A stretch of DNA of 64,000 nt, from assembly GCA_963724535.1 (NCBI GenBank), contig CAVRVD010000011.1:43201-107200 (forward strand), read 5' to 3'. This document shows positions 1 through 64,000 of this stretch, in pieces. The notes under the pieces were generated by a model, which had not been told where the DNA came from, made no database searches, and worked only from the letters and a program-made list of their open reading frames with translations. How positions within the stretch are numbered: the stretch's first letter is position 1; every line of letters starts with the position of its first letter. Both the position numbers and the translations under genes were made by a program. The stretch is from an uncultured Actinomycetota bacterium. Lineage in GTDB: Bacteria > Actinomycetota > Actinomycetes > Actinomycetales > Kineosporiaceae.

Positions 1-257
1 TGCGCGAGGTGGAACCCGGCAGCGCCCTGTTCGACGTGGACCGCTGGTACACCGACGAGGCGGCCGGCACGGTGCGCCTGGAGCGGGTCGGCGAGATGCC
101 CGGGCTGCTCTACACACCGGACCTGCAGGCCGGGCAGCGCTACCTGATCGTGGCCACCGACGGCGTGATCCGCTACTGCGACCCGTCAGGGCCGTGGAGC
201 GCCGAGCTGGAGCGGCTGTTCGAGGACGCCTTCGGCATCGGGTCGCCAGCGGGATGA
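1..257 (+). CDS. hypothetical protein, C-terminal fragment (gene begins upstream of the window)
   Basis: Frame 3 is open from the window start to a TGA at 255-257 (ORF track 9..257). Codon usage is GC3-rich and genuine-looking. No motif I can name. The stop overlaps the next start (ATGA). Confidence 0.35.
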   Translation, partial: REVEPGSALFDVDRWYTDEAAGTVRLERVGEMPGLLYTPDLQAGQRYLIVATDGVIRYCDPSGPWSAELERLFEDAFGIGSPAG

Positions 258-1105
258 GGCTCGAACCACACGACGTCCATAAGGGTTTGGCGGTCTACCG
301 ATTCGGGGCCGGCGAGCCGGTGTTCCTGATGCCCGGGCCGCACCGGTTCCAGCGCCCGGGAATGGACAGCGCGGACGCCCTGATCGATGGCCTGACGGCG
401 CTCGGCCGGAGCGTGATCACCTTCGACCCGCCCGGCTCGGGGCGGTCGACGCGATCGGCCGTCCTGGGCATGCCCGAGATGCACGCCTGCACCGACGAGG
501 CGCTCACGGTGTGCGGCCTTCCCGGCCCCGTCGACGCGGTGGGGCACAGCATGGGCGGCCTGACCCTGCTTGCCTACGCGCTGGAGCATCCCGCCAGGGT
601 CCGGCGCATGGTGCTGGTCGGCACGGGTACCGGCGGGCGCGCCTACCTGAAGGCCCCTGGCGCGCTGTGGCACCGCGGCCACCCCGGATTCGCGAAGATG
701 GCGCTGCTGGGCAGCCTGCACCTGGCCGTGCGACGACTGGCGACCGAGCGGCTGCTGAACAACGACATCAATCGCCAGTCGTTCGTCGACCGCCGGCGGG
801 CGGGCCGGGATCCGGTGTCGCTCGCCGACTGGTTCTGCCCCGCCGCGGGGCGCGCGGAATGGCACCGCATCGCCCGCCGCCTCGACTACGGTCCGCGCCT
901 CGAAGAGCTCACGATGCCCGTGCTCGTCCTGTGCGGCCGCCACGACCCGCAGTTCCCGCCCGCCTGTTCGACCGAACTCGCATCGGGGATCCGCGACGCC
1001 GAACTGCACTGGTTCGAGCACAGCGGCCACTATCCCTTCGTCGAAGACGCCCGACCCTTCTGGCAGAGCGTCGCTCGGTTTCTCGGTGCGCCACTGCCTG
1101 CGTGA
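254..1105 (+). CDS. alpha/beta-fold hydrolase
   Basis: GHSMGG nucleophile-elbow motif. 'FDPPGSGRS' lies after the first strand and 'HSGHYPF' (catalytic His) near the C-terminus. ATG at 254 inside track ORF 194..1105. Confidence 0.75.
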   Translation: MRLEPHDVHKGLAVYRFGAGEPVFLMPGPHRFQRPGMDSADALIDGLTALGRSVITFDPPGSGRSTRSAVLGMPEMHACTDEALTVCGLPGPVDAVGHSMGGLTLLAYALEHPARVRRMVLVGTGTGGRAYLKAPGALWHRGHPGFAKMALLGSLHLAVRRLATERLLNNDINRQSFVDRRRAGRDPVSLADWFCPAAGRAEWHRIARRLDYGPRLEELTMPVLVLCGRHDPQFPPACSTELASGIRDAELHWFEHSGHYPFVEDARPFWQSVARFLGAPLPA

Positions 1106-1144
1106 CCCCGGTCCGGCCGCGGCGCCGACAGTAGGATCCGCGAC

Positions 1145-2128
1145 GTGGCCAGGGAACCTCGGACGGCGGTGGCCGCCCTGCCCGGCGGCCCTGGCGTGTA
1201 CCGGTTCCGCGATGCTCGCGGACGGGTGCTCTACATCGGCCGCGCGGTCGACCTGCGGCGCCGGGTCGGCTCCTACTGGGCAGACCTGCGAGATCGACGC
1301 CATCTGATCCGCATGGTGCCGCAGATCGTCCAGGTCGAGGCGGTCGCCTGTGACTCGGCGCACGAGGCGGCATGGCTCGAACGCAACCTCCTGGAACGGT
1401 CGAAGCCGCGCTGGAACCGGCTCCGTGGCGGCCTGGAGGTACCCGCCTACATCCTCCTGGACCGCGGACCCGCCGCGGCGCGCCTGCACGTCGTCCACTC
1501 GCCACTCGTTCCCGCGCCCCGGCGTCCCGGCTACGCCGTGCGGGTCTTCGGTCCGTACCTCGGCGGGACCAGGGCGCGGTTGGCCGTCTCCGCGCTGGAT
1601 CGAGCGCTGCCGCTGGCCTACGCCGACGACACGCTCAGCGGCTGTCACCGGGACCTGGCCCGGGCGCGGGGCATCGACTCGCCCGACCGTGACGGTCTTC
1701 TGGCCCGCGTCACCGCGGTGCTCGAACGGCGACCAGCAGCAGTCGAGGCGGTGCAGGAGCAGCTCGCCCGACTTCGGGACCGGGCGTCGGCGAACCTCGC
1801 CTTCGAGCTCGCGGCCCGAGTCCAGCAGGAGCTCGAGGCGATCGCCTGGATCGCCTCCGAACAGAAGGTGACCCTGCTCCCGGCGACCGGCAGCCGTCCG
1901 GCCGACGATCTGGCCGTCACCGACTGCGACGTGCACGGCTGGGCAGATGGCCTGCTGATCCGCTTCGAGGTCCGAGGCGGGCGGATGTGCACCTGGCAGG
2001 TGCGCGACTGCGCCCAGGCCACCGCGCAGCGGCATCTGGACGACACACCCGTTCGCTGGCGCGCCTTCGCCCACCGCAACGCCGAGCTGTCCAAACGACT
2101 TGCCGACGGCGACGGCGGCACCGGGTGA
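1145..2128 (+). CDS. GIY-YIG nuclease-domain protein (UvrC N-terminal-like)
   Basis: The N-terminus 'PGVYRFRDARGRVLYIGRAVDLRRRVGSYW' matches the GIY-x(10)-YIG...R...SY pattern. 327-aa ORF from the track. Confidence 0.6.
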   Translation: MAREPRTAVAALPGGPGVYRFRDARGRVLYIGRAVDLRRRVGSYWADLRDRRHLIRMVPQIVQVEAVACDSAHEAAWLERNLLERSKPRWNRLRGGLEVPAYILLDRGPAAARLHVVHSPLVPAPRRPGYAVRVFGPYLGGTRARLAVSALDRALPLAYADDTLSGCHRDLARARGIDSPDRDGLLARVTAVLERRPAAVEAVQEQLARLRDRASANLAFELAARVQQELEAIAWIASEQKVTLLPATGSRPADDLAVTDCDVHGWADGLLIRFEVRGGRMCTWQVRDCAQATAQRHLDDTPVRWRAFAHRNAELSKRLADGDGGTG

Positions 2129-2161
2129 GCGTCCCCCAGCCCGACGCCTGGGTGCGGCGCA

Positions 2162-2584
2162 TCACGCGGTGGGCGAGGCGCTCCAACCCGACCAGCGGCG
2201 GACCTCGATGGCGATCACCGGGCCCGGGATCGGGATCGTGGCGTACTGCGGGTAGCGCTCGCGCAGCAGACCGATCCCGCGTTGCGCCTGCGGGTCGAGG
2301 ACCCGGAGCAGCCGGGCGACGCCGTCCGCGCGGGCCCACCACAGCGCCGCCCAGTCCTCGGTGTACTCATCGACCAGGACGGCGACCCGCGGGTTCGCCG
2401 CGATGTTCGTCAGCCGTCGCAATGCCGTGCCACCCTTCGGCTTGCCGTCCACCGCGGTCCAGACGGTGTCACCGGCCAGCGCGAAGACGACTGGAACCAG
2501 GTGCGGCGCCCCGTCGGCGTCCACGCTCGCCAACCGCGCCACCCGGGCCGCCCCGAACCGGGCCCTGGCCAGCACCGGCTCCAT
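2162..2584 (-). CDS. PPOX-class (pyridoxamine 5'-phosphate oxidase-like) probable F420-dependent enzyme
   Basis: The C-terminal 141 aa of track ORF 2162..2890 ('MEPVLARARFGAARVARLASVDADGAPHLVPVVF...AVLVDEYTEDWAALWWARADG...') have the split-barrel FMN/F420-binding pattern. The upstream 100 aa are D/E/H/R-rich junk, so the start is placed at the internal Met (alternative Met about 48 bp upstream). Confidence 0.55.
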   Translation of the reverse strand: MEPVLARARFGAARVARLASVDADGAPHLVPVVFALAGDTVWTAVDGKPKGGTALRRLTNIAANPRVAVLVDEYTEDWAALWWARADGVARLLRVLDPQAQRGIGLLRERYPQYATIPIPGPVIAIEVRRWSGWSASPTA

Positions 2585-2632
2585 CCTCACCAGCGTGTCC
2601 ACCTCCTGCCGCGAGATACAGTTCTCGTACAT

Positions 2633-3034
2633 ATGGTGCGCTTGGTGTTGAACCTCATCTGGCTGGTGGTCTCCGGTCTGTGGCTCGCGGTCGTCTACAC
2701 CGTGGCCGGCGTGCTCATGCTGATCCCGATCGTGACCATCCCGTTCGCCATCGCCTCGTTCCGGCTGGCCGCCTTCGTCATCTGGCCGTTCGGACGAACG
2801 GTCGTACCCAAGCCCACGGCGGGTGCCGGCTCGGCCGTGGGCAACGTGTTGTGGTTCCTCCTGGCCGGGGTGTGGATCGCGATCGGCCACATTGTGACGT
2901 CGGTGGCACTCGCCCTGACGATCATCGGAATCCCGCTCGCAGTGGCCAACCTCAAGCTTGCCGCCGTGGCCCTCGCGCCGCTCGGCAAGGACATCGTGGA
3001 CATCAACGACCCCCGAGCCGCCTCCGTGTGGTGA
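2633..3034 (+). CDS. YccF-domain inner-membrane protein
   Basis: 133 aa from an ATG inside track ORF 2282..3034. Two hydrophobic hairpins: 'NLIWLVVSGLWLAVVYTVAGVLMLIPIVTIPFAIASFRLAAFVIWPFG' and 'GNVLWFLLAGVWIAIGHIVTSVALALTIIGIPLAVANLKLA', a YccF-like duplicated motif. Confidence 0.65.
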   Translation: MVRLVLNLIWLVVSGLWLAVVYTVAGVLMLIPIVTIPFAIASFRLAAFVIWPFGRTVVPKPTAGAGSAVGNVLWFLLAGVWIAIGHIVTSVALALTIIGIPLAVANLKLAAVALAPLGKDIVDINDPRAASVW

Positions 3035-3077
3035 CCGACCAGGGCGCCAGCCCGGACCCCTCAGCAGCCCGGACCCC

Positions 3078-3977
3078 TCAGCTCGTGACGTCCTTGCCCA
3101 GGAACCGCCACCAGGCCAGCGCCAGCAGCACCACCGTGTAGCCGAGCGACCAGAGCACCCCCTGGGCCATTGCGTCCCAGGCGATCTGCGGCGAGAGCAC
3201 GTCCAGCCAGGCGTAGGACCAGTGCACCGGCAGCGCCTTGCGCCAGTCCCCGAGCGCCGTCACCGCGTCCAGGATGTTCGCCACGATGACGAGCAGGACG
3301 GCGCCACCCACCGCGCCGAGCGGAGCGTCGGTGAACACCCCGAGGCAGAACGCCAGCGCCGCGACCCACACCAGGCTCAGCGCCAGGAACGCCAGAGCGA
3401 TCCCGAGCCGCTGCAGCATCAGCGAGGTGTCCACCGTCGTCCCGAGCGGGGTGCGCAGCGGCGCCCAGCCGAACGCCAGCCCACCGGCCAGGAACGAGGC
3501 CGACGGCAGCAGCACCAGGCAGAACAGCGAGAAGCTCAGCGCAACCACCAGCTTGCGCCACAGCAGCACCCCGCGCGGTACCGGCGTCGCCAGCAGGTAG
3601 CGCAGGCTCGACCAGCTCGCCTCGCTGGCCACCGTGTCCCCGGCGAACAGCGCGAACACCACCACGAACAGGAACCCGGTCGCCGCGAACAGCACGAACA
3701 GGGTGAAGTTGGCCGCGCCCACCGTGGCCAGCTCCACCAGACCCGGTGCCCGGCTGCGGTCGCCGTCGCCGAGCAGGAACGCCCCGACCAACAGCCACGG
3801 CAGGGCCACCAGCAGGGCGACCGTCAGCTTGGTGCGTCGCCGGGTCAGCTGCCGGCGCAGCTCGACCGGCAGCGGCAGCGTCGCCCGTCCCCGGTGCCCG
3901 AGCGCTGCCCCGGCCCGGCCCGAGGCCGGCGGAGCACCCACCGCGTCCAGGCCGACGTGGTGCCCCCGTTCAGGCAT
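3078..3977 (-). CDS. ABC-2 family transporter permease
   Basis: 299 aa with six predicted TM helices. It lies immediately downstream of, and overlaps, the ABC ATPase-containing ORF, as in an ABC-2 exporter. Confidence 0.65.
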   Translation of the reverse strand: MPERGHHVGLDAVGAPPASGRAGAALGHRGRATLPLPVELRRQLTRRRTKLTVALLVALPWLLVGAFLLGDGDRSRAPGLVELATVGAANFTLFVLFAATGFLFVVVFALFAGDTVASEASWSSLRYLLATPVPRGVLLWRKLVVALSFSLFCLVLLPSASFLAGGLAFGWAPLRTPLGTTVDTSLMLQRLGIALAFLALSLVWVAALAFCLGVFTDAPLGAVGGAVLLVIVANILDAVTALGDWRKALPVHWSYAWLDVLSPQIAWDAMAQGVLWSLGYTVVLLALAWWRFLGKDVTS

Positions 3978-6900
3978 CGCCGCCTCCCGGTCCGCCGTCC
4001 GCCCCGTTCGCGCCGACCGGCTGCACCGGCGCGCCCGCCGCCGCCTCGCCCTCGCCGACCAGGGCCAGGAACGCCTGCTCCAGACCCCGGCGCGGGGTCA
4101 CCCGCTCCACCCCGACGCCGGCCTCGACCAGCGCCCGGACCAGCTCCGCGCGCCGGGTACCCACCAGCTCCAGGGTCATCGCACCGTCGGTGACCTCGAT
4201 CTCGCGTGCTCCGGCCACACCGGCGGCGACCGCCGCGGCCAGCTGACCGTCGTCGACCTCGACCAGCAGCCCGGTCGCCGCCCCGACCAGCTCGCTGACC
4301 CGCCCGGCGGCGACCACCTCGCCGTGGTGCATGACCACCACGTGCGAGCAGGTCTGCTCGACCTCCGAGAGCAGGTGGCTGGACACCACGACCGTGCGAC
4401 CGGTCGCCGCGTACCGGGCCAGCACCTCGCGCATCTCCCGGATCTGCGGCGGGTCCAGCCCGTTGGTCGGCTCGTCGAGCACCAGCAGGTCGGGCAGCCC
4501 GAGCATCGCCTGGGCGATCGCCAGCCGCTGCCGCATGCCCTGGCTGTAGGTGCGCACGGTGCGGTGCACGTCCTCGCCGAGCCCGGCCACCTCCAGCGCC
4601 TCGTCGAAGAACGCCTCGCCGACCGGACGCCCGGTGCCCGCCCAGTACAGGCGCAGGTTCTCGGCCCCCGTGGCGTGCGGCAGGAACCCGGGCCCCTCGA
4701 CGAACGCCCCGACCCGGGACAGCACCGGCGCGCCCGGGGCCACCCCGTGGCCGAACACCGCGATCCGGCCCGCGGTCGGCCGGATCAGGCCGAGCACCAT
4801 CCGTAGCAGTGTCGTCTTGCCGGCCCCGTTCGGCCCGAGCAGTCCCAGCACCCACCCGGCCTCGACGGCGAAGGAGACGTCGCGGACCGCCTGGAACCCG
4901 CTGGCATAGGTCTTCGCCGCCCCCTGCACCACCAGCGGCAGCGCGTCCTCGGACTCCGCCGCCGACCCCGGGCGCAGCGGCGCGGCACGGCCCCGGGCGG
5001 TACGCCGCGCCCACCACCACAGTCCCACCGCCAACGCTGCCGCGGCGGCGAGCAGCCCCAGGGCCCAGGGCAGGTACCGGCTCAACCCACCGGCGTCCAG
5101 GGTGCGCAGGACCGGGGTGGGCACGACGACCACCGCTCCCCCACCCGCCTGCTGTTGACCGGTGGCGTCCGCCAGGGACACCCGGTAGGCGCGCGGCTGG
5201 GACGTCAGGGCGTACGCCGCGTCGCTGGCCGCCACCGCGATCCGCAGCCGATGCCCGGCCTGGACGTCGCGAACCACGGCCGGCAGCACCACGGTCACCT
5301 CGACACCGCTGGACGGCACCGGCTCCAGCCGCACCGGGCTGACCAGACCGGCCGGCATGACGGCGCTGTCGTCGGCGGCCACGTCCAGTAGCGAGACGAA
5401 CATCGTCACCGCGTCGTCCTCGCCCAGACCACCGCCCGCCCCGCCAGTCCCACCCGGCTCGACCCGCAACCGCACCCGCCCCGCACCGGCGATCCGCACC
5501 GTCGAGGTCAGCGGCTCGGAGTCGAAGACCGCTACCTGGCCCAGCGGCATGGCCAGCGTCCCGGGTGAGGCGTCCACCGAGATCCGTCCCCCGCGCAGCC
5601 CCGGCAGCGTGGTCACCGCCGCCGGCCAACCACCGGCCGGCGAGATGACGCCCTGCTGGCGGCCGGTCAGCGGGACCCGTTGCACCGCAACCTCGTCGGT
5701 CGTGCCGACCCCGGGCTCGCGGACGGCGCCGCGCACCGTGGGCGCAGGGTCGCTGTCCTCGGTGGACACCGCAGAACCGGGCACGGTCACCTGGAACCGT
5801 TCGGTCCCGGGGTCGGCCACCCCCGAGCCCGATCCGACACCGCTCTGCCCGTTCTCCCCCGGCGCCCGCAGGTACCGGTCGAACCAGGCCAGGGTCAACG
5901 ACCGCACCCGCTCGCTCTCGTCCAGGCCCCCGTCGTGCCCGCCCGCGGTCCACACCACGGACACCTCAGTGCCGTTGAGCGCCAGCGCCGCGGCGGTCGC
6001 CTCTGCCTCGCCGATCGGGAACAGCGAGTCCACCTGCCCCTGCACCAAGAGCGTCGGTGCGCTGATCCGGTCGACCACCGAGGACGGGCTGGACCGGGCG
6101 AGCAGGTCGAGCATCGCGGCGTTCGGACGCCCGGTGGCCGCCACCTGCTGGTAGGCGGCGCACAGCTCGGCAGTGACCCGACCGCACGCCGCCGCGCCCA
6201 CCGACAGCGTGGTGGGCACCCCGGACGGCTCCGCGACGTCCGCCGGACCACCTGGACCGCCTGGACCGCCTGGACCGCCTGGACCGAGGCTCGACCCGGC
6301 CTGCGGTCCGAAGAACACGGCGGCCCAGGCCTTCTTGAACACTCCGGCCGGGAACACCCCGGCGCTCGCCGTCCCGCGGACCAGGGTCGTGGTGTCGCCC
6401 GGGTATCCGGGGGTGCGCGGCGGTCCGAGATCGGCCTGCGGCACCACCGACTGCGGGAACAGCACCCGGCGCAGGTCGTTCCAGGTGATCTGCGGGACGA
6501 TCGCGTCGAGGCGCGGGTCGGTCCCGGCGAGCAGCAGCGCCAGGGCACCGCCGTAGGACCCGCCGGCCACGCCGACCCGCGGGTCGCCGGGAGCGTCCAG
6601 CAGCACCTCGGGCCGGCTCGCCAGCAGGTCGACCAGCGCCCGAGCGTCGGCCACCTCGTACTCCGGCGCGTTCAGGTGCACCAGCCCACCGCTGCGACCG
6701 AACCCCCGCGCGGTCCAGGTCAGGACGACGTACCCGCGCCGTGCGGCGGCGCGCGCCTCGCCGTCCACGGACTCCTTGGTGCCGCCGTAGCCGTGCGCGA
6801 GCAGCACCGCCGGGGCCGGACCGGCGTCGCCGCCGGCGTCCGGAGGCAGGTAGAGCCGGGCGTCCAGCTGGACCGGCTGCGCGGCAACGGGTCCGGTCGC

Positions 6901-7047
6901 GGCCGGCTCGGGCGTCCCGGCGACGGTGAGGTCCTCGACGCGTGGCTCGGGCTCGCGGGTGAGGGCCAGGCCGACGACAGCGGCCGCAGCCACGGCCACG
7001 ACGGCCGCAGCCGCACCGACGCGGCGTCCGCGGACGCGGCTCAGCAC
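3970..7047 (-). CDS. fusion protein: signal-anchored CocE/NonD-type alpha/beta hydrolase (X-Pro dipeptidyl-peptidase S15-like) + TM helix + ABC transporter ATP-binding domain
   Basis: Single 1025-aa ORF. The N-terminus has a signal or TM segment, then 'LLAHGYGGTKESVDGEARAAARRGYVVLTWTARGFGRSGG' and 'GVAGGSYGGALAL' (a GxSxG nucleophile). A TM helix 'ALGLLAAAAALAVGLWWWA' follows. The C-terminus has Walker A 'GPNGAGKTT', an ABC signature 'YSQGMRQRL' and Walker B 'LLVLDEP'. No in-frame stop separates the two halves. Confidence 0.6.
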   Translation of the reverse strand: MLSRVRGRRVGAAAAVVAVAAAAVVGLALTREPEPRVEDLTVAGTPEPAATGPVAAQPVQLDARLYLPPDAGGDAGPAPAVLLAHGYGGTKESVDGEARAAARRGYVVLTWTARGFGRSGGLVHLNAPEYEVADARALVDLLASRPEVLLDAPGDPRVGVAGGSYGGALALLLAGTDPRLDAIVPQITWNDLRRVLFPQSVVPQADLGPPRTPGYPGDTTTLVRGTASAGVFPAGVFKKAWAAVFFGPQAGSSLGPGGPGGPGGPGGPADVAEPSGVPTTLSVGAAACGRVTAELCAAYQQVAATGRPNAAMLDLLARSSPSSVVDRISAPTLLVQGQVDSLFPIGEAEATAAALALNGTEVSVVWTAGGHDGGLDESERVRSLTLAWFDRYLRAPGENGQSGVGSGSGVADPGTERFQVTVPGSAVSTEDSDPAPTVRGAVREPGVGTTDEVAVQRVPLTGRQQGVISPAGGWPAAVTTLPGLRGGRISVDASPGTLAMPLGQVAVFDSEPLTSTVRIAGAGRVRLRVEPGGTGGAGGGLGEDDAVTMFVSLLDVAADDSAVMPAGLVSPVRLEPVPSSGVEVTVVLPAVVRDVQAGHRLRIAVAASDAAYALTSQPRAYRVSLADATGQQQAGGGAVVVVPTPVLRTLDAGGLSRYLPWALGLLAAAAALAVGLWWWARRTARGRAAPLRPGSAAESEDALPLVVQGAAKTYASGFQAVRDVSFAVEAGWVLGLLGPNGAGKTTLLRMVLGLIRPTAGRIAVFGHGVAPGAPVLSRVGAFVEGPGFLPHATGAENLRLYWAGTGRPVGEAFFDEALEVAGLGEDVHRTVRTYSQGMRQRLAIAQAMLGLPDLLVLDEPTNGLDPPQIREMREVLARYAATGRTVVVSSHLLSEVEQTCSHVVVMHHGEVVAAGRVSELVGAATGLLVEVDDGQLAAAVAAGVAGAREIEVTDGAMTLELVGTRRAELVRALVEAGVGVERVTPRRGLEQAFLALVGEGEAAAGAPVQPVGANGADGGPGGGDA
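6242..6286. repeat. 9-bp tandem repeat (cctggaccg x4-5) encoding GPGGPGGPGGPGGP within the hydrolase domain
   Basis: Read directly. Confidence 0.6.
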
Positions 7048-7146
7048 GGGGCGGTGGAGTCGTCGGGGGTAGCGCTGGGGGTCATCAGCACCATTGTCAC
7101 ATCGCTGCCCGAGCTGGTCGCGGCGCGGGCCGGGCGCGACCGACGG

Positions 7147-8922
7147 TCAGGACGGGAACGGCTCCAGGTCCTGCCGGCAGACGGACTCGCGCGGCGCCGC
7201 CGTCCGCACCAGGTACTCGGTGATCGCCGAGCTGACGCACCGGCTCGGCATCGCCGAGCTGGTGTGCCCGTAGCCCTCGACGGTGAGCAGCCGCGAGCCC
7301 GGGTAGCGCTGCGCGGTGACCACGGCGCCCTGGTAGGGGGTCGCCGGGTCGAAGCGGGTGCCGATCACGAGCAACGGCGCGCCCAGCTGGGCGCCGATCG
7401 GGCCCCGGTAGGCGCCCGGGTCTTGGTGCGGCCAGGTGGCGCAGACCAGCCCGGACCAGGTCCAGGCCCGGCCGAAGTACGGGCTCCGGCCCATGGTGTC
7501 GGCAGCCGCGCGGGACCAGACGGACAGATCGCTGGGGTTCGCGGTGTCGGTGCAGCTCACCGCCGCGAAGGCGGCGAAGGCGTTGTCCGCCGGCGTCGGG
7601 TACCCAACCGGGCCGGCCGGGATCCGGCCGGGCAGGTCGCCCGGCAGCAGGGCTGGCATCCGCAAGGTGGGCATCCCGGGAAGATCGTCGATCTGCTCGG
7701 CCCGGGCGACCAGACGCCGGGCCACGGCCGCGGCGGTGCGCGTCGTCCGCGGTCGCCGCGCAGCGGCGGCGGCCGCGGGCGCGGCGTCCCCGAGCTCGAC
7801 GTGCAGCAGCTGCAGGTCGGCGGCGAAGGCCTGCCAGTAGCCCGGGGCGTACAGCACCGAAGAGGTCACGGTGACCAGCCTCTGGTAGTCCAGCTGGGTG
7901 TCGGCGTCCAGCTGCAGCGGTTGGGCGGCAAGCGAGTCGGCGATCGCTGCGTACGTCGCCGCCGGGTCGCCCTGGCTGTCCAGCGCGCACCGCGCCGACC
8001 CGACGTCGGCACAGAGCCGGAAGAACTCCCCCAGCGCCTCCTGCGAGGCCTCGGCACTGCCCACCCGCACGCTGAACGGGGTGGTCAGACGCTCCTGGCC
8101 GGTCCCGGACTGCCAGGCGCGCCCGTCCAGCACGCCGTCCAGGACCATGGCCCGCACCCGGTTGCCGAACAGCTGCGCGTAGACCTGCCCGAGGTAGGTG
8201 CCGTAGGAGTAGCCGACGTAGCTGAGCGCCTCGTCGCCGACCGCCTGGCGCAGCAGGTCCAGGTCGCGGGCCACCGAGGCTGTCGAGGCGAACCGCAGCA
8301 GGCTCTGCCGGGTGCACTGGGCGGTGTAGCCGGCGTGGGCGGCGGCGAAGGCCGGTTCCGCCTCGGGGGTCAGCGGGAAGGGCGGCTGGGCGTCGACGAA
8401 GGCGGCGTAGGCGCCGTCGTTCAGACAGCTGGCGGCCGGTTGGCTGGCGCCGACGAACCGGGGGTCGAAACCGACCACGTCGAAGCGGGCGCGAACCCCC
8501 TCGGGCAGCAGGTCCGGGGCGGCCCGGACGGCGTCCACCCCCGAGGCGCCCGGCCCACCCGGGTTGACGAACACGGTGCCGATCCGGGCCCCGGGCCGGG
8601 TGGCGGGCAGCTTGGCCAGCGCGAGGGTGACGGTGCCGCCCCGCGGACGGGACCAGTCCAGGGGGACCCGTGCCGTGGCGCACTGGTAGGCGGCGCCGCA
8701 ATCGGTCCAGACCAGTCGGGGGACGACGGCCGTCTGCCTCGCGCCGGCCCGACCGACCGGCACCGGGGCTCCCGCCGTGGTCGTCGGCGCCGGCTCGGCC
8801 CGGGCGGGTGCCGCGCCCAACGCCGCCAGGGCGGTCATGACCGCGGCGACCGCGCCGGCGTGCACAGCGCGCCGCCGTCGTCGAGGACGGGCCGCGCCGG
8901 CCTCCCCCTGCGCGGGCTGCAT
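7147..8922 (-). CDS. secreted alpha/beta hydrolase, tripeptidyl-aminopeptidase (S33) family
   Basis: 'GYSYGT' nucleophile elbow. The length and C-terminal 'GYGHT' are typical of TAP-like peptidases. The N-terminus 'RRRRRAVHAGAVAAVMTALAALGAAPARA' is a signal peptide. Start is placed at the Met 18 codons inside track ORF 7147..8976. Confidence 0.6.
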   Translation of the reverse strand: MQPAQGEAGAARPRRRRRAVHAGAVAAVMTALAALGAAPARAEPAPTTTAGAPVPVGRAGARQTAVVPRLVWTDCGAAYQCATARVPLDWSRPRGGTVTLALAKLPATRPGARIGTVFVNPGGPGASGVDAVRAAPDLLPEGVRARFDVVGFDPRFVGASQPAASCLNDGAYAAFVDAQPPFPLTPEAEPAFAAAHAGYTAQCTRQSLLRFASTASVARDLDLLRQAVGDEALSYVGYSYGTYLGQVYAQLFGNRVRAMVLDGVLDGRAWQSGTGQERLTTPFSVRVGSAEASQEALGEFFRLCADVGSARCALDSQGDPAATYAAIADSLAAQPLQLDADTQLDYQRLVTVTSSVLYAPGYWQAFAADLQLLHVELGDAAPAAAAAARRPRTTRTAAAVARRLVARAEQIDDLPGMPTLRMPALLPGDLPGRIPAGPVGYPTPADNAFAAFAAVSCTDTANPSDLSVWSRAAADTMGRSPYFGRAWTWSGLVCATWPHQDPGAYRGPIGAQLGAPLLVIGTRFDPATPYQGAVVTAQRYPGSRLLTVEGYGHTSSAMPSRCVSSAITEYLVRTAAPRESVCRQDLEPFPS

Positions 8923-9088
8923 GCGCACCTCCGGTGCATCCTGTGACCTCTGCCTGCCTCCGGCGCGCGAAACCATACCTCAGAGCAACGATATGGTGAC
9001 TCGTCGTGACACACCTCGGGCGGCGCGATCCCTGCGGCCTGGCCCCCACGCCGTCGGACCGAACCGGCCGCGCTGTCAGACTGGTCGG

Positions 9089-10147
9089 GTGACGACGACC
9101 GTGCACGCCGGGCCGAGCCGCAGCGGCCCGGCCCTGGTCACCCGCGACCACCGGGTCGCCGCGCGGTGTCTGGTCCGCGGCGGCCTGGTCGGGCTGCCCA
9201 CCGAGACCGTGTACGGGTTGGCCGCGGATGCCGAGAACCCGTCGGCGGTGGGCCGGATCTACACGGCCAAGGGCCGCCCGGCCGACCATCCGGTGATCGT
9301 GCACGTGGCCGGTCCCGGAGCCCTCGACCCGGCGGCGGGTTGGGTCGAGCGCGTGCCGGACTACGCGCGCCGACTGGCCGACGAGCTCTGGCCGGGGCCG
9401 CTGACCCTCGTCCTGCCGCGGGCCGGGCGGGCCGGCCACTGGGTCACCGGCGGCCTGGACGGCGTCGGGCTGCGGGCACCCGACCATCACCTCGCCCAGC
9501 TGGTGCTGGCCGCGGTCGCCGACCTGACCGGACGCCGGCACCCCGGCCTGGCGGCCCCGTCGGCCAACCGGTTCGGCCGGGTCAGCCCGACCCGGGCCGA
9601 GGACGTTGTCACCGAGCTCGGCGACGTCCTGGTCGCCGGCCGGGACTGCGTGGTGGACGGCGGGGCCAGCGACGTCGGTGTGGAGTCCACGATCGTGGAC
9701 TGCACGGGTCCGGCGCCCGTGGTGCTGCGGCCGGGCTCGATCGGTCCGGACCGGCTCGAGCAAGCCGGCCGGGTCGCCCCGGCGACCCGGCCGCACCGCC
9801 CGGTGCGGGCACCCGGCACCCTGGCCGCGCACTACGCCCCGCGGGCGCGGGTGGAGCTGGCCACCGGCGTCGACCAGGTGCCCCGGCTGCTCGGCGGGCC
9901 CGGCTCGGCGGGCCTGCTGGCGCCGGCCGATGTGGCCACACCCGGCGGAGTGCTGCGGCTGTCCGCGCCGCGCGGGGCGGTCGAGTTCGCTCGGGTGTTG
10001 TACGCGGCGCTGCGCGAGGCCGACGCGTTCGGGCTGGACCGGGTGGTCGTCCTGCCCCCGGAGGACACCCGGCACCCCGATCTGGTCGCGGCGATCCGGG
10101 ACCGGTTGGCCCGGGCGGCGGTCGGCTCAGCCGGCGGGGGACGCTGA
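9089..10147 (+). CDS. tsaC: L-threonylcarbamoyladenylate synthase (TsaC/Sua5/YwlC family, long form)
   Basis: 'LVGLPTETVYGLAADAENP' and 'GRPADHPVIVHV' are YrdC-domain signatures, and a Sua5-type C-terminal domain follows. GTG at 9089 chosen; an alternative ATG lies at 8993 in the same frame. Confidence 0.7.
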   Translation: MTTTVHAGPSRSGPALVTRDHRVAARCLVRGGLVGLPTETVYGLAADAENPSAVGRIYTAKGRPADHPVIVHVAGPGALDPAAGWVERVPDYARRLADELWPGPLTLVLPRAGRAGHWVTGGLDGVGLRAPDHHLAQLVLAAVADLTGRRHPGLAAPSANRFGRVSPTRAEDVVTELGDVLVAGRDCVVDGGASDVGVESTIVDCTGPAPVVLRPGSIGPDRLEQAGRVAPATRPHRPVRAPGTLAAHYAPRARVELATGVDQVPRLLGGPGSAGLLAPADVATPGGVLRLSAPRGAVEFARVLYAALREADAFGLDRVVVLPPEDTRHPDLVAAIRDRLARAAVGSAGGGR

Positions 10148-11278
10148 CCCGACCGAGCTCGGCTTCGGCACGGGCAGGGTCGGCGCCGGGTCCGGCGGCG
10201 GCGTCGGCTTCGGCTCCGGCGTCGGGGTGGGGGCGATGCGGGTCGGCGTCGGGGTGGGGGCGATGCGGGTCGGCGTCGGCGTGGGGGTGGCGCGGGTCGG
10301 CGTCGGGGTGCGGCTGGGCGTGGCCGAGGGAGTCGCGGTCTTCGCCGGGGTCTTGGCCGGGGTCTTGGCTGGGGTCTTGGTGGGGACGACCACCCGCGGC
10401 GCGGGGTTCGCCCCGGGCGGGCGGACCGGGGCCAGCTTGACGGTGCGCTGCGCGGGCGGCGCGGCCGGGGCGGACGGCGAGGCCACCGCACCGGCCAGAC
10501 TCGGCTCCGTGGCGGCGTCCTCGACGACCGGCGCCTGCTCGGGACCGACGGGCTCGGCATCGTCCACGCCGAGCTCGACCCGAAACGCGCCAGGGTCGTT
10601 CACGCTGGTGATCACCACAGCAGCGCCGACACCCACCGCGGCGGCGACACAGGCGGCGACCAGGGCGACCCGGCTGCCGGATCGACGCCGGGACGGCAGC
10701 GGCAGCCCCGACCAGCCGGAGGAGTAGGTCTCGGCGGGTCCACCGGGCCCGCCGAGCACCCGAACCGGCGCCTGCTCGGGTGCGGAGACCGGGCCCGGAC
10801 CATCCCCGGACAGGTCCATCATCACCAGCCGCGCCCGGGGGTCGGACGGGTCGGTGACACCGCGCGGCGGCGTAGGCGCCAGGAGTGCGTCCTGGGACGG
10901 CGGGGGCGGCGGCACCGGCGCGGCAGCGGGCGACGGCGGGACGGCCATCGCCTGGGTGCGCTCGAATGCGGCGACGTCGATGGTGCGCTGCATGTCCGGT
11001 GCGGCGGGTTGGTCGGACCGGCTGCCGGCGTTGCCCAGCCGGGTGTCGGGCAGCGGCCGGGACGGTGCGGGCACGCCCTGGGCGCGGAACGGGTTGGTGG
11101 CGGTGGTGTCCTCGGCGGCGGGTCCCGACGGACCGGGGTCGGCGGCACGCCGAGCGCCGTAGGTGTCCACCACGGTTGTTCTCCCTCGTCGTCCGCCCTC
11201 GACCTGCGCCCGAGCCGTCGCCCGGACCAGGAGCCCTCTCGTGAGCCGCCCGGAGCCGGTAGCACAGGCCTGCCACAC
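10127..11278 (-). CDS. Pro/Thr-rich membrane-anchored hypothetical protein with tandem repeats
   Basis: One TM helix 'VALVAACVAAAVGVGAAVVITSV'. The C-terminus carries 'KTPA'x3 and 'PTPTRIAPT' repeats encoded by tandem DNA repeats at 10215-10385. Start uncertain. Confidence 0.4.
   Translation of the reverse strand: MWQACATGSGRLTRGLLVRATARAQVEGGRRGRTTVVDTYGARRAADPGPSGPAAEDTTATNPFRAQGVPAPSRPLPDTRLGNAGSRSDQPAAPDMQRTIDVAAFERTQAMAVPPSPAAAPVPPPPPSQDALLAPTPPRGVTDPSDPRARLVMMDLSGDGPGPVSAPEQAPVRVLGGPGGPAETYSSGWSGLPLPSRRRSGSRVALVAACVAAAVGVGAAVVITSVNDPGAFRVELGVDDAEPVGPEQAPVVEDAATEPSLAGAVASPSAPAAPPAQRTVKLAPVRPPGANPAPRVVVPTKTPAKTPAKTPAKTATPSATPSRTPTPTRATPTPTPTRIAPTPTPTRIAPTPTPEPKPTPPPDPAPTLPVPKPSSVGSASPAG
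10215..10385. repeat. imperfect about 30-bp tandem repeats (gcgatgcgggtcggcgtcggggtggggg x about 3) followed by a 12-bp repeat (ccggggtcttgg x3), coding for PT-rich repeats
   Basis: Read directly; in frame in gene 10127..11278. Confidence 0.55.
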
Positions 11279-11531
11279 GGTAGGCCACCAGCGCCGATGC
11301 CTGCGCAGACAATGCCACGCTTGGCATCCGCCAACCGGGACAAGTGCGCCCTATTGTCCGTTTTGAGGGAGAATCATCCGGGGGTTCGGCTCCTCACACC
11401 CGGGCAGTTCGGCGGATCGGCGAAGTCTGGGGCGGAACCGCCGGGAGCCTGGTGGACCGGCACTGTTGTCCGGTTTCCCACCTGGCCTCACCTGACGTCG
11501 AGACCCGGCTCGGGGACGACCGGGACCCGGC

Positions 11532-13613
11532 TCAGACCGGCTCCTCGGCAAGGGGTTCGGTGAACTGGCTGGTGTACAGGTCGTAGTAGACACCGCGGGC
11601 GGCGATCAGCTCGTCGTGGTCGCCACGCTCGACGACCCGCCCGCGGTCCATCACCAGGATCATGTCGGCGCCACGGATCGTGGACAGCCGGTGCGCAATG
11701 ACGAAGCTCGTCCGTCCGGACCGCAGCCGGTTCATCGCCTCCTGCACCAGCACCTCGGTGCGGGTGTCGACCGAGCTGGTCGCCTCGTCGAGCACCAGGA
11801 TCGGCGGGTCGGCCAGGAACGCCCGGGCGATGGTGAGCAGCTGCTTCTCACCACTGGACAGGTTGGAGGCCTCGTCGTCCAGCCGGGTCTGGTACCCCTC
11901 GGGCAGGGTGCGCACCAGGTGGTCGACGTGGGCGGCCCGGGCGGCGACCAGCAGCTGCTCGTCGGTGCCGCTACCCGTCGCGGTACCGGTCCAGACGCCG
12001 CTGGTGTCGCCGTAACGGATGTTCTCGGCGATGGTGCCGCCGAACAGCCAGGTGTCCTGCAACACCATGCCGATGTGGCGGCGCAGGTCCTCGCGAGCCA
12101 TGGTCGCGATGTCGACCCCGTCCAGCCGGATCTGCCCGCCGTCCAGCTCGTAGAACCGCATCAGCAGGTTGACCAGGGTGGTCTTGCCGGCCCCGGTCGG
12201 CCCGACGATGGCCACGGTCTGGCCGGACAGCGCCTCCAGGGACAGGTCTTCGATGAGCGGGGTGTCGGGTGAGTAGCCGAAGGCGATCCGGTCGAACTCG
12301 ACGTGCCCGCGGCCCCGCCCCGGCGGGGTGCCCGGGCCGGTGGCGGCTGCGGACGGGTCCGGCGTCTCCTCCTCCTCGTCGAGCAGCTCGAAGACCCGCT
12401 CTGCAGAGGCGATCCCGGACTGGACGAGGTTGGCCATCCCGGCCAGCTGGCTGATCGGCATGGTGAACTGCCGGGAGTACTGGATGAACGCCTGGACCTC
12501 GCCGAGGGACATCTGCCCGGAGGAGATCCGCAGGGCCCCGACGACGGCGATGCCGACGTAGCCGAGGTTGCCGATCACCGTGGTCGCCGGCATGATCACG
12601 CCACTGATGAACTGGGCCTTCACGCTGGCGGCGTACACCTGGTCGTTGGCCTCGGCGAAGGTGTCCATCGAGGCCTGGCGGCGTCCGTAGACGCTGACCA
12701 GGTCGTGACCGGAGAACATCTCTTCCACATGCCCGTTGAGCTGTCCGGTCCAGGCCCACTGAGCGGTGAACTGGGGCCGGGACCGGCGGGCGACGGCGAT
12801 CGTGACCATGATCGACAGCGGCACCGTGACCACCGCGATCAACGCGAGCAGCGGCGAGATCCAGAGCATCATGGCGAGGATGCCGAACACCGTGGCCAGC
12901 GAGGTGATCGACTGGGTCAGCGCCTGCTGCAGGCTGGTGTTGATGTTGTCGATGTCGTTGGTCACCCGGCTGAGCAGGTCGCCGCGCGGGTGGGAGTCGA
13001 AGTAGCGCAGCGAGAGCCGGCCGAGCTTGAGGTCGACCTGTTCGCGCAACCGGAAGACGGCGCGCTGGGTGACCCCGGCCATGATGTAGCCCTGCATCCA
13101 GGTGAACAGGGCGGCCAAGGCATACACCACGACCACCACTGCGAGCGCCCGGCCCAGCGCACCCAGGTCGATCCCGGCGCCGGGCACCAGGCCATCCAGC
13201 GCGGCGACCAGGTCGGCGAGGCGGTCCTGGCCGGCCGCGCGCAGGCCGGCGGCAGCCTGTTCCTGGGTGCTGCCGGCCGGTAGCTGACGACCGACCACGC
13301 CGGCGAAGATCACGTCCGTGGCGTCACCGAGGAGCTTGGGGCCGACCACGTTGAACGCCACTCCGACCAGGGCCAACGCGATGACCGTGACCAGCCGGCC
13401 CCGGTCCGGCCGGAGCAGGGCGAGCAGCCGGGTGGCAGCGCCTCGGGCGTCCTTGGGCTTGGCCACCGGCACACCGACGGCGCCGTGCGGACCGCGCATG
13501 AACCCCGGCCCGCCGCGCGGTGGGGCCGCCGGAGCGGCCGGCGACCCGGGCACCGAGCCGGCGGGTCCTCGGCCTGCGGCGGGGTGGCCGGTCGAACGGT
13601 CGGTGGTGGTCAT
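11532..13613 (-). CDS. ABC transporter ATP-binding/permease protein (type I exporter half-transporter)
   Basis: An N-terminal six-TM domain is followed by Walker A 'GPTGAGKTT', signature 'LSSGEKQLL' and Walker B 'ILVLDEATS'. 4-nt overlap with the partner gene. Confidence 0.8.
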   Translation of the reverse strand: MTTTDRSTGHPAAGRGPAGSVPGSPAAPAAPPRGGPGFMRGPHGAVGVPVAKPKDARGAATRLLALLRPDRGRLVTVIALALVGVAFNVVGPKLLGDATDVIFAGVVGRQLPAGSTQEQAAAGLRAAGQDRLADLVAALDGLVPGAGIDLGALGRALAVVVVVYALAALFTWMQGYIMAGVTQRAVFRLREQVDLKLGRLSLRYFDSHPRGDLLSRVTNDIDNINTSLQQALTQSITSLATVFGILAMMLWISPLLALIAVVTVPLSIMVTIAVARRSRPQFTAQWAWTGQLNGHVEEMFSGHDLVSVYGRRQASMDTFAEANDQVYAASVKAQFISGVIMPATTVIGNLGYVGIAVVGALRISSGQMSLGEVQAFIQYSRQFTMPISQLAGMANLVQSGIASAERVFELLDEEEETPDPSAAATGPGTPPGRGRGHVEFDRIAFGYSPDTPLIEDLSLEALSGQTVAIVGPTGAGKTTLVNLLMRFYELDGGQIRLDGVDIATMAREDLRRHIGMVLQDTWLFGGTIAENIRYGDTSGVWTGTATGSGTDEQLLVAARAAHVDHLVRTLPEGYQTRLDDEASNLSSGEKQLLTIARAFLADPPILVLDEATSSVDTRTEVLVQEAMNRLRSGRTSFVIAHRLSTIRGADMILVMDRGRVVERGDHDELIAARGVYYDLYTSQFTEPLAEEPV

Positions 13614-15394
13614 GCCGCCTCCGCCGGGTCGAGCTGCGACTCGACGATCTCGCGGTAGGTCGGACAGGTGGCCAGCAGCTCCTCATGCCGACCGACGCCG
13701 ACCACCCGGCCGCCGTCCAGGACGACGATCGAGTCGGCGCGCCGGATGGTGCTGACCCGTTGCGCGACGATCACCACCGCGGCGTCGCGGGTCTGCGGGG
13801 CCAGGGCGGCGCGCAGCCGCGCGTCGGTGCCGTAGTCGAGCGCGGAGAAGCTGTCGTCGAACAGGTACACCCGCGGACGACGCACCAGTGCCCGGGCGAT
13901 GGACAGCCGCTGGCGCTGGCCTCCGGAGAAGTTGGCGCCACCCTGCTCGACCGGCGCGGCCAGCCCCTCCGGCAGGTCCAGGATGAAGTCCTGGGCCTGG
14001 GCGGTCACCAGGGCCGCCCAGAGCTCGTCGTCGGTGGCCTCGGCCTTGCCGAACCGTAGGTTGTCGGCGACCGTGCCGCTGAACAGGAACGCCCGCTGTG
14101 GCACCAGGCCAAGATGGGACCAGAGCTCCTCGGTGGGGATCGACCGCACGTCGACCCCGTCGAACAGCACCTGCCCGGCGCTGGCGTCGTACAGCCGGGG
14201 GACCAGGTTGAGCAGCGTGGTCTTGCCCGATCCGGTGCTGCCCACGATGGCGGTGGTCTGCCCGGTACGGAACTGCACGTCGATGCCGCAGAGCACCGGC
14301 TCCTCGGCCCCGGGATAGCGGAAGTCGACGCCGCGTAGCTCGAGCACGGGAGTGCCCAGTGCGGTGCGTTCCTCGACGCCGGCAGCAGCACGGGCGCGGG
14401 CCGCCTCGGCCGGGTCGGGGTCGGTGACCGCCGGTTCGACGTCGAGGACCTCCACGATCCGGTCGGCGCTCGCGGCGGCCCGCGGCACCATGGCGATCAT
14501 CATGACCGCCATCAGCACCGAGAACAGGATCTGCATCATGTAGCTGATGAAGGCGGCCAGGGTGCCGATCTGCATCTGGCCGGCGTCGATGAGCCGGCCG
14601 CCGTAGCCGACCACGCCGACGCTGGACAGGTTGACGATGAACATCAGGGCCGGCATGGCGATCGCCAGCAGCCGGGCCACCGACTGCTGGGTGTCGGCGA
14701 GGTCGGCGTTGACGGCGGCGAAGCGCTGCTCCTCGTAGCGGGTTCGCACGAACGCCCGGATCACCCGGATGCCGGTGAGGTTCTCCCGCAGCACCTGGTT
14801 GATCGCGTCGATCTTCTTCTGCACGGCGCGGAACAGCGGGATCGCCCGGGTCATCACCAGCGCGATGACCAGGACCATCATCGGGATGATCACGACCAGC
14901 AGCAGGGACAGCCGGGCGTTCTGCCGTACGGCCATGATGATCCCGCCGACCACGGTGATCGGAGCGAGCACCATGAGGTTCAGCGCCATCAAGGTGACCA
15001 TCTGCACCTGCTGCACGTCGTTGGTGGTCCGGGTGATCAGGGATGGCGCCCCGAACTGGGTCACCTCCCGCAGCGAGAACCTCTGGACGGCGGTGAACAG
15101 CGCCGCCCGCAGGTCCCGGCCGATCGACATGCCGACCCGTGCAGACAGGTAGGTGGTGCCGATGGCGGCCACGCCGAGCACCGCCGAGATCACCAGCATC
15201 ACCCCGCCCAGGCGCCAGATGTGGGCGAGGTCGCCGGTGAGCACCCCTTCGTTGATGATGTCGGCGTAGATCGTGGGCAGCGCAAGATTGCCGATGGCCT
15301 GGCCCAGCAGCAGGACCAGGACGACGAGCACCAGCCCTCGATAGGGCGGCACGTAGGTGCGCAGCAGTCGGGTCACCAGGCCATCATCACCCAT
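13610..15394 (-). CDS. ABC transporter ATP-binding/permease protein (heterodimer partner)
   Basis: TM domain plus 'GSTGSGKTT', 'FSGGQRQRL' and 'VYLFDDSFSALD'. Forms a pair with 11532..13613. Confidence 0.8.
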   Translation of the reverse strand: MGDDGLVTRLLRTYVPPYRGLVLVVLVLLLGQAIGNLALPTIYADIINEGVLTGDLAHIWRLGGVMLVISAVLGVAAIGTTYLSARVGMSIGRDLRAALFTAVQRFSLREVTQFGAPSLITRTTNDVQQVQMVTLMALNLMVLAPITVVGGIIMAVRQNARLSLLLVVIIPMMVLVIALVMTRAIPLFRAVQKKIDAINQVLRENLTGIRVIRAFVRTRYEEQRFAAVNADLADTQQSVARLLAIAMPALMFIVNLSSVGVVGYGGRLIDAGQMQIGTLAAFISYMMQILFSVLMAVMMIAMVPRAAASADRIVEVLDVEPAVTDPDPAEAARARAAAGVEERTALGTPVLELRGVDFRYPGAEEPVLCGIDVQFRTGQTTAIVGSTGSGKTTLLNLVPRLYDASAGQVLFDGVDVRSIPTEELWSHLGLVPQRAFLFSGTVADNLRFGKAEATDDELWAALVTAQAQDFILDLPEGLAAPVEQGGANFSGGQRQRLSIARALVRRPRVYLFDDSFSALDYGTDARLRAALAPQTRDAAVVIVAQRVSTIRRADSIVVLDGGRVVGVGRHEELLATCPTYREIVESQLDPAEAA

Positions 15395-15453
15395 CGCTCC
15401 CCGGCGGATAGCTGCGCCGTGGCTTCACTCGATGCCCACCCGCGGCGGCGTCC

Positions 15454-16293
15454 TCAGGGCGTGGACGTCGCCTGGGCCAGCCGCAGGATCCGCTCGGCCT
15501 GGGCGTAGATCGGCCCGTCCACCATGCGGCCCTCGAACGTGGTCACCCCCCGGTCCCCACCGACCGCCTCGAGCAGCCGACGTGCCCAGGTGACCCGCTC
15601 GGGGGACGGGGTGAAGGCAGTGCGGATCACCGCCACCTGGTCGGGGTGGATCGCCACCTTGGCGTCGAAGCCGACTGCGACGGCGTCCTCACACTCGGCA
15701 CGCAGCCCGTCCAGGTCGGTGATGTCCAGGTAGACGGCGTCCAGCGCGGCCCTGCCGACGGCCTTGGCGGCGACCAGAGCTCGGGAGCGGGCGTACCGCG
15801 CGACGTCGCGGTAGCCGCCGTCCGGCCGTCGACTGGCGGTCCCGCCGAGACCGGCCACCAGGTCGTCCGCCCCCCACATCACCGCGACGACCCCGTCGGT
15901 GCGGGCGATCTCGGCGGCCTTCTCGATCCCCAGCGGAGTCTCCAACAAGGCGACGACGGCGTGGCCGGACAGCCGGTGCAGGTCGTCGGCGCCCTCGGTC
16001 TTGGCCAGCATCACCCGGGCGATGCCGGTCGCCTGGAGCAGCTCGGCGTCCGGCGCGTGCTCGGTGGTGTGCGCCCCGTTGACCCGCAGCACGGTGCGGT
16101 CCTGGTCGTAGGCATCCTCGGCGACCAGGTGCCGGACGGCGCGGCGCGCCTCGTCCTTGCGATCCGGCGCCACGGCGTCCTCCAGGTCGAGGACCACGAC
16201 GTCGGCCCGACCCAGCGCCTTGCGGTAGCGCTCAGGTCGGTCGGCGGGACAGAACAGCCAGGCGGGCCCGTCGGTCCAGGCATCGCCCGTCAT
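15454..16293 (-). CDS. HpcH/HpaI aldolase / citrate-lyase beta (CitE)-like CoA-ester lyase
   Basis: 279 aa. '[23 protein letters not shown]' and '[13 protein letters not shown]' are CitE-family motifs. Confidence 0.65.
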
Positions 16294-16784
16294 GGCGGTG
16301 CCATCCGCACCAGGGTCTTCCGCGTTGCCGTCGCGACGATCTCACCGCGTTGGTTGCGGGCCGTGTGCGCGAAGGTGACGAGGCCCTCGGCCGGCCGGCT
16401 CGAGGACGGCCGCTTGTCGAGCACGAGGGTCTCGGCGTACAGGGTGTCCCCGTGCTTGACCGGCGCCGGGAAGGTGATGTCGGTGAAGCCGAGGTTGGCC
16501 ACGATGGTGCCCTGGGTCAGCTGGGCCACGGACAGCCCGACCAGGGTGGACAGCGTGAACATCGAGTTGACCAGTCGCTCGTAGAAGGGGGGCTGGTCCT
16601 CGCTGGCCGCCCGGTCCAGGTGCAGCGGCTGGGTGTTCATGGTCAAGGTGGTGAACAACACGTTGTCGGCCTCGGTGACGGTGCGACCGGGCCGGTGCTC
16701 GTAGACGGTGTCCACCTCCATCTCCTCGAACCACAGCCCGCGCTGCACCACCCGCCGCCCAGACCGGGGAACCTCGCTCACCAT
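16290..16784 (-). CDS. MaoC-family (R)-specific enoyl-CoA hydratase, hotdog fold
   Basis: 164 aa; '...[17 protein letters not shown]...' is a hotdog-fold pattern. Overlaps the CitE gene by 4 nt. Confidence 0.6.
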
Positions 16785-16856
16785 GCCCCTAACGTACGGT
16801 CAGACGGGGCCGGTTCGGCACCAGGCTGCGGCACGCGGTACGGGACGGAGGCGAGC

Positions 16857-17888
16857 ATGACGACCCTGGTCGGGCTCGACCTGGACGCGCTCACCCGCTG
16901 GCTCGATGCGCAGCACCCGGGGCTGCGCTCCGGGCCGCTGACCGCCTCGATGATCACCGGCGGGTTCTCCAACCTGACCTACCAGGTCAGCGACGGTGTC
17001 TCGCGCTGGGCGCTGCGCCGCCCCCCGCTCGGGCACACGCTGCCGACTGCGCACGACATGTCCCGCGAGTACCGGATCATCAGCGCGCTGGGGCCGACCG
17101 ACGTCCCGGTGGCGGGCGCCGTGCTGCTCTGCGAGGACACAGCCGTCCTCGGCGCGCCGTTCTACCTGATGTCGTTCGTCGACGGGGTGGTGCTGGACCG
17201 CCCGGAGGTGCTGGCCGGGTTGTCCCCACAGGCTGCCGACCGTAGCTGCCGGCAGCTGGTCGAGGTGCTGCTGCGCCTGCACGCCCTGGACGCCGAGTCG
17301 GTGGGGCTGGGCGCGCTCGGACGACCGGAGGGCTTCCTGGAACGGCAGGTCCGGCGGTGGACGACGCAGTGGCGCTCCTCGCAGACCCAGGAGCGGGCGA
17401 CGGTGTGGGAGCTCATCGACCGGCTCGCGGCCTCGGTGCCCGAGCAGTCGGCGCCGGCGATCGTGCACGGCGACTACCGGTTGACCAACGTCATCTACTC
17501 CCCCGGCGTGGACCGGGTGGCCGCGGTCGTCGACTGGGAGATGGCCACCGTCGGCGACCCGCTGACCGACGTCGGACTGCTCGTGGTCTACCAGGAGCTG
17601 TCCAACACTGGCGGCTTCGTGATGCCGAAGCTGGCACCGGAGAACGGGTTCTGGACGCCGGATCAGATCCTCGAGCGGTATGCGGGCGGCTCACCGCGGG
17701 ACATCTCGCGACTGGACTGGTACCTGGCGTTCGCCTGGTTCAAGCTCGCCGTGGTCGCCGAGGGCATCCACGCCCGGTTCCGGCAGGGCAAGACGGTGGG
17801 TCCGGGCTTCGACCGGGTCGGGGAGACCGTGCCTGGGCTGCTCGACTCGGGCCTGGCGGCGCTGGGTACCCCCCCGGGTGCGACATAG
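16857..17888 (+). CDS. phosphotransferase-family protein (APH/ChoK-like kinase, acyl-CoA-dehydrogenase-associated type)
   Basis: From an ATG inside track ORF 16350..17888. 'IVHGDYRLTNVIY' (a Brenner HGD catalytic motif) and 'VVDWEMATVGDPLTDV'. Confidence 0.65.
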   Translation: MTTLVGLDLDALTRWLDAQHPGLRSGPLTASMITGGFSNLTYQVSDGVSRWALRRPPLGHTLPTAHDMSREYRIISALGPTDVPVAGAVLLCEDTAVLGAPFYLMSFVDGVVLDRPEVLAGLSPQAADRSCRQLVEVLLRLHALDAESVGLGALGRPEGFLERQVRRWTTQWRSSQTQERATVWELIDRLAASVPEQSAPAIVHGDYRLTNVIYSPGVDRVAAVVDWEMATVGDPLTDVGLLVVYQELSNTGGFVMPKLAPENGFWTPDQILERYAGGSPRDISRLDWYLAFAWFKLAVVAEGIHARFRQGKTVGPGFDRVGETVPGLLDSGLAALGTPPGAT

Positions 17889-17920
17889 CAGATCTCGGCT
17901 CTCGAAAGGAGCTGCGTGAC

Positions 17921-19180
17921 ATGGACTTCCGGCACAGTGATCGCTCACTCGCCGTCCAGGAGACGCTTCAGGGCCTCCTCGACCAGCACGTCTACCCGGC
18001 CGAGCCGGTCTTCGAGCGCCAAGCACACCGGCTACGCGCCGCCGGGACGCCGTTCCGCACCCCGGCGGTGCTCACCGAGCTGAAGACCCAGGCGCGCCGA
18101 CAGGGGTTGTGGAACCTCTTCCTGCCGGATGCCGAGCACGGCGGCGGGCTGAGTGTGCTCGACTACGCCCCGGTCGCGGAACTGTCCGGACGGTCGCCGG
18201 CTCTGGCCCCAGAAGCAATGAACTGCGCCGCTCCGGACACCGGGAACATGGAGCTGCTGCACCTGTTCGGCACCGCAGAACAGCAGGCACGGTGGTTGGA
18301 CCCGTTGCTGGACGGGCGGATCCGGTCGTGCTTCGCCATGACTGAGCCGGACGTGGCCTCCTCCGACGCGACGAACATCTCGGCCACGGCCGACGTGGTC
18401 GGCGACCAGATCGTGCTCAACGGGCGGAAGTGGTGGTCGACCGGGGCGATGCGTCCGGAGTGCGAGATCTCGATCGTGATGGCGGTGACCGATCCGGACG
18501 GCGAGCGGCATACCCGGCACTCGATGGTCCTGGTGCCGATGGACTCCCCCGGTCTGACCGTGGAGCGCTCGACGAGCGTGTTCGGCTACGACGACGGCCC
18601 GCACGGCGGGCACGGGGTGATCCGCTACGAGGACGTCCGCCTGCCGGTGAGCTCGATCCTCGGCACCCGCGGGGGCGGGTTCGCGATGGCCCAGGCCCGG
18701 CTGGGACCGGGGCGGATCCACCATTGCATGCGCTGCATCGGGATGGCCGAACGGGCCCTGGATCTGATGTGCGCCAGGGCGTCCGGGCGGACGGCGTTCG
18801 GCCGGCCGCTGGCCCACCAGGGCGTGGTGCGCGAGTGGATCGCGCAGTCCCGGGTTCGGATCGAACAGGCCCGACTGCTCACCCTGAAGGCGGCCTGGAT
18901 GATCGACACGGTGGGCGCGAAGCAGGCCCGCACCGAGATCGCAGCGATCAAGGTGGCGGCCCCGCGGACGGCGTCCTGGGTCCTGGACAAGGCGATCCAG
19001 GTCCACGGCGGGGCCGGGGTCAGCGACGACACCCCGCTGGCGGCGATGTGGGCAGGGCTGCGGACGCTGCGGCTCGCCGACGGTCCAGACGAGGTGCACC
19101 TGCTCTCGATCGCCCGCGAAGAGCTGCGGAGGGCGAGCCCTCGCGAAGACTCGGCCGCGGGACGACGTTCGGTTCGTTGA
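17921..19180 (+). CDS. acyl-CoA dehydrogenase family protein
   Basis: 419 aa from an ATG inside track ORF 17357..19180. 'FAMTEPDVASSDATN' and 'GRKWWSTGA' are ACAD middle-domain motifs. A C-terminal helical domain ends 'QVHGGAGVSDDTPLA'. Confidence 0.7.
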   Translation: MDFRHSDRSLAVQETLQGLLDQHVYPAEPVFERQAHRLRAAGTPFRTPAVLTELKTQARRQGLWNLFLPDAEHGGGLSVLDYAPVAELSGRSPALAPEAMNCAAPDTGNMELLHLFGTAEQQARWLDPLLDGRIRSCFAMTEPDVASSDATNISATADVVGDQIVLNGRKWWSTGAMRPECEISIVMAVTDPDGERHTRHSMVLVPMDSPGLTVERSTSVFGYDDGPHGGHGVIRYEDVRLPVSSILGTRGGGFAMAQARLGPGRIHHCMRCIGMAERALDLMCARASGRTAFGRPLAHQGVVREWIAQSRVRIEQARLLTLKAAWMIDTVGAKQARTEIAAIKVAAPRTASWVLDKAIQVHGGAGVSDDTPLAAMWAGLRTLRLADGPDEVHLLSIAREELRRASPREDSAAGRRSVR

Positions 19181-19211
19181 GCAGGGCAGTCTCTGGACGG
19201 TGCGGGCTGGG

Positions 19212-20048
19212 TCAGGGCTTGCGAGCCACCCCTGCCCAGTAGTAAGCGGCCTCAGGGTTCTCCGGCGGAGTGTCCGGGCGCCAGGCCATGACCGGGACCA
19301 GGCCCGGCTCGACCAGCTCCCAGTCACCGAAGAAGCTCTGCACCTCGGCGCGACGGCGCGGCTGGAAGGTCATCCCGCTCTGGACGGCGAAGCTGGTCAC
19401 GGCAGCCATCGCCTCCTCGTCGAAGTCCGGCGTCGGGGTGCTGATCGCCAGGTAGCTGCCGGACGGCAGGGCGTCGCGGAACTGCGCCATGACCTCCTCG
19501 GGCCCGTCCTCGTCCGACAGCAACATGAGCATGGCAATGACCATCAGGGCGACCGGCTGGTCGAGGTCGATCACCTCGCGCAGCTCGGCGGTGTCCAGGA
19601 TGCTCCGCGGGTGTCGCAGGTCAGCGTCGAGGTAGGCGGTGCTCGGCTGACCGTCGAGCGAGTCCTTCTCGATCAGGGACAGCAGCGCCCGGGAGTGCAC
19701 CAGGACGATGGGGTCGTTGTCGACGTAGACCACCTTGGCCTCGGGCGCCACGGCCCGCGCCGTCTCGTGCAGGTTGGGGCTGGTCGGGATACCGCTGCCG
19801 ATGTCGAGGAACTGGCGCACCCCTTCGCCGGCCAGGTACCTGGTGGCGCGGGTGACGAAGTCACGGTTGGCCTTGGCCATGTCGCGCAGGGTCGGGATCT
19901 GTTGCAGAAACGCCTCCGCCAGCGCGCGGTCCACCTCGTAGTTGTCCCGCCCGCCGAGCCAGTAGTCGTAGACCCGGGCCGAGTGCGGAACACCCGTGTC
20001 GAGCTGTGGCGGTGGCCAGGGCTGTCCTGCGTCAGTCGAGACGTCCAA
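19212..20048 (-). CDS. SAM-dependent methyltransferase (DUF574-type)
   Basis: 'RVYDYWLGGRDNYEVDR' and 'QFLDIGSGIPT' (a glycine-rich SAM motif). Confidence 0.6.
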   Translation of the reverse strand: MDVSTDAGQPWPPPQLDTGVPHSARVYDYWLGGRDNYEVDRALAEAFLQQIPTLRDMAKANRDFVTRATRYLAGEGVRQFLDIGSGIPTSPNLHETARAVAPEAKVVYVDNDPIVLVHSRALLSLIEKDSLDGQPSTAYLDADLRHPRSILDTAELREVIDLDQPVALMVIAMLMLLSDEDGPEEVMAQFRDALPSGSYLAISTPTPDFDEEAMAAVTSFAVQSGMTFQPRRRAEVQSFFGDWELVEPGLVPVMAWRPDTPPENPEAAYYWAGVARKP

Positions 20049-20278
20049 CCTGTCCTCCCGAGGGTCGGGACCGGCCGCGACCAGTCCCTTGAGGACTCTC
20101 CGACAGAGTCACTCTATGTGAGCATGGAGTGTGACACACAACGAAGGCAAGGCCACCCTGGCCTCTCCTTAAGGCATGCATATGTGAGCCCATCGTGACA
20201 AAGGCGCCGACGATCGACCACGGCGGGTAAGCGGACCGACGACACAGACTGCGGCCTGGCACCGCGACCGACCCCTGG

Positions 20279-21325
20279 TCAGGGGGCCGGGCGGAACCCA
20301 AACCGGCGGCCGAGGGCCAGGCAGTCCACCAGGGGGGCGACGTCCGAGGTTCCCGTGCCGGTCATGCAGGACGCCGCGACACACGCCCCGGCGCGTAGGC
20401 ACTGCGGCACCGACCAACCCTCGTGCAGGCCGTGGATCACCCCGGCGGCGAACGCGTCGCCGGCGCCGGTGGCATTGACCAGGCGGTCCTGCGGCAGCCG
20501 AACCGAGCCCTGTCGGTGCGTGGCGCCGTCCGGGGTGACCGCGACGCACCCGGCCGGGAAGTGGACGGCGACCAGCCGCCGCACCCCGGCGTCCAGCAGT
20601 CTGCGTGCGGCGTCCTCGATGGCGGCCCAGTCGACCGGACCATCGACGCAGGTCGGGGCCAGCTCGACCCCGGCGACCCGGCACGCCTCGATCTCGTTGA
20701 CCACCAACGAGTCCAGGTGCGCCAGACAGGGCACAACCAGCTGCCGCAGCCGCTCGGGCTCGAGGGAGACCAGCTCGAGGTTGGTGTGCATCCCGGCGGC
20801 CTGGGCGGCGGCCAGCACCGACGCCCACCCGGACCCGGTGTCCTGCGCGCCGTCGAGCGCCGGGTGCAGCCCGGGGGCACCCAGGTGCAGGATCCGCGCG
20901 GTCGTGGTGGTGAGGTCGACGTCGTCCGGGGTGAGCAGGGCGTTGGCGCCGACGTGGTGGAAGAAGGTCCGGGCACCGCCGTCGCGCAGGATCATCGCGT
21001 CGCTGAACGAGGTGGCCACCGCCTCGCTGGTGCGCAGGCCCGAGGTGTCGATGCCGAGCCGATCGAGCTCGGCGCGCATCCATCCACCGTGCTCGTCCTG
21101 GCCGACGACCCCGACGACGCCGACCGGGTAGGCCGCCCCGAGGCGGGTCAGGTCGACGGCGAGGTTGACGCCCGGCCCGCCGGTGCTCGGCGTCACCGAG
21201 GCGATGACGGCGAGCCGGTCCGGGGTCGGGAACCGATCGATGACCTTGGCCAGGTCCACGACGACGGTGCCCGCGCAGAGCACTCCGGCCCGTGGGGTGC
21301 TGGTGGTGGTGCGGCCCGGTTCCAC
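20279..21325 (-). CDS. carbohydrate kinase, PfkB/ribokinase family
   Basis: 'LCAGTVVVDL' N-terminal GG-like motif and the C-terminal 'NATGAGDAFAAGVIHGL' PfkB signature. Confidence 0.7.
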   Translation of the reverse strand: MEPGRTTTSTPRAGVLCAGTVVVDLAKVIDRFPTPDRLAVIASVTPSTGGPGVNLAVDLTRLGAAYPVGVVGVVGQDEHGGWMRAELDRLGIDTSGLRTSEAVATSFSDAMILRDGGARTFFHHVGANALLTPDDVDLTTTTARILHLGAPGLHPALDGAQDTGSGWASVLAAAQAAGMHTNLELVSLEPERLRQLVVPCLAHLDSLVVNEIEACRVAGVELAPTCVDGPVDWAAIEDAARRLLDAGVRRLVAVHFPAGCVAVTPDGATHRQGSVRLPQDRLVNATGAGDAFAAGVIHGLHEGWSVPQCLRAGACVAASCMTGTGTSDVAPLVDCLALGRRFGFRPAP

Positions 21326-21338
21326 GGCAGGCTCCGGG

Positions 21339-22316
21339 TCAGGCCAGGGTCGGCTCGGTGATCCGCTGGTCGACCTCCAGGGACCGTAGCGGCTCGATCC
21401 CCTTGTCGCGCATGGCGTCGTGGTAGTCGGCGACTGCTTGTTCGGGGGTGACCTGGTGGCGGACGACGGCGCGCATCGCCGCGATCAGGTCCAGCTGGGA
21501 CTCGCTGCGCTGGATCTTGCGGCCGAACAGGGCGACCCGGGCGCCGTGCCGCTCGGCCTGGGCGAGCAGCTCCAGGGTGTCCCGAGTGGTGCCGGCCGAT
21601 CCACCGAGGATGCCGATGGTGAGGGAGGGGTCATGCTCGACCAGCTCGGTCAGGGCCTGTGGCCCGTTGTAGGCCATCTTGAGGAACAGCGGCCGCTCGG
21701 ACTGGGTCACCCCGGCCAGCGTCCGGATGACGTGGTCGTTGACGAAGGCGCCGACGTCGTCGGGATCCAGGTCGACCGGGGCGTTCGGGTTGAACACCTC
21801 GAGGAAGTGGCGCATCCCGACCTCGTGCGCAGCGGCCCGGAACTGCCCGTACGCCTCCAGGGTGGCCAGGTCGTGGTCGAGGTCGTTGTTGAAGGTCACC
21901 GAGTACAGCACCAGGGAGCAGAAGCCGCGGACCTGATCGAGGTTCGCCGTCCGGAACGGCCGGGAGGGCCGGATGGGGTAGCTGCCGCCGCGCGGGTTCC
22001 AGATGTCGGTGGTGTCGTTCGCCCGGACGGCGAGGGTGACCGGGCTGGCGTCGAAGACGCCGTCCAGGGCCAGCCGCTCGCCGTTCGAGGCCGAGGTGAG
22101 CATGACATCCACCGCGTGCGTACGGACCTCCTCGGCCATCGCCTCGAGGTACTCCGTCCGGGAGCGGAACGTGGTGCTGGTCGGCTCGGCGGGGTCGACG
22201 GCGGGCGCCTGCACCCCGAAGGCCATGTCGGCGTCCTTGGCGTCGGCGATGACGAAGTCGTCCGGCGTGTACCTACCGCGCTGGATCGAGGACAGCTTGC
22301 TGTCGAGGGCCTTCAT
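21339..22316 (-). CDS. TIM-barrel aldolase-like protein (class I aldolase/DhnA-like, DUF2090/Cgl0159-type), partner of the PfkB kinase
   Basis: The 325-aa C-terminal part of track ORF 21339..23756, starting 'MKALDSKLSSIQRGRY'. I assign the family from memory of such proteins next to (or fused to) IolC-like kinases. Confidence 0.45.
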   Translation of the reverse strand: MKALDSKLSSIQRGRYTPDDFVIADAKDADMAFGVQAPAVDPAEPTSTTFRSRTEYLEAMAEEVRTHAVDVMLTSASNGERLALDGVFDASPVTLAVRANDTTDIWNPRGGSYPIRPSRPFRTANLDQVRGFCSLVLYSVTFNNDLDHDLATLEAYGQFRAAAHEVGMRHFLEVFNPNAPVDLDPDDVGAFVNDHVIRTLAGVTQSERPLFLKMAYNGPQALTELVEHDPSLTIGILGGSAGTTRDTLELLAQAERHGARVALFGRKIQRSESQLDLIAAMRAVVRHQVTPEQAVADYHDAMRDKGIEPLRSLEVDQRITEPTLA

Positions 22317-22432
22317 CGCCGTGCTCCTGATGGGTCGGGGATGCCCAGCGTAGTCGGGTTGACAGCGCTGTCGACAGGACGCTGGGAAGCCTGGTCGCGC
22401 GGTGGTGGTACAGCACGGACGTGGGCAGCCCG

Positions 22433-23740
22433 TCAGGAGCAGGTGAGCAGTCCGGTCTCGGCCTTGCTGGTCAGCACCCTGGCCGCGGCCTGGTCGAGGC
22501 GGCGGGCGAACTCGGGGTCGGCGGCGGCCCGCTCGAGCAGGGCGCGGCGCATCTGGGCGACCTGGCTGGCCTTCACCGTGAGCACCAGGTCGCCGCCGGA
22601 TCCGATGAAGCGGGCGGCGCGCTCGCCCACGGGCACCGCCGCGACGGCCTTGGCGACACCGAGGTCGTCGGAGACGGCGACTCCGGTGAAGCCGAGGTCG
22701 GTGCGCAGCAGGTCGGTGACGATGCGGTGCGAGAAGGGCGCGATCCGTCTGGCGTCGAGCTTCGGATAGCGGGCCGAGGAGATCATCACGGCGCCGGTCC
22801 CGGCGGTGACCGCCGCCCGGAACGGGCGCAGGTTCGCCTCCGTGGCGCTGGCCTGGGCGTCGACCGCGCCGGTACCCCGGTCGGTGTTGACCCGAACCCG
22901 GCCCAGGCCCGGGAAGTGCTTGACGGCGGTGGTGACCCCGGCCGCCTGGCTGGCGGTGACGACGACGCGGACGTCGGCGGCGACAGTGCGCGGGCTGCTG
23001 CCGTACTCGCGGGCCACGGCACCGATCGGTGGGTTGGCGGCCCGGTCCGCGACCGCGACGGTGTCGGCCACCGGAGCGAGGTTCACGGTGATGCCGGCCT
23101 TGCGCAGCGCGGCGGCCGAGGTCTTGGCGGTGGCTGCGAGGGTGGCCGAGGACCAGCCGCCCTGGGTGCGGGCACTGGGCAGACGCGGAAAGCCCTTGCC
23201 GGACAGGGTTTGTACCTTGCCGCCCTCCTGGTCGGCGGCGATGTGCAGCGGCACGCCGTAGGCCGTGGCGGCGGCCTTCTGCAGGGCGTCGGTCTGCTTG
23301 CGAAGGGCGGCGACGCTGATCGTGCTGCGCCCGTGCAGGAACACTCCGCCGACCTGGTAGCCGGTGACCCGGTGGACCCCTCGCGCCGGGGCGCCGGCCG
23401 GGACGCCGATCATCAGCACCTGGCCGGCCCGCTCGTTGCGGGTCAGTCCGGCCAGGGTGGTGGCCACACACCGGGCCTGCGCCGTGGCCGGGTCGGCGGT
23501 GTCTGGGCTGGTGGTGGGTTTGTGGGTGGGGGTGAGCGTAGGGGTGGGCGATGCCGGGCCGGCGGAGGCGGGCGGGGGCGGGCGGCCGACGAGGCTGTCG
23601 GCGGCTACGTCCGCGCTGGCACCGGTGGATGTGACCGGGTCGGCCGGGGGGGTGAGGCCGCCACAGCCCGCCAGGGCGATGCTGGCGCCGAGGGCGGCCC
23701 AGGCCGGAGGGCATCGAGCAGGCCAGGCACGCCGGAACAC
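22433..23740 (-). CDS. glycoside hydrolase family 3 (beta-N-acetylhexosaminidase/NagZ-like) lipoprotein
   Basis: Lipobox 'ALAGCGG' after 'FRRAWPARCPPAWAALGAS'. 'KHFPGLGRV' matches the GH3 'KHFPGHG' motif, and 'GVAVSDDLG' fits the family. GTG start inside track ORF 22433..24904. Confidence 0.65.
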   Translation of the reverse strand: MFRRAWPARCPPAWAALGASIALAGCGGLTPPADPVTSTGASADVAADSLVGRPPPPASAGPASPTPTLTPTHKPTTSPDTADPATAQARCVATTLAGLTRNERAGQVLMIGVPAGAPARGVHRVTGYQVGGVFLHGRSTISVAALRKQTDALQKAAATAYGVPLHIAADQEGGKVQTLSGKGFPRLPSARTQGGWSSATLAATAKTSAAALRKAGITVNLAPVADTVAVADRAANPPIGAVAREYGSSPRTVAADVRVVVTASQAAGVTTAVKHFPGLGRVRVNTDRGTGAVDAQASATEANLRPFRAAVTAGTGAVMISSARYPKLDARRIAPFSHRIVTDLLRTDLGFTGVAVSDDLGVAKAVAAVPVGERAARFIGSGGDLVLTVKASQVAQMRRALLERAAADPEFARRLDQAAARVLTSKAETGLLTCS

Positions 23741-23811
23741 CGCAGTAGCGTGCCACAGCGGGTCAGCGACGGCCGAATCCCCCTCGTGGGGCCGGCGCCG
23801 CCACTCCGCCG

Positions 23812-24768
23812 TCAGCGGACCCGGACGACGACCTTGCCGGTCGTGGTCCGGCTCTCGATGTCGGCGAGGGCCTGCGCGCCGTCCACGAGGTCGTAGCCGG
23901 CGCCGACCGAGGGGCGCAGCCCGTCCTGGACGAGCTGGTCGAGGCGCTGCGCCGTCCGGGTGAACAGGTCGGGGACGACGCTGAACAGCTCGCGCCAGGC
24001 GAACCCCAGGACAGAGGTGTTGCGCAGCAGGAGGCGGTTCGCGGGGGCCGCAGGAATGGTGCCGGAGGCGAACCCGACGGTGACCAGCCGCCCCTCGGGA
24101 GCCAGGCAGCGCAGGCTCTGGTCGAAGACCTCGCCGCCCACGGGGTCGACGATCACGTCGACGCCGCCCTCGGCGCGCAGGGTGTCCACCCACTCGTGCG
24201 GCTCGAAGACCCGGACGGCGCCGGCCGCCGCGGCCAGCTCCCGGCGCTGCGGGGTGCTCGCCACGGCGTCGACCCGGGCGCCCAGGGCGGCAGCAACCTG
24301 CACCGTGGCCGAGCCGAGCCCACCGCCGGCACCGTGCACCAGGACCCGTTCGCCGGGGCGTAGGCGGGCGCGGCGTTCCAGGGCGACGAGCGCGGTGTGG
24401 TGGTTGACGACCATGGCGGCGCCCTGGATGTGATCGAGATGGTCGGGCAGGGCGGCCAGCAGGGTGGGGTCGGCCCAGACGGTCTCGGCGCAGGCGCCGC
24501 CCACGACGTGGCCGACGACGGCCTGGCCCTGGTGGAAGCCGGAGCCGGTCGGAGCCTGCTCGACGACGCCGGAGAACTCCAGGCCCACGATGAACGGCAG
24601 GGGCAGGCGCAGCTGGTAGCGGCCACGGGCCAGCAGGGTGTCGACGAAGCCGAGGCCCGCGGCGTGCACGGCGACCCGGACGGCGCCGTCGCGCGGTTCG
24701 GGTGGGTCGATGTCGCCGGCTCGGACGCCGCTCGGGCCGGTCAGGTCGTGGACGACGAGTGCGCGCAT
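23812..24768 (-). CDS. NADPH:quinone oxidoreductase / zinc-type alcohol dehydrogenase-like (MDR family)
   Basis: 'MRALVVHDLTGP', 'GAGGGLGSATVQVA' (a Rossmann GxGxxG) and 'KVVVRV' at the C-terminus. Confidence 0.7.
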   Translation of the reverse strand: MRALVVHDLTGPSGVRAGDIDPPEPRDGAVRVAVHAAGLGFVDTLLARGRYQLRLPLPFIVGLEFSGVVEQAPTGSGFHQGQAVVGHVVGGACAETVWADPTLLAALPDHLDHIQGAAMVVNHHTALVALERRARLRPGERVLVHGAGGGLGSATVQVAAALGARVDAVASTPQRRELAAAAGAVRVFEPHEWVDTLRAEGGVDVIVDPVGGEVFDQSLRCLAPEGRLVTVGFASGTIPAAPANRLLLRNTSVLGFAWRELFSVVPDLFTRTAQRLDQLVQDGLRPSVGAGYDLVDGAQALADIESRTTTGKVVVRVR

Positions 24769-24965
24769 GGGACCCTCCTGGCGATCGGTCACCCCAGCCG
24801 GCTGTGATCGGCCGCCGGGCGGCCGCTGTGGTTGTCGGTCGAGACGTTACGACCTGCTGCCGCTGCGGGCACGTCCGCCTGCCGGATGGGTCGCCGGGCC
24901 GCACTGCGTCGCGGTTGCTCCCCCGATGCCCCTACCCTTCTTGTCGGGGGTCGTCTCCCCGCGCT

Positions 24966-25038
24966 GGGCCTCTAGCTCAACTGGCAGAGCAGCGGACTTT
25001 TAATCCGTTGGTTCCGGGTTCGAGCCCCGGGGGGCCTA
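24966..25038 (+). tRNA. tRNA-Lys (anticodon TTT)
   Basis: Hand-folded cloverleaf: acceptor GGGCCTC/GGGGCCT (two G-U pairs), U8 A9, D-arm GCTC-AACTGGCA-GAGC, anticodon arm GCGGA-CTTTTAA-TCCGT (anticodon UUU), variable loop TGGTT, T-arm CCGGG-TTCGAGC-CCCGG, discriminator A. No encoded CCA. Confidence 0.8.
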
Positions 25039-25277
25039 CGAACCTGCAGGTCGCAGGCGGTTTGGGCGTCGTGGGCGAGTCGTGTGATCGTGTTTGCTCC
25101 CATGATTCTCTTCTTCTCGTGCCCGCGAACGGTGAACCGGTCGCACGCTCGAGGCTCCTCCGCGACCGCGCCGATGGTCGGTCAGGACGGTCTCGATCTG
25201 CCCCACGTCGGGGGGCGCCTCCACACCCGCGCCGTTGCCGGGACCACGATAGTGACGGGACACCTCGCGGACACGCC

Positions 25278-25324
25278 GGATAGGACTGTACTCATTCGAT
25301 ACTTGAGTGGATACAGTTCTATCC
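25278..25324 (+). promoter_or_regulatory. abiE promoter/operator: 13-bp inverted repeat (GGATAGGACTGTA ... TACAGTTCTATCC, 12/13 match) with a 21-bp spacer; TACAGT -10-like hexamer 7 nt before the ATG (leaderless-type)
   Basis: Read directly in an AT-richer pocket just upstream of the AbiEi start. AbiEi antitoxins are known to autoregulate through inverted repeats in their promoter. Confidence 0.45.
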
Positions 25325-25912
25325 ATGCGGGGTCCGGAGACGCTGCCGGCGACGTTCACCACTGGACAGGCGCTGGCCGCGTGTGCGCATCCGCGGGACG
25401 TGTATCGGTGGCGTGATGCCGGGTTGACGCTCGAACTGTCCCGTGGGGTGTTCCGGCGGGCGGACGCGCCGCTGCCGTCCTACCCGGACCTGCTCGCGGT
25501 CTCGCGGCGGGCGCCGCAGGCGGCGGTGTGCCTGGTGTCTGCGGCGCAGGTCCACGACCTGACCGACGAGCTCCCGCGGGCGGTCCAGATCGCCGTGCCG
25601 CGGGGAATGCGCCCACCGCAGATCGCCTACCCGCCGGTGGAGGTGTTCCGGTTCGCGGCCGCGACGTTCGACCTGGGCATCGAGTGGGTCGAGGCCGCCG
25701 ACGGCGAGACCGTGCGGATCACCGGACCCGCCCGGACCGTGGTCGACCTGATGCGGCTGCGGCGCAGCATCGGTGAACCGCTCGCGCTGATCGCCCTGCG
25801 CCGGTACCTGGCCCGCCCCGGCGGCAGACCCGCGGCGTTGATCGACCTTGCGCGCCCGCTCGACGTTCTGGGCCCGGTTCGGGCCGCCGTCGACGTCTTG
25901 GAGGCCTCATGA
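25325..25912 (+). CDS. type IV toxin-antitoxin system AbiEi-family antitoxin / transcriptional regulator
   Basis: 'LPATFTTGQALAAC...DVYRWRDAGLTLELSRGVFRR' is a winged-helix AbiEi N-domain. The C-terminal 'RITGPARTVVDLMR' fits the family. Stop overlaps the AbiEii start (ATGA). Confidence 0.6.
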   Translation: MRGPETLPATFTTGQALAACAHPRDVYRWRDAGLTLELSRGVFRRADAPLPSYPDLLAVSRRAPQAAVCLVSAAQVHDLTDELPRAVQIAVPRGMRPPQIAYPPVEVFRFAAATFDLGIEWVEAADGETVRITGPARTVVDLMRLRRSIGEPLALIALRRYLARPGGRPAALIDLARPLDVLGPVRAAVDVLEAS

Positions 25913-26856
25913 CCCCGCCCAGCGAGCCGACCCGGCCGCTCCGATCGGCGAGACCGACGCGGGCCGACGCCGGCGGTCGGGCGTACCTGGACCTGCAGAA
26001 CCTGGCCCGCCGCCAGACACGCCCGACCCAGGAGCTCCTCGTCCTGTATGCACTCGAACGGTTCCTCGCCCGCCTGGCCGCCAGCGCGTACGCGACGGCG
26101 TTCGTCCTCAAGGGCGGCATGCTGCTCGCCGCGTTCGACGCGCGCCGTGCGACCGTGGACGCCGACCTGCTCGCCACGGGCGCTCCGAACGACGCCGATG
26201 CCGTTCTCGCCCGCGTCCGCGACATCGCCAGCCACCAACCGGCCCAGGACGACGGTGTCCGGTTCCTCCCGAACACGGCCCGTGCCCGGATCATCCGTGA
26301 GGACAACCTCTACTCCGGTGTCCGGGCCACCATGCAGGCCCGCATCGCCAAGGCCACCGTCACGCTCTAGCTGGACATCAACTTCGGCGACCCCGTCACA
26401 CCCCCACCGCAGATCATCGATTACCCGACCCTGCGCGACGAGCACCCACCGGTCCGGGTCCTCGGCTACCCGCTGGCAGCAGTCATCGCCGAGAAGCTCA
26501 CCACAGCAGTCGATCTCGGCGAGACGAGTACCCGCGTGCGGGACTTCACCGACATCTGGGTTCTCACCCGCCGCCACGACCTCGACGCCAACGGACTACG
26601 CACGGCACTCGCCGCAACCGCCAGGCACCGCGGCGTCAGGCTCGGACCCCTCTCCGAGGCCGTCGGCGACCTCGCATCACTGCGCCACGACGTCTACACC
26701 GCCTCCAGGAACCGCGTGAACGACGAGGCCACTCAACTACCCGAACACCTCTACCACGTCCTCGCCGACGTCATCAGCTTCGCCGACCCCCTCCTCCGCG
26801 ACGCCCCCCGCACACCAGCCACCTGGTCGGCCAGCCAACGGCGATGGCTGCCATGA
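25909..26856 (+). pseudogene. AbiEii/AbiGii-family nucleotidyltransferase toxin (DUF1814), disrupted by an in-frame TAG at 26368-26370
   Basis: Track ORFs 25909..26370 and 26536..26856 are in the same frame. Reading through the TAG gives a continuous 315-aa protein ('...FVLKGGMLLAAF...ATVTL*LDINFGDPVTPP...RVRDFTDIWVL...'). The stop sits inside the conserved 'IDIxFGD' block. Confidence 0.7.
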
Positions 26857-27658
26857 CGCCACCGCGCCAGGTGGCCAGCCACCGCCAAGCACCACCCGCC
26901 CGGACCCGCAGCCGAGATGCCGGTGCCATCTCCCGTTCGATGGATGATCTTCGTGCCAGGTGAGGAGGATCGCCCACGTACACCGGCCGCCACCCCCTCC
27001 ACGATGCCCTGCTCCCTGGCCTCAGGTCAGCCGCGGGCCGGCGGCGGCAGCGGCCGGGTCAACGCGGTCACGTACAGGTCGTCGCGGAACGCCGCCGACA
27101 ACGCCTCGTAGACGGCCTGCGCCCGCCCCCGCGTCGTCGCGTTGTCCGTGGCCGAGAACCGAGGCTCGGCGTCCGGGACGATCGGCCACCACGACGTGTT
27201 GCGGCGATCCCCCCCACTTCGAGCTGATCTGGCAGCGGATCATGGCGTCGCCGTCGACCGTCGCGTACATCGCAACAGGCACCCCATAGACCCCTCATAG
27301 GCCCCGAACAACTCCGCCGAGAACAACGGCCGGTGGGCGTACATCTCCTCGTCCACCTGCCGTTTCAGGGTCAGCGCGTCCAGCGCCGTGATGTCCTTCC
27401 ACCGGCCCACGAACGTCGCGAACACAACAACCGCTTCAATGGGCCCGCCACCCGGTCGAACACCCCCGGTGCTCGACCACGGTCTGGTTGGCCTGCTGCA
27501 CCGCCGCCACCCGCCGCGCCCCCGCGCGATGAACACGCCGAGGACGGTCACCGCGACCGGCGCCGCCACGACCACGACCACGACCACGACCAGCTTGGCG
27601 ATCTCCAGGCTCGTCCACACCGACCCCGCATCACCCGCCGCCGCCATGGCCATGACCA

Positions 27659-28252
27659 TCACCTACTCCGTTCCCCGGGACGCCATCTCGTCCCAGGACG
27701 CCGTCTCGCGTTCGATGGTGGCCAGGGGGTCGGGGTCCAGGCCGCCGGGGACGAGCCGGCGCCGCAACCCGGCGGCCTGGGGGGCCCATGGGCTGGGTTT
27801 GCCGCCGTCAGCGGTTCGAGATCGGCGTGCAGGTCGAGGGCGTCGAGTTCGGGCCAGGCCAATCCGTGGCGGCGGGCGATCCGCAGCGCGGCGTCGGCGT
27901 CGTCGCGGGCCCGCCTCAGGTCCCCGGCTGCGGCGTGGACTTGGCCGCGGGCGACCAGGGCGGCGGCGTGAGGGCCGGGCAGGTGGCGGGGCCCGGCCAG
28001 GGTGATCGCCTCGCTCGCCGCGTCCACTGCCGTCGTCGGGTCACCGACCGCCGAGGCGGCCGCCTCCCGGGTCCGGGCAGCATCCCCACTGTCGGGGGTG
28101 GCGGCGGCGAAGTCGAGCCGGGCCACCACCCGGTCACAACGCGCCACGTCCGTGTTCCGGCCCTGCTCGACGGAGATCCGCCAGTTCGCCTCGGTCACCA
28201 TCCGGGCCGGTCCGACCCGGCCGGTGCGGGCCAGGAACTCCCCCCACCACAC
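27659..28252 (-). pseudogene. possible remnant of a TPR-containing regulator (AfsR/MalT-like helical-repeat fragment)
   Basis: A 197-aa ORF with Ala-rich helical-repeat character ('...AITLAGPRHLPGPHAAALVARGQVHAAAGDLRRARDDADAALRIARRHGLAWPEL...'). No N-terminal domain, and it sits in a gene-poor stretch. Weak. Confidence 0.2.
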
Positions 28253-28446
28253 GCCACCCAGCGAGAACAGGTGCCCGCCGTCGGGGTCGTCGGCGTGCAG
28301 GAGGCGGTCGGCGTCCCCGAAGCTCGTGTCGGCGGCAGGGGGTGTCGCCGGCCAGGCCGTCCAGCTCCCAGTGCACAGCGGACGCTTCGGAGATCCGTAG
28401 CCCGGTGCCGAGCCCGTGACGCCTCACGGCAGCCAGCGGGAATCTT

Positions 28447-29472
28447 CTACGTGGCGCGTGGTCGTCGCGTGTGGCGGGTGCGTCGGTAGGCGTCGACGGC
28501 TCTGCGGGAGCTGCGCCAGATGCCGTCGCTGCCTTGGACGGCGTCCAGACGGCCGCGGTGGGCGGCCTGGCGCAGGGCCGCCACGGTGAGGTCGGCGTCG
28601 GCCAGGGCGGCGAGGGGGACCAGGCGGGCGGGACCGGCCACGTTGGGCACGATGAACCGGTTGAGGTTGTCGAGCATGGCCCGGGCGATCAACTCTGCGA
28701 GGGGGCCGTGGTCACCGGTATCGGACCGGGCCAGGGCCGACAGGTAGGCCGGCCGCTGCTGCTTGAAGATGATCATCGGGGGATGCCCCAAGCGGACCAG
28801 GATCAGGTTGAGGACCAACCGCCCGGCGCGGCCGTTGCCGTCCAGGAACGGATGCACCCGCTCGAAGGCCCCATGCAGCAGAGCGAGTTCCTCCGGCAGG
28901 GGCGCCGGCAGAGCCTTCTCCTGACGGACGACGTCGCCCAGGCCTCGGACCTGGTCGACCCACGTGGCCATCTGCGCGGGCACGTCCGGCCAGGGCGGCG
29001 GGGTCATCCCGGCGTCGAAGGGGTGGATGTCGTGGCGGCGGAAGCTGCCCGGCGACTCCCGCTCATCGGCCTCCGGATGCGGTGCCACACCCCAGACCGG
29101 TGTCATCGCCAGGTGGTGGATCCTGCGGACCTCGTTCAGGGTGACCAGTCCGCCATCGCTCCACGCGTCCGGTTCGAGGGCTTGCCCGTACACCCACCGC
29201 GCGGCATCGGCGTAGCCGCGGACCTCCATGTACTCCCGCAGCGGCTTGGCGCCCACCGCCCGGCCCTGCTCCAGCAGCGCCTCGACCTCCCGCAACACCA
29301 GCGTGTTGCCCTCCAACGCCGTGGAGTGGTGCGCCTCCCGATGCCAGATGTCCGACCAGATCGTCTCGGACTCCTTCGGGCTGGGCAGCCCACCCAACCG
29401 GGTCCGCAGCTCCTCGATCGCGGCGTCCAGCCGCGCGTACACCGTCGCCCGGCTCGGCCGACCCCTCGCCAC
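28447..29472 (-). CDS. Fic-family protein (AMPylation/adenylyltransferase fold)
   Basis: The canonical Fic motif 'HPFLDGNGRAGR' (HxFx[DE]GNGRxxR) is read directly. 341-aa ORF with an AT-rich putative promoter immediately upstream (29473-29530). Confidence 0.8.
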   Translation of the reverse strand: MARGRPSRATVYARLDAAIEELRTRLGGLPSPKESETIWSDIWHREAHHSTALEGNTLVLREVEALLEQGRAVGAKPLREYMEVRGYADAARWVYGQALEPDAWSDGGLVTLNEVRRIHHLAMTPVWGVAPHPEADERESPGSFRRHDIHPFDAGMTPPPWPDVPAQMATWVDQVRGLGDVVRQEKALPAPLPEELALLHGAFERVHPFLDGNGRAGRLVLNLILVRLGHPPMIIFKQQRPAYLSALARSDTGDHGPLAELIARAMLDNLNRFIVPNVAGPARLVPLAALADADLTVAALRQAAHRGRLDAVQGSDGIWRSSRRAVDAYRRTRHTRRPRAT

Positions 29473-29789
29473 GGCCCCACCACCCGAAGTTGATAAGCCC
29501 TTCCGCTACCTAATTGAACTTATCAAATCCAGTCGGCGTCCAGCCGCCACGGCCATGCCTCACACCCGGACGCACCGCACAGACCCCCGGAATGCCTCCC
29601 GTGCACGCGCACCGCAACGGCTCGACGACCGCACCACCGAAAGCGCCCCGTCCAGCCGTCACCAACCGTGCCCGGCCGTCTGTGGCTGTCCACGCCAGAT
29701 CCGCGCCAAACCGAAGATCGACAAGGGACCGGCTCCGCGTCGTCGCAGGTCAACGGTCCACAGTCGACACAGGATAGTCCCGCCCTGGA

Positions 29790-29829
29790 AATCGGAAGGT
29801 CGGCGGTTCGACCCCGCCCCTGGCCGCCA
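29790..29829 (+). other. orphan tRNA 3'-end fragment (T-arm GGCGG-TTCGACC-CCGCC, acceptor 3' strand CCTGGCC, discriminator G, CCA); probable att-site remnant
   Basis: Read directly. No matching 5' acceptor strand or anticodon arm upstream, so it is not an intact tRNA. It lies about 140 bp from, and faces, the truncated integrase. Confidence 0.45.
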
Positions 29830-29966
29830 GCGAACACGGCCGCAACCCGCCGTTGACCTGCACCGACGCACCGGACTGCGCGGGGTGGACGGTGTCGTGG
29901 GTGACCTGAAGCGGGCGGTACATCAGGTCCGTACATCAACGGCCCGGCCGGCGACTCAGGCTCGGG

Positions 29967-30180
29967 CTACTTTCTTACCCTGCTCGGGTTCTCCGAGAGG
30001 TCCGGGGCCAGGAGGTGCTCGCCGAGACGGTCGAGGGCGGCTCGGCGCTGCTCGGTGGAGGCGTGCGCGTAGATCGTCATCGTGGCGTAGAGCGCGGCGT
30101 GGCCCGCGATCTCCTGCACCACGTGCGGCGGCGTCCGTTCGTTCAAACTGGTAACCAGCAGTGTTCGGAACACGTCGAGT
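29967..30180 (-). pseudogene. tyrosine recombinase/phage integrase, C-terminal fragment only
   Basis: The last 70 aa of track ORF 29967..30596 ('FRTLLVTSLNERTPPHVVQEIAGHAALYATMTIYAHAS...') match the integrase C-terminal box II 'LGHxxxxxTxxYxH' with the catalytic Tyr. The upstream 140 aa of that ORF are Arg/Pro-rich junk, so the catalytic core is missing. Confidence 0.6.
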
Positions 30181-31154
30181 GCCTCCTGACTCTCCTGATC
30201 CTCAGCAGGCATTCGGCCGGGCTGGGAACCAGAGCATGGGGGCAGTCTGTGCCATGTGGATCCTCCCTTGGACGAGGTCTTCGCTCTGCGATGGCGGCGT
30301 GCCAGTGCGGCTGGCAAACCCGTGCGCACGCCTGGGCGTGGAGAGGTCAGGCTCCGAGGCGTTCTCTTGGGTCCGAGGCGATGTGACGGCGCGAGCCGAC
30401 AGGATCTCCCCTGGGACCGCTGATGCCTGCCGCCGGCCCGACAGCCGCACGGCGAGGGGCGCCGGCCCGCCCTTGGTGGCGTCGTGGCTTGGCCGGAGCC
30501 GCCGAGCGGACGCAGTGCCGGGACGCCCCGCGCGTCTGTGGCGTTGCAGCGGATGCCTCGCTGATGCACTGGATACAACAGCAGCTGATGCATCAATCGT
30601 GCGCTGGGTGCATCGCCGTGGTGCCACTGCAGGTGACTCGGCGCGTCGCCGCAGTGTCGTCCCTTCCGCCGTGGGAGCGCGAGACCGTAACCCGTTCAAC
30701 AGCAACGGTTACGTGATCCGCCGAATACCCCCAGAGGATGCATCCGATGCAACTCTGCCCATTTGCAGCAGGGTCAGGCAGGTGTGCCGCAGGTCATGGA
30801 ATCGGACCGGTCCGTCCACCAGCGGTGCGGCTGTAGTCGCGGTGATCAGAATGGCGACTGCCGACTCCCTCTATGTGTTGGTGAGTCATCCGGTGCAGGA
30901 CAGCGAGAACGAGGTGCTCAGGCACCTCACCGTCGTCGGCGGCCCCGCCGGCCGGGGTGCGATCACCGCCGGCCGGCTCGGGCGAGGACGAGGCGCCTGG
31001 CGATGTGCGGGACCGGTGTCCACGCCGCCGTCCTAGGCGGGAACTGGCAGCCGAGCCTCCAGGTGCGGGCGAGGTCGGTGCGCAGGACGGCCTCGACCCG
31101 AGCGCTCAGTGAACCGACCCCGGCCGCACCAGGGGCTCTCAGGATCAGGATCCC

Positions 31155-32849
31155 TCACACCTCGTCCGTACCCGCCGTGCCCGGGTCCGCGCGACTCGCG
31201 GCGTCCGCCTCCGGATCGAACGGCGGTTCCTCGACGAGAGAGCCCCCGTTCTGGGCCGCGTCCGGCTCCAGGGCGTCCGTGCGGCCCAGGCCACTGAGGG
31301 CCTGGGCCGATGGGTGAGGTTCTTCCTGGGTTGCTCGTCGGATCGCGTCCTGGGCCGCCGCGAGCGGGAGGAAGCGCAGGATGGCCTCGGCGTCCTGCCC
31401 GCCGACGAACTGGGGAACGTTCATCGCGGCGAGATGCCTCAGGAAGCGGTCCATGGCGACGTGGTTCGCGCCGAGCAGCCTGAGCTCCTCCTCCAGGATG
31501 ACCGTGTCCAGCTTGCGCTTCTCGCGTTCGGTGGCGTTCTTGATCCCGTCGATCACCGCGACCTGCTCGGCCGCTCGCTTCTCGTTCTCCAGCTCGAGAT
31601 CGCGGTTCTCCCCGTGGCTGAGGATGGCCTCGCGGCGCTCGCGTTCGGCGGCCGTCGCCCGTCGCAGCTCGTCGAAGCGGGGGTCGACGATCCGGAACTC
31701 ACTCAGAGTGGTGCGGACGGCGACGACGCCCCATTCGCTGAGGGCCTGGCTGACTTGTTCCTGCAGCTCCAGGCGGACCTGGCGGTGGTTGTCGAGGAAG
31801 TCGTTCACCCGGTACTCGGCGGCGATGCCGTGCAGGTACCCGTCGACGGTGCTGCCGAGGACCCGCTCGACGAACCGGCGAACCGGCGCCGGGTCGCCTC
31901 GGCCGTCCACCGAGCGTCGCTTCTCCCCGAACCGCCGAACCAGCTTCGGGGCGGCGCTGGCCGGGATGCGGATGGTCTGGGTGATCTCGAACCGGATGGC
32001 GTAGCCCTCGACCATGACCTCCACCTCGTCGAGCGCGGCGTCGTACTGCCCGGCGGCCTTGCGGTCCCTGCTGGTCCACTCCAGGATCAGGTCCCGGGTG
32101 GGGATCGTCACGACCCGCGCGAACCAGGGGTTGATCTGATACTTCCCGCCGTGGCTCAGCGTCTCGGCCTGGACGCCACGTCGTCCGCCGCCATCGAGGA
32201 AGACCCAGGGAAGCTGGAAGTGCATGTGGCCCGGGATCCTCGGGCCGACGGCGTCCTCGTCGGCCTCGTCGTCGGCGGACAGGCCATGCAGAGCGATCAC
32301 CACACCTGTTTCGCCTTCGGGGATGGTGGCCTCCTGCAGGTCGTCTTTGTCGATGTCAACGCCGGGCACCTCGGGGGAGTGGACGGTAACAACCTGGAAC
32401 AGCTCGGGGTTGATGCTGTAGTTCCCCGGCGTGAGCACCGCGGCCTGAGAACCCATGCACCCGCCGCCGCGCAGGAAGGTCGCGCCGTCCTGGAAGTCGG
32501 AGCACTCGACATGCGGCGCCAGCGAGCTGTGCCGGGGCAACGGCCGGCCGGTCCGGGCGATCACCAGCCCGATCGTTCCCGCGGGGACGTGGGTGGTCGG
32601 GTGGAACCGCACGGATAGGAGCCACCGCGGACGTATCACGACCTGGTTGGCGTGCAGGAGTGCCGCCTGGGGCCCGGAGGCGCCGGAGACGCTGACCGTC
32701 CAGCGGGGATCGTCGTCACCACTGCGTCGTCCAGCACGTCTGACAACGACACCGACAGCGTACTCAGGCACACGCACAACGGTCGGCCAGGCGAGCACCG
32801 CGATCGCCGCCGCCAGCACCAGCACGATCACCACGAGCGCGGTCATCAC
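31155..32849 (-). CDS. SPFH/band-7 (flotillin-like) membrane protein
   Basis: 564 aa. An N-terminal TM 'ALVVIVLVLAAAIAVLAW' is followed by an SPFH-like domain and a long charged coiled-coil ('...RRATAAERERREAILSHGENRDLELENEKRAAEQVAVID...'). Confidence 0.6.
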   Translation of the reverse strand: MMTALVVIVLVLAAAIAVLAWPTVVRVPEYAVGVVVRRAGRRSGDDDPRWTVSVSGASGPQAALLHANQVVIRPRWLLSVRFHPTTHVPAGTIGLVIARTGRPLPRHSSLAPHVECSDFQDGATFLRGGGCMGSQAAVLTPGNYSINPELFQVVTVHSPEVPGVDIDKDDLQEATIPEGETGVVIALHGLSADDEADEDAVGPRIPGHMHFQLPWVFLDGGGRRGVQAETLSHGGKYQINPWFARVVTIPTRDLILEWTSRDRKAAGQYDAALDEVEVMVEGYAIRFEITQTIRIPASAAPKLVRRFGEKRRSVDGRGDPAPVRRFVERVLGSTVDGYLHGIAAEYRVNDFLDNHRQVRLELQEQVSQALSEWGVVAVRTTLSEFRIVDPRFDELRRATAAERERREAILSHGENRDLELENEKRAAEQVAVIDGIKNATEREKRKLDTVILEEELRLLGANHVAMDRFLRHLAAMNVPQFVGGQDAEAILRFLPLAAAQDAIRRATQEEPHPSAQALSGLGRTDALEPDAAQNGGSLVEEPPFDPEADAASRADPGTAGTDEV

Positions 32850-32862
32850 AGCCCCACCTCCG

Positions 32863-33852
32863 TCACCACGTCGCGCCGGCGGTCGCCCAGCGCCCGAGTC
32901 TCACATGTACGGCCATGACCGTCTCAAGCCAGTGGTCGTGCCACGTCTGACTGGTCTCGATCTGCGGGTTGCGCAGTGTCGGGAAGAAGCCGGTCGGGTA
33001 GTCCTGGCCGCCCGCGAAGTCCGGATACCGCGGTACGACGTCCCGCCGGGAGCCCCGCCAGCCCAGCGCCAGTGTCAAGTCGGAGAACGCGCGACTCGAC
33101 CCGACCCTCGTGCCGTGGGAGTGGTGGGACCACAGCTCCAGCTGGGCGGTGAAGCCGTGACGACGTGACGTTGCCTGCGACCAGGCCCGGTCGATCCCAG
33201 TGAGCAACGTGGCGGGGAGGTCGGCGCCGTCCCTGCGCCGGAGCCACCCTCTGTCAAGCCGTCCCGCGGCCTCCACGACGACGGATGTCGTGAGGATGTC
33301 GGCGTGTTCAAGGCGCCCCGCGTCCAGCGCCGCGGAAAGCTTCTCCAGGCCGACCGGTGTCGGGACTCCCTGGTGGGGGGTGCCGTGCTCGGGGTGGGGG
33401 GACGCCTTCAGGACCGACTCGGCGGTCCGCCTGCTGCGGCGCTCGTCCGACGACGCGGTGGCATCGCGGAGAGTCCGGAGCTGTCGCAGCTCGCGGGACC
33501 CGGGCAACGACCCGTCCCGGGCGTCGAAGTAGTTGCTGCTGGCGAGGAGAAAGAGCCGTTCGCCGCTGCGCAGTACCGGGAGGAACGGCCTGCCGTGCCG
33601 CTGGCCTTCGAGGATCTCGCGCTCAACCCAATCCGAGCCCTGGGCCCCGTGCGACATGATCACGATCAGCGCCAGGGACCGCTCGATCCGGGCGGCGATC
33701 TCCCGGGGGAAGGTCACACCCCAGGCCAGGCCAGCGTCCATCCAGACCGGGAGGCCGTGGTCGGTCAGGTGCTCGTGCAGGGCCGTCGCGTACTGCGTGT
33801 CGTCCCGTGAGTACGACACGAAGAACCGGGGTTCGCGGTCCATCAAGGTCAC
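32863..33852 (-). CDS. TIR-domain protein with C-terminal GUN4-like domain
   Basis: The N-terminus 'FFVSYSRDDTQYATALHEHLTDHGLPVWMD...IERSLALIVIMSHGAQGSDWVEREI' is a bacterial TIR domain, including an SxW..E-type putative catalytic Glu. The C-terminal half has 'GIDRAWSQATSRRHGFTAQLELW' and 'LALGWRG...YPTGFFPTL', which resemble the GUN4-domain core (IDxLWxxxSxGxFGFSVQ...GW...P.GHLP). 14 bp upstream of the SPFH gene. Confidence 0.55.
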   Translation of the reverse strand: MTLMDREPRFFVSYSRDDTQYATALHEHLTDHGLPVWMDAGLAWGVTFPREIAARIERSLALIVIMSHGAQGSDWVEREILEGQRHGRPFLPVLRSGERLFLLASSNYFDARDGSLPGSRELRQLRTLRDATASSDERRSRRTAESVLKASPHPEHGTPHQGVPTPVGLEKLSAALDAGRLEHADILTTSVVVEAAGRLDRGWLRRRDGADLPATLLTGIDRAWSQATSRRHGFTAQLELWSHHSHGTRVGSSRAFSDLTLALGWRGSRRDVVPRYPDFAGGQDYPTGFFPTLRNPQIETSQTWHDHWLETVMAVHVRLGRWATAGATW

Positions 33853-34321
33853 CGGTCAGCCGCCCACACTGCCCGGTTGACCTGCTGCACGCGCCCGTCG
33901 ATAGTCACCTCGGCTCCTCCCGACCTCGTCCGCCCATGAGGTAGGAGACGGCCAGCGCGTCCCTGATACAGCGTTCTGAGCGGTTGGTCGTCCGACGGCG
34001 AGGTATCGGGTGTGGTGTGGTGCCGCGACCATGGGGCGCCACCAGCCGCTCCAGCTGCGTCTGCAGGGTCGTCGACCCGGCCGGGCGGCCTCGCGATCTG
34101 CGGTGCCATCTCATCAACGCCTTGCCCCGACCGTGGTGCTCAACGGTGGCCCTGCAACGTGTCCCGTGTGCCTCAGCTTCCGTGGGGGATTCCCGCCACG
34201 GCGTCGGCCGCGGCCTACGTCGCATGGCCTTCTCACCTCCGAGGGGTGAGGCGTCGCGGGAGCTCCAGGCGCGAGAATCGGTTCATCCTTGCGCCCCGCG
34301 AACGGCAGCCATGGAGGTCAC

Positions 34322-34700
34322 ATGCCCGACGAGCCGAACATCCTCGTGATCTGGGGAGAGGACATCGGCGTCGGCAACCTCAGCTGCTACAGCGAGGGGT
34401 TGATGGGCTACCGCACGCCGAACAACGACCGGATCGCCCAGGAGAGCGCCCGGTTCGCCGACTACTACACAGAGCAGAGCTGCACGAAGGTGAGCATGCC
34501 GGGGGCTGACATCGGTCTGCAGACCGAGGACCCGACGATCGCCACCGCGCTGAAGGCCCGGGGGCACGCGACGAGGCAGTTCGGCAAGAACCACTTCGGT
34601 GATCGCGATGAGTTCCTACCGATGGCGCACGGGTTCGACGAGTTCTTCGGCAATCTCCACCGCCTCAACTCCGAAGAGGAGCGGGAGCTGCGCGCACGCA
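34322..34700 (+). pseudogene. arylsulfatase (AtsA-type), N-terminal remnant with an in-frame deletion of the active-site motif, then truncated
   Basis: '[51 protein letters not shown]' then '[12 protein letters not shown]...[31 protein letters not shown]'. The Cys/Ser-x-P-x-R formylglycine motif and about 20 flanking residues are missing, and the ORF ends after about 190 aa. Confidence 0.55.
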
Positions 34701-34939
34701 GCGGATCGAGGACACCGGTCCGCTGCCAAGAAGCGGATGGAGACCTGCGACGATCAGTTCCGGGACGCTGCGATCGACTTCATCCGACGTCAGAGCGCCG
34801 CAGAAACACCGTTCTTCGTGCGGGTCAACTCCACGCATATACACTCCCGAACGCACCGTAAGCCGGAGAGCCGTGGCCGGGTCGGCGCGTCGCGGAGCAG
34901 TCTCGACGCCCGCCAAGCCAAGCTGACAAGGAGTCTTCC

Positions 34940-35317
34940 ATGCCGCTGTTCGATCTCTTCTGGAGCATGTTGTGGTTCTTCCTGTTCGTCGCCTGGATCT
35001 GGTTGCTGATCTCGGTCTTCGGCGACATCTTCCGTAGCGACATGTCGGGCGGCGCAAAGGCCGGCTGGACGGTCTTCGTCGTCATCCTCCCGTGGTTGGG
35101 CGTCGTGATCTACCTGATCGCCCACGGCGGCACGATGAACGAGCGGTCGGCTCGTCAGGCTGCCGCGATTGCGCAGGCGCAGCACGACTACATCAGGTCG
35201 GTGGCCGGTGGCGGGACATCCTCCGCCGACGAGCTGGCCAAGCTGGCCGAACTCAAGAGCCGCGGTGTCATCAGCGACCGGGAGTTCGAGTCGCAGAAGG
35301 CCAAGATCCTGTCATGA
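34940..35317 (+). CDS. PLDc_N (phospholipase-D-nuclease N-terminal) + SHOCT domain membrane protein
   Basis: A two-TM N-terminus ('WFFLFVAWIWLLISVFGDIFRSDMSGGAKAGWTVFVVILPWLGVVIYLI') followed by the C-terminal 'ELAKLAELKSRGVISDREFESQKAKIL' SHOCT motif. Confidence 0.65.
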   Translation: MPLFDLFWSMLWFFLFVAWIWLLISVFGDIFRSDMSGGAKAGWTVFVVILPWLGVVIYLIAHGGTMNERSARQAAAIAQAQHDYIRSVAGGGTSSADELAKLAELKSRGVISDREFESQKAKILS

Positions 35318-36702
35318 GATCCACGGAGAAGGCGGCGGGCGACGAAGCGGCCGCGGGCCGGTCCAAGCGAGCGAACGTCCCGCGCTGGAGTCACGGCGAG
35401 TGGGCGCCGCCGGCGGACCGCCCTGACCCGGTGAAGATCATCGAGGAGCAGAACGCCGATCGGGTCTCGAGGCTGGTACCTCTGCGCCGGGGCCGGATGT
35501 CGGTCTCCCCGTTCACCTTCTACCGGGGAGGAGCGGCGGTCATGGCCTCGGACCTGGCAGGCACGCCGACCGCAGGCCTGACCGTGCAGCTGTGCGGTGA
35601 CGCCCATCTGGCGAACTTCGGCGTGTACGGGTCGCCGGAACGGGAACTGGTATTCGACGTGAACGACTTCGACGAGACGCTCCCCGGTCCGTTCGAATGG
35701 GATGTCAAGCGCCTCGCCGCCAGCTTCACCATCGCGGCGCAGCATCGTGGCTTCGACACCGACTCGCAACGAAACCTGGCCGAGTCCGTGACCAGGGCAT
35801 ACCGGCTTGCCATGCACCACTTCGCCGGCCGGGGGTGGCTCGCGACATGGTACGACCGTGTTTCCCAACAGGACCTCGTGGAGTGGGTCACGGCCCAGGG
35901 CGGGTCCAAGAAGCAGATCAAGACGATCAAGAAGGGCGCGACAAAGGCGATGTCGAGGGACAGTCTGCAGGCTGCCGTCAAGCTCCTCGAACCCGCCGGG
36001 CGCGGGCATTACCGGTTCAAGAGCAGCCCGCCAGTCCTCGTCCCGCTCCGAGAGCTACCCCTGGCACAGGAGTCCGACGACGCCCAGGCTGAGGTCGACC
36101 AGTTCTTCGATCTCTACCGCGACAGCCTGGACGAGAGCACGCGGTGGCTGTTCGACCGCTACCGCCTCGAAGACGTCGCCATGAAGGTGGTGGGCGTCGG
36201 CAGCGTCGGCACCCGCTGCTGGATCGGTCTGTTCCTGGGGCGCCAGCCCGGAGACGTTCTCCTCCTTCAGGTGAAGGAGGCGACCGCATCGGTGCTGGAA
36301 CGCCATCTGCCCGACAGCCGATTCCGGCTGCACGGCCGGCGGGTGGTCGAGGGACAGCGGCTCATGCAGTCTTCCAGCGACATCTTCCTCGGGTGGAGCA
36401 CGTCGGTGAGGCACAGGCACTTCTACTGCCGCCAGCTCAAGGACTGGAAGGGCTCGGTCAACCTCGAGACCGCTCGGCGTGAAGGGTTCGAGCGATACGC
36501 CGAAGTCTGCGGGTACACCCTGGCCCGATCGCATGCCGTCAGTGGTGACCCCGCCGCCATTGCCGGCTATCTCGGCAAGGGCACCGTCTTCGACACCGCC
36601 ATCGGCGAGTTCTCCATGCGCTACGCCGACCAGAACCTGGCCGACTACAACGCCTTCACCGGGGCGATCGCCGACGGCCTGCCTGTCGAGACCGAGACAT
36701 AG
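35314..36702 (+). CDS. DUF2252 domain-containing protein
   Basis: 462 aa from an ATG overlapping the upstream stop (ATGA). 'RMSVSPFTFYRGGAAVMASDLAGTPTAGLTVQLCGDAHLANFGVYGSPERELVFDVNDFDETLPGPFEWDVKRLAAS' fits my memory of the DUF2252 N-terminal block. Confidence 0.55.
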   Translation: MRSTEKAAGDEAAAGRSKRANVPRWSHGEWAPPADRPDPVKIIEEQNADRVSRLVPLRRGRMSVSPFTFYRGGAAVMASDLAGTPTAGLTVQLCGDAHLANFGVYGSPERELVFDVNDFDETLPGPFEWDVKRLAASFTIAAQHRGFDTDSQRNLAESVTRAYRLAMHHFAGRGWLATWYDRVSQQDLVEWVTAQGGSKKQIKTIKKGATKAMSRDSLQAAVKLLEPAGRGHYRFKSSPPVLVPLRELPLAQESDDAQAEVDQFFDLYRDSLDESTRWLFDRYRLEDVAMKVVGVGSVGTRCWIGLFLGRQPGDVLLLQVKEATASVLERHLPDSRFRLHGRRVVEGQRLMQSSSDIFLGWSTSVRHRHFYCRQLKDWKGSVNLETARREGFERYAEVCGYTLARSHAVSGDPAAIAGYLGKGTVFDTAIGEFSMRYADQNLADYNAFTGAIADGLPVETET

Positions 36703-36816
36703 GCATTCGAGAATGCTCATCTGTCCATTCGCAACCCGGTAGTCGTGAGCCCGGTGCGAGCGGCGTACTGTCCGACCGCTGCCCGATGCCCAGGAGGAAG
36801 AGGCCGGACGTGAGGA

Positions 36817-37326
36817 TCACCCGTCCGGGGTGAGACGCCGGGAACCGGAAGGTGGGCGAGGTAGCCAGTCGTAGATGACCTCGGTCCGCAGCAGAACATC
36901 GTGCAGCGAGCGGTTCTTCGAGCTTGCGGCACACCACAGCAGCCCGATCGGAAAGGCAGCGCACAGCAGGGCGCGGATCAAGGCCCGAGGAGGCCGCAGC
37001 CGTCGGCCCTCGTGGTTGACCACGCGCAAGGCCATCACCTGGCAGCCATAGGTCCGCCCGCTGATCGACCACGCAGCGGTGAGGTAGACGACGACCACCA
37101 CGAATCCCGCGCCCAGGCTCAACCACAGCGAGGTCTCAGGGAACTCGAACGTGCGCGGGTCGATGATGAACACCACGACGGCGAACGTCGCGTACCCGAT
37201 CACAAGGGTCGCTCCCACGACCAGGGCGTCGATCACCGAGGCGATGAAGCGCGTCACCACACCCGCCCGGCGACCCTGGTACGGCCGTGCCTCGCGTGGG
37301 ATCGGCGAGACGCCGTCCCCCGTCAT
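36817..37326 (-). CDS. RDD-family membrane protein
   Basis: 'YQGRRAGVVTRFIASVIDALVVGATLVIGY' (the RDD motif region) and three TM segments. Confidence 0.55.
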   Translation of the reverse strand: MTGDGVSPIPREARPYQGRRAGVVTRFIASVIDALVVGATLVIGYATFAVVVFIIDPRTFEFPETSLWLSLGAGFVVVVVYLTAAWSISGRTYGCQVMALRVVNHEGRRLRPPRALIRALLCAAFPIGLLWCAASSKNRSLHDVLLRTEVIYDWLPRPPSGSRRLTPDG

Positions 37327-38081
37327 GGCTGACGCGGCGTGCGCCGCGGGAGGAGGCGACCCACCACCCGACTCACCGCTTCGTCGCCCGCGATCCCCTG
37401 CATCCGTACGCCCTGCACGGTGTCCGAGGCCATGGACCCGGTCGACTCACGGATGATCTCGGGGAGGTCGATCCCGTCGATGACCTCCTCGGCCAGCCCG
37501 ACCAGGTCGATCCGGTCGATGATCTCGGACAGGTCGATACGCCGAGCCACGGCGTCGACGTCGAGTCGGGCAGCCACGGCGTCGACGTCGAGTCGGGCAG
37601 CCACGGCGTCGACGTCGAGTCGGGCAGCGACGGCGTCGACGTCAAGTCGGGCAGCCGCGGCGTCGAGGTCGACGTCTGCAACCAGCGCGTCGAGGTCGAC
37701 ATACCGCTGGACGGTGCCGGTCAGGTCCACCCGCTGCAGGATCGCGACGAGAACGGCCGGCACCACAGCGTCCAGGAGCGCGCCGAGAGTGCGACGGACC
37801 GAGTCACGCTCCTGGACGCCGCGTTGGGCCATGCCGTCCAGCCAGGCGCGTGGGGCATGCCCCGGCGAGAGCAGGGGCCTCAGCGCCACCCCTGCGACCG
37901 GCGTCAGGCCGGCGACGGCGCGCCGCCCCAGGCGCACAGCCCCCGTCGCCACGACAGCGGAGAGACCAGCGGCCACGTCAAGCGGAACGAGCGGCTCCCG
38001 GCCTGGTCGGGCATTCGCCTCGCCTGATGACGACGTGTCCACGTCACCATGGTGCCCACGCTCAGGCCGTCGGCGCCTCAC
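37323..38081 (-). CDS. hypothetical protein with 4.5 tandem 9-aa repeats (DVDAVAARL)
   Basis: 252-aa ORF; repeats are encoded by 27-bp tandem DNA repeats at 37551-37676. Overlaps the RDD gene start by 4 nt. No recognisable domain. Confidence 0.35.
   Translation of the reverse strand: MRRRRPERGHHGDVDTSSSGEANARPGREPLVPLDVAAGLSAVVATGAVRLGRRAVAGLTPVAGVALRPLLSPGHAPRAWLDGMAQRGVQERDSVRRTLGALLDAVVPAVLVAILQRVDLTGTVQRYVDLDALVADVDLDAAAARLDVDAVAARLDVDAVAARLDVDAVAARLDVDAVARRIDLSEIIDRIDLVGLAEEVIDGIDLPEIIRESTGSMASDTVQGVRMQGIAGDEAVSRVVGRLLPRRTPRQP
37551..37676. repeat. 27-bp tandem repeat (ggcgtcgacgtcgagtcgggcagccac) x about 4.6
   Basis: Read directly; encodes DVDAVAARL repeats on the minus strand. Confidence 0.65.
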
Positions 38082-38182
38082 CCTTCAGGTGCGAAGGACC
38101 GGGGGACGGCCTTCGTGGCGAGGGACCTGCTCCGGCCGCATGGTGGTGGGAGGATCAGCACGCCAGCACATGGAGGAGACCC

Positions 38183-38680
38183 GTGACCCGACCACAGCGT
38201 GAAACCCCCGGCGCCGGCCAGGAGTCGGTCTGGGACTATCCGAGACCACCCCGGCTGGAAGCCGTCGACGCCAGGATCGAGATCGTCCTCGGGGCAGTCC
38301 TGGTCGCCGCGACCGACCGGGCCATGCGGGTGCTGGAGACCAGCCACCCGCCCACGTACTACGTGCCCGCCACCGCGTTTGCCGACGGGTCATTGCGGCC
38401 AACGGCGGGCAGCTCGTTCTGCGAGTGGAAGGGCGAGGCCGCCTACTACGACGTCGTCGGCGGTGCACGGGTGGCGCCGCGGGCGGCGTGGACCTATCCC
38501 AGACCGACCAGCGGTTTCACGGCGCTCGTCGACCATGTGGCCGTGTACCCGGCGGCCATGGATCGGTGCACCCTGGACGGCGAGGAGGTGCGGCCTCAAC
38601 CGGGCGGCTTCTACGGAGGCTGGATCACCTCGCGCGTGGTCGGCCCGTTCAAGGGTGCGCCGGGGACGCAGCACTGGTGA
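38183..38680 (+). CDS. DUF427 domain-containing protein
   Basis: 'ESVWDYPRPPRLE...HPPTYYVP...FCEWKGEAAYYDV...AWTYPRPTSGFTALVDHVAVYP...CTLDGEEVRPQPGGFYGGWITSRVVGPFKG' is a duplicated DUF427 pattern. GTG start inside track ORF 37850..38680. Confidence 0.6.
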   Translation: MTRPQRETPGAGQESVWDYPRPPRLEAVDARIEIVLGAVLVAATDRAMRVLETSHPPTYYVPATAFADGSLRPTAGSSFCEWKGEAAYYDVVGGARVAPRAAWTYPRPTSGFTALVDHVAVYPAAMDRCTLDGEEVRPQPGGFYGGWITSRVVGPFKGAPGTQHW

Positions 38681-40058
38681 CCCGCAGCGTGTCGACGACG
38701 CTCGCCAGGGTGCGCTCGTCGCCGACGTTGCCGGCGAAGATGACGTACGGGACGTCGGTCGACTCGGGTGCCGCGGACACGGGCCGCACGACGCTGACCA
38801 TCCCGGCCAGCAGCTGGCCGACGACGACGCCCCGGCGCATACCCAGCCCGCGCACAGCCACGTCGTGCGAGGTGATCCCACCCTTGGCCAGCACCCACCG
38901 GGGGCCGGCTGCCAGAGTTCCCCGGACGACGTCCGCCACGCCGGACGACACGGCGCGGGCCACGTCCAGGCCCGCTGGCCGACCGTCAGCGGTGAGCACG
39001 GTCCGGCTGGTGACGAGCAGGACGTCGGCTTGCGCAAGCGCTACGCCCGCCTGGCGGGCCACGGTCCGAACGTAGTCCTCCCGCTGCGGGCCGAGCAGCC
39101 GCGCGGCGTCCAGCTCCCGCTCGACCAGGCCACCTCTGGCGCGCAGCACGTCCAGCTGGCGGTTGGTCAGCCCGACGTGCGAGCCGACCACGACCAGCCC
39201 ATACCCCGACGGCCGGCCGGCGGGCCAGATCTCCTTCGCGGTCAGGGGGTCTCGCGGCTCCAAGCCGGCCAGAGCCCGGACCAGCGACGGACCGCTGCGG
39301 TGCAGGAACGACCGTCCCGACGACTCGAGCTCCAGCAGACCCAGGACCAGCACCTCCAGGTCGGCGTAGTCGGTCGCGTTGACCACCACGAACCGGCCGC
39401 CCTCGACCTGCGCCAGCAGCTGCGCCACCCGCGACGGCCCGCCGAGGCGGATGTCCTCGAGGGTCACGGCGTGCACGTCGCTGCGGTCGACGGCTCCGCG
39501 GCTCTTCTCGACCACCCAGTCGCGCAGATCGGAGGAGTGGAAACCGAACGCCGAGTCGCGGGCGAACTCGGTCTGCCCCACCGGCACGTCCCGCCCGTCG
39601 ATCCGCGCGTAGTGGATGTTGCCCGCGGTGAACCGGCCGGCCTCCAGATAGGCAGGCACCAGCAGCACCCCGTCGTAGCCCCGGCCCAGCACCTCGCGGC
39701 GTGCGGCGTCCAGGGCCCGAACCTCGGCGAGGAGGTGCCCCCGCAGGGTGGAGTCGCTGCGGCTGACCAGGCTGACCGGCGCGTCCAGGCGCCGGCCCAG
39801 GTGCAGCAGCTCGCGACCTGCGTCGCGGCTGAGCCGGTAGGCCTCCTCCGCGGATCGGCTGCGCGAGTTGGTCAGCACGAAGCAGGTCGAACCCGGCTCG
39901 GCCAGGGCGCGGGCATACTCGGCGGCCTCGGGCGCGAACACGACGGTGACGTCATGCACGGCCTGGGACCCGGTCGGGTCGTCGTCCAGGACGGCGATCC
40001 GGCGCCCGCTGGCGCGGTTCGCCGCCCGGATCCGTTGCCGCGCCTGCGTTGTCATGGC
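38649..40058 (-). CDS. four-carbon acid sugar kinase family protein (DUF1537/DUF4392; OtnK-like)
   Basis: 'IAVLDDDPTGSQAV' is the N-terminal sugar-binding motif. About 470 aa from the internal Met of track ORF 38649..40166. Confidence 0.6.
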   Translation of the reverse strand, partial: AMTTQARQRIRAANRASGRRIAVLDDDPTGSQAVHDVTVVFAPEAAEYARALAEPGSTCFVLTNSRSRSAEEAYRLSRDAGRELLHLGRRLDAPVSLVSRSDSTLRGHLLAEVRALDAARREVLGRGYDGVLLVPAYLEAGRFTAGNIHYARIDGRDVPVGQTEFARDSAFGFHSSDLRDWVVEKSRGAVDRSDVHAVTLEDIRLGGPSRVAQLLAQVEGGRFVVVNATDYADLEVLVLGLLELESSGRSFLHRSGPSLVRALAGLEPRDPLTAKEIWPAGRPSGYGLVVVGSHVGLTNRQLDVLRARGGLVERELDAARLLGPQREDYVRTVARQAGVALAQADVLLVTSRTVLTADGRPAGLDVARAVSSGVADVVRGTLAAGPRWVLAKGGITSHDVAVRGLGMRRGVVVGQLLAGMVSVVRPVSAAPESTDVPYVIFAGNVGDERTLASVVDTLRVTSAASPAHP

Positions 40059-40074
40059 CGCACCGCCGTCCGGG

Positions 40075-40854
40075 TCAGGAGACCTGCAGGCCGCCGTTGA
40101 TGTCGTAGGTGGCCGCGGTGATGTACCCGGCGTCCGGGCCGCACAAGAACGCCAGCAGGGCGGCAACCTCCTGCGCGGTGCCCACCCGACCTACCGGCAT
40201 GCCGACCGTCATCTCCCGCTTGCGTTCCTCGGTGAGGGCGCCGCCCATGATGTCGGTGTCCACCGGTCCAGGGGCGAGGCAGTTGACCGTGATCCCGTAC
40301 TCGCCCATCTCCCGGGCCAACGCCCGGGTCAGCCCGATCACTCCGGCCTTCGCGGCGCTGTAGGCGACCTTGGAGTAGGTTCCGCCGCCACGCTGGGCCG
40401 AGATCGACGACACGCTGACCACGCGCCCGAACCGGCGCTGCACCATGCCCGGGACCACCCGGCGGGTCACCAGGTAGGTGCCCTTCAGGTTGACGTCGAC
40501 GACGCGGTCCCACTCGGCGGTGTCCAGGTCCAGGAAGGCGACCGGCGAGCTCACGCCGGCGACGTTCACCAGGGCCGCGACCGGTGCCAGCCGCGCCTCG
40601 ACCTCGTTCATGGCTGCGTGCACGGAGGCCTCGTCGGCGACGTCGACCGCCAGGCCCAGCGTCGCCACCGCGTGCTCCTCGGCGATCTCGGCCGCCACCT
40701 GGCGAGCGCCGCCGCCGTCGACGTCCAGCACCGCCACCGACCAGCCATCGCGGGCGAGCCGGGCGGCGGTGGCGCGGCCGATGCCGCGACGGGACCCCGC
40801 CCCGGTCACCACCGCGGTGCGCTGCTCGGGAAAACCCGGGACGTCGTCGCCCAT
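40075..40854 (-). CDS. SDR-family oxidoreductase (FabG-like)
   Basis: 'VVTGAGSRRGIGRATA' (TGxxxGxG), 'NVAG' and the catalytic 'YSAAKAGVIGLTRA' (YxxxK). ATG inside track ORF 40075..41706. Confidence 0.75.
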   Translation of the reverse strand: MGDDVPGFPEQRTAVVTGAGSRRGIGRATAARLARDGWSVAVLDVDGGGARQVAAEIAEEHAVATLGLAVDVADEASVHAAMNEVEARLAPVAALVNVAGVSSPVAFLDLDTAEWDRVVDVNLKGTYLVTRRVVPGMVQRRFGRVVSVSSISAQRGGGTYSKVAYSAAKAGVIGLTRALAREMGEYGITVNCLAPGPVDTDIMGGALTEERKREMTVGMPVGRVGTAQEVAALLAFLCGPDAGYITAATYDINGGLQVS

Positions 40855-41019
40855 CGTCGTTGCCCTCCTGCCTGTCGACACGACCACCTTGGGTGGTGCG
40901 GGTGTGGCCTGTCGAGACGTGGCCCACGTGACCGACGCCGTGCCGGTCGGCCTGACGGGCGCCATGGCCCGGGGGCCACAAGTCTGGTCTCGATCGGTGG
41001 ACCGTGGAAGCGTTGAGTC

Positions 41020-41949
41020 ATGACGCTCGAGATCCGCGACGTCGGGCACTCGTTCGGCGACCGGGTGGCCCTGGACGGGGTCGGTCTCGTTGTCGTGCCG
41101 GGAGTGCTCACCGGGCTGCTCGGGCCGAACGGCGCCGGGAAGACGACGCTGCTGCGCATCATGCTCGGGGTGTTGAGCCCCGACCGGGGCGAGGTGCGCT
41201 ACGACGGCCATACCGTCGGTGAGGAAGACCGTCGCCACTGGGGATACATGCCTCAGGAGCGGGGGCTCTACCCCGGCATGCGGGCCGGTGACCAGGTCGT
41301 CCACTTCGGCCGCCTGCACGGGCTCTCCCGACGCGACGCCACAGATCGGGCGCACGCCCTGCTCGCTGAGCTCGACCTGGACGATCGCTGGAACGAGCGC
41401 ACCGACAAGCTCTCCGGCGGCATGCAGCAGCGGTTGCAACTGGCTGCCGCCCTGGTCCACGACCCGGAGGTGATCGTGCTCGACGAGCCCTTCAGCGGTC
41501 TGGACCCGGTGGCGGTGGCCAGCTTGTCCGAGACCCTGCGGCAGCGGGCCCGGGCCGGCCGGACGATGCTGTTCTCCAGCCACCAGCTCGACCTCGTCCA
41601 GGACCTCTGCGAGGACATCGCCATGGTCGACCGGGGCCGCACGGTGCTCCACGGAAACGTGGCGACGTTGCGGGCCTCCTCCGGGCGGCGCCAGCTCCGA
41701 CTGCACCTCGCATCGCCCAATCGCGAGTGGCTGCGCGCCTTCCCAGACGTCGCAGTGATCAGCGACGAGGCCGACGACCTGCGTCTTGGCCTGCCTCAGG
41801 GCATCGACCCCCTCGACGTTCTGGACGCCGCTCGGGCGACCGGGCGGGTCGTCGACTTCGGCCTCGACCTGCCCACCCTGTCGCAGCTCTTCCTGGCGGC
41901 CGCGGGCCGCACCCCCGACCGGGCCGTCGACCGGGCCGGGGCGCGCTGA
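41020..41949 (+). CDS. ABC transporter ATP-binding protein
   Basis: Walker A 'GPNGAGKTT', signature 'LSGGMQQRL', Walker B 'VIVLDEPFSGLD'. Confidence 0.8.
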   Translation: MTLEIRDVGHSFGDRVALDGVGLVVVPGVLTGLLGPNGAGKTTLLRIMLGVLSPDRGEVRYDGHTVGEEDRRHWGYMPQERGLYPGMRAGDQVVHFGRLHGLSRRDATDRAHALLAELDLDDRWNERTDKLSGGMQQRLQLAAALVHDPEVIVLDEPFSGLDPVAVASLSETLRQRARAGRTMLFSSHQLDLVQDLCEDIAMVDRGRTVLHGNVATLRASSGRRQLRLHLASPNREWLRAFPDVAVISDEADDLRLGLPQGIDPLDVLDAARATGRVVDFGLDLPTLSQLFLAAAGRTPDRAVDRAGAR

Positions 41950-43127
41950 TGCGTACCTGGTGGTCGGGCACGCGTCTGGTCGCCCAACGCGGGCTGCTCG
42001 AGAACGTGAGGTCCCGGACCTTCAAGATCGTCACCGGCCTGCTGTTCGTGCTGTCCGTGGCCGCCGTCGTGCTGCCGCAGATCCTCGGTGGGGGAGCCAC
42101 CACCCACACCCTGGCCACCGTCGGCAGCGCCCCCCCGGACGTGGTGGCGGCCCTCAACGTCGCAGGGAGTTCCGCGGACTTCGGGGTCGAGTACCTGGCC
42201 CGCCCGGACGAGGACGCCGTACGGAACGCGGTGCGCGACGGTGAGGCGACCGCAGGTCTGGCCGGGCAGCGGCTGTACACCTCGGCGACGGGGACGGGGA
42301 CCTTCCCGGTCGTGGTGGCCCAGGTCGTGGCCGCGGTCGAGATGTCACGCCAGCTGACCGAGGCCGGACTGAGCCCGGAGCAGATCGCGCGGATCCAGTC
42401 GGTCCGGCCGCCCGAGCAGGTCACCGTCGGCCCGGCGAACGACGCCTCGCGGGCCGGGGCCGGGTTCGCCGTCGGGATCGTCCTGTACATGGCGCTCGTC
42501 TTCGCCGGCAACGCCATCTCCACAACCGTCGCGATGGAGAAGTCCACGCGCATCTCCGAGGTGCTGCTCGCCGTCCTGCGCCCCAGCCAGGTGCTGGTCG
42601 GCACCGTGGCGGCGGTCGGCCTGGTCACGCTCCTGCAGCTGCTCGTGCTCGCCACCCCGCTGGCCGTCGCGGTGCAGGTCACCGACACCATCGGTCTGCC
42701 TGCCGTAGCGGCCGGCGACATCTCCCTCGCCGTGGCGTGGTTCCTGCTCGGCTTCGTGCTCTACGCGTTCCTGTTCGCGGCCGCCGCGGCCCTGGTGGAC
42801 AAGATCACCGAAGTGGGATCGGCGATCATGCCCGTCATGGTGGTCCTCGTCGGCGGCTACATCCTGGGGATCACCGTGGTCACGGCCGACCCGGGTGGCG
42901 GGTGGAGCATTGCGGCGTCGATCTTCCCGCTCACCGCACCGTTGGCCATGCCGATCCGATGGGCCTCCGGCGAAGTCCCTGTCTACCAGCTGCTGCTGGC
43001 CATGGCCGTGACCGCGACCACGGCGATGCTGCTGATCTCCCTCGCCTCCTCGATCTACCGGCGCGCCCTGGTGATCACCGGCCGCCGGGTGAAGCTGCGC
43101 GAGGTGATCGGCGGCCGCCTCGGGTAG
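41949..43127 (+). CDS. ABC-2 family transporter permease
   Basis: 392 aa. ATG overlaps the ATPase stop. One N-terminal TM, a large extracytoplasmic loop, then five TM helices. Confidence 0.65.
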   Translation: MRTWWSGTRLVAQRGLLENVRSRTFKIVTGLLFVLSVAAVVLPQILGGGATTHTLATVGSAPPDVVAALNVAGSSADFGVEYLARPDEDAVRNAVRDGEATAGLAGQRLYTSATGTGTFPVVVAQVVAAVEMSRQLTEAGLSPEQIARIQSVRPPEQVTVGPANDASRAGAGFAVGIVLYMALVFAGNAISTTVAMEKSTRISEVLLAVLRPSQVLVGTVAAVGLVTLLQLLVLATPLAVAVQVTDTIGLPAVAAGDISLAVAWFLLGFVLYAFLFAAAAALVDKITEVGSAIMPVMVVLVGGYILGITVVTADPGGGWSIAASIFPLTAPLAMPIRWASGEVPVYQLLLAMAVTATTAMLLISLASSIYRRALVITGRRVKLREVIGGRLG

Positions 43128-43362
43128 CACCGCAGGCCCCCGGGCTGGGCGGGCGGGCCTGCTGGTGTGAGCTACTCGCTCGAGGTGCGGTCGGTGTCGC
43201 CGGCAACCGCTCGGCCTGCTCAGGCCCGTCGCCGCCCGTCCTCGGGCTGAGGCGTATCCCCCATCGACCCATGCCAAGGAGGGTGAATCCCCCGACGCCC
43301 CAACGCCCCTGCGCTTCCTACCTTCTAGCCATCCGACGTTGCGCAGATCGAGGGAGGCCACC

Positions 43363-43779
43363 GTGTTGATCAGAGTTCCGGACAGCTGGCCGCAGCCTCT
43401 CGTTGCCGCACTGGCCATGCTCGCTCTGGCAGTGCTGGACCTTGCCGGGGCCTTCGCGGCCAAGGAGGCTGTCGAACGCCGTTCACCGGTGATCGCCGGG
43501 CTCGGTGCCATCGCCTTTCTGCTGCTGTTCTGGGTCTACGCCAGCAGCCTGCAGTACGCCGAGCTGGCTCCGGTCACCCTGGGCTGGATCGTCCTGCTCC
43601 AGGTGGGTGTCCTGCTCCTGGACCGGTTCCGCTACGACGCACACCTCCCACACGGCGCCTGGGTCGCGGTCGTGGTGATCCTCGCGGCGCAGGTCTACCT
43701 GGTGTTCCTGCCGGGCTCGGCCGACCTCGGCGCACGTGGTCCCGAACGGGCGCGCGCCTCCGCACAGAGCACCGAGTAA
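43363..43779 (+). CDS. small four-TM membrane protein (DMT/SMR-like fold)
   Basis: 138 aa from a GTG in track ORF 43339..43779. Four hydrophobic helices with a paired short-loop topology. Family assignment tentative. Confidence 0.4.
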   Translation: MLIRVPDSWPQPLVAALAMLALAVLDLAGAFAAKEAVERRSPVIAGLGAIAFLLLFWVYASSLQYAELAPVTLGWIVLLQVGVLLLDRFRYDAHLPHGAWVAVVVILAAQVYLVFLPGSADLGARGPERARASAQSTE

Positions 43780-43816
43780 CGATCCGCACATACTCCGACG
43801 TCGGGCACGTGTGAGA

Positions 43817-44581
43817 ATGGTGCCGATGACTGGTTCCACGCCCGAAGTGCAAGCACCGCAGCGAAAGAAGGGTCCTCTCGGCCTGCACGCCCCGCAGCTG
43901 CTCAGCGGTGCCCTGGCCGCGGTGACGACCGCTCTGCTGGCCTCCCGACTCGGGGTGAACGGCACCATCGTCGGCGCCGCGTTCGGGTCCGTGATCAGCG
44001 CCGTGGGCGGTGCGTTCTACACCCGTTCCCTCGACCAGGCCCAGCAGCGGGTCGTGATCACGCGTGACCGGTTGGCCGCCCGAACGCTCCCACTCGGCGG
44101 CGGGTCGAACCAGAGTGACGTCGACAAGACCGGGGTGGAGGAGACCGAGGTGGAGCCGGACGGCGAGGCAGCCGCCCCGGTTGTCGGGGAGCCGACGCCC
44201 GGCGAGGAGGCACCCTCCGGTGAGCAGCTGCCTCGCCGGCGCGGCTGGAAGCCCTGGGCGATCGTTGCCCTGGGTTTCTTCGCCGTCGCGATGCTCGCCA
44301 TCACGCTGATCGAGACCGTCCTTGGCCACCCCGTGTCGGGCAGCTCCGATCAGGGCACGACCGTGACCCGCCTCTGGCAGGGCGGGTCGCCGTCCGAACC
44401 CCTCCCGAGCCCGTCGGTGGACCCGAGCGCGACGCCCTCCGGCGAGGCCAGCCCCGACCCGAGTGCCGACGTCTCCCCCTCATCCGTCGAGACGGCGCTG
44501 GTCGAACCGAGCCCCGGTGACACCGCCACCGACCAGCCCACCGAACCGGCGCCCACCGAGCCGGCGCCGTCCCGGAGCTGA
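43817..44581 (+). CDS. hypothetical membrane protein with Pro/Glu/Ser-rich tail
   Basis: ATG inside track ORF 43736..44581. Two TM helices ('LLSGALAAVTTALLA', 'WAIVALGFFAVAMLAITLI') and a low-complexity acidic C-terminus. Confidence 0.4.
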   Translation: MVPMTGSTPEVQAPQRKKGPLGLHAPQLLSGALAAVTTALLASRLGVNGTIVGAAFGSVISAVGGAFYTRSLDQAQQRVVITRDRLAARTLPLGGGSNQSDVDKTGVEETEVEPDGEAAAPVVGEPTPGEEAPSGEQLPRRRGWKPWAIVALGFFAVAMLAITLIETVLGHPVSGSSDQGTTVTRLWQGGSPSEPLPSPSVDPSATPSGEASPDPSADVSPSSVETALVEPSPGDTATDQPTEPAPTEPAPSRS

Positions 44582-44598
44582 CCAGCGGCCATCCTCGG

Positions 44599-44982
44599 CT
44601 AGACCGGGCCACCGCCTCCGCTGACCGGCGCGTCGTAGTACCGGAACGTCACGCGCGTGGTCGTCCCGCTGCAGGTGTAGGTGATGTAGGCGCGGTCGCT
44701 GCTGTTCCAGGTCTTGAAGGTGAACCAGGACCGCCAGGAGGGCTTGATCTTCAGTCCGCCGCGCGACGCTCCGTAGTAGAAGCCGACGGCACGCCACCGC
44801 CCGCCGCAGTTGAGGCTGATGTCGATGTTCCGCCCGCCGGACTGCCCGATGAGCACGGAGGTGCTGCTGTCCGCGGCCTGCGCGTTCCCCGGCGCGAAGG
44901 TGACCGCCGTGACCGCGAGGACCAGGGCAACGGCGAGCCGAGCGAGGGGACGGCTCGGGGCAGGACTACGCATGTGGGCCAT
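44599..44982 (-). CDS. small secreted hypothetical protein
   Basis: 127 aa. Sec-type signal 'LARLAVALVLAVTAVTFAPGNAQA' with an AQA-A cleavage-like site, then a beta-rich Gly/Ser/Thr/Tyr body. Confidence 0.45.
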   Translation of the reverse strand: MAHMRSPAPSRPLARLAVALVLAVTAVTFAPGNAQAADSSTSVLIGQSGGRNIDISLNCGGRWRAVGFYYGASRGGLKIKPSWRSWFTFKTWNSSDRAYITYTCSGTTTRVTFRYYDAPVSGGGGPV

Positions 44983-45157
44983 CGCGTCACCGTAGTGGCA
45001 CCTCTATTCGGGTCAAAGCGGACGGGACCGACCCGCATCACCCGAGGTAGCGGATCTGGGCCGGAACCGGCGTTCGGCTCCTACCTCGCCGTGCTGGCCG
45101 CCGCCGTCATGATGTGGCGGCCAGCAGCCGACCCTGGCACCGGCGCAGCCTCGTCCA

Positions 45158-45670
45158 TCACCGCGGCGGCGGGTCCGACCTGCCGGGCTTCGTGGTCCGG
45201 GCCGCCGAGGTCCACACCGAGAACGCCCAGAGGCCGGGCGCCCACGCCATCGGCCCCCATCCGGCGAACGCCGCCGTGCCGCCGGGCCCAGACGTGACCG
45301 GCACGTCCGCCGTCCGGGCCTGGCCGGCAGCGGCCGCGGTCGGTCCGGTAGCGGTCGACCCACCGCCGTCCGGCCCCGGCGCCGATGGCCGTGCCGCCGG
45401 TCTGGAACGACCCCCCGCCGCGGCGGCCCGATGCCGAGCCCAGTGCCGGGTCCGGTCGTAGCGGGTCCGGCTGGTCCGGTCGGACAGCACGGCATAGGCC
45501 GCACAGACCTCCTTGAACTTCAGCTCGGACCGGGGGCACCCGGCGTTGACGTCGGGGTGGTGACGACGGACCATGCCGCGGTAGGCGTGCTTGAGGCCCT
45601 CGTCGGTGATGTCGTCGGGTACGCCGAGGACGGCGTACAGGTCGTGGGCCAACCACTGTTGTGGAGCCAT
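45158..45670 (-). CDS. J-domain (DnaJ N-terminal domain) protein
   Basis: 'DLYAVLGVPDDITDEGLKHAYRGMVRRHHPDVN' contains the HPD tripeptide. A low-complexity Ala/Gly/Pro tail follows, with no DnaJ Zn-finger or C-terminal domains. Confidence 0.6.
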   Translation of the reverse strand: MAPQQWLAHDLYAVLGVPDDITDEGLKHAYRGMVRRHHPDVNAGCPRSELKFKEVCAAYAVLSDRTSRTRYDRTRHWARHRAAAAGGRSRPAARPSAPGPDGGGSTATGPTAAAAGQARTADVPVTSGPGGTAAFAGWGPMAWAPGLWAFSVWTSAARTTKPGRSDPPPR

Positions 45671-46039
45671 GCCGAAACCCCTTCCAAAGGGGGTGGTGCC
45701 AGCGGCGACCCCAGATGGTACGGGTCGCGGGAGGCTGACAGGTTTCGTCACGACGGGCTGCGATGCGACGTCGTGCTCGGCTCCTTCGCCGGGGAAGACG
45801 TGCCCCAGCGTAGTCGCTCAGACACCGATCCGCCGACTCGCGGGGACCGAGATGCTCGCCACCTGGCCCGCGACCTGTCCTCGTCCCCGTCTGACGTGCC
45901 GCTTGACCCGACGCACCGTCCACCACACGGCCGGCACCGCGACCGGGATCGCCACGCCGATCGAGATGCCGGGGTCGACCGGCGCACCGGCCGCCGCCCA
46001 GCGTCAGCAGCCGGTGCAGCAGCTCTTCGTCGTTGCTGT

Positions 46040-46087
46040 CCTGCTCGTCGAACGGCCTGCTCGTCGAACGGCCTGCTCGTCGAACGG
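46040..46087. repeat. 16-bp perfect tandem repeat (cctgctcgtcgaacgg) x3 in an intergenic region
   Basis: Read directly; between the J-domain gene and the DASS transporter, about 130 bp before the 16-bp palindrome. Confidence 0.6.
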
Positions 46088-46214
46088 CCGGGTGACGACC
46101 GCCAGCCGAGCCTGGGTGTCGGCCACGGGTCCACGTGCGCCCCGACCAGGACGACGAACCGCGATGTGCCGATCCGTCGCATCGGGTCCGGTCCGGGCGG
46201 ACCGAGCTGGCAGC

Positions 46215-46230
46215 ATACCCCTAGGGGTAT
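46215..46230. promoter_or_regulatory. perfect 16-bp palindrome ATACCCCTAGGGGTAT about 155 bp upstream of the DASS transporter gene
   Basis: Read directly; embedded in a locally AT-richer segment (…gcagcatacccctaggggtatctaattgg…). Confidence 0.45.
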
Positions 46231-46385
46231 CTAATTGGGTGGTAGCCTCCGTCCCCGACACCCCCGTCCCTCGGCTGCCCGAACGGGGCGCTCATCTGCA
46301 CCGTGAGACCGGCGCGCCACACATCGTCAAGCCCTGACCCCCGCTGACGTCCCACTTCCGTGGTTTCACATCGCTGGAGGCAGCC

Positions 46386-48005
46386 ATGAGCGCTGACGCC
46401 CCCTCACCGTCCGATGCGGCACGGCCGGGCTGGACCGACGTCGAGCAGGTGCTGCTCGGCAACCGGACGACCCTCGGCCGGCAGCAGCTCAGCGACGCCG
46501 AGGAACGGTTCGAGCGACTGCGCAAGACCGTCGGCTGGTTCTTGGCGCCGTCGCTCACCCTGGTCATGCTGCTGCTGCCGCTGGGACTGGACGACACCCA
46601 GCAGACCCTTGCCGCCGTGCTGCTCGGTGTGATCGTGCTGTGGATCTGCGAGCCGGTTCCGATCCCGATCGGCGGGCTGATCGGGGTGGCCGCCGTCGTG
46701 CTGCTGGGCGTGGAATCGGCCTCGACCGTGCTCGCCCCCTTCGGCTCCTCGACCATCTTCACCTTCATCGGCGCGTTCATCCTGGCCCAGGCGATGCTCA
46801 AGCACGGCGTCGCCAAGCGGATCGCGTTCTGGATGCTCGCCCTGCCCGGCGTGGGTTCCTCGACGGTCCGGGTGATCACCATGTTCGGTCTGATCACCGC
46901 GATCCTGTCCGCCTTGGTCTCCAACACCGCGACCGTCGCGATGCTGCTGCCCACCGCCGTCGGGGTGATCACCGTGATGGCGCGACTGCTGCAGGACCGC
47001 GGCGAGGTTGCCCCCGACTTCAACCCGACCCGGCTGCGCGTGGCGACCGCGTTCATGCTGATGCTGGCCTACGGCGCCAGCATCGGCGGACTGCTCACCC
47101 CGGTCGGGTCGCCACCGAACCTGATCGGTCGGGGCCTGATCGAGGAGGCCACCGGGCAGAGGATCACCTTCGCTCAGTGGGTGATGGCTGCCCTGCCGAT
47201 CGTCGCGGTGATGTTCGTCGTCCTGGCCGTCATCCTGCTGCTGCTCAACAAGCCTGAGCTACGCGAGCTGCACGGCGTCGAGGAGTACATCCAGCACGAG
47301 AAGGCCGCCATGGGCCGGATGAGCCGGGCCGAGAAGAACACCGTGGTCGCCTTCGTGGTGACCGTGACGCTATGGATCCTGCCCTCGGTGGTCAGCCTGG
47401 TCTATGGCGCTGAGGCGGAGATCACCACGGCGGTGAGCGGGCGACTCAACGAGGGCATCGTCGCGATCCTCGGCGCCACCCTGCTCTTTCTGCTTCCCCT
47501 GGACTGGGGCAAGCGGCAGGCGACCCTGGACTGGGAGGACGCCGCGAAGATCGACTGGGGCACGATCCTGCTCTTCGGCGCCGGCATCATCTTCGGCTCC
47601 CTGCTCGACGCCACCGGCCTGGCCAAGACGATCGGGGACGGGGCCGCCGCCACCTTCGGGCTGAGCAGTGCCGTCGCACTGACGGTCTTCGCCGTCGTGC
47701 TGGCCATCATCATCTCCGAAACCACCAGCAACACGGCCTCGGCGGCCGTGGTGGTGCCGATCATCATTCCGCTGGCCACGGCGATCGGGACCGATCCGTT
47801 GATCCCGGCGATGGCCGCGATCTTCGGCGCGTCGTTCGGCTTCATGCTGCCCGTCTCGACGCCCCCCAACGCGATCGTCTACGGGTCCGGCCTGGTCCCG
47901 ATCACCAGGATGCTGCGTTCCGGCATCAGCTTCGACGTGTTGGGCGCCCTGCTGATCATCGTGGTCCTGCCGATCGTGCTGCGGGTCACCGGTCTGGCGG
48001 GTTGA
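46386..48005 (+). CDS. DASS/SLC13-family anion:cation symporter (di/tricarboxylate or sulfate-type transporter)
   Basis: 539 aa. 'GSPPNLI' and 'STPPNAIVYGSG' are the two inverted-repeat hairpin motifs typical of DASS transporters. Confidence 0.65.
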   Translation: MSADAPSPSDAARPGWTDVEQVLLGNRTTLGRQQLSDAEERFERLRKTVGWFLAPSLTLVMLLLPLGLDDTQQTLAAVLLGVIVLWICEPVPIPIGGLIGVAAVVLLGVESASTVLAPFGSSTIFTFIGAFILAQAMLKHGVAKRIAFWMLALPGVGSSTVRVITMFGLITAILSALVSNTATVAMLLPTAVGVITVMARLLQDRGEVAPDFNPTRLRVATAFMLMLAYGASIGGLLTPVGSPPNLIGRGLIEEATGQRITFAQWVMAALPIVAVMFVVLAVILLLLNKPELRELHGVEEYIQHEKAAMGRMSRAEKNTVVAFVVTVTLWILPSVVSLVYGAEAEITTAVSGRLNEGIVAILGATLLFLLPLDWGKRQATLDWEDAAKIDWGTILLFGAGIIFGSLLDATGLAKTIGDGAAATFGLSSAVALTVFAVVLAIIISETTSNTASAAVVVPIIIPLATAIGTDPLIPAMAAIFGASFGFMLPVSTPPNAIVYGSGLVPITRMLRSGISFDVLGALLIIVVLPIVLRVTGLAG

Positions 48006-48092
48006 CCGCATACCTGCCCACGAATGCCGCCCGGCCGGCCTCTCCTCGCCGAAGCCCGGCGGTGGCAGGATGCGACGTGCGGAGGTCTACCC

Positions 48093-49037
48093 ATGAACAC
48101 CGAGGCGTATCCCGGCGACGTCGTCGACGCCCGGGTCCGGCTGCCGCAGGACCGCCGTCCGGAGGCCGTCTACCACGCCCCGGCCCGGCTCACCGAGCAG
48201 TACGACCGGGTGCTCGGCCTCACCTCGAAGATGAACGGGGGAACCCTGGCGGGGCTGCTGGCCGATCTGGACGAGGCCGGGGTCGTCCATGCCGTGATGC
48301 ACGCCGAGTCCGAGGGCGGCGAGGACGCCGACGCACTGAACGACGCCCTGCGCCGGGTGCTCGACGAGCACCCCGGCCTCTTCACCGGCGTCGGCTGCGT
48401 CGACCTCGCACTGCCCTTCCCCGGCGCGCTGGGCCGCCAGGTGCAGCGGGTGGCCGACCTGGGCCTGGTCGGGGTCTGCATCGAGCCGGCCTTCTTCGGC
48501 TGCGACATCGACGACCGCCACCTCTACCCGACGTATGCCCGGGCCGAGGAGCTCGGCCTCGTGGTGGCGATCCACACCGGCATCACCTACAGCCGGATGC
48601 ACCCGCTGCGGCACGAGCGGCCCGAGCTGTTCGACCAGGTGGCCTGCGACTTCCCCGACCTGCGCCTGGTCGCCAGCCATGCCGGATGGCCATGGGCCAC
48701 CGAGTACGCGGCGATCGCCCGGCGTCACCCCACCGTGTACTTGGAGTTCGGCGCCATCGCGCCCAAGTACGTGGCTCGGCCGGCCACCGGCTGGGACGTG
48801 CTGTTCGCGATGATGCCCACCCTGTTGCGCGAGCAGGTGCTCTACGGCAGCGACTGGCCGATGATCACCCCGCAGCGGGCCCTGGCCGAGTGGCGCAGCA
48901 GCGGGCTGGACGAGGCGACGCTGGCCGCGCTGCTGGCCGGCAACACCCGGCGCCTGTTCGGCCTGGCCGCCCCGGACCACACCGCCCCGGACCACACCGC
49001 CCCGGACCACACCGCCCCGGACGACGCCGACCGGTGA
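48093..49037 (+). CDS. amidohydrolase-2 family metal-dependent hydrolase (TIM barrel)
   Basis: ATG inside track ORF 48024..49037. 'VCIEPAFFG', 'VVAIHTG', 'SHAGWPW' and 'YGSDWP' fit the ACMSD/amidohydrolase_2 pattern. The C-terminus has an APDHT x3 repeat. Confidence 0.6.
   Translation: MNTEAYPGDVVDARVRLPQDRRPEAVYHAPARLTEQYDRVLGLTSKMNGGTLAGLLADLDEAGVVHAVMHAESEGGEDADALNDALRRVLDEHPGLFTGVGCVDLALPFPGALGRQVQRVADLGLVGVCIEPAFFGCDIDDRHLYPTYARAEELGLVVAIHTGITYSRMHPLRHERPELFDQVACDFPDLRLVASHAGWPWATEYAAIARRHPTVYLEFGAIAPKYVARPATGWDVLFAMMPTLLREQVLYGSDWPMITPQRALAEWRSSGLDEATLAALLAGNTRRLFGLAAPDHTAPDHTAPDHTAPDDADR
48969..49028. repeat. 15-bp tandem repeat (gccccggaccacacc) x3 plus one diverged copy, at the amidohydrolase 3' end
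   Basis: Read directly; encodes APDHTAPDHTAPDHTAPDDA. Confidence 0.6.
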
Positions 49038-50572
49038 GCAGCATCTGCGCGCTCGCCGAGGAGCGGGCCACCGCCGTCGGCGACCGGGTCTTCCTACGCA
49101 TGGACGGCGCTGACCTGCGCTACGCGCAGTTCCACGAGCTCAGCCTCGGCTACGCCGCACGCTGTGCCGCAGAAGGCATCTCAGCCGGCGATGCCGTCTG
49201 TCTGATGATGCGCAACAGCGCGGCGCAGGTGGCGCTCTGGTTCGCGCTGAACCGGATCGGCGCGCTGCACGTCCCGCTGAACACCGCCCTGACCGGGCTA
49301 CCGCTCGAGCACGCCCTGCGGGTGGCCGGCCCCCGGCTGGTGGTCGCAGACGCCGAGCTGGCCGAGCCGGTGCTTCGTGCCCTCCGGGCCCTGCCCGAGG
49401 CCACCAACCGGCTGGTGCTGACCGATGACCTCACCCCGGACGCCCCGGGTGCGGCGCCCCCACCGGCACGCACCGACGACCTGGACGTGGCCACGTTGCT
49501 GTTCACCTCAGGCACCACCGGCCCCGCCAAGGCCTGCGCGCTCAGCCACCGCTACCTGCGCCGCCAGGGCGAGCTGCACGCCCAGGCCCTGGAGCTCAGC
49601 GCGGACGACGTGCTGCACTCCCCGTTCCCCCTGTTCCACATCGACGCGGCCACCCTGACCGTGGTCGCGGCGCTGGCCGTGGGCGGCACGGCGGCGGTCG
49701 GCCGGCGGTTCAGCGCCTCGGGGTTCTGGGACGAGATCCGGGCCACCGAGGCGAGCGTCTTCAACTTCATGGGCGCGACGCTGAGCATCCTGTGGAGGCA
49801 GCCGCCACGCGAGGACGACCGCGACCACCGGCTGCGGCTGGGCTGGGGGGTCCCCCTGCCCGAGTGGGGAGGGGCGTTCGAGGAACGCTTCGGTGTCCCG
49901 CTGCGCCAGGTCTACGGACTGACCGACGCCGGCGTCCCGGTCTACGACCCGGTCCGTGGCCCGCGCCGACCACCGGCCGCCGGCCGGGTGCTGGACGCCT
50001 TCGAGGTGCGCATCGCCGCGACCGATCTCACGGCGGGGACGCCGCCCCGCGAAGGGCTGGGCCCGGAGGAGGTCGGTGAGATCCACGTCCGCGGTCGGGA
50101 GCCGGGCCTGGTAATGAACGGCTACCACGGCATGCCGCAGGCCACCGCCGCGACGATCGTGAACGGCTGGGTACGCACCGCGGACCTGGGCTCGCTCGAC
50201 AGCGACGGCTTCCTCACCTTCCACGGCCGCCTGTCGGACTCGATCCGCCGCCGGGGTGAGAACATCTCCGCCTTCGAGGTCGAGCAGATCCTGCTCGAGC
50301 ACCCCGACGTCGCCGAGGCCGCGGCGATCGCCGTCCCCAGCGAGCTCACCGAGGACGAGGTGATGGCCGTCGTCGTCCTACGCCCCGGGGCCCGGGTCGA
50401 CCCCTCCGAACTGCACCGACACTGCCTGGCGGCCGGTCCGGCGCACCTGGCCCCGCGCTTCCTCGAGATCGCCGACACGCTACCGAGGACCCCGACCCAG
50501 AAGGTGGAGAAGTTCCGGCTCGCCGAGCGGGGCGTCACGTCAGCCACCTGGGACGCAGAACGGGGTAGGTGA
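49034..50572 (+). CDS. AMP-dependent synthetase/ligase (acyl-CoA ligase)
   Basis: GTG overlapping the upstream stop. 'LLFTSGTTGPAKAC' (AMP-binding motif I), 'YGLTDAG' and 'GWVRTADLG...DGFLTFHGRLSD' plus 'PRTPTQKVEK'. Confidence 0.75.
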   Translation: MSSICALAEERATAVGDRVFLRMDGADLRYAQFHELSLGYAARCAAEGISAGDAVCLMMRNSAAQVALWFALNRIGALHVPLNTALTGLPLEHALRVAGPRLVVADAELAEPVLRALRALPEATNRLVLTDDLTPDAPGAAPPPARTDDLDVATLLFTSGTTGPAKACALSHRYLRRQGELHAQALELSADDVLHSPFPLFHIDAATLTVVAALAVGGTAAVGRRFSASGFWDEIRATEASVFNFMGATLSILWRQPPREDDRDHRLRLGWGVPLPEWGGAFEERFGVPLRQVYGLTDAGVPVYDPVRGPRRPPAAGRVLDAFEVRIAATDLTAGTPPREGLGPEEVGEIHVRGREPGLVMNGYHGMPQATAATIVNGWVRTADLGSLDSDGFLTFHGRLSDSIRRRGENISAFEVEQILLEHPDVAEAAAIAVPSELTEDEVMAVVVLRPGARVDPSELHRHCLAAGPAHLAPRFLEIADTLPRTPTQKVEKFRLAERGVTSATWDAERGR

Positions 50573-50820
50573 CGCCCCAGTGCCCAGGTGGCCCTGTCCA
50601 CGTGACCGCTGGTCAGTCGTCCAACCCGGGAGCCCAAGCTCGCCCGAGCGCCTCCCTGCGGCCGAGTCGCGTCGATCAGGCACCCCGCGACCGGACCGCG
50701 ATGTCGTCACCGCCCGGCGCCGCGGCCGCCTCGCGCGACGAGCACGTCCATTTGGTCAAACGGTCCGCGACCCAGGCCTGTGTGCGCGCGTCGGGGCGGG
50801 CCGCAATGGTCCGCAACGGG

Positions 50821-51297
50821 TCACGACTCGTCCCGAGCGGGCGGCGTGGTCGGTGGCTTCTCGACGGGCTCCGCGGTCGTGTCCGTCGAGGACGCGGCCG
50901 CCTCACCCTTGCGCTTGTCGAAGGCCCTGCGCACGTCGTCCGAGATCTCAGTGAACGTCGCACTGAGCGCGTCGGCGACCGACCTGCCGGTCTGCTTCAC
51001 CTCGTCCTTGACGACGGGGTCCTTGGCCGCCGCACCGAGGGCGTCGAAGGCGTGCTGAAGGGCGTCGCTGACCTTCTCGAACGCCTCGGCCACCCGTTCC
51101 CTGTCGTCGTGCTCCTTGGGGAGTTCTCCCGTGGGTGCGGCCGCCTCCGGAGGCGCCGCCTCCGGAGGCGCCGCCTCCTGGGCGGCGGCCTCGACCTCAT
51201 CGTCCTCACGCTGCTGGGCGTAGTGCTGCTTGAGCGAGGACCCCAGGGCGCGGAGCTGGTCGCCTGCGTCGTTCCATGCCGACTTCACATCTGCCAT
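50821..51297 (-). CDS. hypothetical protein (charged, helical; EAAPP repeats)
   Basis: 158 aa from the Met inside track ORF 50821..51492. Contains 'EAAAQEAAPPEAAPPEAAAP', encoded by a 15-bp tandem repeat. Confidence 0.4.
   Translation of the reverse strand: MADVKSAWNDAGDQLRALGSSLKQHYAQQREDDEVEAAAQEAAPPEAAPPEAAAPTGELPKEHDDRERVAEAFEKVSDALQHAFDALGAAAKDPVVKDEVKQTGRSVADALSATFTEISDDVRRAFDKRKGEAAASSTDTTAEPVEKPPTTPPARDES
51141..51180. repeat. 15-bp tandem repeat (ccgcctccggaggcg) x about 2.6 inside hypothetical gene 50821..51297
   Basis: Read directly. Confidence 0.5.
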
Positions 51298-51469
51298 GGC
51301 TCCAGTCCATCGTGATGGGGGCCACTCGACCAGTGCCACAGGGCCCGGGGCGGGGGCGGTGGTGACGCACCCGGCCGGAGTCGACACGCGACGATGCCCC
51401 GGACCACGGTGGCCGTCCTCGGGCGCACGGGTGGTCCCGGCCACGAGCGGGACGTGCTGGGACATCGGG

Positions 51470-52354
51470 TCACAGCCAGGACGCGCACTCACCGCGGCCG
51501 AGCTCGGCCAGCCCGGTGAGGTCGCCCTGGGCGTAGCCGAGGACTTCGCGTGCGCGCGGGTACATCAGCTGTGACGGATCGTCGACATGATCGAGTCCGA
51601 CCAGGTGTCCGAGCTCGTGCAGGACGATGGCGCGGGCCTGGTCGGCGCCGTTGCGCTGCCCGAGCAGCGCGCCAAGCTGGGGGCCGTCGAGCTGGACCTC
51701 TCCGCCGACGTACACCGTGGGATGGCCTGGGGCGGCGACCTGGAGCGGTCCGGCCTGCCCCGCGACATCCCCGGCGAGGGCGGGGTTCTCCGAGGGGGTC
51801 TGCCACTCGATCACCACCGGGGTGAACGGGGACGCCGCGGCCGCACTCCACCCGTCCGTGGACGGCGCGTCGGCCGATCCGACGTCGGCGAAGCGCAACC
51901 CGCTCGCGCGAGACACCTCCTCGATGGCCGAGGCCAGCACCTGCGCGCCGCCGTCCGGTTCGCCGTCCCGGCGGACCACGAACTCGATGGTCCGGCAGGA
52001 GGGGAACGCGACCGGCGTGCCGTCGTCCTGGGTCGCCAGGAACCGGTACGAGGCGCCGGCACTGCCCTGAGCCGGGGCCTCCGGTCGGGCGCCCGACCAG
52101 GCGGAGCGCAGCCCACCGCCCACCGTCGCGAGGACGACGGCGACCACGATGACCAGCGGAACCACGGCACCGCGCCGACGCGAGGGGGGAACCTGATCGG
52201 ACGTGAAGTCCGCGGCCGCCACCGCGGGTGCACGGTGCGCCGGGCGTGGCGCGGCACGTCCCAGACGCTCGTCGATCACCCACTGGGGGATCCGGCCCGT
52301 CGGTGACCGGGGCAGATCCCGGGGCAGGGCGGGCTGCTCGTGGTCATGGCTCAC
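51470..52354 (-). CDS. membrane-anchored metzincin-like zinc metalloprotease
   Basis: 'AIVLHELGHLVGLDHVDDPSQLMYP' is HExxHxxGxxH plus a Met-turn. An N-terminal cytoplasmic region and a TM helix 'AVVPLVIVVAVVLATVGGGL' precede it. Confidence 0.65.
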   Translation of the reverse strand: MSHDHEQPALPRDLPRSPTGRIPQWVIDERLGRAAPRPAHRAPAVAAADFTSDQVPPSRRRGAVVPLVIVVAVVLATVGGGLRSAWSGARPEAPAQGSAGASYRFLATQDDGTPVAFPSCRTIEFVVRRDGEPDGGAQVLASAIEEVSRASGLRFADVGSADAPSTDGWSAAAASPFTPVVIEWQTPSENPALAGDVAGQAGPLQVAAPGHPTVYVGGEVQLDGPQLGALLGQRNGADQARAIVLHELGHLVGLDHVDDPSQLMYPRAREVLGYAQGDLTGLAELGRGECASWL

Positions 52355-52541
52355 GGCTGCCTCCCCGCCCTCGGAGCAACGACACCGCTTGAGACCTCGA
52401 CTCTAACCCGGCGCCGGATCGAGCACTCCCCCAAGCTGTCTGCGAGCCGGCGTCGGGACTGCGCGTAGTCTCAGCCGTGCGTTCCCCCGGCGGGAGAGGC
52501 CGTCCTGACGAACCGGCGCGACCGCAGCATCGGCGGGGGTC

Positions 52542-55500
52542 TCACCGCAGCCGCGAATCGGCGCCGGCCAGCAGCTGGTCGGCGTGCAGCAACGCCCGGA
52601 ACGGCCGCTGGTAGGTGATCGCCGCCAGGTGCGCGGCGTTCCGTCCCCAGATCCTCGGATCGTCCCCGATCCGGGTGCCCTGCCGCGGCGAGGTGCCGGC
52701 CACGGCGAACCGGATGTCGGTCAGCGTGCCGCCGGTCGCCACCAGGTGCCCCCAGCCGAGCTCGTCCCAGGACGGCGCCGGGGTGCGCAGGTCGCTGCCG
52801 TCCTCGGCGGCGGCATCCAGCCCGAACCGCGGCGAGGTCGCCGCCTCCTCGATCGCGACGAACCACCCGGCGGAGGCGGCAGTGCGTCTCGGGTTCTGAC
52901 GGTCCCCACGCAGGGTCGCCAGGTCCTTGGGCAGACCGTAGAACCGGGTGCTGGCGTCCAACCGGCCGAACAGGACCACCTCGGCGATCTCGTCCCCAGC
53001 CCCGAGCTCGGGGCCGCCGTCCAGCCACACCGCCCGGACCGCGTACACCCGGGCATCCGGGTAGCGGCGCATCAGCTCACCCCGGACCACGAAGACGCTC
53101 AGCGCGGACGCCGTGACTCCACTGACCTGCCCGCCCAGCCGCCGCCCGCGCCACGACGAGATGTCCGGGACGTCGTCCGGCCCGTCCGGTCCGGTGTCCC
53201 AGAACCGGTGCAGGAACGTGGCGGACGGCGAGGTGGGGAACTCCCGCCAGAGCAGCTCCCGGGCCAGCTCGTGGTTCGCCCCGGCGAGCACGGCGCACAC
53301 GTAGTCGTCGTCCGCCTCGAGCAGGGCGGCGCGGTCGACGGGCAGCGTCTCGAGCCCGGGAACCAGCAGCCGCGGGTCCCACCGGACGAGGTCGGCCGAG
53401 AGCGGGTCGGTGAACTGCGGCACGAGCTCGACCCTGGTCGGCAGGGAGTCGACCGGAACCAGCTCGGCCAGTGCCGGGATCCGGTCGAGGAGCCGGGCCC
53501 GGGTGGCGGGCAGCGGGTCGAGGGCGGCGACCACGACCGCCCGCGCGGCGGACAGGTCCGGGACGTCGCGCGGCGAGGGCGCCGGCAACACCGGGTCCAG
53601 AGCGTCCACGAGGGCGGCGAGGTCGCGCCCGGCATCGATGACGGTGCCCACCCGCCCGTCGAAGTCCACCGCGGACAGCGTTCGTCCCGTCGCGGCACGG
53701 GCGCTGCCCAAGGGCCCGGGTCCACCGGGTCGTCGCCGGCGGCCGCCGCGTCCCGGCAGGGTGGTTCTCGCCGTCCGGGTCAGGACCACCCGGGTGAAGG
53801 ACGTCGAGACCTCCACCCCCCGCGTCCCGGCGACGGTGGCGGCGCGCGTCAGCGTGGGTTCGAGCCGGATCGTGTCCGTGTCCAGTGCGCCGTCGTGGGT
53901 CCAGGCGCCGCTGGCCAGGGCCACCTCGGCGTAGGACAGCACCGCCGCCGTGGCCGGCGGCGCGGCCGGTGACGTGGCGGCCAGGAAGGTCGCGGTCGTC
54001 GCCTGCGCCGGCGTCGCGGGGGTCGCCGACGGCCGCAGCCGCACCTGCTCACCCCACCGCCGGGCCAGGGCCGTGGCCGGCCGCAGCGCCCGCAGGAACG
54101 CGGCGCTTACCAGGCCGCGGCCGGGCCAGGACCGGGCCAGGGTGGACGCCAGTGTCCCGACGCCGCCGTCCGGGGACGACACCCAGGGATGCAGCCGGGC
54201 GGTGACCTGGACGGTGGCACCGTCGTCCAGGGAGGCCACCCGGCGCGCCCAGGAGCGCCCCACCTCGACCGAGAGCAGGGCATGGTCGAGGGCCTGCTCG
54301 GTCTCGGCGATCGCCCCGGCCTGCGCCCAGGCCGAGGCCATGAGCGCCTCGGCATTGCGCCGGACCACCTGCGCGCCGACACCGGCCGGCGCCCGCAGCT
54401 GGGGGTCGAGGTTGAGCGAACGCTGCCAGCCGAGGGCCGGCTCAGACCGCTGCGGCACCCCCGTCACCCCGGTCTGGAAGGCGGCGTAGACCGGGGGGGC
54501 GACCACCGGGTCGTCCCGCTCCGGCTGGTACCCGTCGGCCGGCACGGGTGTGGCCACCGGTCGCTGGGCGGTCTCGTCGAGCAGCGGCTCCAGGTGGTTC
54601 TGGTACCAGGTGGCCACCTCCTCAGGCAGCGTCCGCCGGCTCACGTCGGCACTGCGCAGCGCGCCGACGAAATCGCCCGGTCCCGACCCGGGCACCTTCG
54701 GTGGCCGGCCGGCGAGCGGCGGGCCCGGGCGCGTGACGTCCAGGCCGACCCGCCCGAGCACGCTCGCCCCGAGATCGGGTTGCAGCCGGCGGGCCAGGGA
54801 CTCGAAGTCCCCGTCCGGTCCGGTGCGGAAGGTCCAGGAGTGGTAGACGGGCAGCCGGATCGAGGTCTCGGTGCCGGTCCAGGCCGCCTCGGTGGTCGTC
54901 GCGATGACGTCGGGTTCCCCCAGCCCGGCGTCGCGTCCGGTGGCGAACGCCGGGACGAGGCAGGCGAGCCAGTTCTCGTCGGGCAGCAGCCGCCGCGGGC
55001 ACAGCAAGCGGGCCACGGCCACGAGCGGGTCACCGGACGAGGCGCCGGCCAGGGCATCGGCGATGTCCGCGGCCGGAACCGTCGACTGGACGTGCGCCCA
55101 CGCCGCACTGTCGGCGAGATCGGGCAGCTCCTCGGAGGCTGTCGCCGGGACCTCGATCCGCAGCACCGGCAGCGGCGCGCCGACCTCCGGGCCGAGCACC
55201 ACGCCCTCCTGCGCGCGCACCACCACCAGCACCAGCCAGGGTCGCAGCCCGGACGCCGCCCCCGGGCCCGCGGGGGTGTACCGCCACGGCAGGTCGGCCG
55301 GGGCCAGTTCGACCGCGGCGAAGTACGGCGGCTCGGCCCCGACCGTTCCCGTGGCGGGGATCCGGCGGACGACGACCGCCGCGTCCAGGCCGATCACCTG
55401 GCCCGGGCCGTGCAGCCGGATCGGCTGGGCCACCTCCTGCTGTCCAGCGATCCGCAGCCACGGGCGCAGCGTGGCCCCGGCGGGCAGCGGTCCGGCCAGC

Positions 55501-55601
55501 GGGTCGGCCTCGGTCAGCACCCCGGTGGCGCCGGAGCGCAGCCAGGGCAGGAAGTACAGCCGGGGCTCGTCGCCGGGCCGGGCGGTCGGTGCGGGACTCA
55601 C
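52542..55601 (-). CDS. large uncharacterised protein (1019 aa), 3' gene of the M64-like peptidase operon
   Basis: GTG start preceded by GGGAGG at a 5-nt spacing. The start overlaps the upstream stop (GTGA). No motif I can name. Confidence 0.55.
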   Translation of the reverse strand: MSPAPTARPGDEPRLYFLPWLRSGATGVLTEADPLAGPLPAGATLRPWLRIAGQQEVAQPIRLHGPGQVIGLDAAVVVRRIPATGTVGAEPPYFAAVELAPADLPWRYTPAGPGAASGLRPWLVLVVVRAQEGVVLGPEVGAPLPVLRIEVPATASEELPDLADSAAWAHVQSTVPAADIADALAGASSGDPLVAVARLLCPRRLLPDENWLACLVPAFATGRDAGLGEPDVIATTTEAAWTGTETSIRLPVYHSWTFRTGPDGDFESLARRLQPDLGASVLGRVGLDVTRPGPPLAGRPPKVPGSGPGDFVGALRSADVSRRTLPEEVATWYQNHLEPLLDETAQRPVATPVPADGYQPERDDPVVAPPVYAAFQTGVTGVPQRSEPALGWQRSLNLDPQLRAPAGVGAQVVRRNAEALMASAWAQAGAIAETEQALDHALLSVEVGRSWARRVASLDDGATVQVTARLHPWVSSPDGGVGTLASTLARSWPGRGLVSAAFLRALRPATALARRWGEQVRLRPSATPATPAQATTATFLAATSPAAPPATAAVLSYAEVALASGAWTHDGALDTDTIRLEPTLTRAATVAGTRGVEVSTSFTRVVLTRTARTTLPGRGGRRRRPGGPGPLGSARAATGRTLSAVDFDGRVGTVIDAGRDLAALVDALDPVLPAPSPRDVPDLSAARAVVVAALDPLPATRARLLDRIPALAELVPVDSLPTRVELVPQFTDPLSADLVRWDPRLLVPGLETLPVDRAALLEADDDYVCAVLAGANHELARELLWREFPTSPSATFLHRFWDTGPDGPDDVPDISSWRGRRLGGQVSGVTASALSVFVVRGELMRRYPDARVYAVRAVWLDGGPELGAGDEIAEVVLFGRLDASTRFYGLPKDLATLRGDRQNPRRTAASAGWFVAIEEAATSPRFGLDAAAEDGSDLRTPAPSWDELGWGHLVATGGTLTDIRFAVAGTSPRQGTRIGDDPRIWGRNAAHLAAITYQRPFRALLHADQLLAGADSRLR

Positions 55602-64000: not shown

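What the first reader, a model, noticed from the sequence alone, without database searches (positions are those of the whole stretch)
31155..33852. Two-gene operon: TIR-domain protein with GUN4-like C-terminal domain + SPFH/flotillin-like membrane protein, abutting integrase/tRNA remnants
- TIR protein: 32863..33852 begins with a bacterial-type TIR domain. That domain has a Glu in an S-D-W-V-E-R-E context at the position where NAD+-cleaving TIRs carry the catalytic Glu. Its C-terminal half resembles the GUN4 porphyrin-binding domain core (IDRAWSQATSRRHGFTAQLELW ... LALGWRG ... YPTGFFPTL).
- SPFH protein: 14 bp downstream is a 564-aa SPFH/band-7 protein with one TM helix and a long coiled coil.
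- Location: the pair sits immediately beside the truncated integrase, the orphan tRNA fragment and the AT-rich spacer. That is exactly where defence cargo is expected.
- Why unusual: TIR proteins are effectors or signal generators in Thoeris, CBASS-like and other antiphage systems. SPFH scaffolds are also repeatedly found in defence islands. I do not know a described system pairing TIR-GUN4 with SPFH, so this is a candidate novel conflict system. One option is NAD+ depletion or a TIR-derived signal coupled to a membrane scaffold. A ligand-sensing role for the GUN4-like domain is another possibility.
Basis: partly seen in the sequence, partly recalled or inferred. Interest (0 to 1): 0.8.

Follow-up and report, generated by a model that had tools for sequence, protein, structure and literature searches.

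The report
Conserved TIR-GUN4 plus SPFH cassette
A two-gene operon pairs a probable NAD-cleaving TIR enzyme carrying a GUN4-type ligand-binding domain with a membrane-anchored, cage-forming SPFH protein; the pair recurs in filamentous actinomycetes with swappable "killer" domains, which points to an undescribed immune or cell-suicide module whose function has not been tested.

Summary
32863-33852(-) encodes a TIR + GUN4 protein and 31155-32849(-) encodes a one-TM, coiled-coil SPFH protein. The genes are 13 nt apart, with a GGAGG ribosome-binding site between them.

**Pairing.** It is not a chance adjacency.
- Of 80 SPFH-anchored genome loci (all Actinomycetota), 76 have a GUN4-domain gene directly upstream on the same strand.
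- Of 18 GUN4-anchored metagenome loci, all 17 testable ones have the SPFH gene directly downstream.
- No third gene is universal.

**Modularity.** GUN4 + SPFH is the constant module. The N-terminal domain of the GUN4 protein swaps between TIR, TIR-TIR, caspase, Ser/Thr kinase, trypsin-VMAP-TIR and unknown domains.

**Window version.** It is the minimal class: a single TIR with an intact DWVEREI motif, where E79 corresponds to SARM1 E642.

**SPFH protein.** It has three tandem beta repeats, resembles prohibitin, stomatin and major vault protein, and is predicted to face the cytoplasm.

**Best reading (inferred, about 0.5).** A conflict or programmed-death system in which a cytoplasmic SPFH cage and the GUN4 domain control a TIR NADase.

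**Caveats.**
- Immediate neighbours across the family are ordinary genes with no clear defence enrichment.
- Composition is native.
- The porphyrin-binding Arg of GUN4 is not clearly kept.

I found no published description.

The parts
32863..33852 (-). Gene 1: TIR-GUN4 protein (329 aa from GTG 33852; public gene calls start at ATG 33843, 326 aa)
   Evidence: ORF; Pfam TIR_2 + GUN4; 112 homologue clusters; identical protein P0001 on independent contigs
33499..33825 (-). TIR domain (res 10-118)
   Evidence: Pfam TIR_2 4e-17; profile hits AbTir 3.4e-9 and SARM1; Foldseek hits SARM1, SPARTA and AbTir
33613..33633 (-). D74-W-V-E-R-E79-I80 motif; E79 (codon 33616-33618) is the predicted catalytic Glu, matching SARM1 D-W-V-H-K-E642-I
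   Evidence: Invariant in A1. Retained in all 15 single-TIR loci. Aligned to AbTir NWTEYEL. SARM1 numbering is from my own knowledge, cross-checked against the G601P entry title.
32881..33360 (-). GUN4-like domain (about res 165-324)
   Evidence: Pfam GUN4 1.3e-14; PDB profile 1z3x 3e-12, 7e2r 1.2e-10, 1y6i 1.2e-8; Foldseek 7e2r TMt 0.70; PADLOC PD-T4-6 model positions 311-424, 5.2e-10
32956..32988 (-). Family-specific, near-invariant F289-F-P-T-L-R-N-P-Q-x-E299 motif at the alpha6/alpha7-loop position of GUN4 (P291 = SynGUN4 Pro208)
   Evidence: Invariant columns in A1 and A3. HMM alignments to solved Gun4 end at GFFP = GHLP. It was a specific enough search pattern to retrieve 18 metagenome loci.
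32850..32862 (-). 13-nt intergenic spacer with GGAGG Shine-Dalgarno (32857-32861), 7 nt before the GTG of gene 2
   Evidence: Sequence read directly; no terminator-like site inside the pair
31155..32849 (-). Gene 2: SPFH/Band-7 membrane protein (564 aa)
   Evidence: ORF; Band_7 4.4e-13; 122 homologue clusters; AF2 pLDDT 78; Foldseek hits prohibitin, MVP, stomatin, HflK/C and flotillin
32781..32846 (-). N-terminal TM helix (res 2-23), predicted N-out/C-in
   Evidence: AF2 helix 2-23; K/R count 10 before vs 65 after the TM in 26 homologues
32085..32780 (-). Three tandem beta-rich repeats (about res 24-90, 86-165, 170-255), vault-protein-like
   Evidence: hhalign repeat-vs-repeat probability 97-98.5%; MVP Foldseek hits over 550-600 columns
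31680..32084 (-). SPFH alpha/beta core (about res 256-390)
   Evidence: Pfam Band_7 res 225-408; AF2 secondary structure
31425..31679 (-). Long helix / coiled coil (res 391-475), the wall-forming element in solved SPFH cages
   Evidence: AF2 H391-459 and H461-475; the structural analogues are all cage formers
31158..31424 (-). C-terminal region: short helices, then a low-confidence acidic, Pro-rich tail (res 509-564)
   Evidence: pLDDT <50 for 509-561

Best explanation
A self-contained two-gene operon of filamentous actinomycetes that most likely acts as a conflict system (anti-phage abortive infection or regulated cell death).

- Gene 1 supplies an effector. In this window it is a single TIR domain with an intact SARM1/AbTir-type catalytic Glu, so NAD+ cleavage is the expected activity. 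The TIR is fused to a GUN4-fold domain.
- Gene 2 supplies a membrane-anchored SPFH protein. Its bulk faces the cytoplasm and, like every structurally characterised relative, it probably assembles into a large ring or cage on the inner face of the membrane.
- GUN4 + SPFH is the constant sensing and control module. GUN4 either docks the effector to the cage or binds a hydrophobic ligand. The N-terminal enzyme is the interchangeable output.
- Proposed sequence: in the resting state the effector is held on or in the cage in a non-productive state. A trigger such as membrane perturbation, infection or a ligand bound in the GUN4 pocket then allows TIR-TIR assembly, which creates the composite active site and depletes NAD+.

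Shown: domain identities, operon structure, obligate pairing, effector swapping, retention of the catalytic motif, cytoplasmic topology by the positive-inside rule.

Inferred: NADase activity, cage formation, GUN4-SPFH contact, the trigger, and the defence or death role.
For: 1. Obligate synteny in both directions: 76/80 SPFH-anchored genome loci, 17/17 testable GUN4-anchored metagenome loci, 3/3 spot checks, many shared contig lengths. No other conserved gene.
2. Tight coupling: 13-nt spacer with GGAGG; 4-nt gene overlaps in relatives L108 and L109.
3. Effector modularity on a constant GUN4 + SPFH module: TIR, TIR-TIR, caspase, kinase, trypsin-VMAP-M8-TIR and unknown N-termini. The caspase versions keep His/Cys-type motifs. 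The GUN4-anchored census adds SEFIR, CHAT, EAD1 and TCAD9. These are the domains of the conflict systems described in PMC7159879 and PMC8195603.
4. Catalytic competence: DWVEREI is invariant in the window's class. Where the GUN4-proximal TIR has lost the Glu (E to M), most proteins carry a second N-terminal TIR that keeps it, and an accessory TIR gene (mostly TM-anchored) is usually present. This pattern implies selection for at least one active TIR.
5. The GUN4 region matches the C-terminal part of a PADLOC model of PD-T4-6, an E. coli anti-phage gene.
6. The SPFH fold matches only cage or ring formers. Topology puts it on the same side of the membrane as TIR-GUN4.
7. Rare and patchy: 148 relatives among 185,579 species genomes and 99 GUN4-subtype representatives at E<=1e-10 among 1.84 billion, in variable neighbourhoods. 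In this window the downstream flank differs between two 99.9%-identical strains and holds integrase, tRNA and Fic debris.
Against: - No experiment exists.
- Nearest neighbours are mostly ordinary metabolic and regulatory genes with no clear excess of known defence genes.
- Cassette GC3 equals that of its neighbours, so there is no sign of recent transfer.
- No GUN4 relative was found on viral contigs.
- This SPFH has no PADLOC hit.
- The one apparent fusion protein (P0228) lacks the GUN4 C-terminal helix and the SPFH TM, so it looks like a frameshift or deletion product.
- The direction of control (cage as inhibitor or as activating platform) is unknown.
Confidence: 0.5

Rival explanations
1. 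Thoeris-like signalling pair. The TIR-GUN4 protein is a ThsB-type signal generator that makes an ADPR-derived nucleotide after sensing infection. The SPFH membrane protein is the effector that binds the signal and damages the membrane.
For: - Weak ThsB_TIR Pfam hit (22.1 bits vs cut-off 21.2) and PADLOC ThsB/SAVED_TIR hits.
- Two-gene TIR + membrane-protein operons are a recognised Thoeris layout. A 2025 survey (bioRxiv 10.64898/2025.12.03.692087) lists 29 putative types with TM or unknown effectors.
- SPFH proteins oligomerise at membranes.
Against: - The TIR position is occupied by caspase, kinase or trypsin domains in sister cassettes with the same SPFH. A nucleotide-sensing effector would not tolerate that.
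- The SPFH protein has no recognisable signal-binding domain (SLOG, Macro, SAVED, CARF); only Band_7 is detected.
- NCBIfam Thoeris models score far below their cut-offs (30.6 vs 220).
- GUN4 and SPFH are not mentioned in the survey's main text.
Confidence: 0.15
2. A physiological, non-immune module of filamentous actinomycetes, for example tetrapyrrole/heme-linked or membrane-stress-linked regulated cell death or remodelling during hyphal development. GUN4 senses a porphyrin and the SPFH complex organises a membrane microdomain.
For: - The GUN4 fold and most core 'palm' residues are kept.
- GUN4 is a bona fide porphyrin binder (PMC1084334).
- The distribution is restricted to mycelial, multicellular actinomycetes.
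- Native composition and ordinary neighbourhoods.
- Bacterial SPFH complexes have housekeeping roles, e.g. in respiration (PMC12005517, listed).
Against: - Very rare and patchy for a developmental function.
- Interchangeable death-type effectors and links to VMAP, EAD and TCAD conflict domains.
- SynGUN4 Arg214, essential for porphyrin binding, falls on Gln297 in an ungapped register, and the HMM alignment breaks there.
- No tetrapyrrole-pathway gene is adjacent.
Confidence: 0.25
3. Chance adjacency of two unrelated genes in a decaying island, with no functional link.
For: Pseudogene debris surrounds the pair in this window: a sulfatase fragment, an integrase remnant and a tRNA fragment.
Against: The pairing recurs in 76/80 and 17/17 independent loci across many genera, in different neighbourhoods, with tight spacing.
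Confidence: 0.01

Closest known systems
NADase TIR effectors (SARM1, AbTir, SPARTA TIR-APAZ)
   Same: TIR fold. D-W-V-x-[KR]-E-I motif with the catalytic Glu (E79 = SARM1 E642). These effectors are activated by oligomerisation on a scaffold.
   Different: Fused to a GUN4 domain and genetically tied to an SPFH protein. No ARM/SAM domains, Argonaute or SAVED partner.
Thoeris (ThsB TIR + ThsA-type effector)
   Same: Two-gene TIR operon; marginal ThsB_TIR hit.
   Different: No signal-sensing effector domain in the partner. The TIR is replaceable by caspase, kinase or trypsin domains. NCBIfam Thoeris models are far below their cut-offs.
PD-T4-6 (E. coli anti-phage Ser/Thr kinase gene; PADLOC models)
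   Same: The C-terminal part of PADLOC model PDLC04062 (positions 311-424 of 450) matches this GUN4 domain at 5.2e-10. The kinase-GUN4 + SPFH variants (L028, L030) are the direct architectural analogue.
   Different: PADLOC treats PD-T4-6 as a single protein model, and I saw no SPFH partner described for it. The window protein carries a TIR, not a kinase.
GUN4-bearing effectors of VMAP/iSTAND/TRADD-N conflict systems (Kaur et al. 2020, 2021)
   Same: GUN4 fused to TIR, caspase, trypsin and kinase domains. A VMAP-M8 domain is present in the Streptosporangium variants. Enrichment in multicellular bacteria. Band-7 is noted there as a scaffolding domain.
   Different: Those papers call GUN4 cyanobacteria-specific and place it in vWA-MoxR ternary systems. 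Here it is actinobacterial, no vWA or MoxR gene was called within 10 kb of the cassette, and the obligate partner is a stand-alone SPFH gene.
SPFH cages with an operon partner (HflK/C-FtsH, QmcA-YbbJ/NfeD; also prohibitin, stomatin, flotillin, major vault protein)
   Same: N-terminal membrane anchor, SPFH core and a long wall-forming helix. A partner gene is encoded in the same operon. Extra N-terminal beta repeats resemble the vault protein.
   Different: The partner is a TIR-GUN4 protein rather than a protease or NfeD. The triplicated beta unit is unusual for bacterial SPFH proteins.
Canonical GUN4 (Mg-chelatase cofactor of cyanobacteria and plants)
   Same: Same fold and most core residues; Pfam and PDB matches.
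   Different: The host is presumably non-photosynthetic and no chelatase gene is nearby. The alpha6/alpha7-loop segment carrying the essential Arg214 is replaced by an invariant FFPTLRNPQxE motif.

Membership tests
TIR domain, NADase type | TIR HMM or fold match above threshold | tested here: met
   TIR_2 63.3 bits vs cut-off 28; AbTir and SARM1 profile hits; Foldseek
TIR domain, NADase type | Catalytic Glu at the SARM1 E642 / AbTir position (W+4) | tested here: met
   D74WVERE79I; aligned to AbTir NWTEYEL; invariant in the family
TIR domain, NADase type | NAD+ hydrolase or cyclase activity | not testable with these tools
   Needs a biochemical assay
GUN4 (PF05419) | HMM above the gathering score and GUN4 fold | tested here: met
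   54.9 bits vs 29.2; 1z3x 3e-12; 7e2r TMt 0.70
GUN4 (PF05419) | Porphyrin-binding Arg (SynGUN4 Arg214) in the alpha6/alpha7 loop | tested here: inconclusive
   HMM alignments stop at GFFP = GHLP (Pro208). An ungapped register gives Gln297, and Arg294 lies 3 residues earlier.
GUN4 (PF05419) | Association with Mg-chelatase / chlorophyll pathway | tested here: not met
   No chelatase or tetrapyrrole gene among called genes within 10 kb or among 121 nearest neighbours of relatives
SPFH / Band-7 | Band_7 HMM and SPFH fold | tested here: met
   50.1 bits vs 23.6; prohibitin, stomatin and HflK/C hits
SPFH / Band-7 | Membrane anchor plus C-terminal coiled-coil helix | tested here: met
   AF2 helices 2-23 and 391-475
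SPFH / Band-7 | Large homo-oligomeric ring or cage | not testable with these tools
   Only a monomer was modelled; inferred from structural analogues
SPFH-NfeD operon | NfeD-family partner gene | tested here: not met
   The partner is TIR-GUN4; no NfeD Pfam hit in the locus
Thoeris | ThsB-type TIR | tested here: inconclusive
   ThsB_TIR 22.1 bits vs 21.2; NCBIfam ThcB4 30.6 vs 220
Thoeris | Partner effector with a signal-binding domain (SLOG, Macro or similar) | tested here: not met
   The SPFH protein shows only Band_7 and has no PADLOC hit
PD-T4-6 | Ser/Thr kinase domain | tested here: not met
   The window protein has a TIR instead. The kinase is present only in variants L028 and L030.
PD-T4-6 | C-terminal GUN4-like region | tested here: met
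   PDLC04062 positions 311-424 of 450, E=5.2e-10
VMAP ternary conflict system | Adjacent vWA and MoxR genes | tested here: not met
   None among called genes within 10 kb. VMAP-M8 occurs only in the Streptosporangium variants.

The most novel reading that the evidence does not exclude
GUN4 + SPFH is a previously unrecognised sensing and caging module. A cytoplasm-facing SPFH cage on the membrane holds GUN4-tagged death effectors (TIR, caspase, kinase, trypsin). It releases or activates them when the GUN4 pocket binds a hydrophobic metabolite, such as a tetrapyrrole freed by membrane or respiratory-chain damage, or when the cage itself is perturbed. That would be the first immune or cell-death role for both a GUN4 domain and an SPFH cage in non-photosynthetic bacteria.
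Probability: 0.3. Interest if true: 0.85.

Novelty: new variant of a known kind. Interest (0 to 1): 0.66.

Why it matters
TIR NADases, caspases and kinases are established outputs of bacterial immunity, but how they are held in check is known for only a few sensors.

This case offers a genetically obligate pairing of such effectors with two modules that have no assigned immune role:
- GUN4, previously regarded as a cyanobacterial and plant porphyrin-binding domain.
- A vault-like SPFH cage.

If confirmed, it would give three things:
- A new control logic, with a membrane-cage-tethered effector.
- A function for GUN4 domains outside photosynthesis.
- A testable role for one of the many bacterial SPFH proteins whose physiology is unclear.

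It also gives a compact two-gene version, this window's class, that is convenient for experiments.

Tried and rejected
- **Rosetta-stone fusion.** P0228 (948 aa, TIR-TIR-GUN4-Band_7) first looked like fusion evidence. The sequence lacks the GUN4 C-terminal helix and the SPFH TM and comes from a single short-read contig. It is probably a frameshift or deletion, so I gave it little weight.
- **Defence-island enrichment.** Pfam and PADLOC scans of 121 nearest neighbours showed heterogeneous ordinary genes. The only recurrent hits were TIR (8) and kinase (6-7), which are accessory parts of the cassette itself. I did not run a distant-gene control because the near set was already uninformative.
- **Horizontal-transfer signature.** GC3 of the cassette vs its neighbours differs by -0.003 (p=0.91). 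Total GC is only 0.8% lower.
- **Prophage or viral carriage.** Only distant multi-repeat SPFH proteins (26-39% identity) turned up on low-GC viral contigs, with no GUN4.
- **Degraded third gene.** I searched the ~1 kb downstream of SPFH and the whole window for an accessory TM-TIR gene and found none.
- **tRNA att repeat.** The tRNA fragment has no second copy in the window, and tRNA-Lys at 24966 is unrelated to it.
- **Organism name.** The cluster look-up returned no names.
- **PD-T4-6 text.** The Vassallo 2022 main text mentions only 'a eukaryotic-like Ser/Thr kinase'.


Full report
**1. Observation**

The window is about 72% G+C. The minus strand carries two tightly spaced ORFs: 32863-33852 (329 aa) and 31155-32849 (564 aa).

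*First protein (TIR-GUN4).*
- Pfam gives TIR_2 (E=4e-17, res 10-118) and GUN4 (E=1.3e-14, res 169-295), both well above their gathering scores.
- A 25-sequence family profile hits the NADase TIRs AbTir (3.4e-9) and SARM1, and the solved Gun4 structures 1z3x and 1y6i.
- A GUN4-only profile of 48 sequences improves 1z3x to 3e-12.
- The AlphaFold model (pLDDT 84, pTM 0.74) matches SARM1, SPARTA and AbTir TIRs and plant GUN4 (7e2r, TMt 0.70).

*Second protein (SPFH).*
- Pfam gives Band_7 (E=4.4e-13).
- The model (pLDDT 78) shows a TM helix (2-23), a beta-rich region (24-255), the SPFH core, a helix of about 85 residues (391-475) and a disordered tail.
- It matches prohibitin (1.7e-10), major vault protein (1.4e-9), stomatin, erlin, HflK/C, flotillin and QmcA.
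- The beta region is three tandem copies of one unit (hhalign probability 97-98.5%).

*Junction.* The genes are separated by 13 nt containing GGAGG, 7 nt before the GTG start. No terminator-like site lies between them.

**2. The pair is a conserved cassette**

- Homologue searches gave 112 clusters for TIR-GUN4 and 122 for SPFH, with many shared contig lengths.
- A scan of one genome per species (185,579 species) with the SPFH alignment found 148 relatives. The 80 loci fetched are all Actinomycetota: Streptomyces, Lentzea, Streptosporangium, Actinomadura, Nonomuraea, Parafrankia, Dactylosporangium, Catenulispora and others.
- In 76 of the 80, a GUN4-domain ORF lies immediately upstream on the same strand. 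The four exceptions are:
  - one 1.5-kb contig, which is untestable;
  - one orphan SPFH behind a PucR regulator;
  - one SPFH behind a NACHT/STAND protein;
  - L003, where the partner ORF is only 193 aa in my reconstruction, although GUN4 and TIR hits are present.
- In the reciprocal test, a metagenome scan anchored on the GUN4 motif GF[FY]PTLR[ND]P returned 18 loci. All 17 with enough downstream sequence carry the SPFH gene directly downstream.
- Three further TIR-GUN4 homologues whose contigs were absent from the SPFH list also have Band_7 next door, with a 14-nt gap in one and 4-nt overlaps in two.
- Clustering of all flanking ORFs found no third universal gene.

**3. Modularity**

The protein upstream of SPFH always ends in the GUN4 domain, but its N-terminus varies:
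- TIR (about 310-335 aa, as in this window);
- TIR-TIR (about 460-510 aa, the majority in Streptomyces and Actinomadura);
- caspase (L020, L079);
- Ser/Thr kinase followed by a degenerate TIR-like spacer (L028, L030);
- Trypsin_2-VMAP-M8-TIR (L006, L010);
- N-termini with no Pfam match (L024, L104).

The caspase versions keep His-Gly and Asp-x-Cys motifs.

An exhaustive search with the window's GUN4 domain found only 468 representatives at E<=1e-3 (99 at <=1e-10) among 1.84 billion. Forty of the longer ones carry TIR (19), caspase (7), kinase (4), trypsin, SEFIR, CHAT, EAD1, AAA_35 and TCAD9. This is the domain vocabulary of the conflict systems described by Kaur et al. (PMC7159879, PMC8195603).

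**4. Catalytic status**

- The window protein has D74-W-V-E-R-E79-I. This aligns with AbTir N-W-T-E-Y-E-L and matches SARM1 D-W-V-H-K-E642-I. The SARM1 numbering is from my own knowledge and is consistent with the G601P entry.
- All 15 single-TIR loci keep E79, and none of them has an extra TIR gene nearby.
- Among roughly 51 double-TIR loci, the GUN4-proximal TIR has Met at this position in about 32. In most of those the distal TIR keeps the Glu.
- 45 loci have an accessory TIR gene next to the cassette, mostly a protein of about 190 aa with TM, Pro-rich linker and TIR (TIR_2 down to 3.7e-30).
- About ten loci add a kinase-like gene.
- The window has neither accessory gene. It therefore carries the minimal two-gene form, with a catalytically intact TIR.

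**5. GUN4 domain**

- Core residues shared with cyanobacterial Gun4 are conserved (HAD..TT, ID..W, GF.AQ, GW).
- The HMM alignments end at GFFP = GHLP (SynGUN4 Pro208). Beyond that point the family has its own near-invariant FFPTLRNPQxE...W..W..T segment.
- SynGUN4 Arg214 is essential for porphyrin binding (PMC1084334). In an ungapped register it corresponds to Gln297, and Arg294 lies three residues earlier.
- Tetrapyrrole binding is therefore neither supported nor excluded.
- The GUN4 region matches the C-terminal part of a PADLOC model for the E. coli anti-phage gene PD-T4-6 (5.2e-10).

**6. Topology**

In 26 homologues the residues before the TM segment hold 10 K/R, against 65 in the 15 residues after it. 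Most N-termini are 0-4 uncharged residues, and the few longer ones appear to have two TM segments. By the positive-inside rule, the SPFH body is cytoplasmic. That is the same compartment as TIR-GUN4, which has no signal peptide or TM segment.

**7. Context**

- The window is 99.87% identical to an ENA metagenome contig from position 43842 down to 29275 and then diverges. The other strain has rve and integrase fragments where the window has a complete Fic gene.
- Downstream of SPFH lie about 1 kb without a convincing gene, an integrase C-terminal remnant (29966-30172) and a tRNA 3' fragment with CCA (29798-29829).
- Upstream lies a truncated sulfatase.
- So the local flank is a variable, decayed region. 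Family-wide the picture differs:
  - the nearest neighbours span 127 Pfam families in 121 genes, with no clear defence enrichment;
  - GC3 is native;
  - no viral contig carries the GUN4 partner.

**8. Interpretation**

The constant GUN4 + SPFH module with interchangeable enzymatic heads argues that the heads are outputs and that GUN4/SPFH is the control unit. It also argues against a Thoeris-type scheme in which the SPFH protein would sense a TIR-made nucleotide.

By analogy with HflK/C-FtsH and QmcA-NfeD, where an operon partner sits in or on the SPFH cage, I propose that GUN4 tethers the effector to a cytoplasmic SPFH cage. A membrane- or ligand-derived trigger would then permit TIR assembly and NAD+ depletion.

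Rarity, patchiness, restriction to mycelial actinomycetes and the death-type effectors favour a conflict or programmed-death role. Whether the target is phage or something else is untested.

**9. Novelty**

Full-text searches found no description of a GUN4-SPFH or TIR-GUN4-SPFH system.
- Kaur et al. describe GUN4 fusions as cyanobacteria-specific and Band-7 as a scaffolding domain within VMAP proteins. They do not describe this cassette.
- PADLOC v2 has no model for the SPFH protein.

I classify it as a new variant of a known kind: a TIR/caspase-effector conflict system with an undescribed control module.

Noticed in passing
window 28447-29472 (-): Complete Fic/DOC-family gene with strong hits to PADLOC candidate PDC-S04 (1.3e-26) and SoFic (4.7e-23). 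The near-identical sister contig L081 diverges from the window inside this gene (at window position 29275) and carries rve/integrase fragments instead.
   Followed up: partly
window 29798-29829 (+) and 29966-30172 (-): Orphan tRNA 3' end (T-arm, acceptor and CCA) with no second copy in the window, next to a 68-aa integrase C-terminal remnant. Looks like the scar of an integrative element. The only intact tRNA (Lys, 24966-25039) is unrelated to the fragment.
   Followed up: partly
window 30200-31150: About 1 kb between the SPFH stop and the integrase remnant. A public gene call places a 260-aa ORF here with no Pfam hit, but its Arg-rich translation looks non-coding. I found no homologue of the accessory TM-TIR gene here.
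   Followed up: partly
window 34289-34861 (+): Sulfatase fragment: only profile positions 1-126 of 301 are present. It is a truncated pseudogene directly upstream of the cassette.
   Followed up: no
window 37545-37699: A 27-nt tandem repeat of 5.7 copies (89% matches) inside a long ORF pair, encoding a 9-residue peptide repeat (read as VDVESGSHG or DVDAVAARL depending on strand).
   Followed up: partly
L029:11828-12427(-), L070:11603-12172(-), L049:7498-8121(+) and about 40 other loci: Accessory small TM-(Pro-rich linker)-TIR gene next to the cassette. It is found almost only where the GUN4 protein has two TIRs and is absent from all 15 single-TIR loci with an intact Glu. About 10 loci also have a kinase-like gene directly upstream.
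   Followed up: partly
L075:6757-9924(+) and L016:9923-12133(+): Two SPFH relatives without a GUN4 partner. One follows a 1055-aa NACHT/STAND protein. The other is an orphan 736-aa SPFH behind a PucR-type regulator.
   Followed up: partly
L024:8757-9560(+) and L104:6071-7050(+): GUN4 partners whose N-terminal modules of about 260-320 aa have no Pfam match (and, for L024, no PDB sequence match). They may be new effector domains.
   Followed up: partly
L085, L087, L088 (IMG/VR contigs, 38-39% GC), e.g. L085:7808-12175: A distant SPFH protein of 775 aa with four or more copies of the same beta repeat (vault-protein-like), preceded by a 580-aa ORF with a weak DUF2828 hit (E=8e-5, below cut-off). 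A vault-like pair on viral contigs; not related to GUN4.
   Followed up: no
L076 (Lentzea sp. NPDC051213) and L078 (Streptomyces sp. NBC_01511): Apparently decaying copies. In L076 the SPFH is split across two frames. In L078 the TIR is split and the SPFH match is truncated.
   Followed up: no
L006:12123-17457(+), also L010 and two other Streptosporangium loci: A conserved trio downstream of the cassette: an Hsp70-like gene, an 850-aa protein with no Pfam hit and a 399-aa protein. L107 instead has PP2C + kinase + vWA downstream, and L109 has a convergent NACHT gene.
   Followed up: no
window 28039-28110 (+): Sub-threshold Rfam match to Pseudomonas sRNA P10 (26 bits vs gathering score 37). Probably chance in GC-rich sequence.
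   Followed up: no
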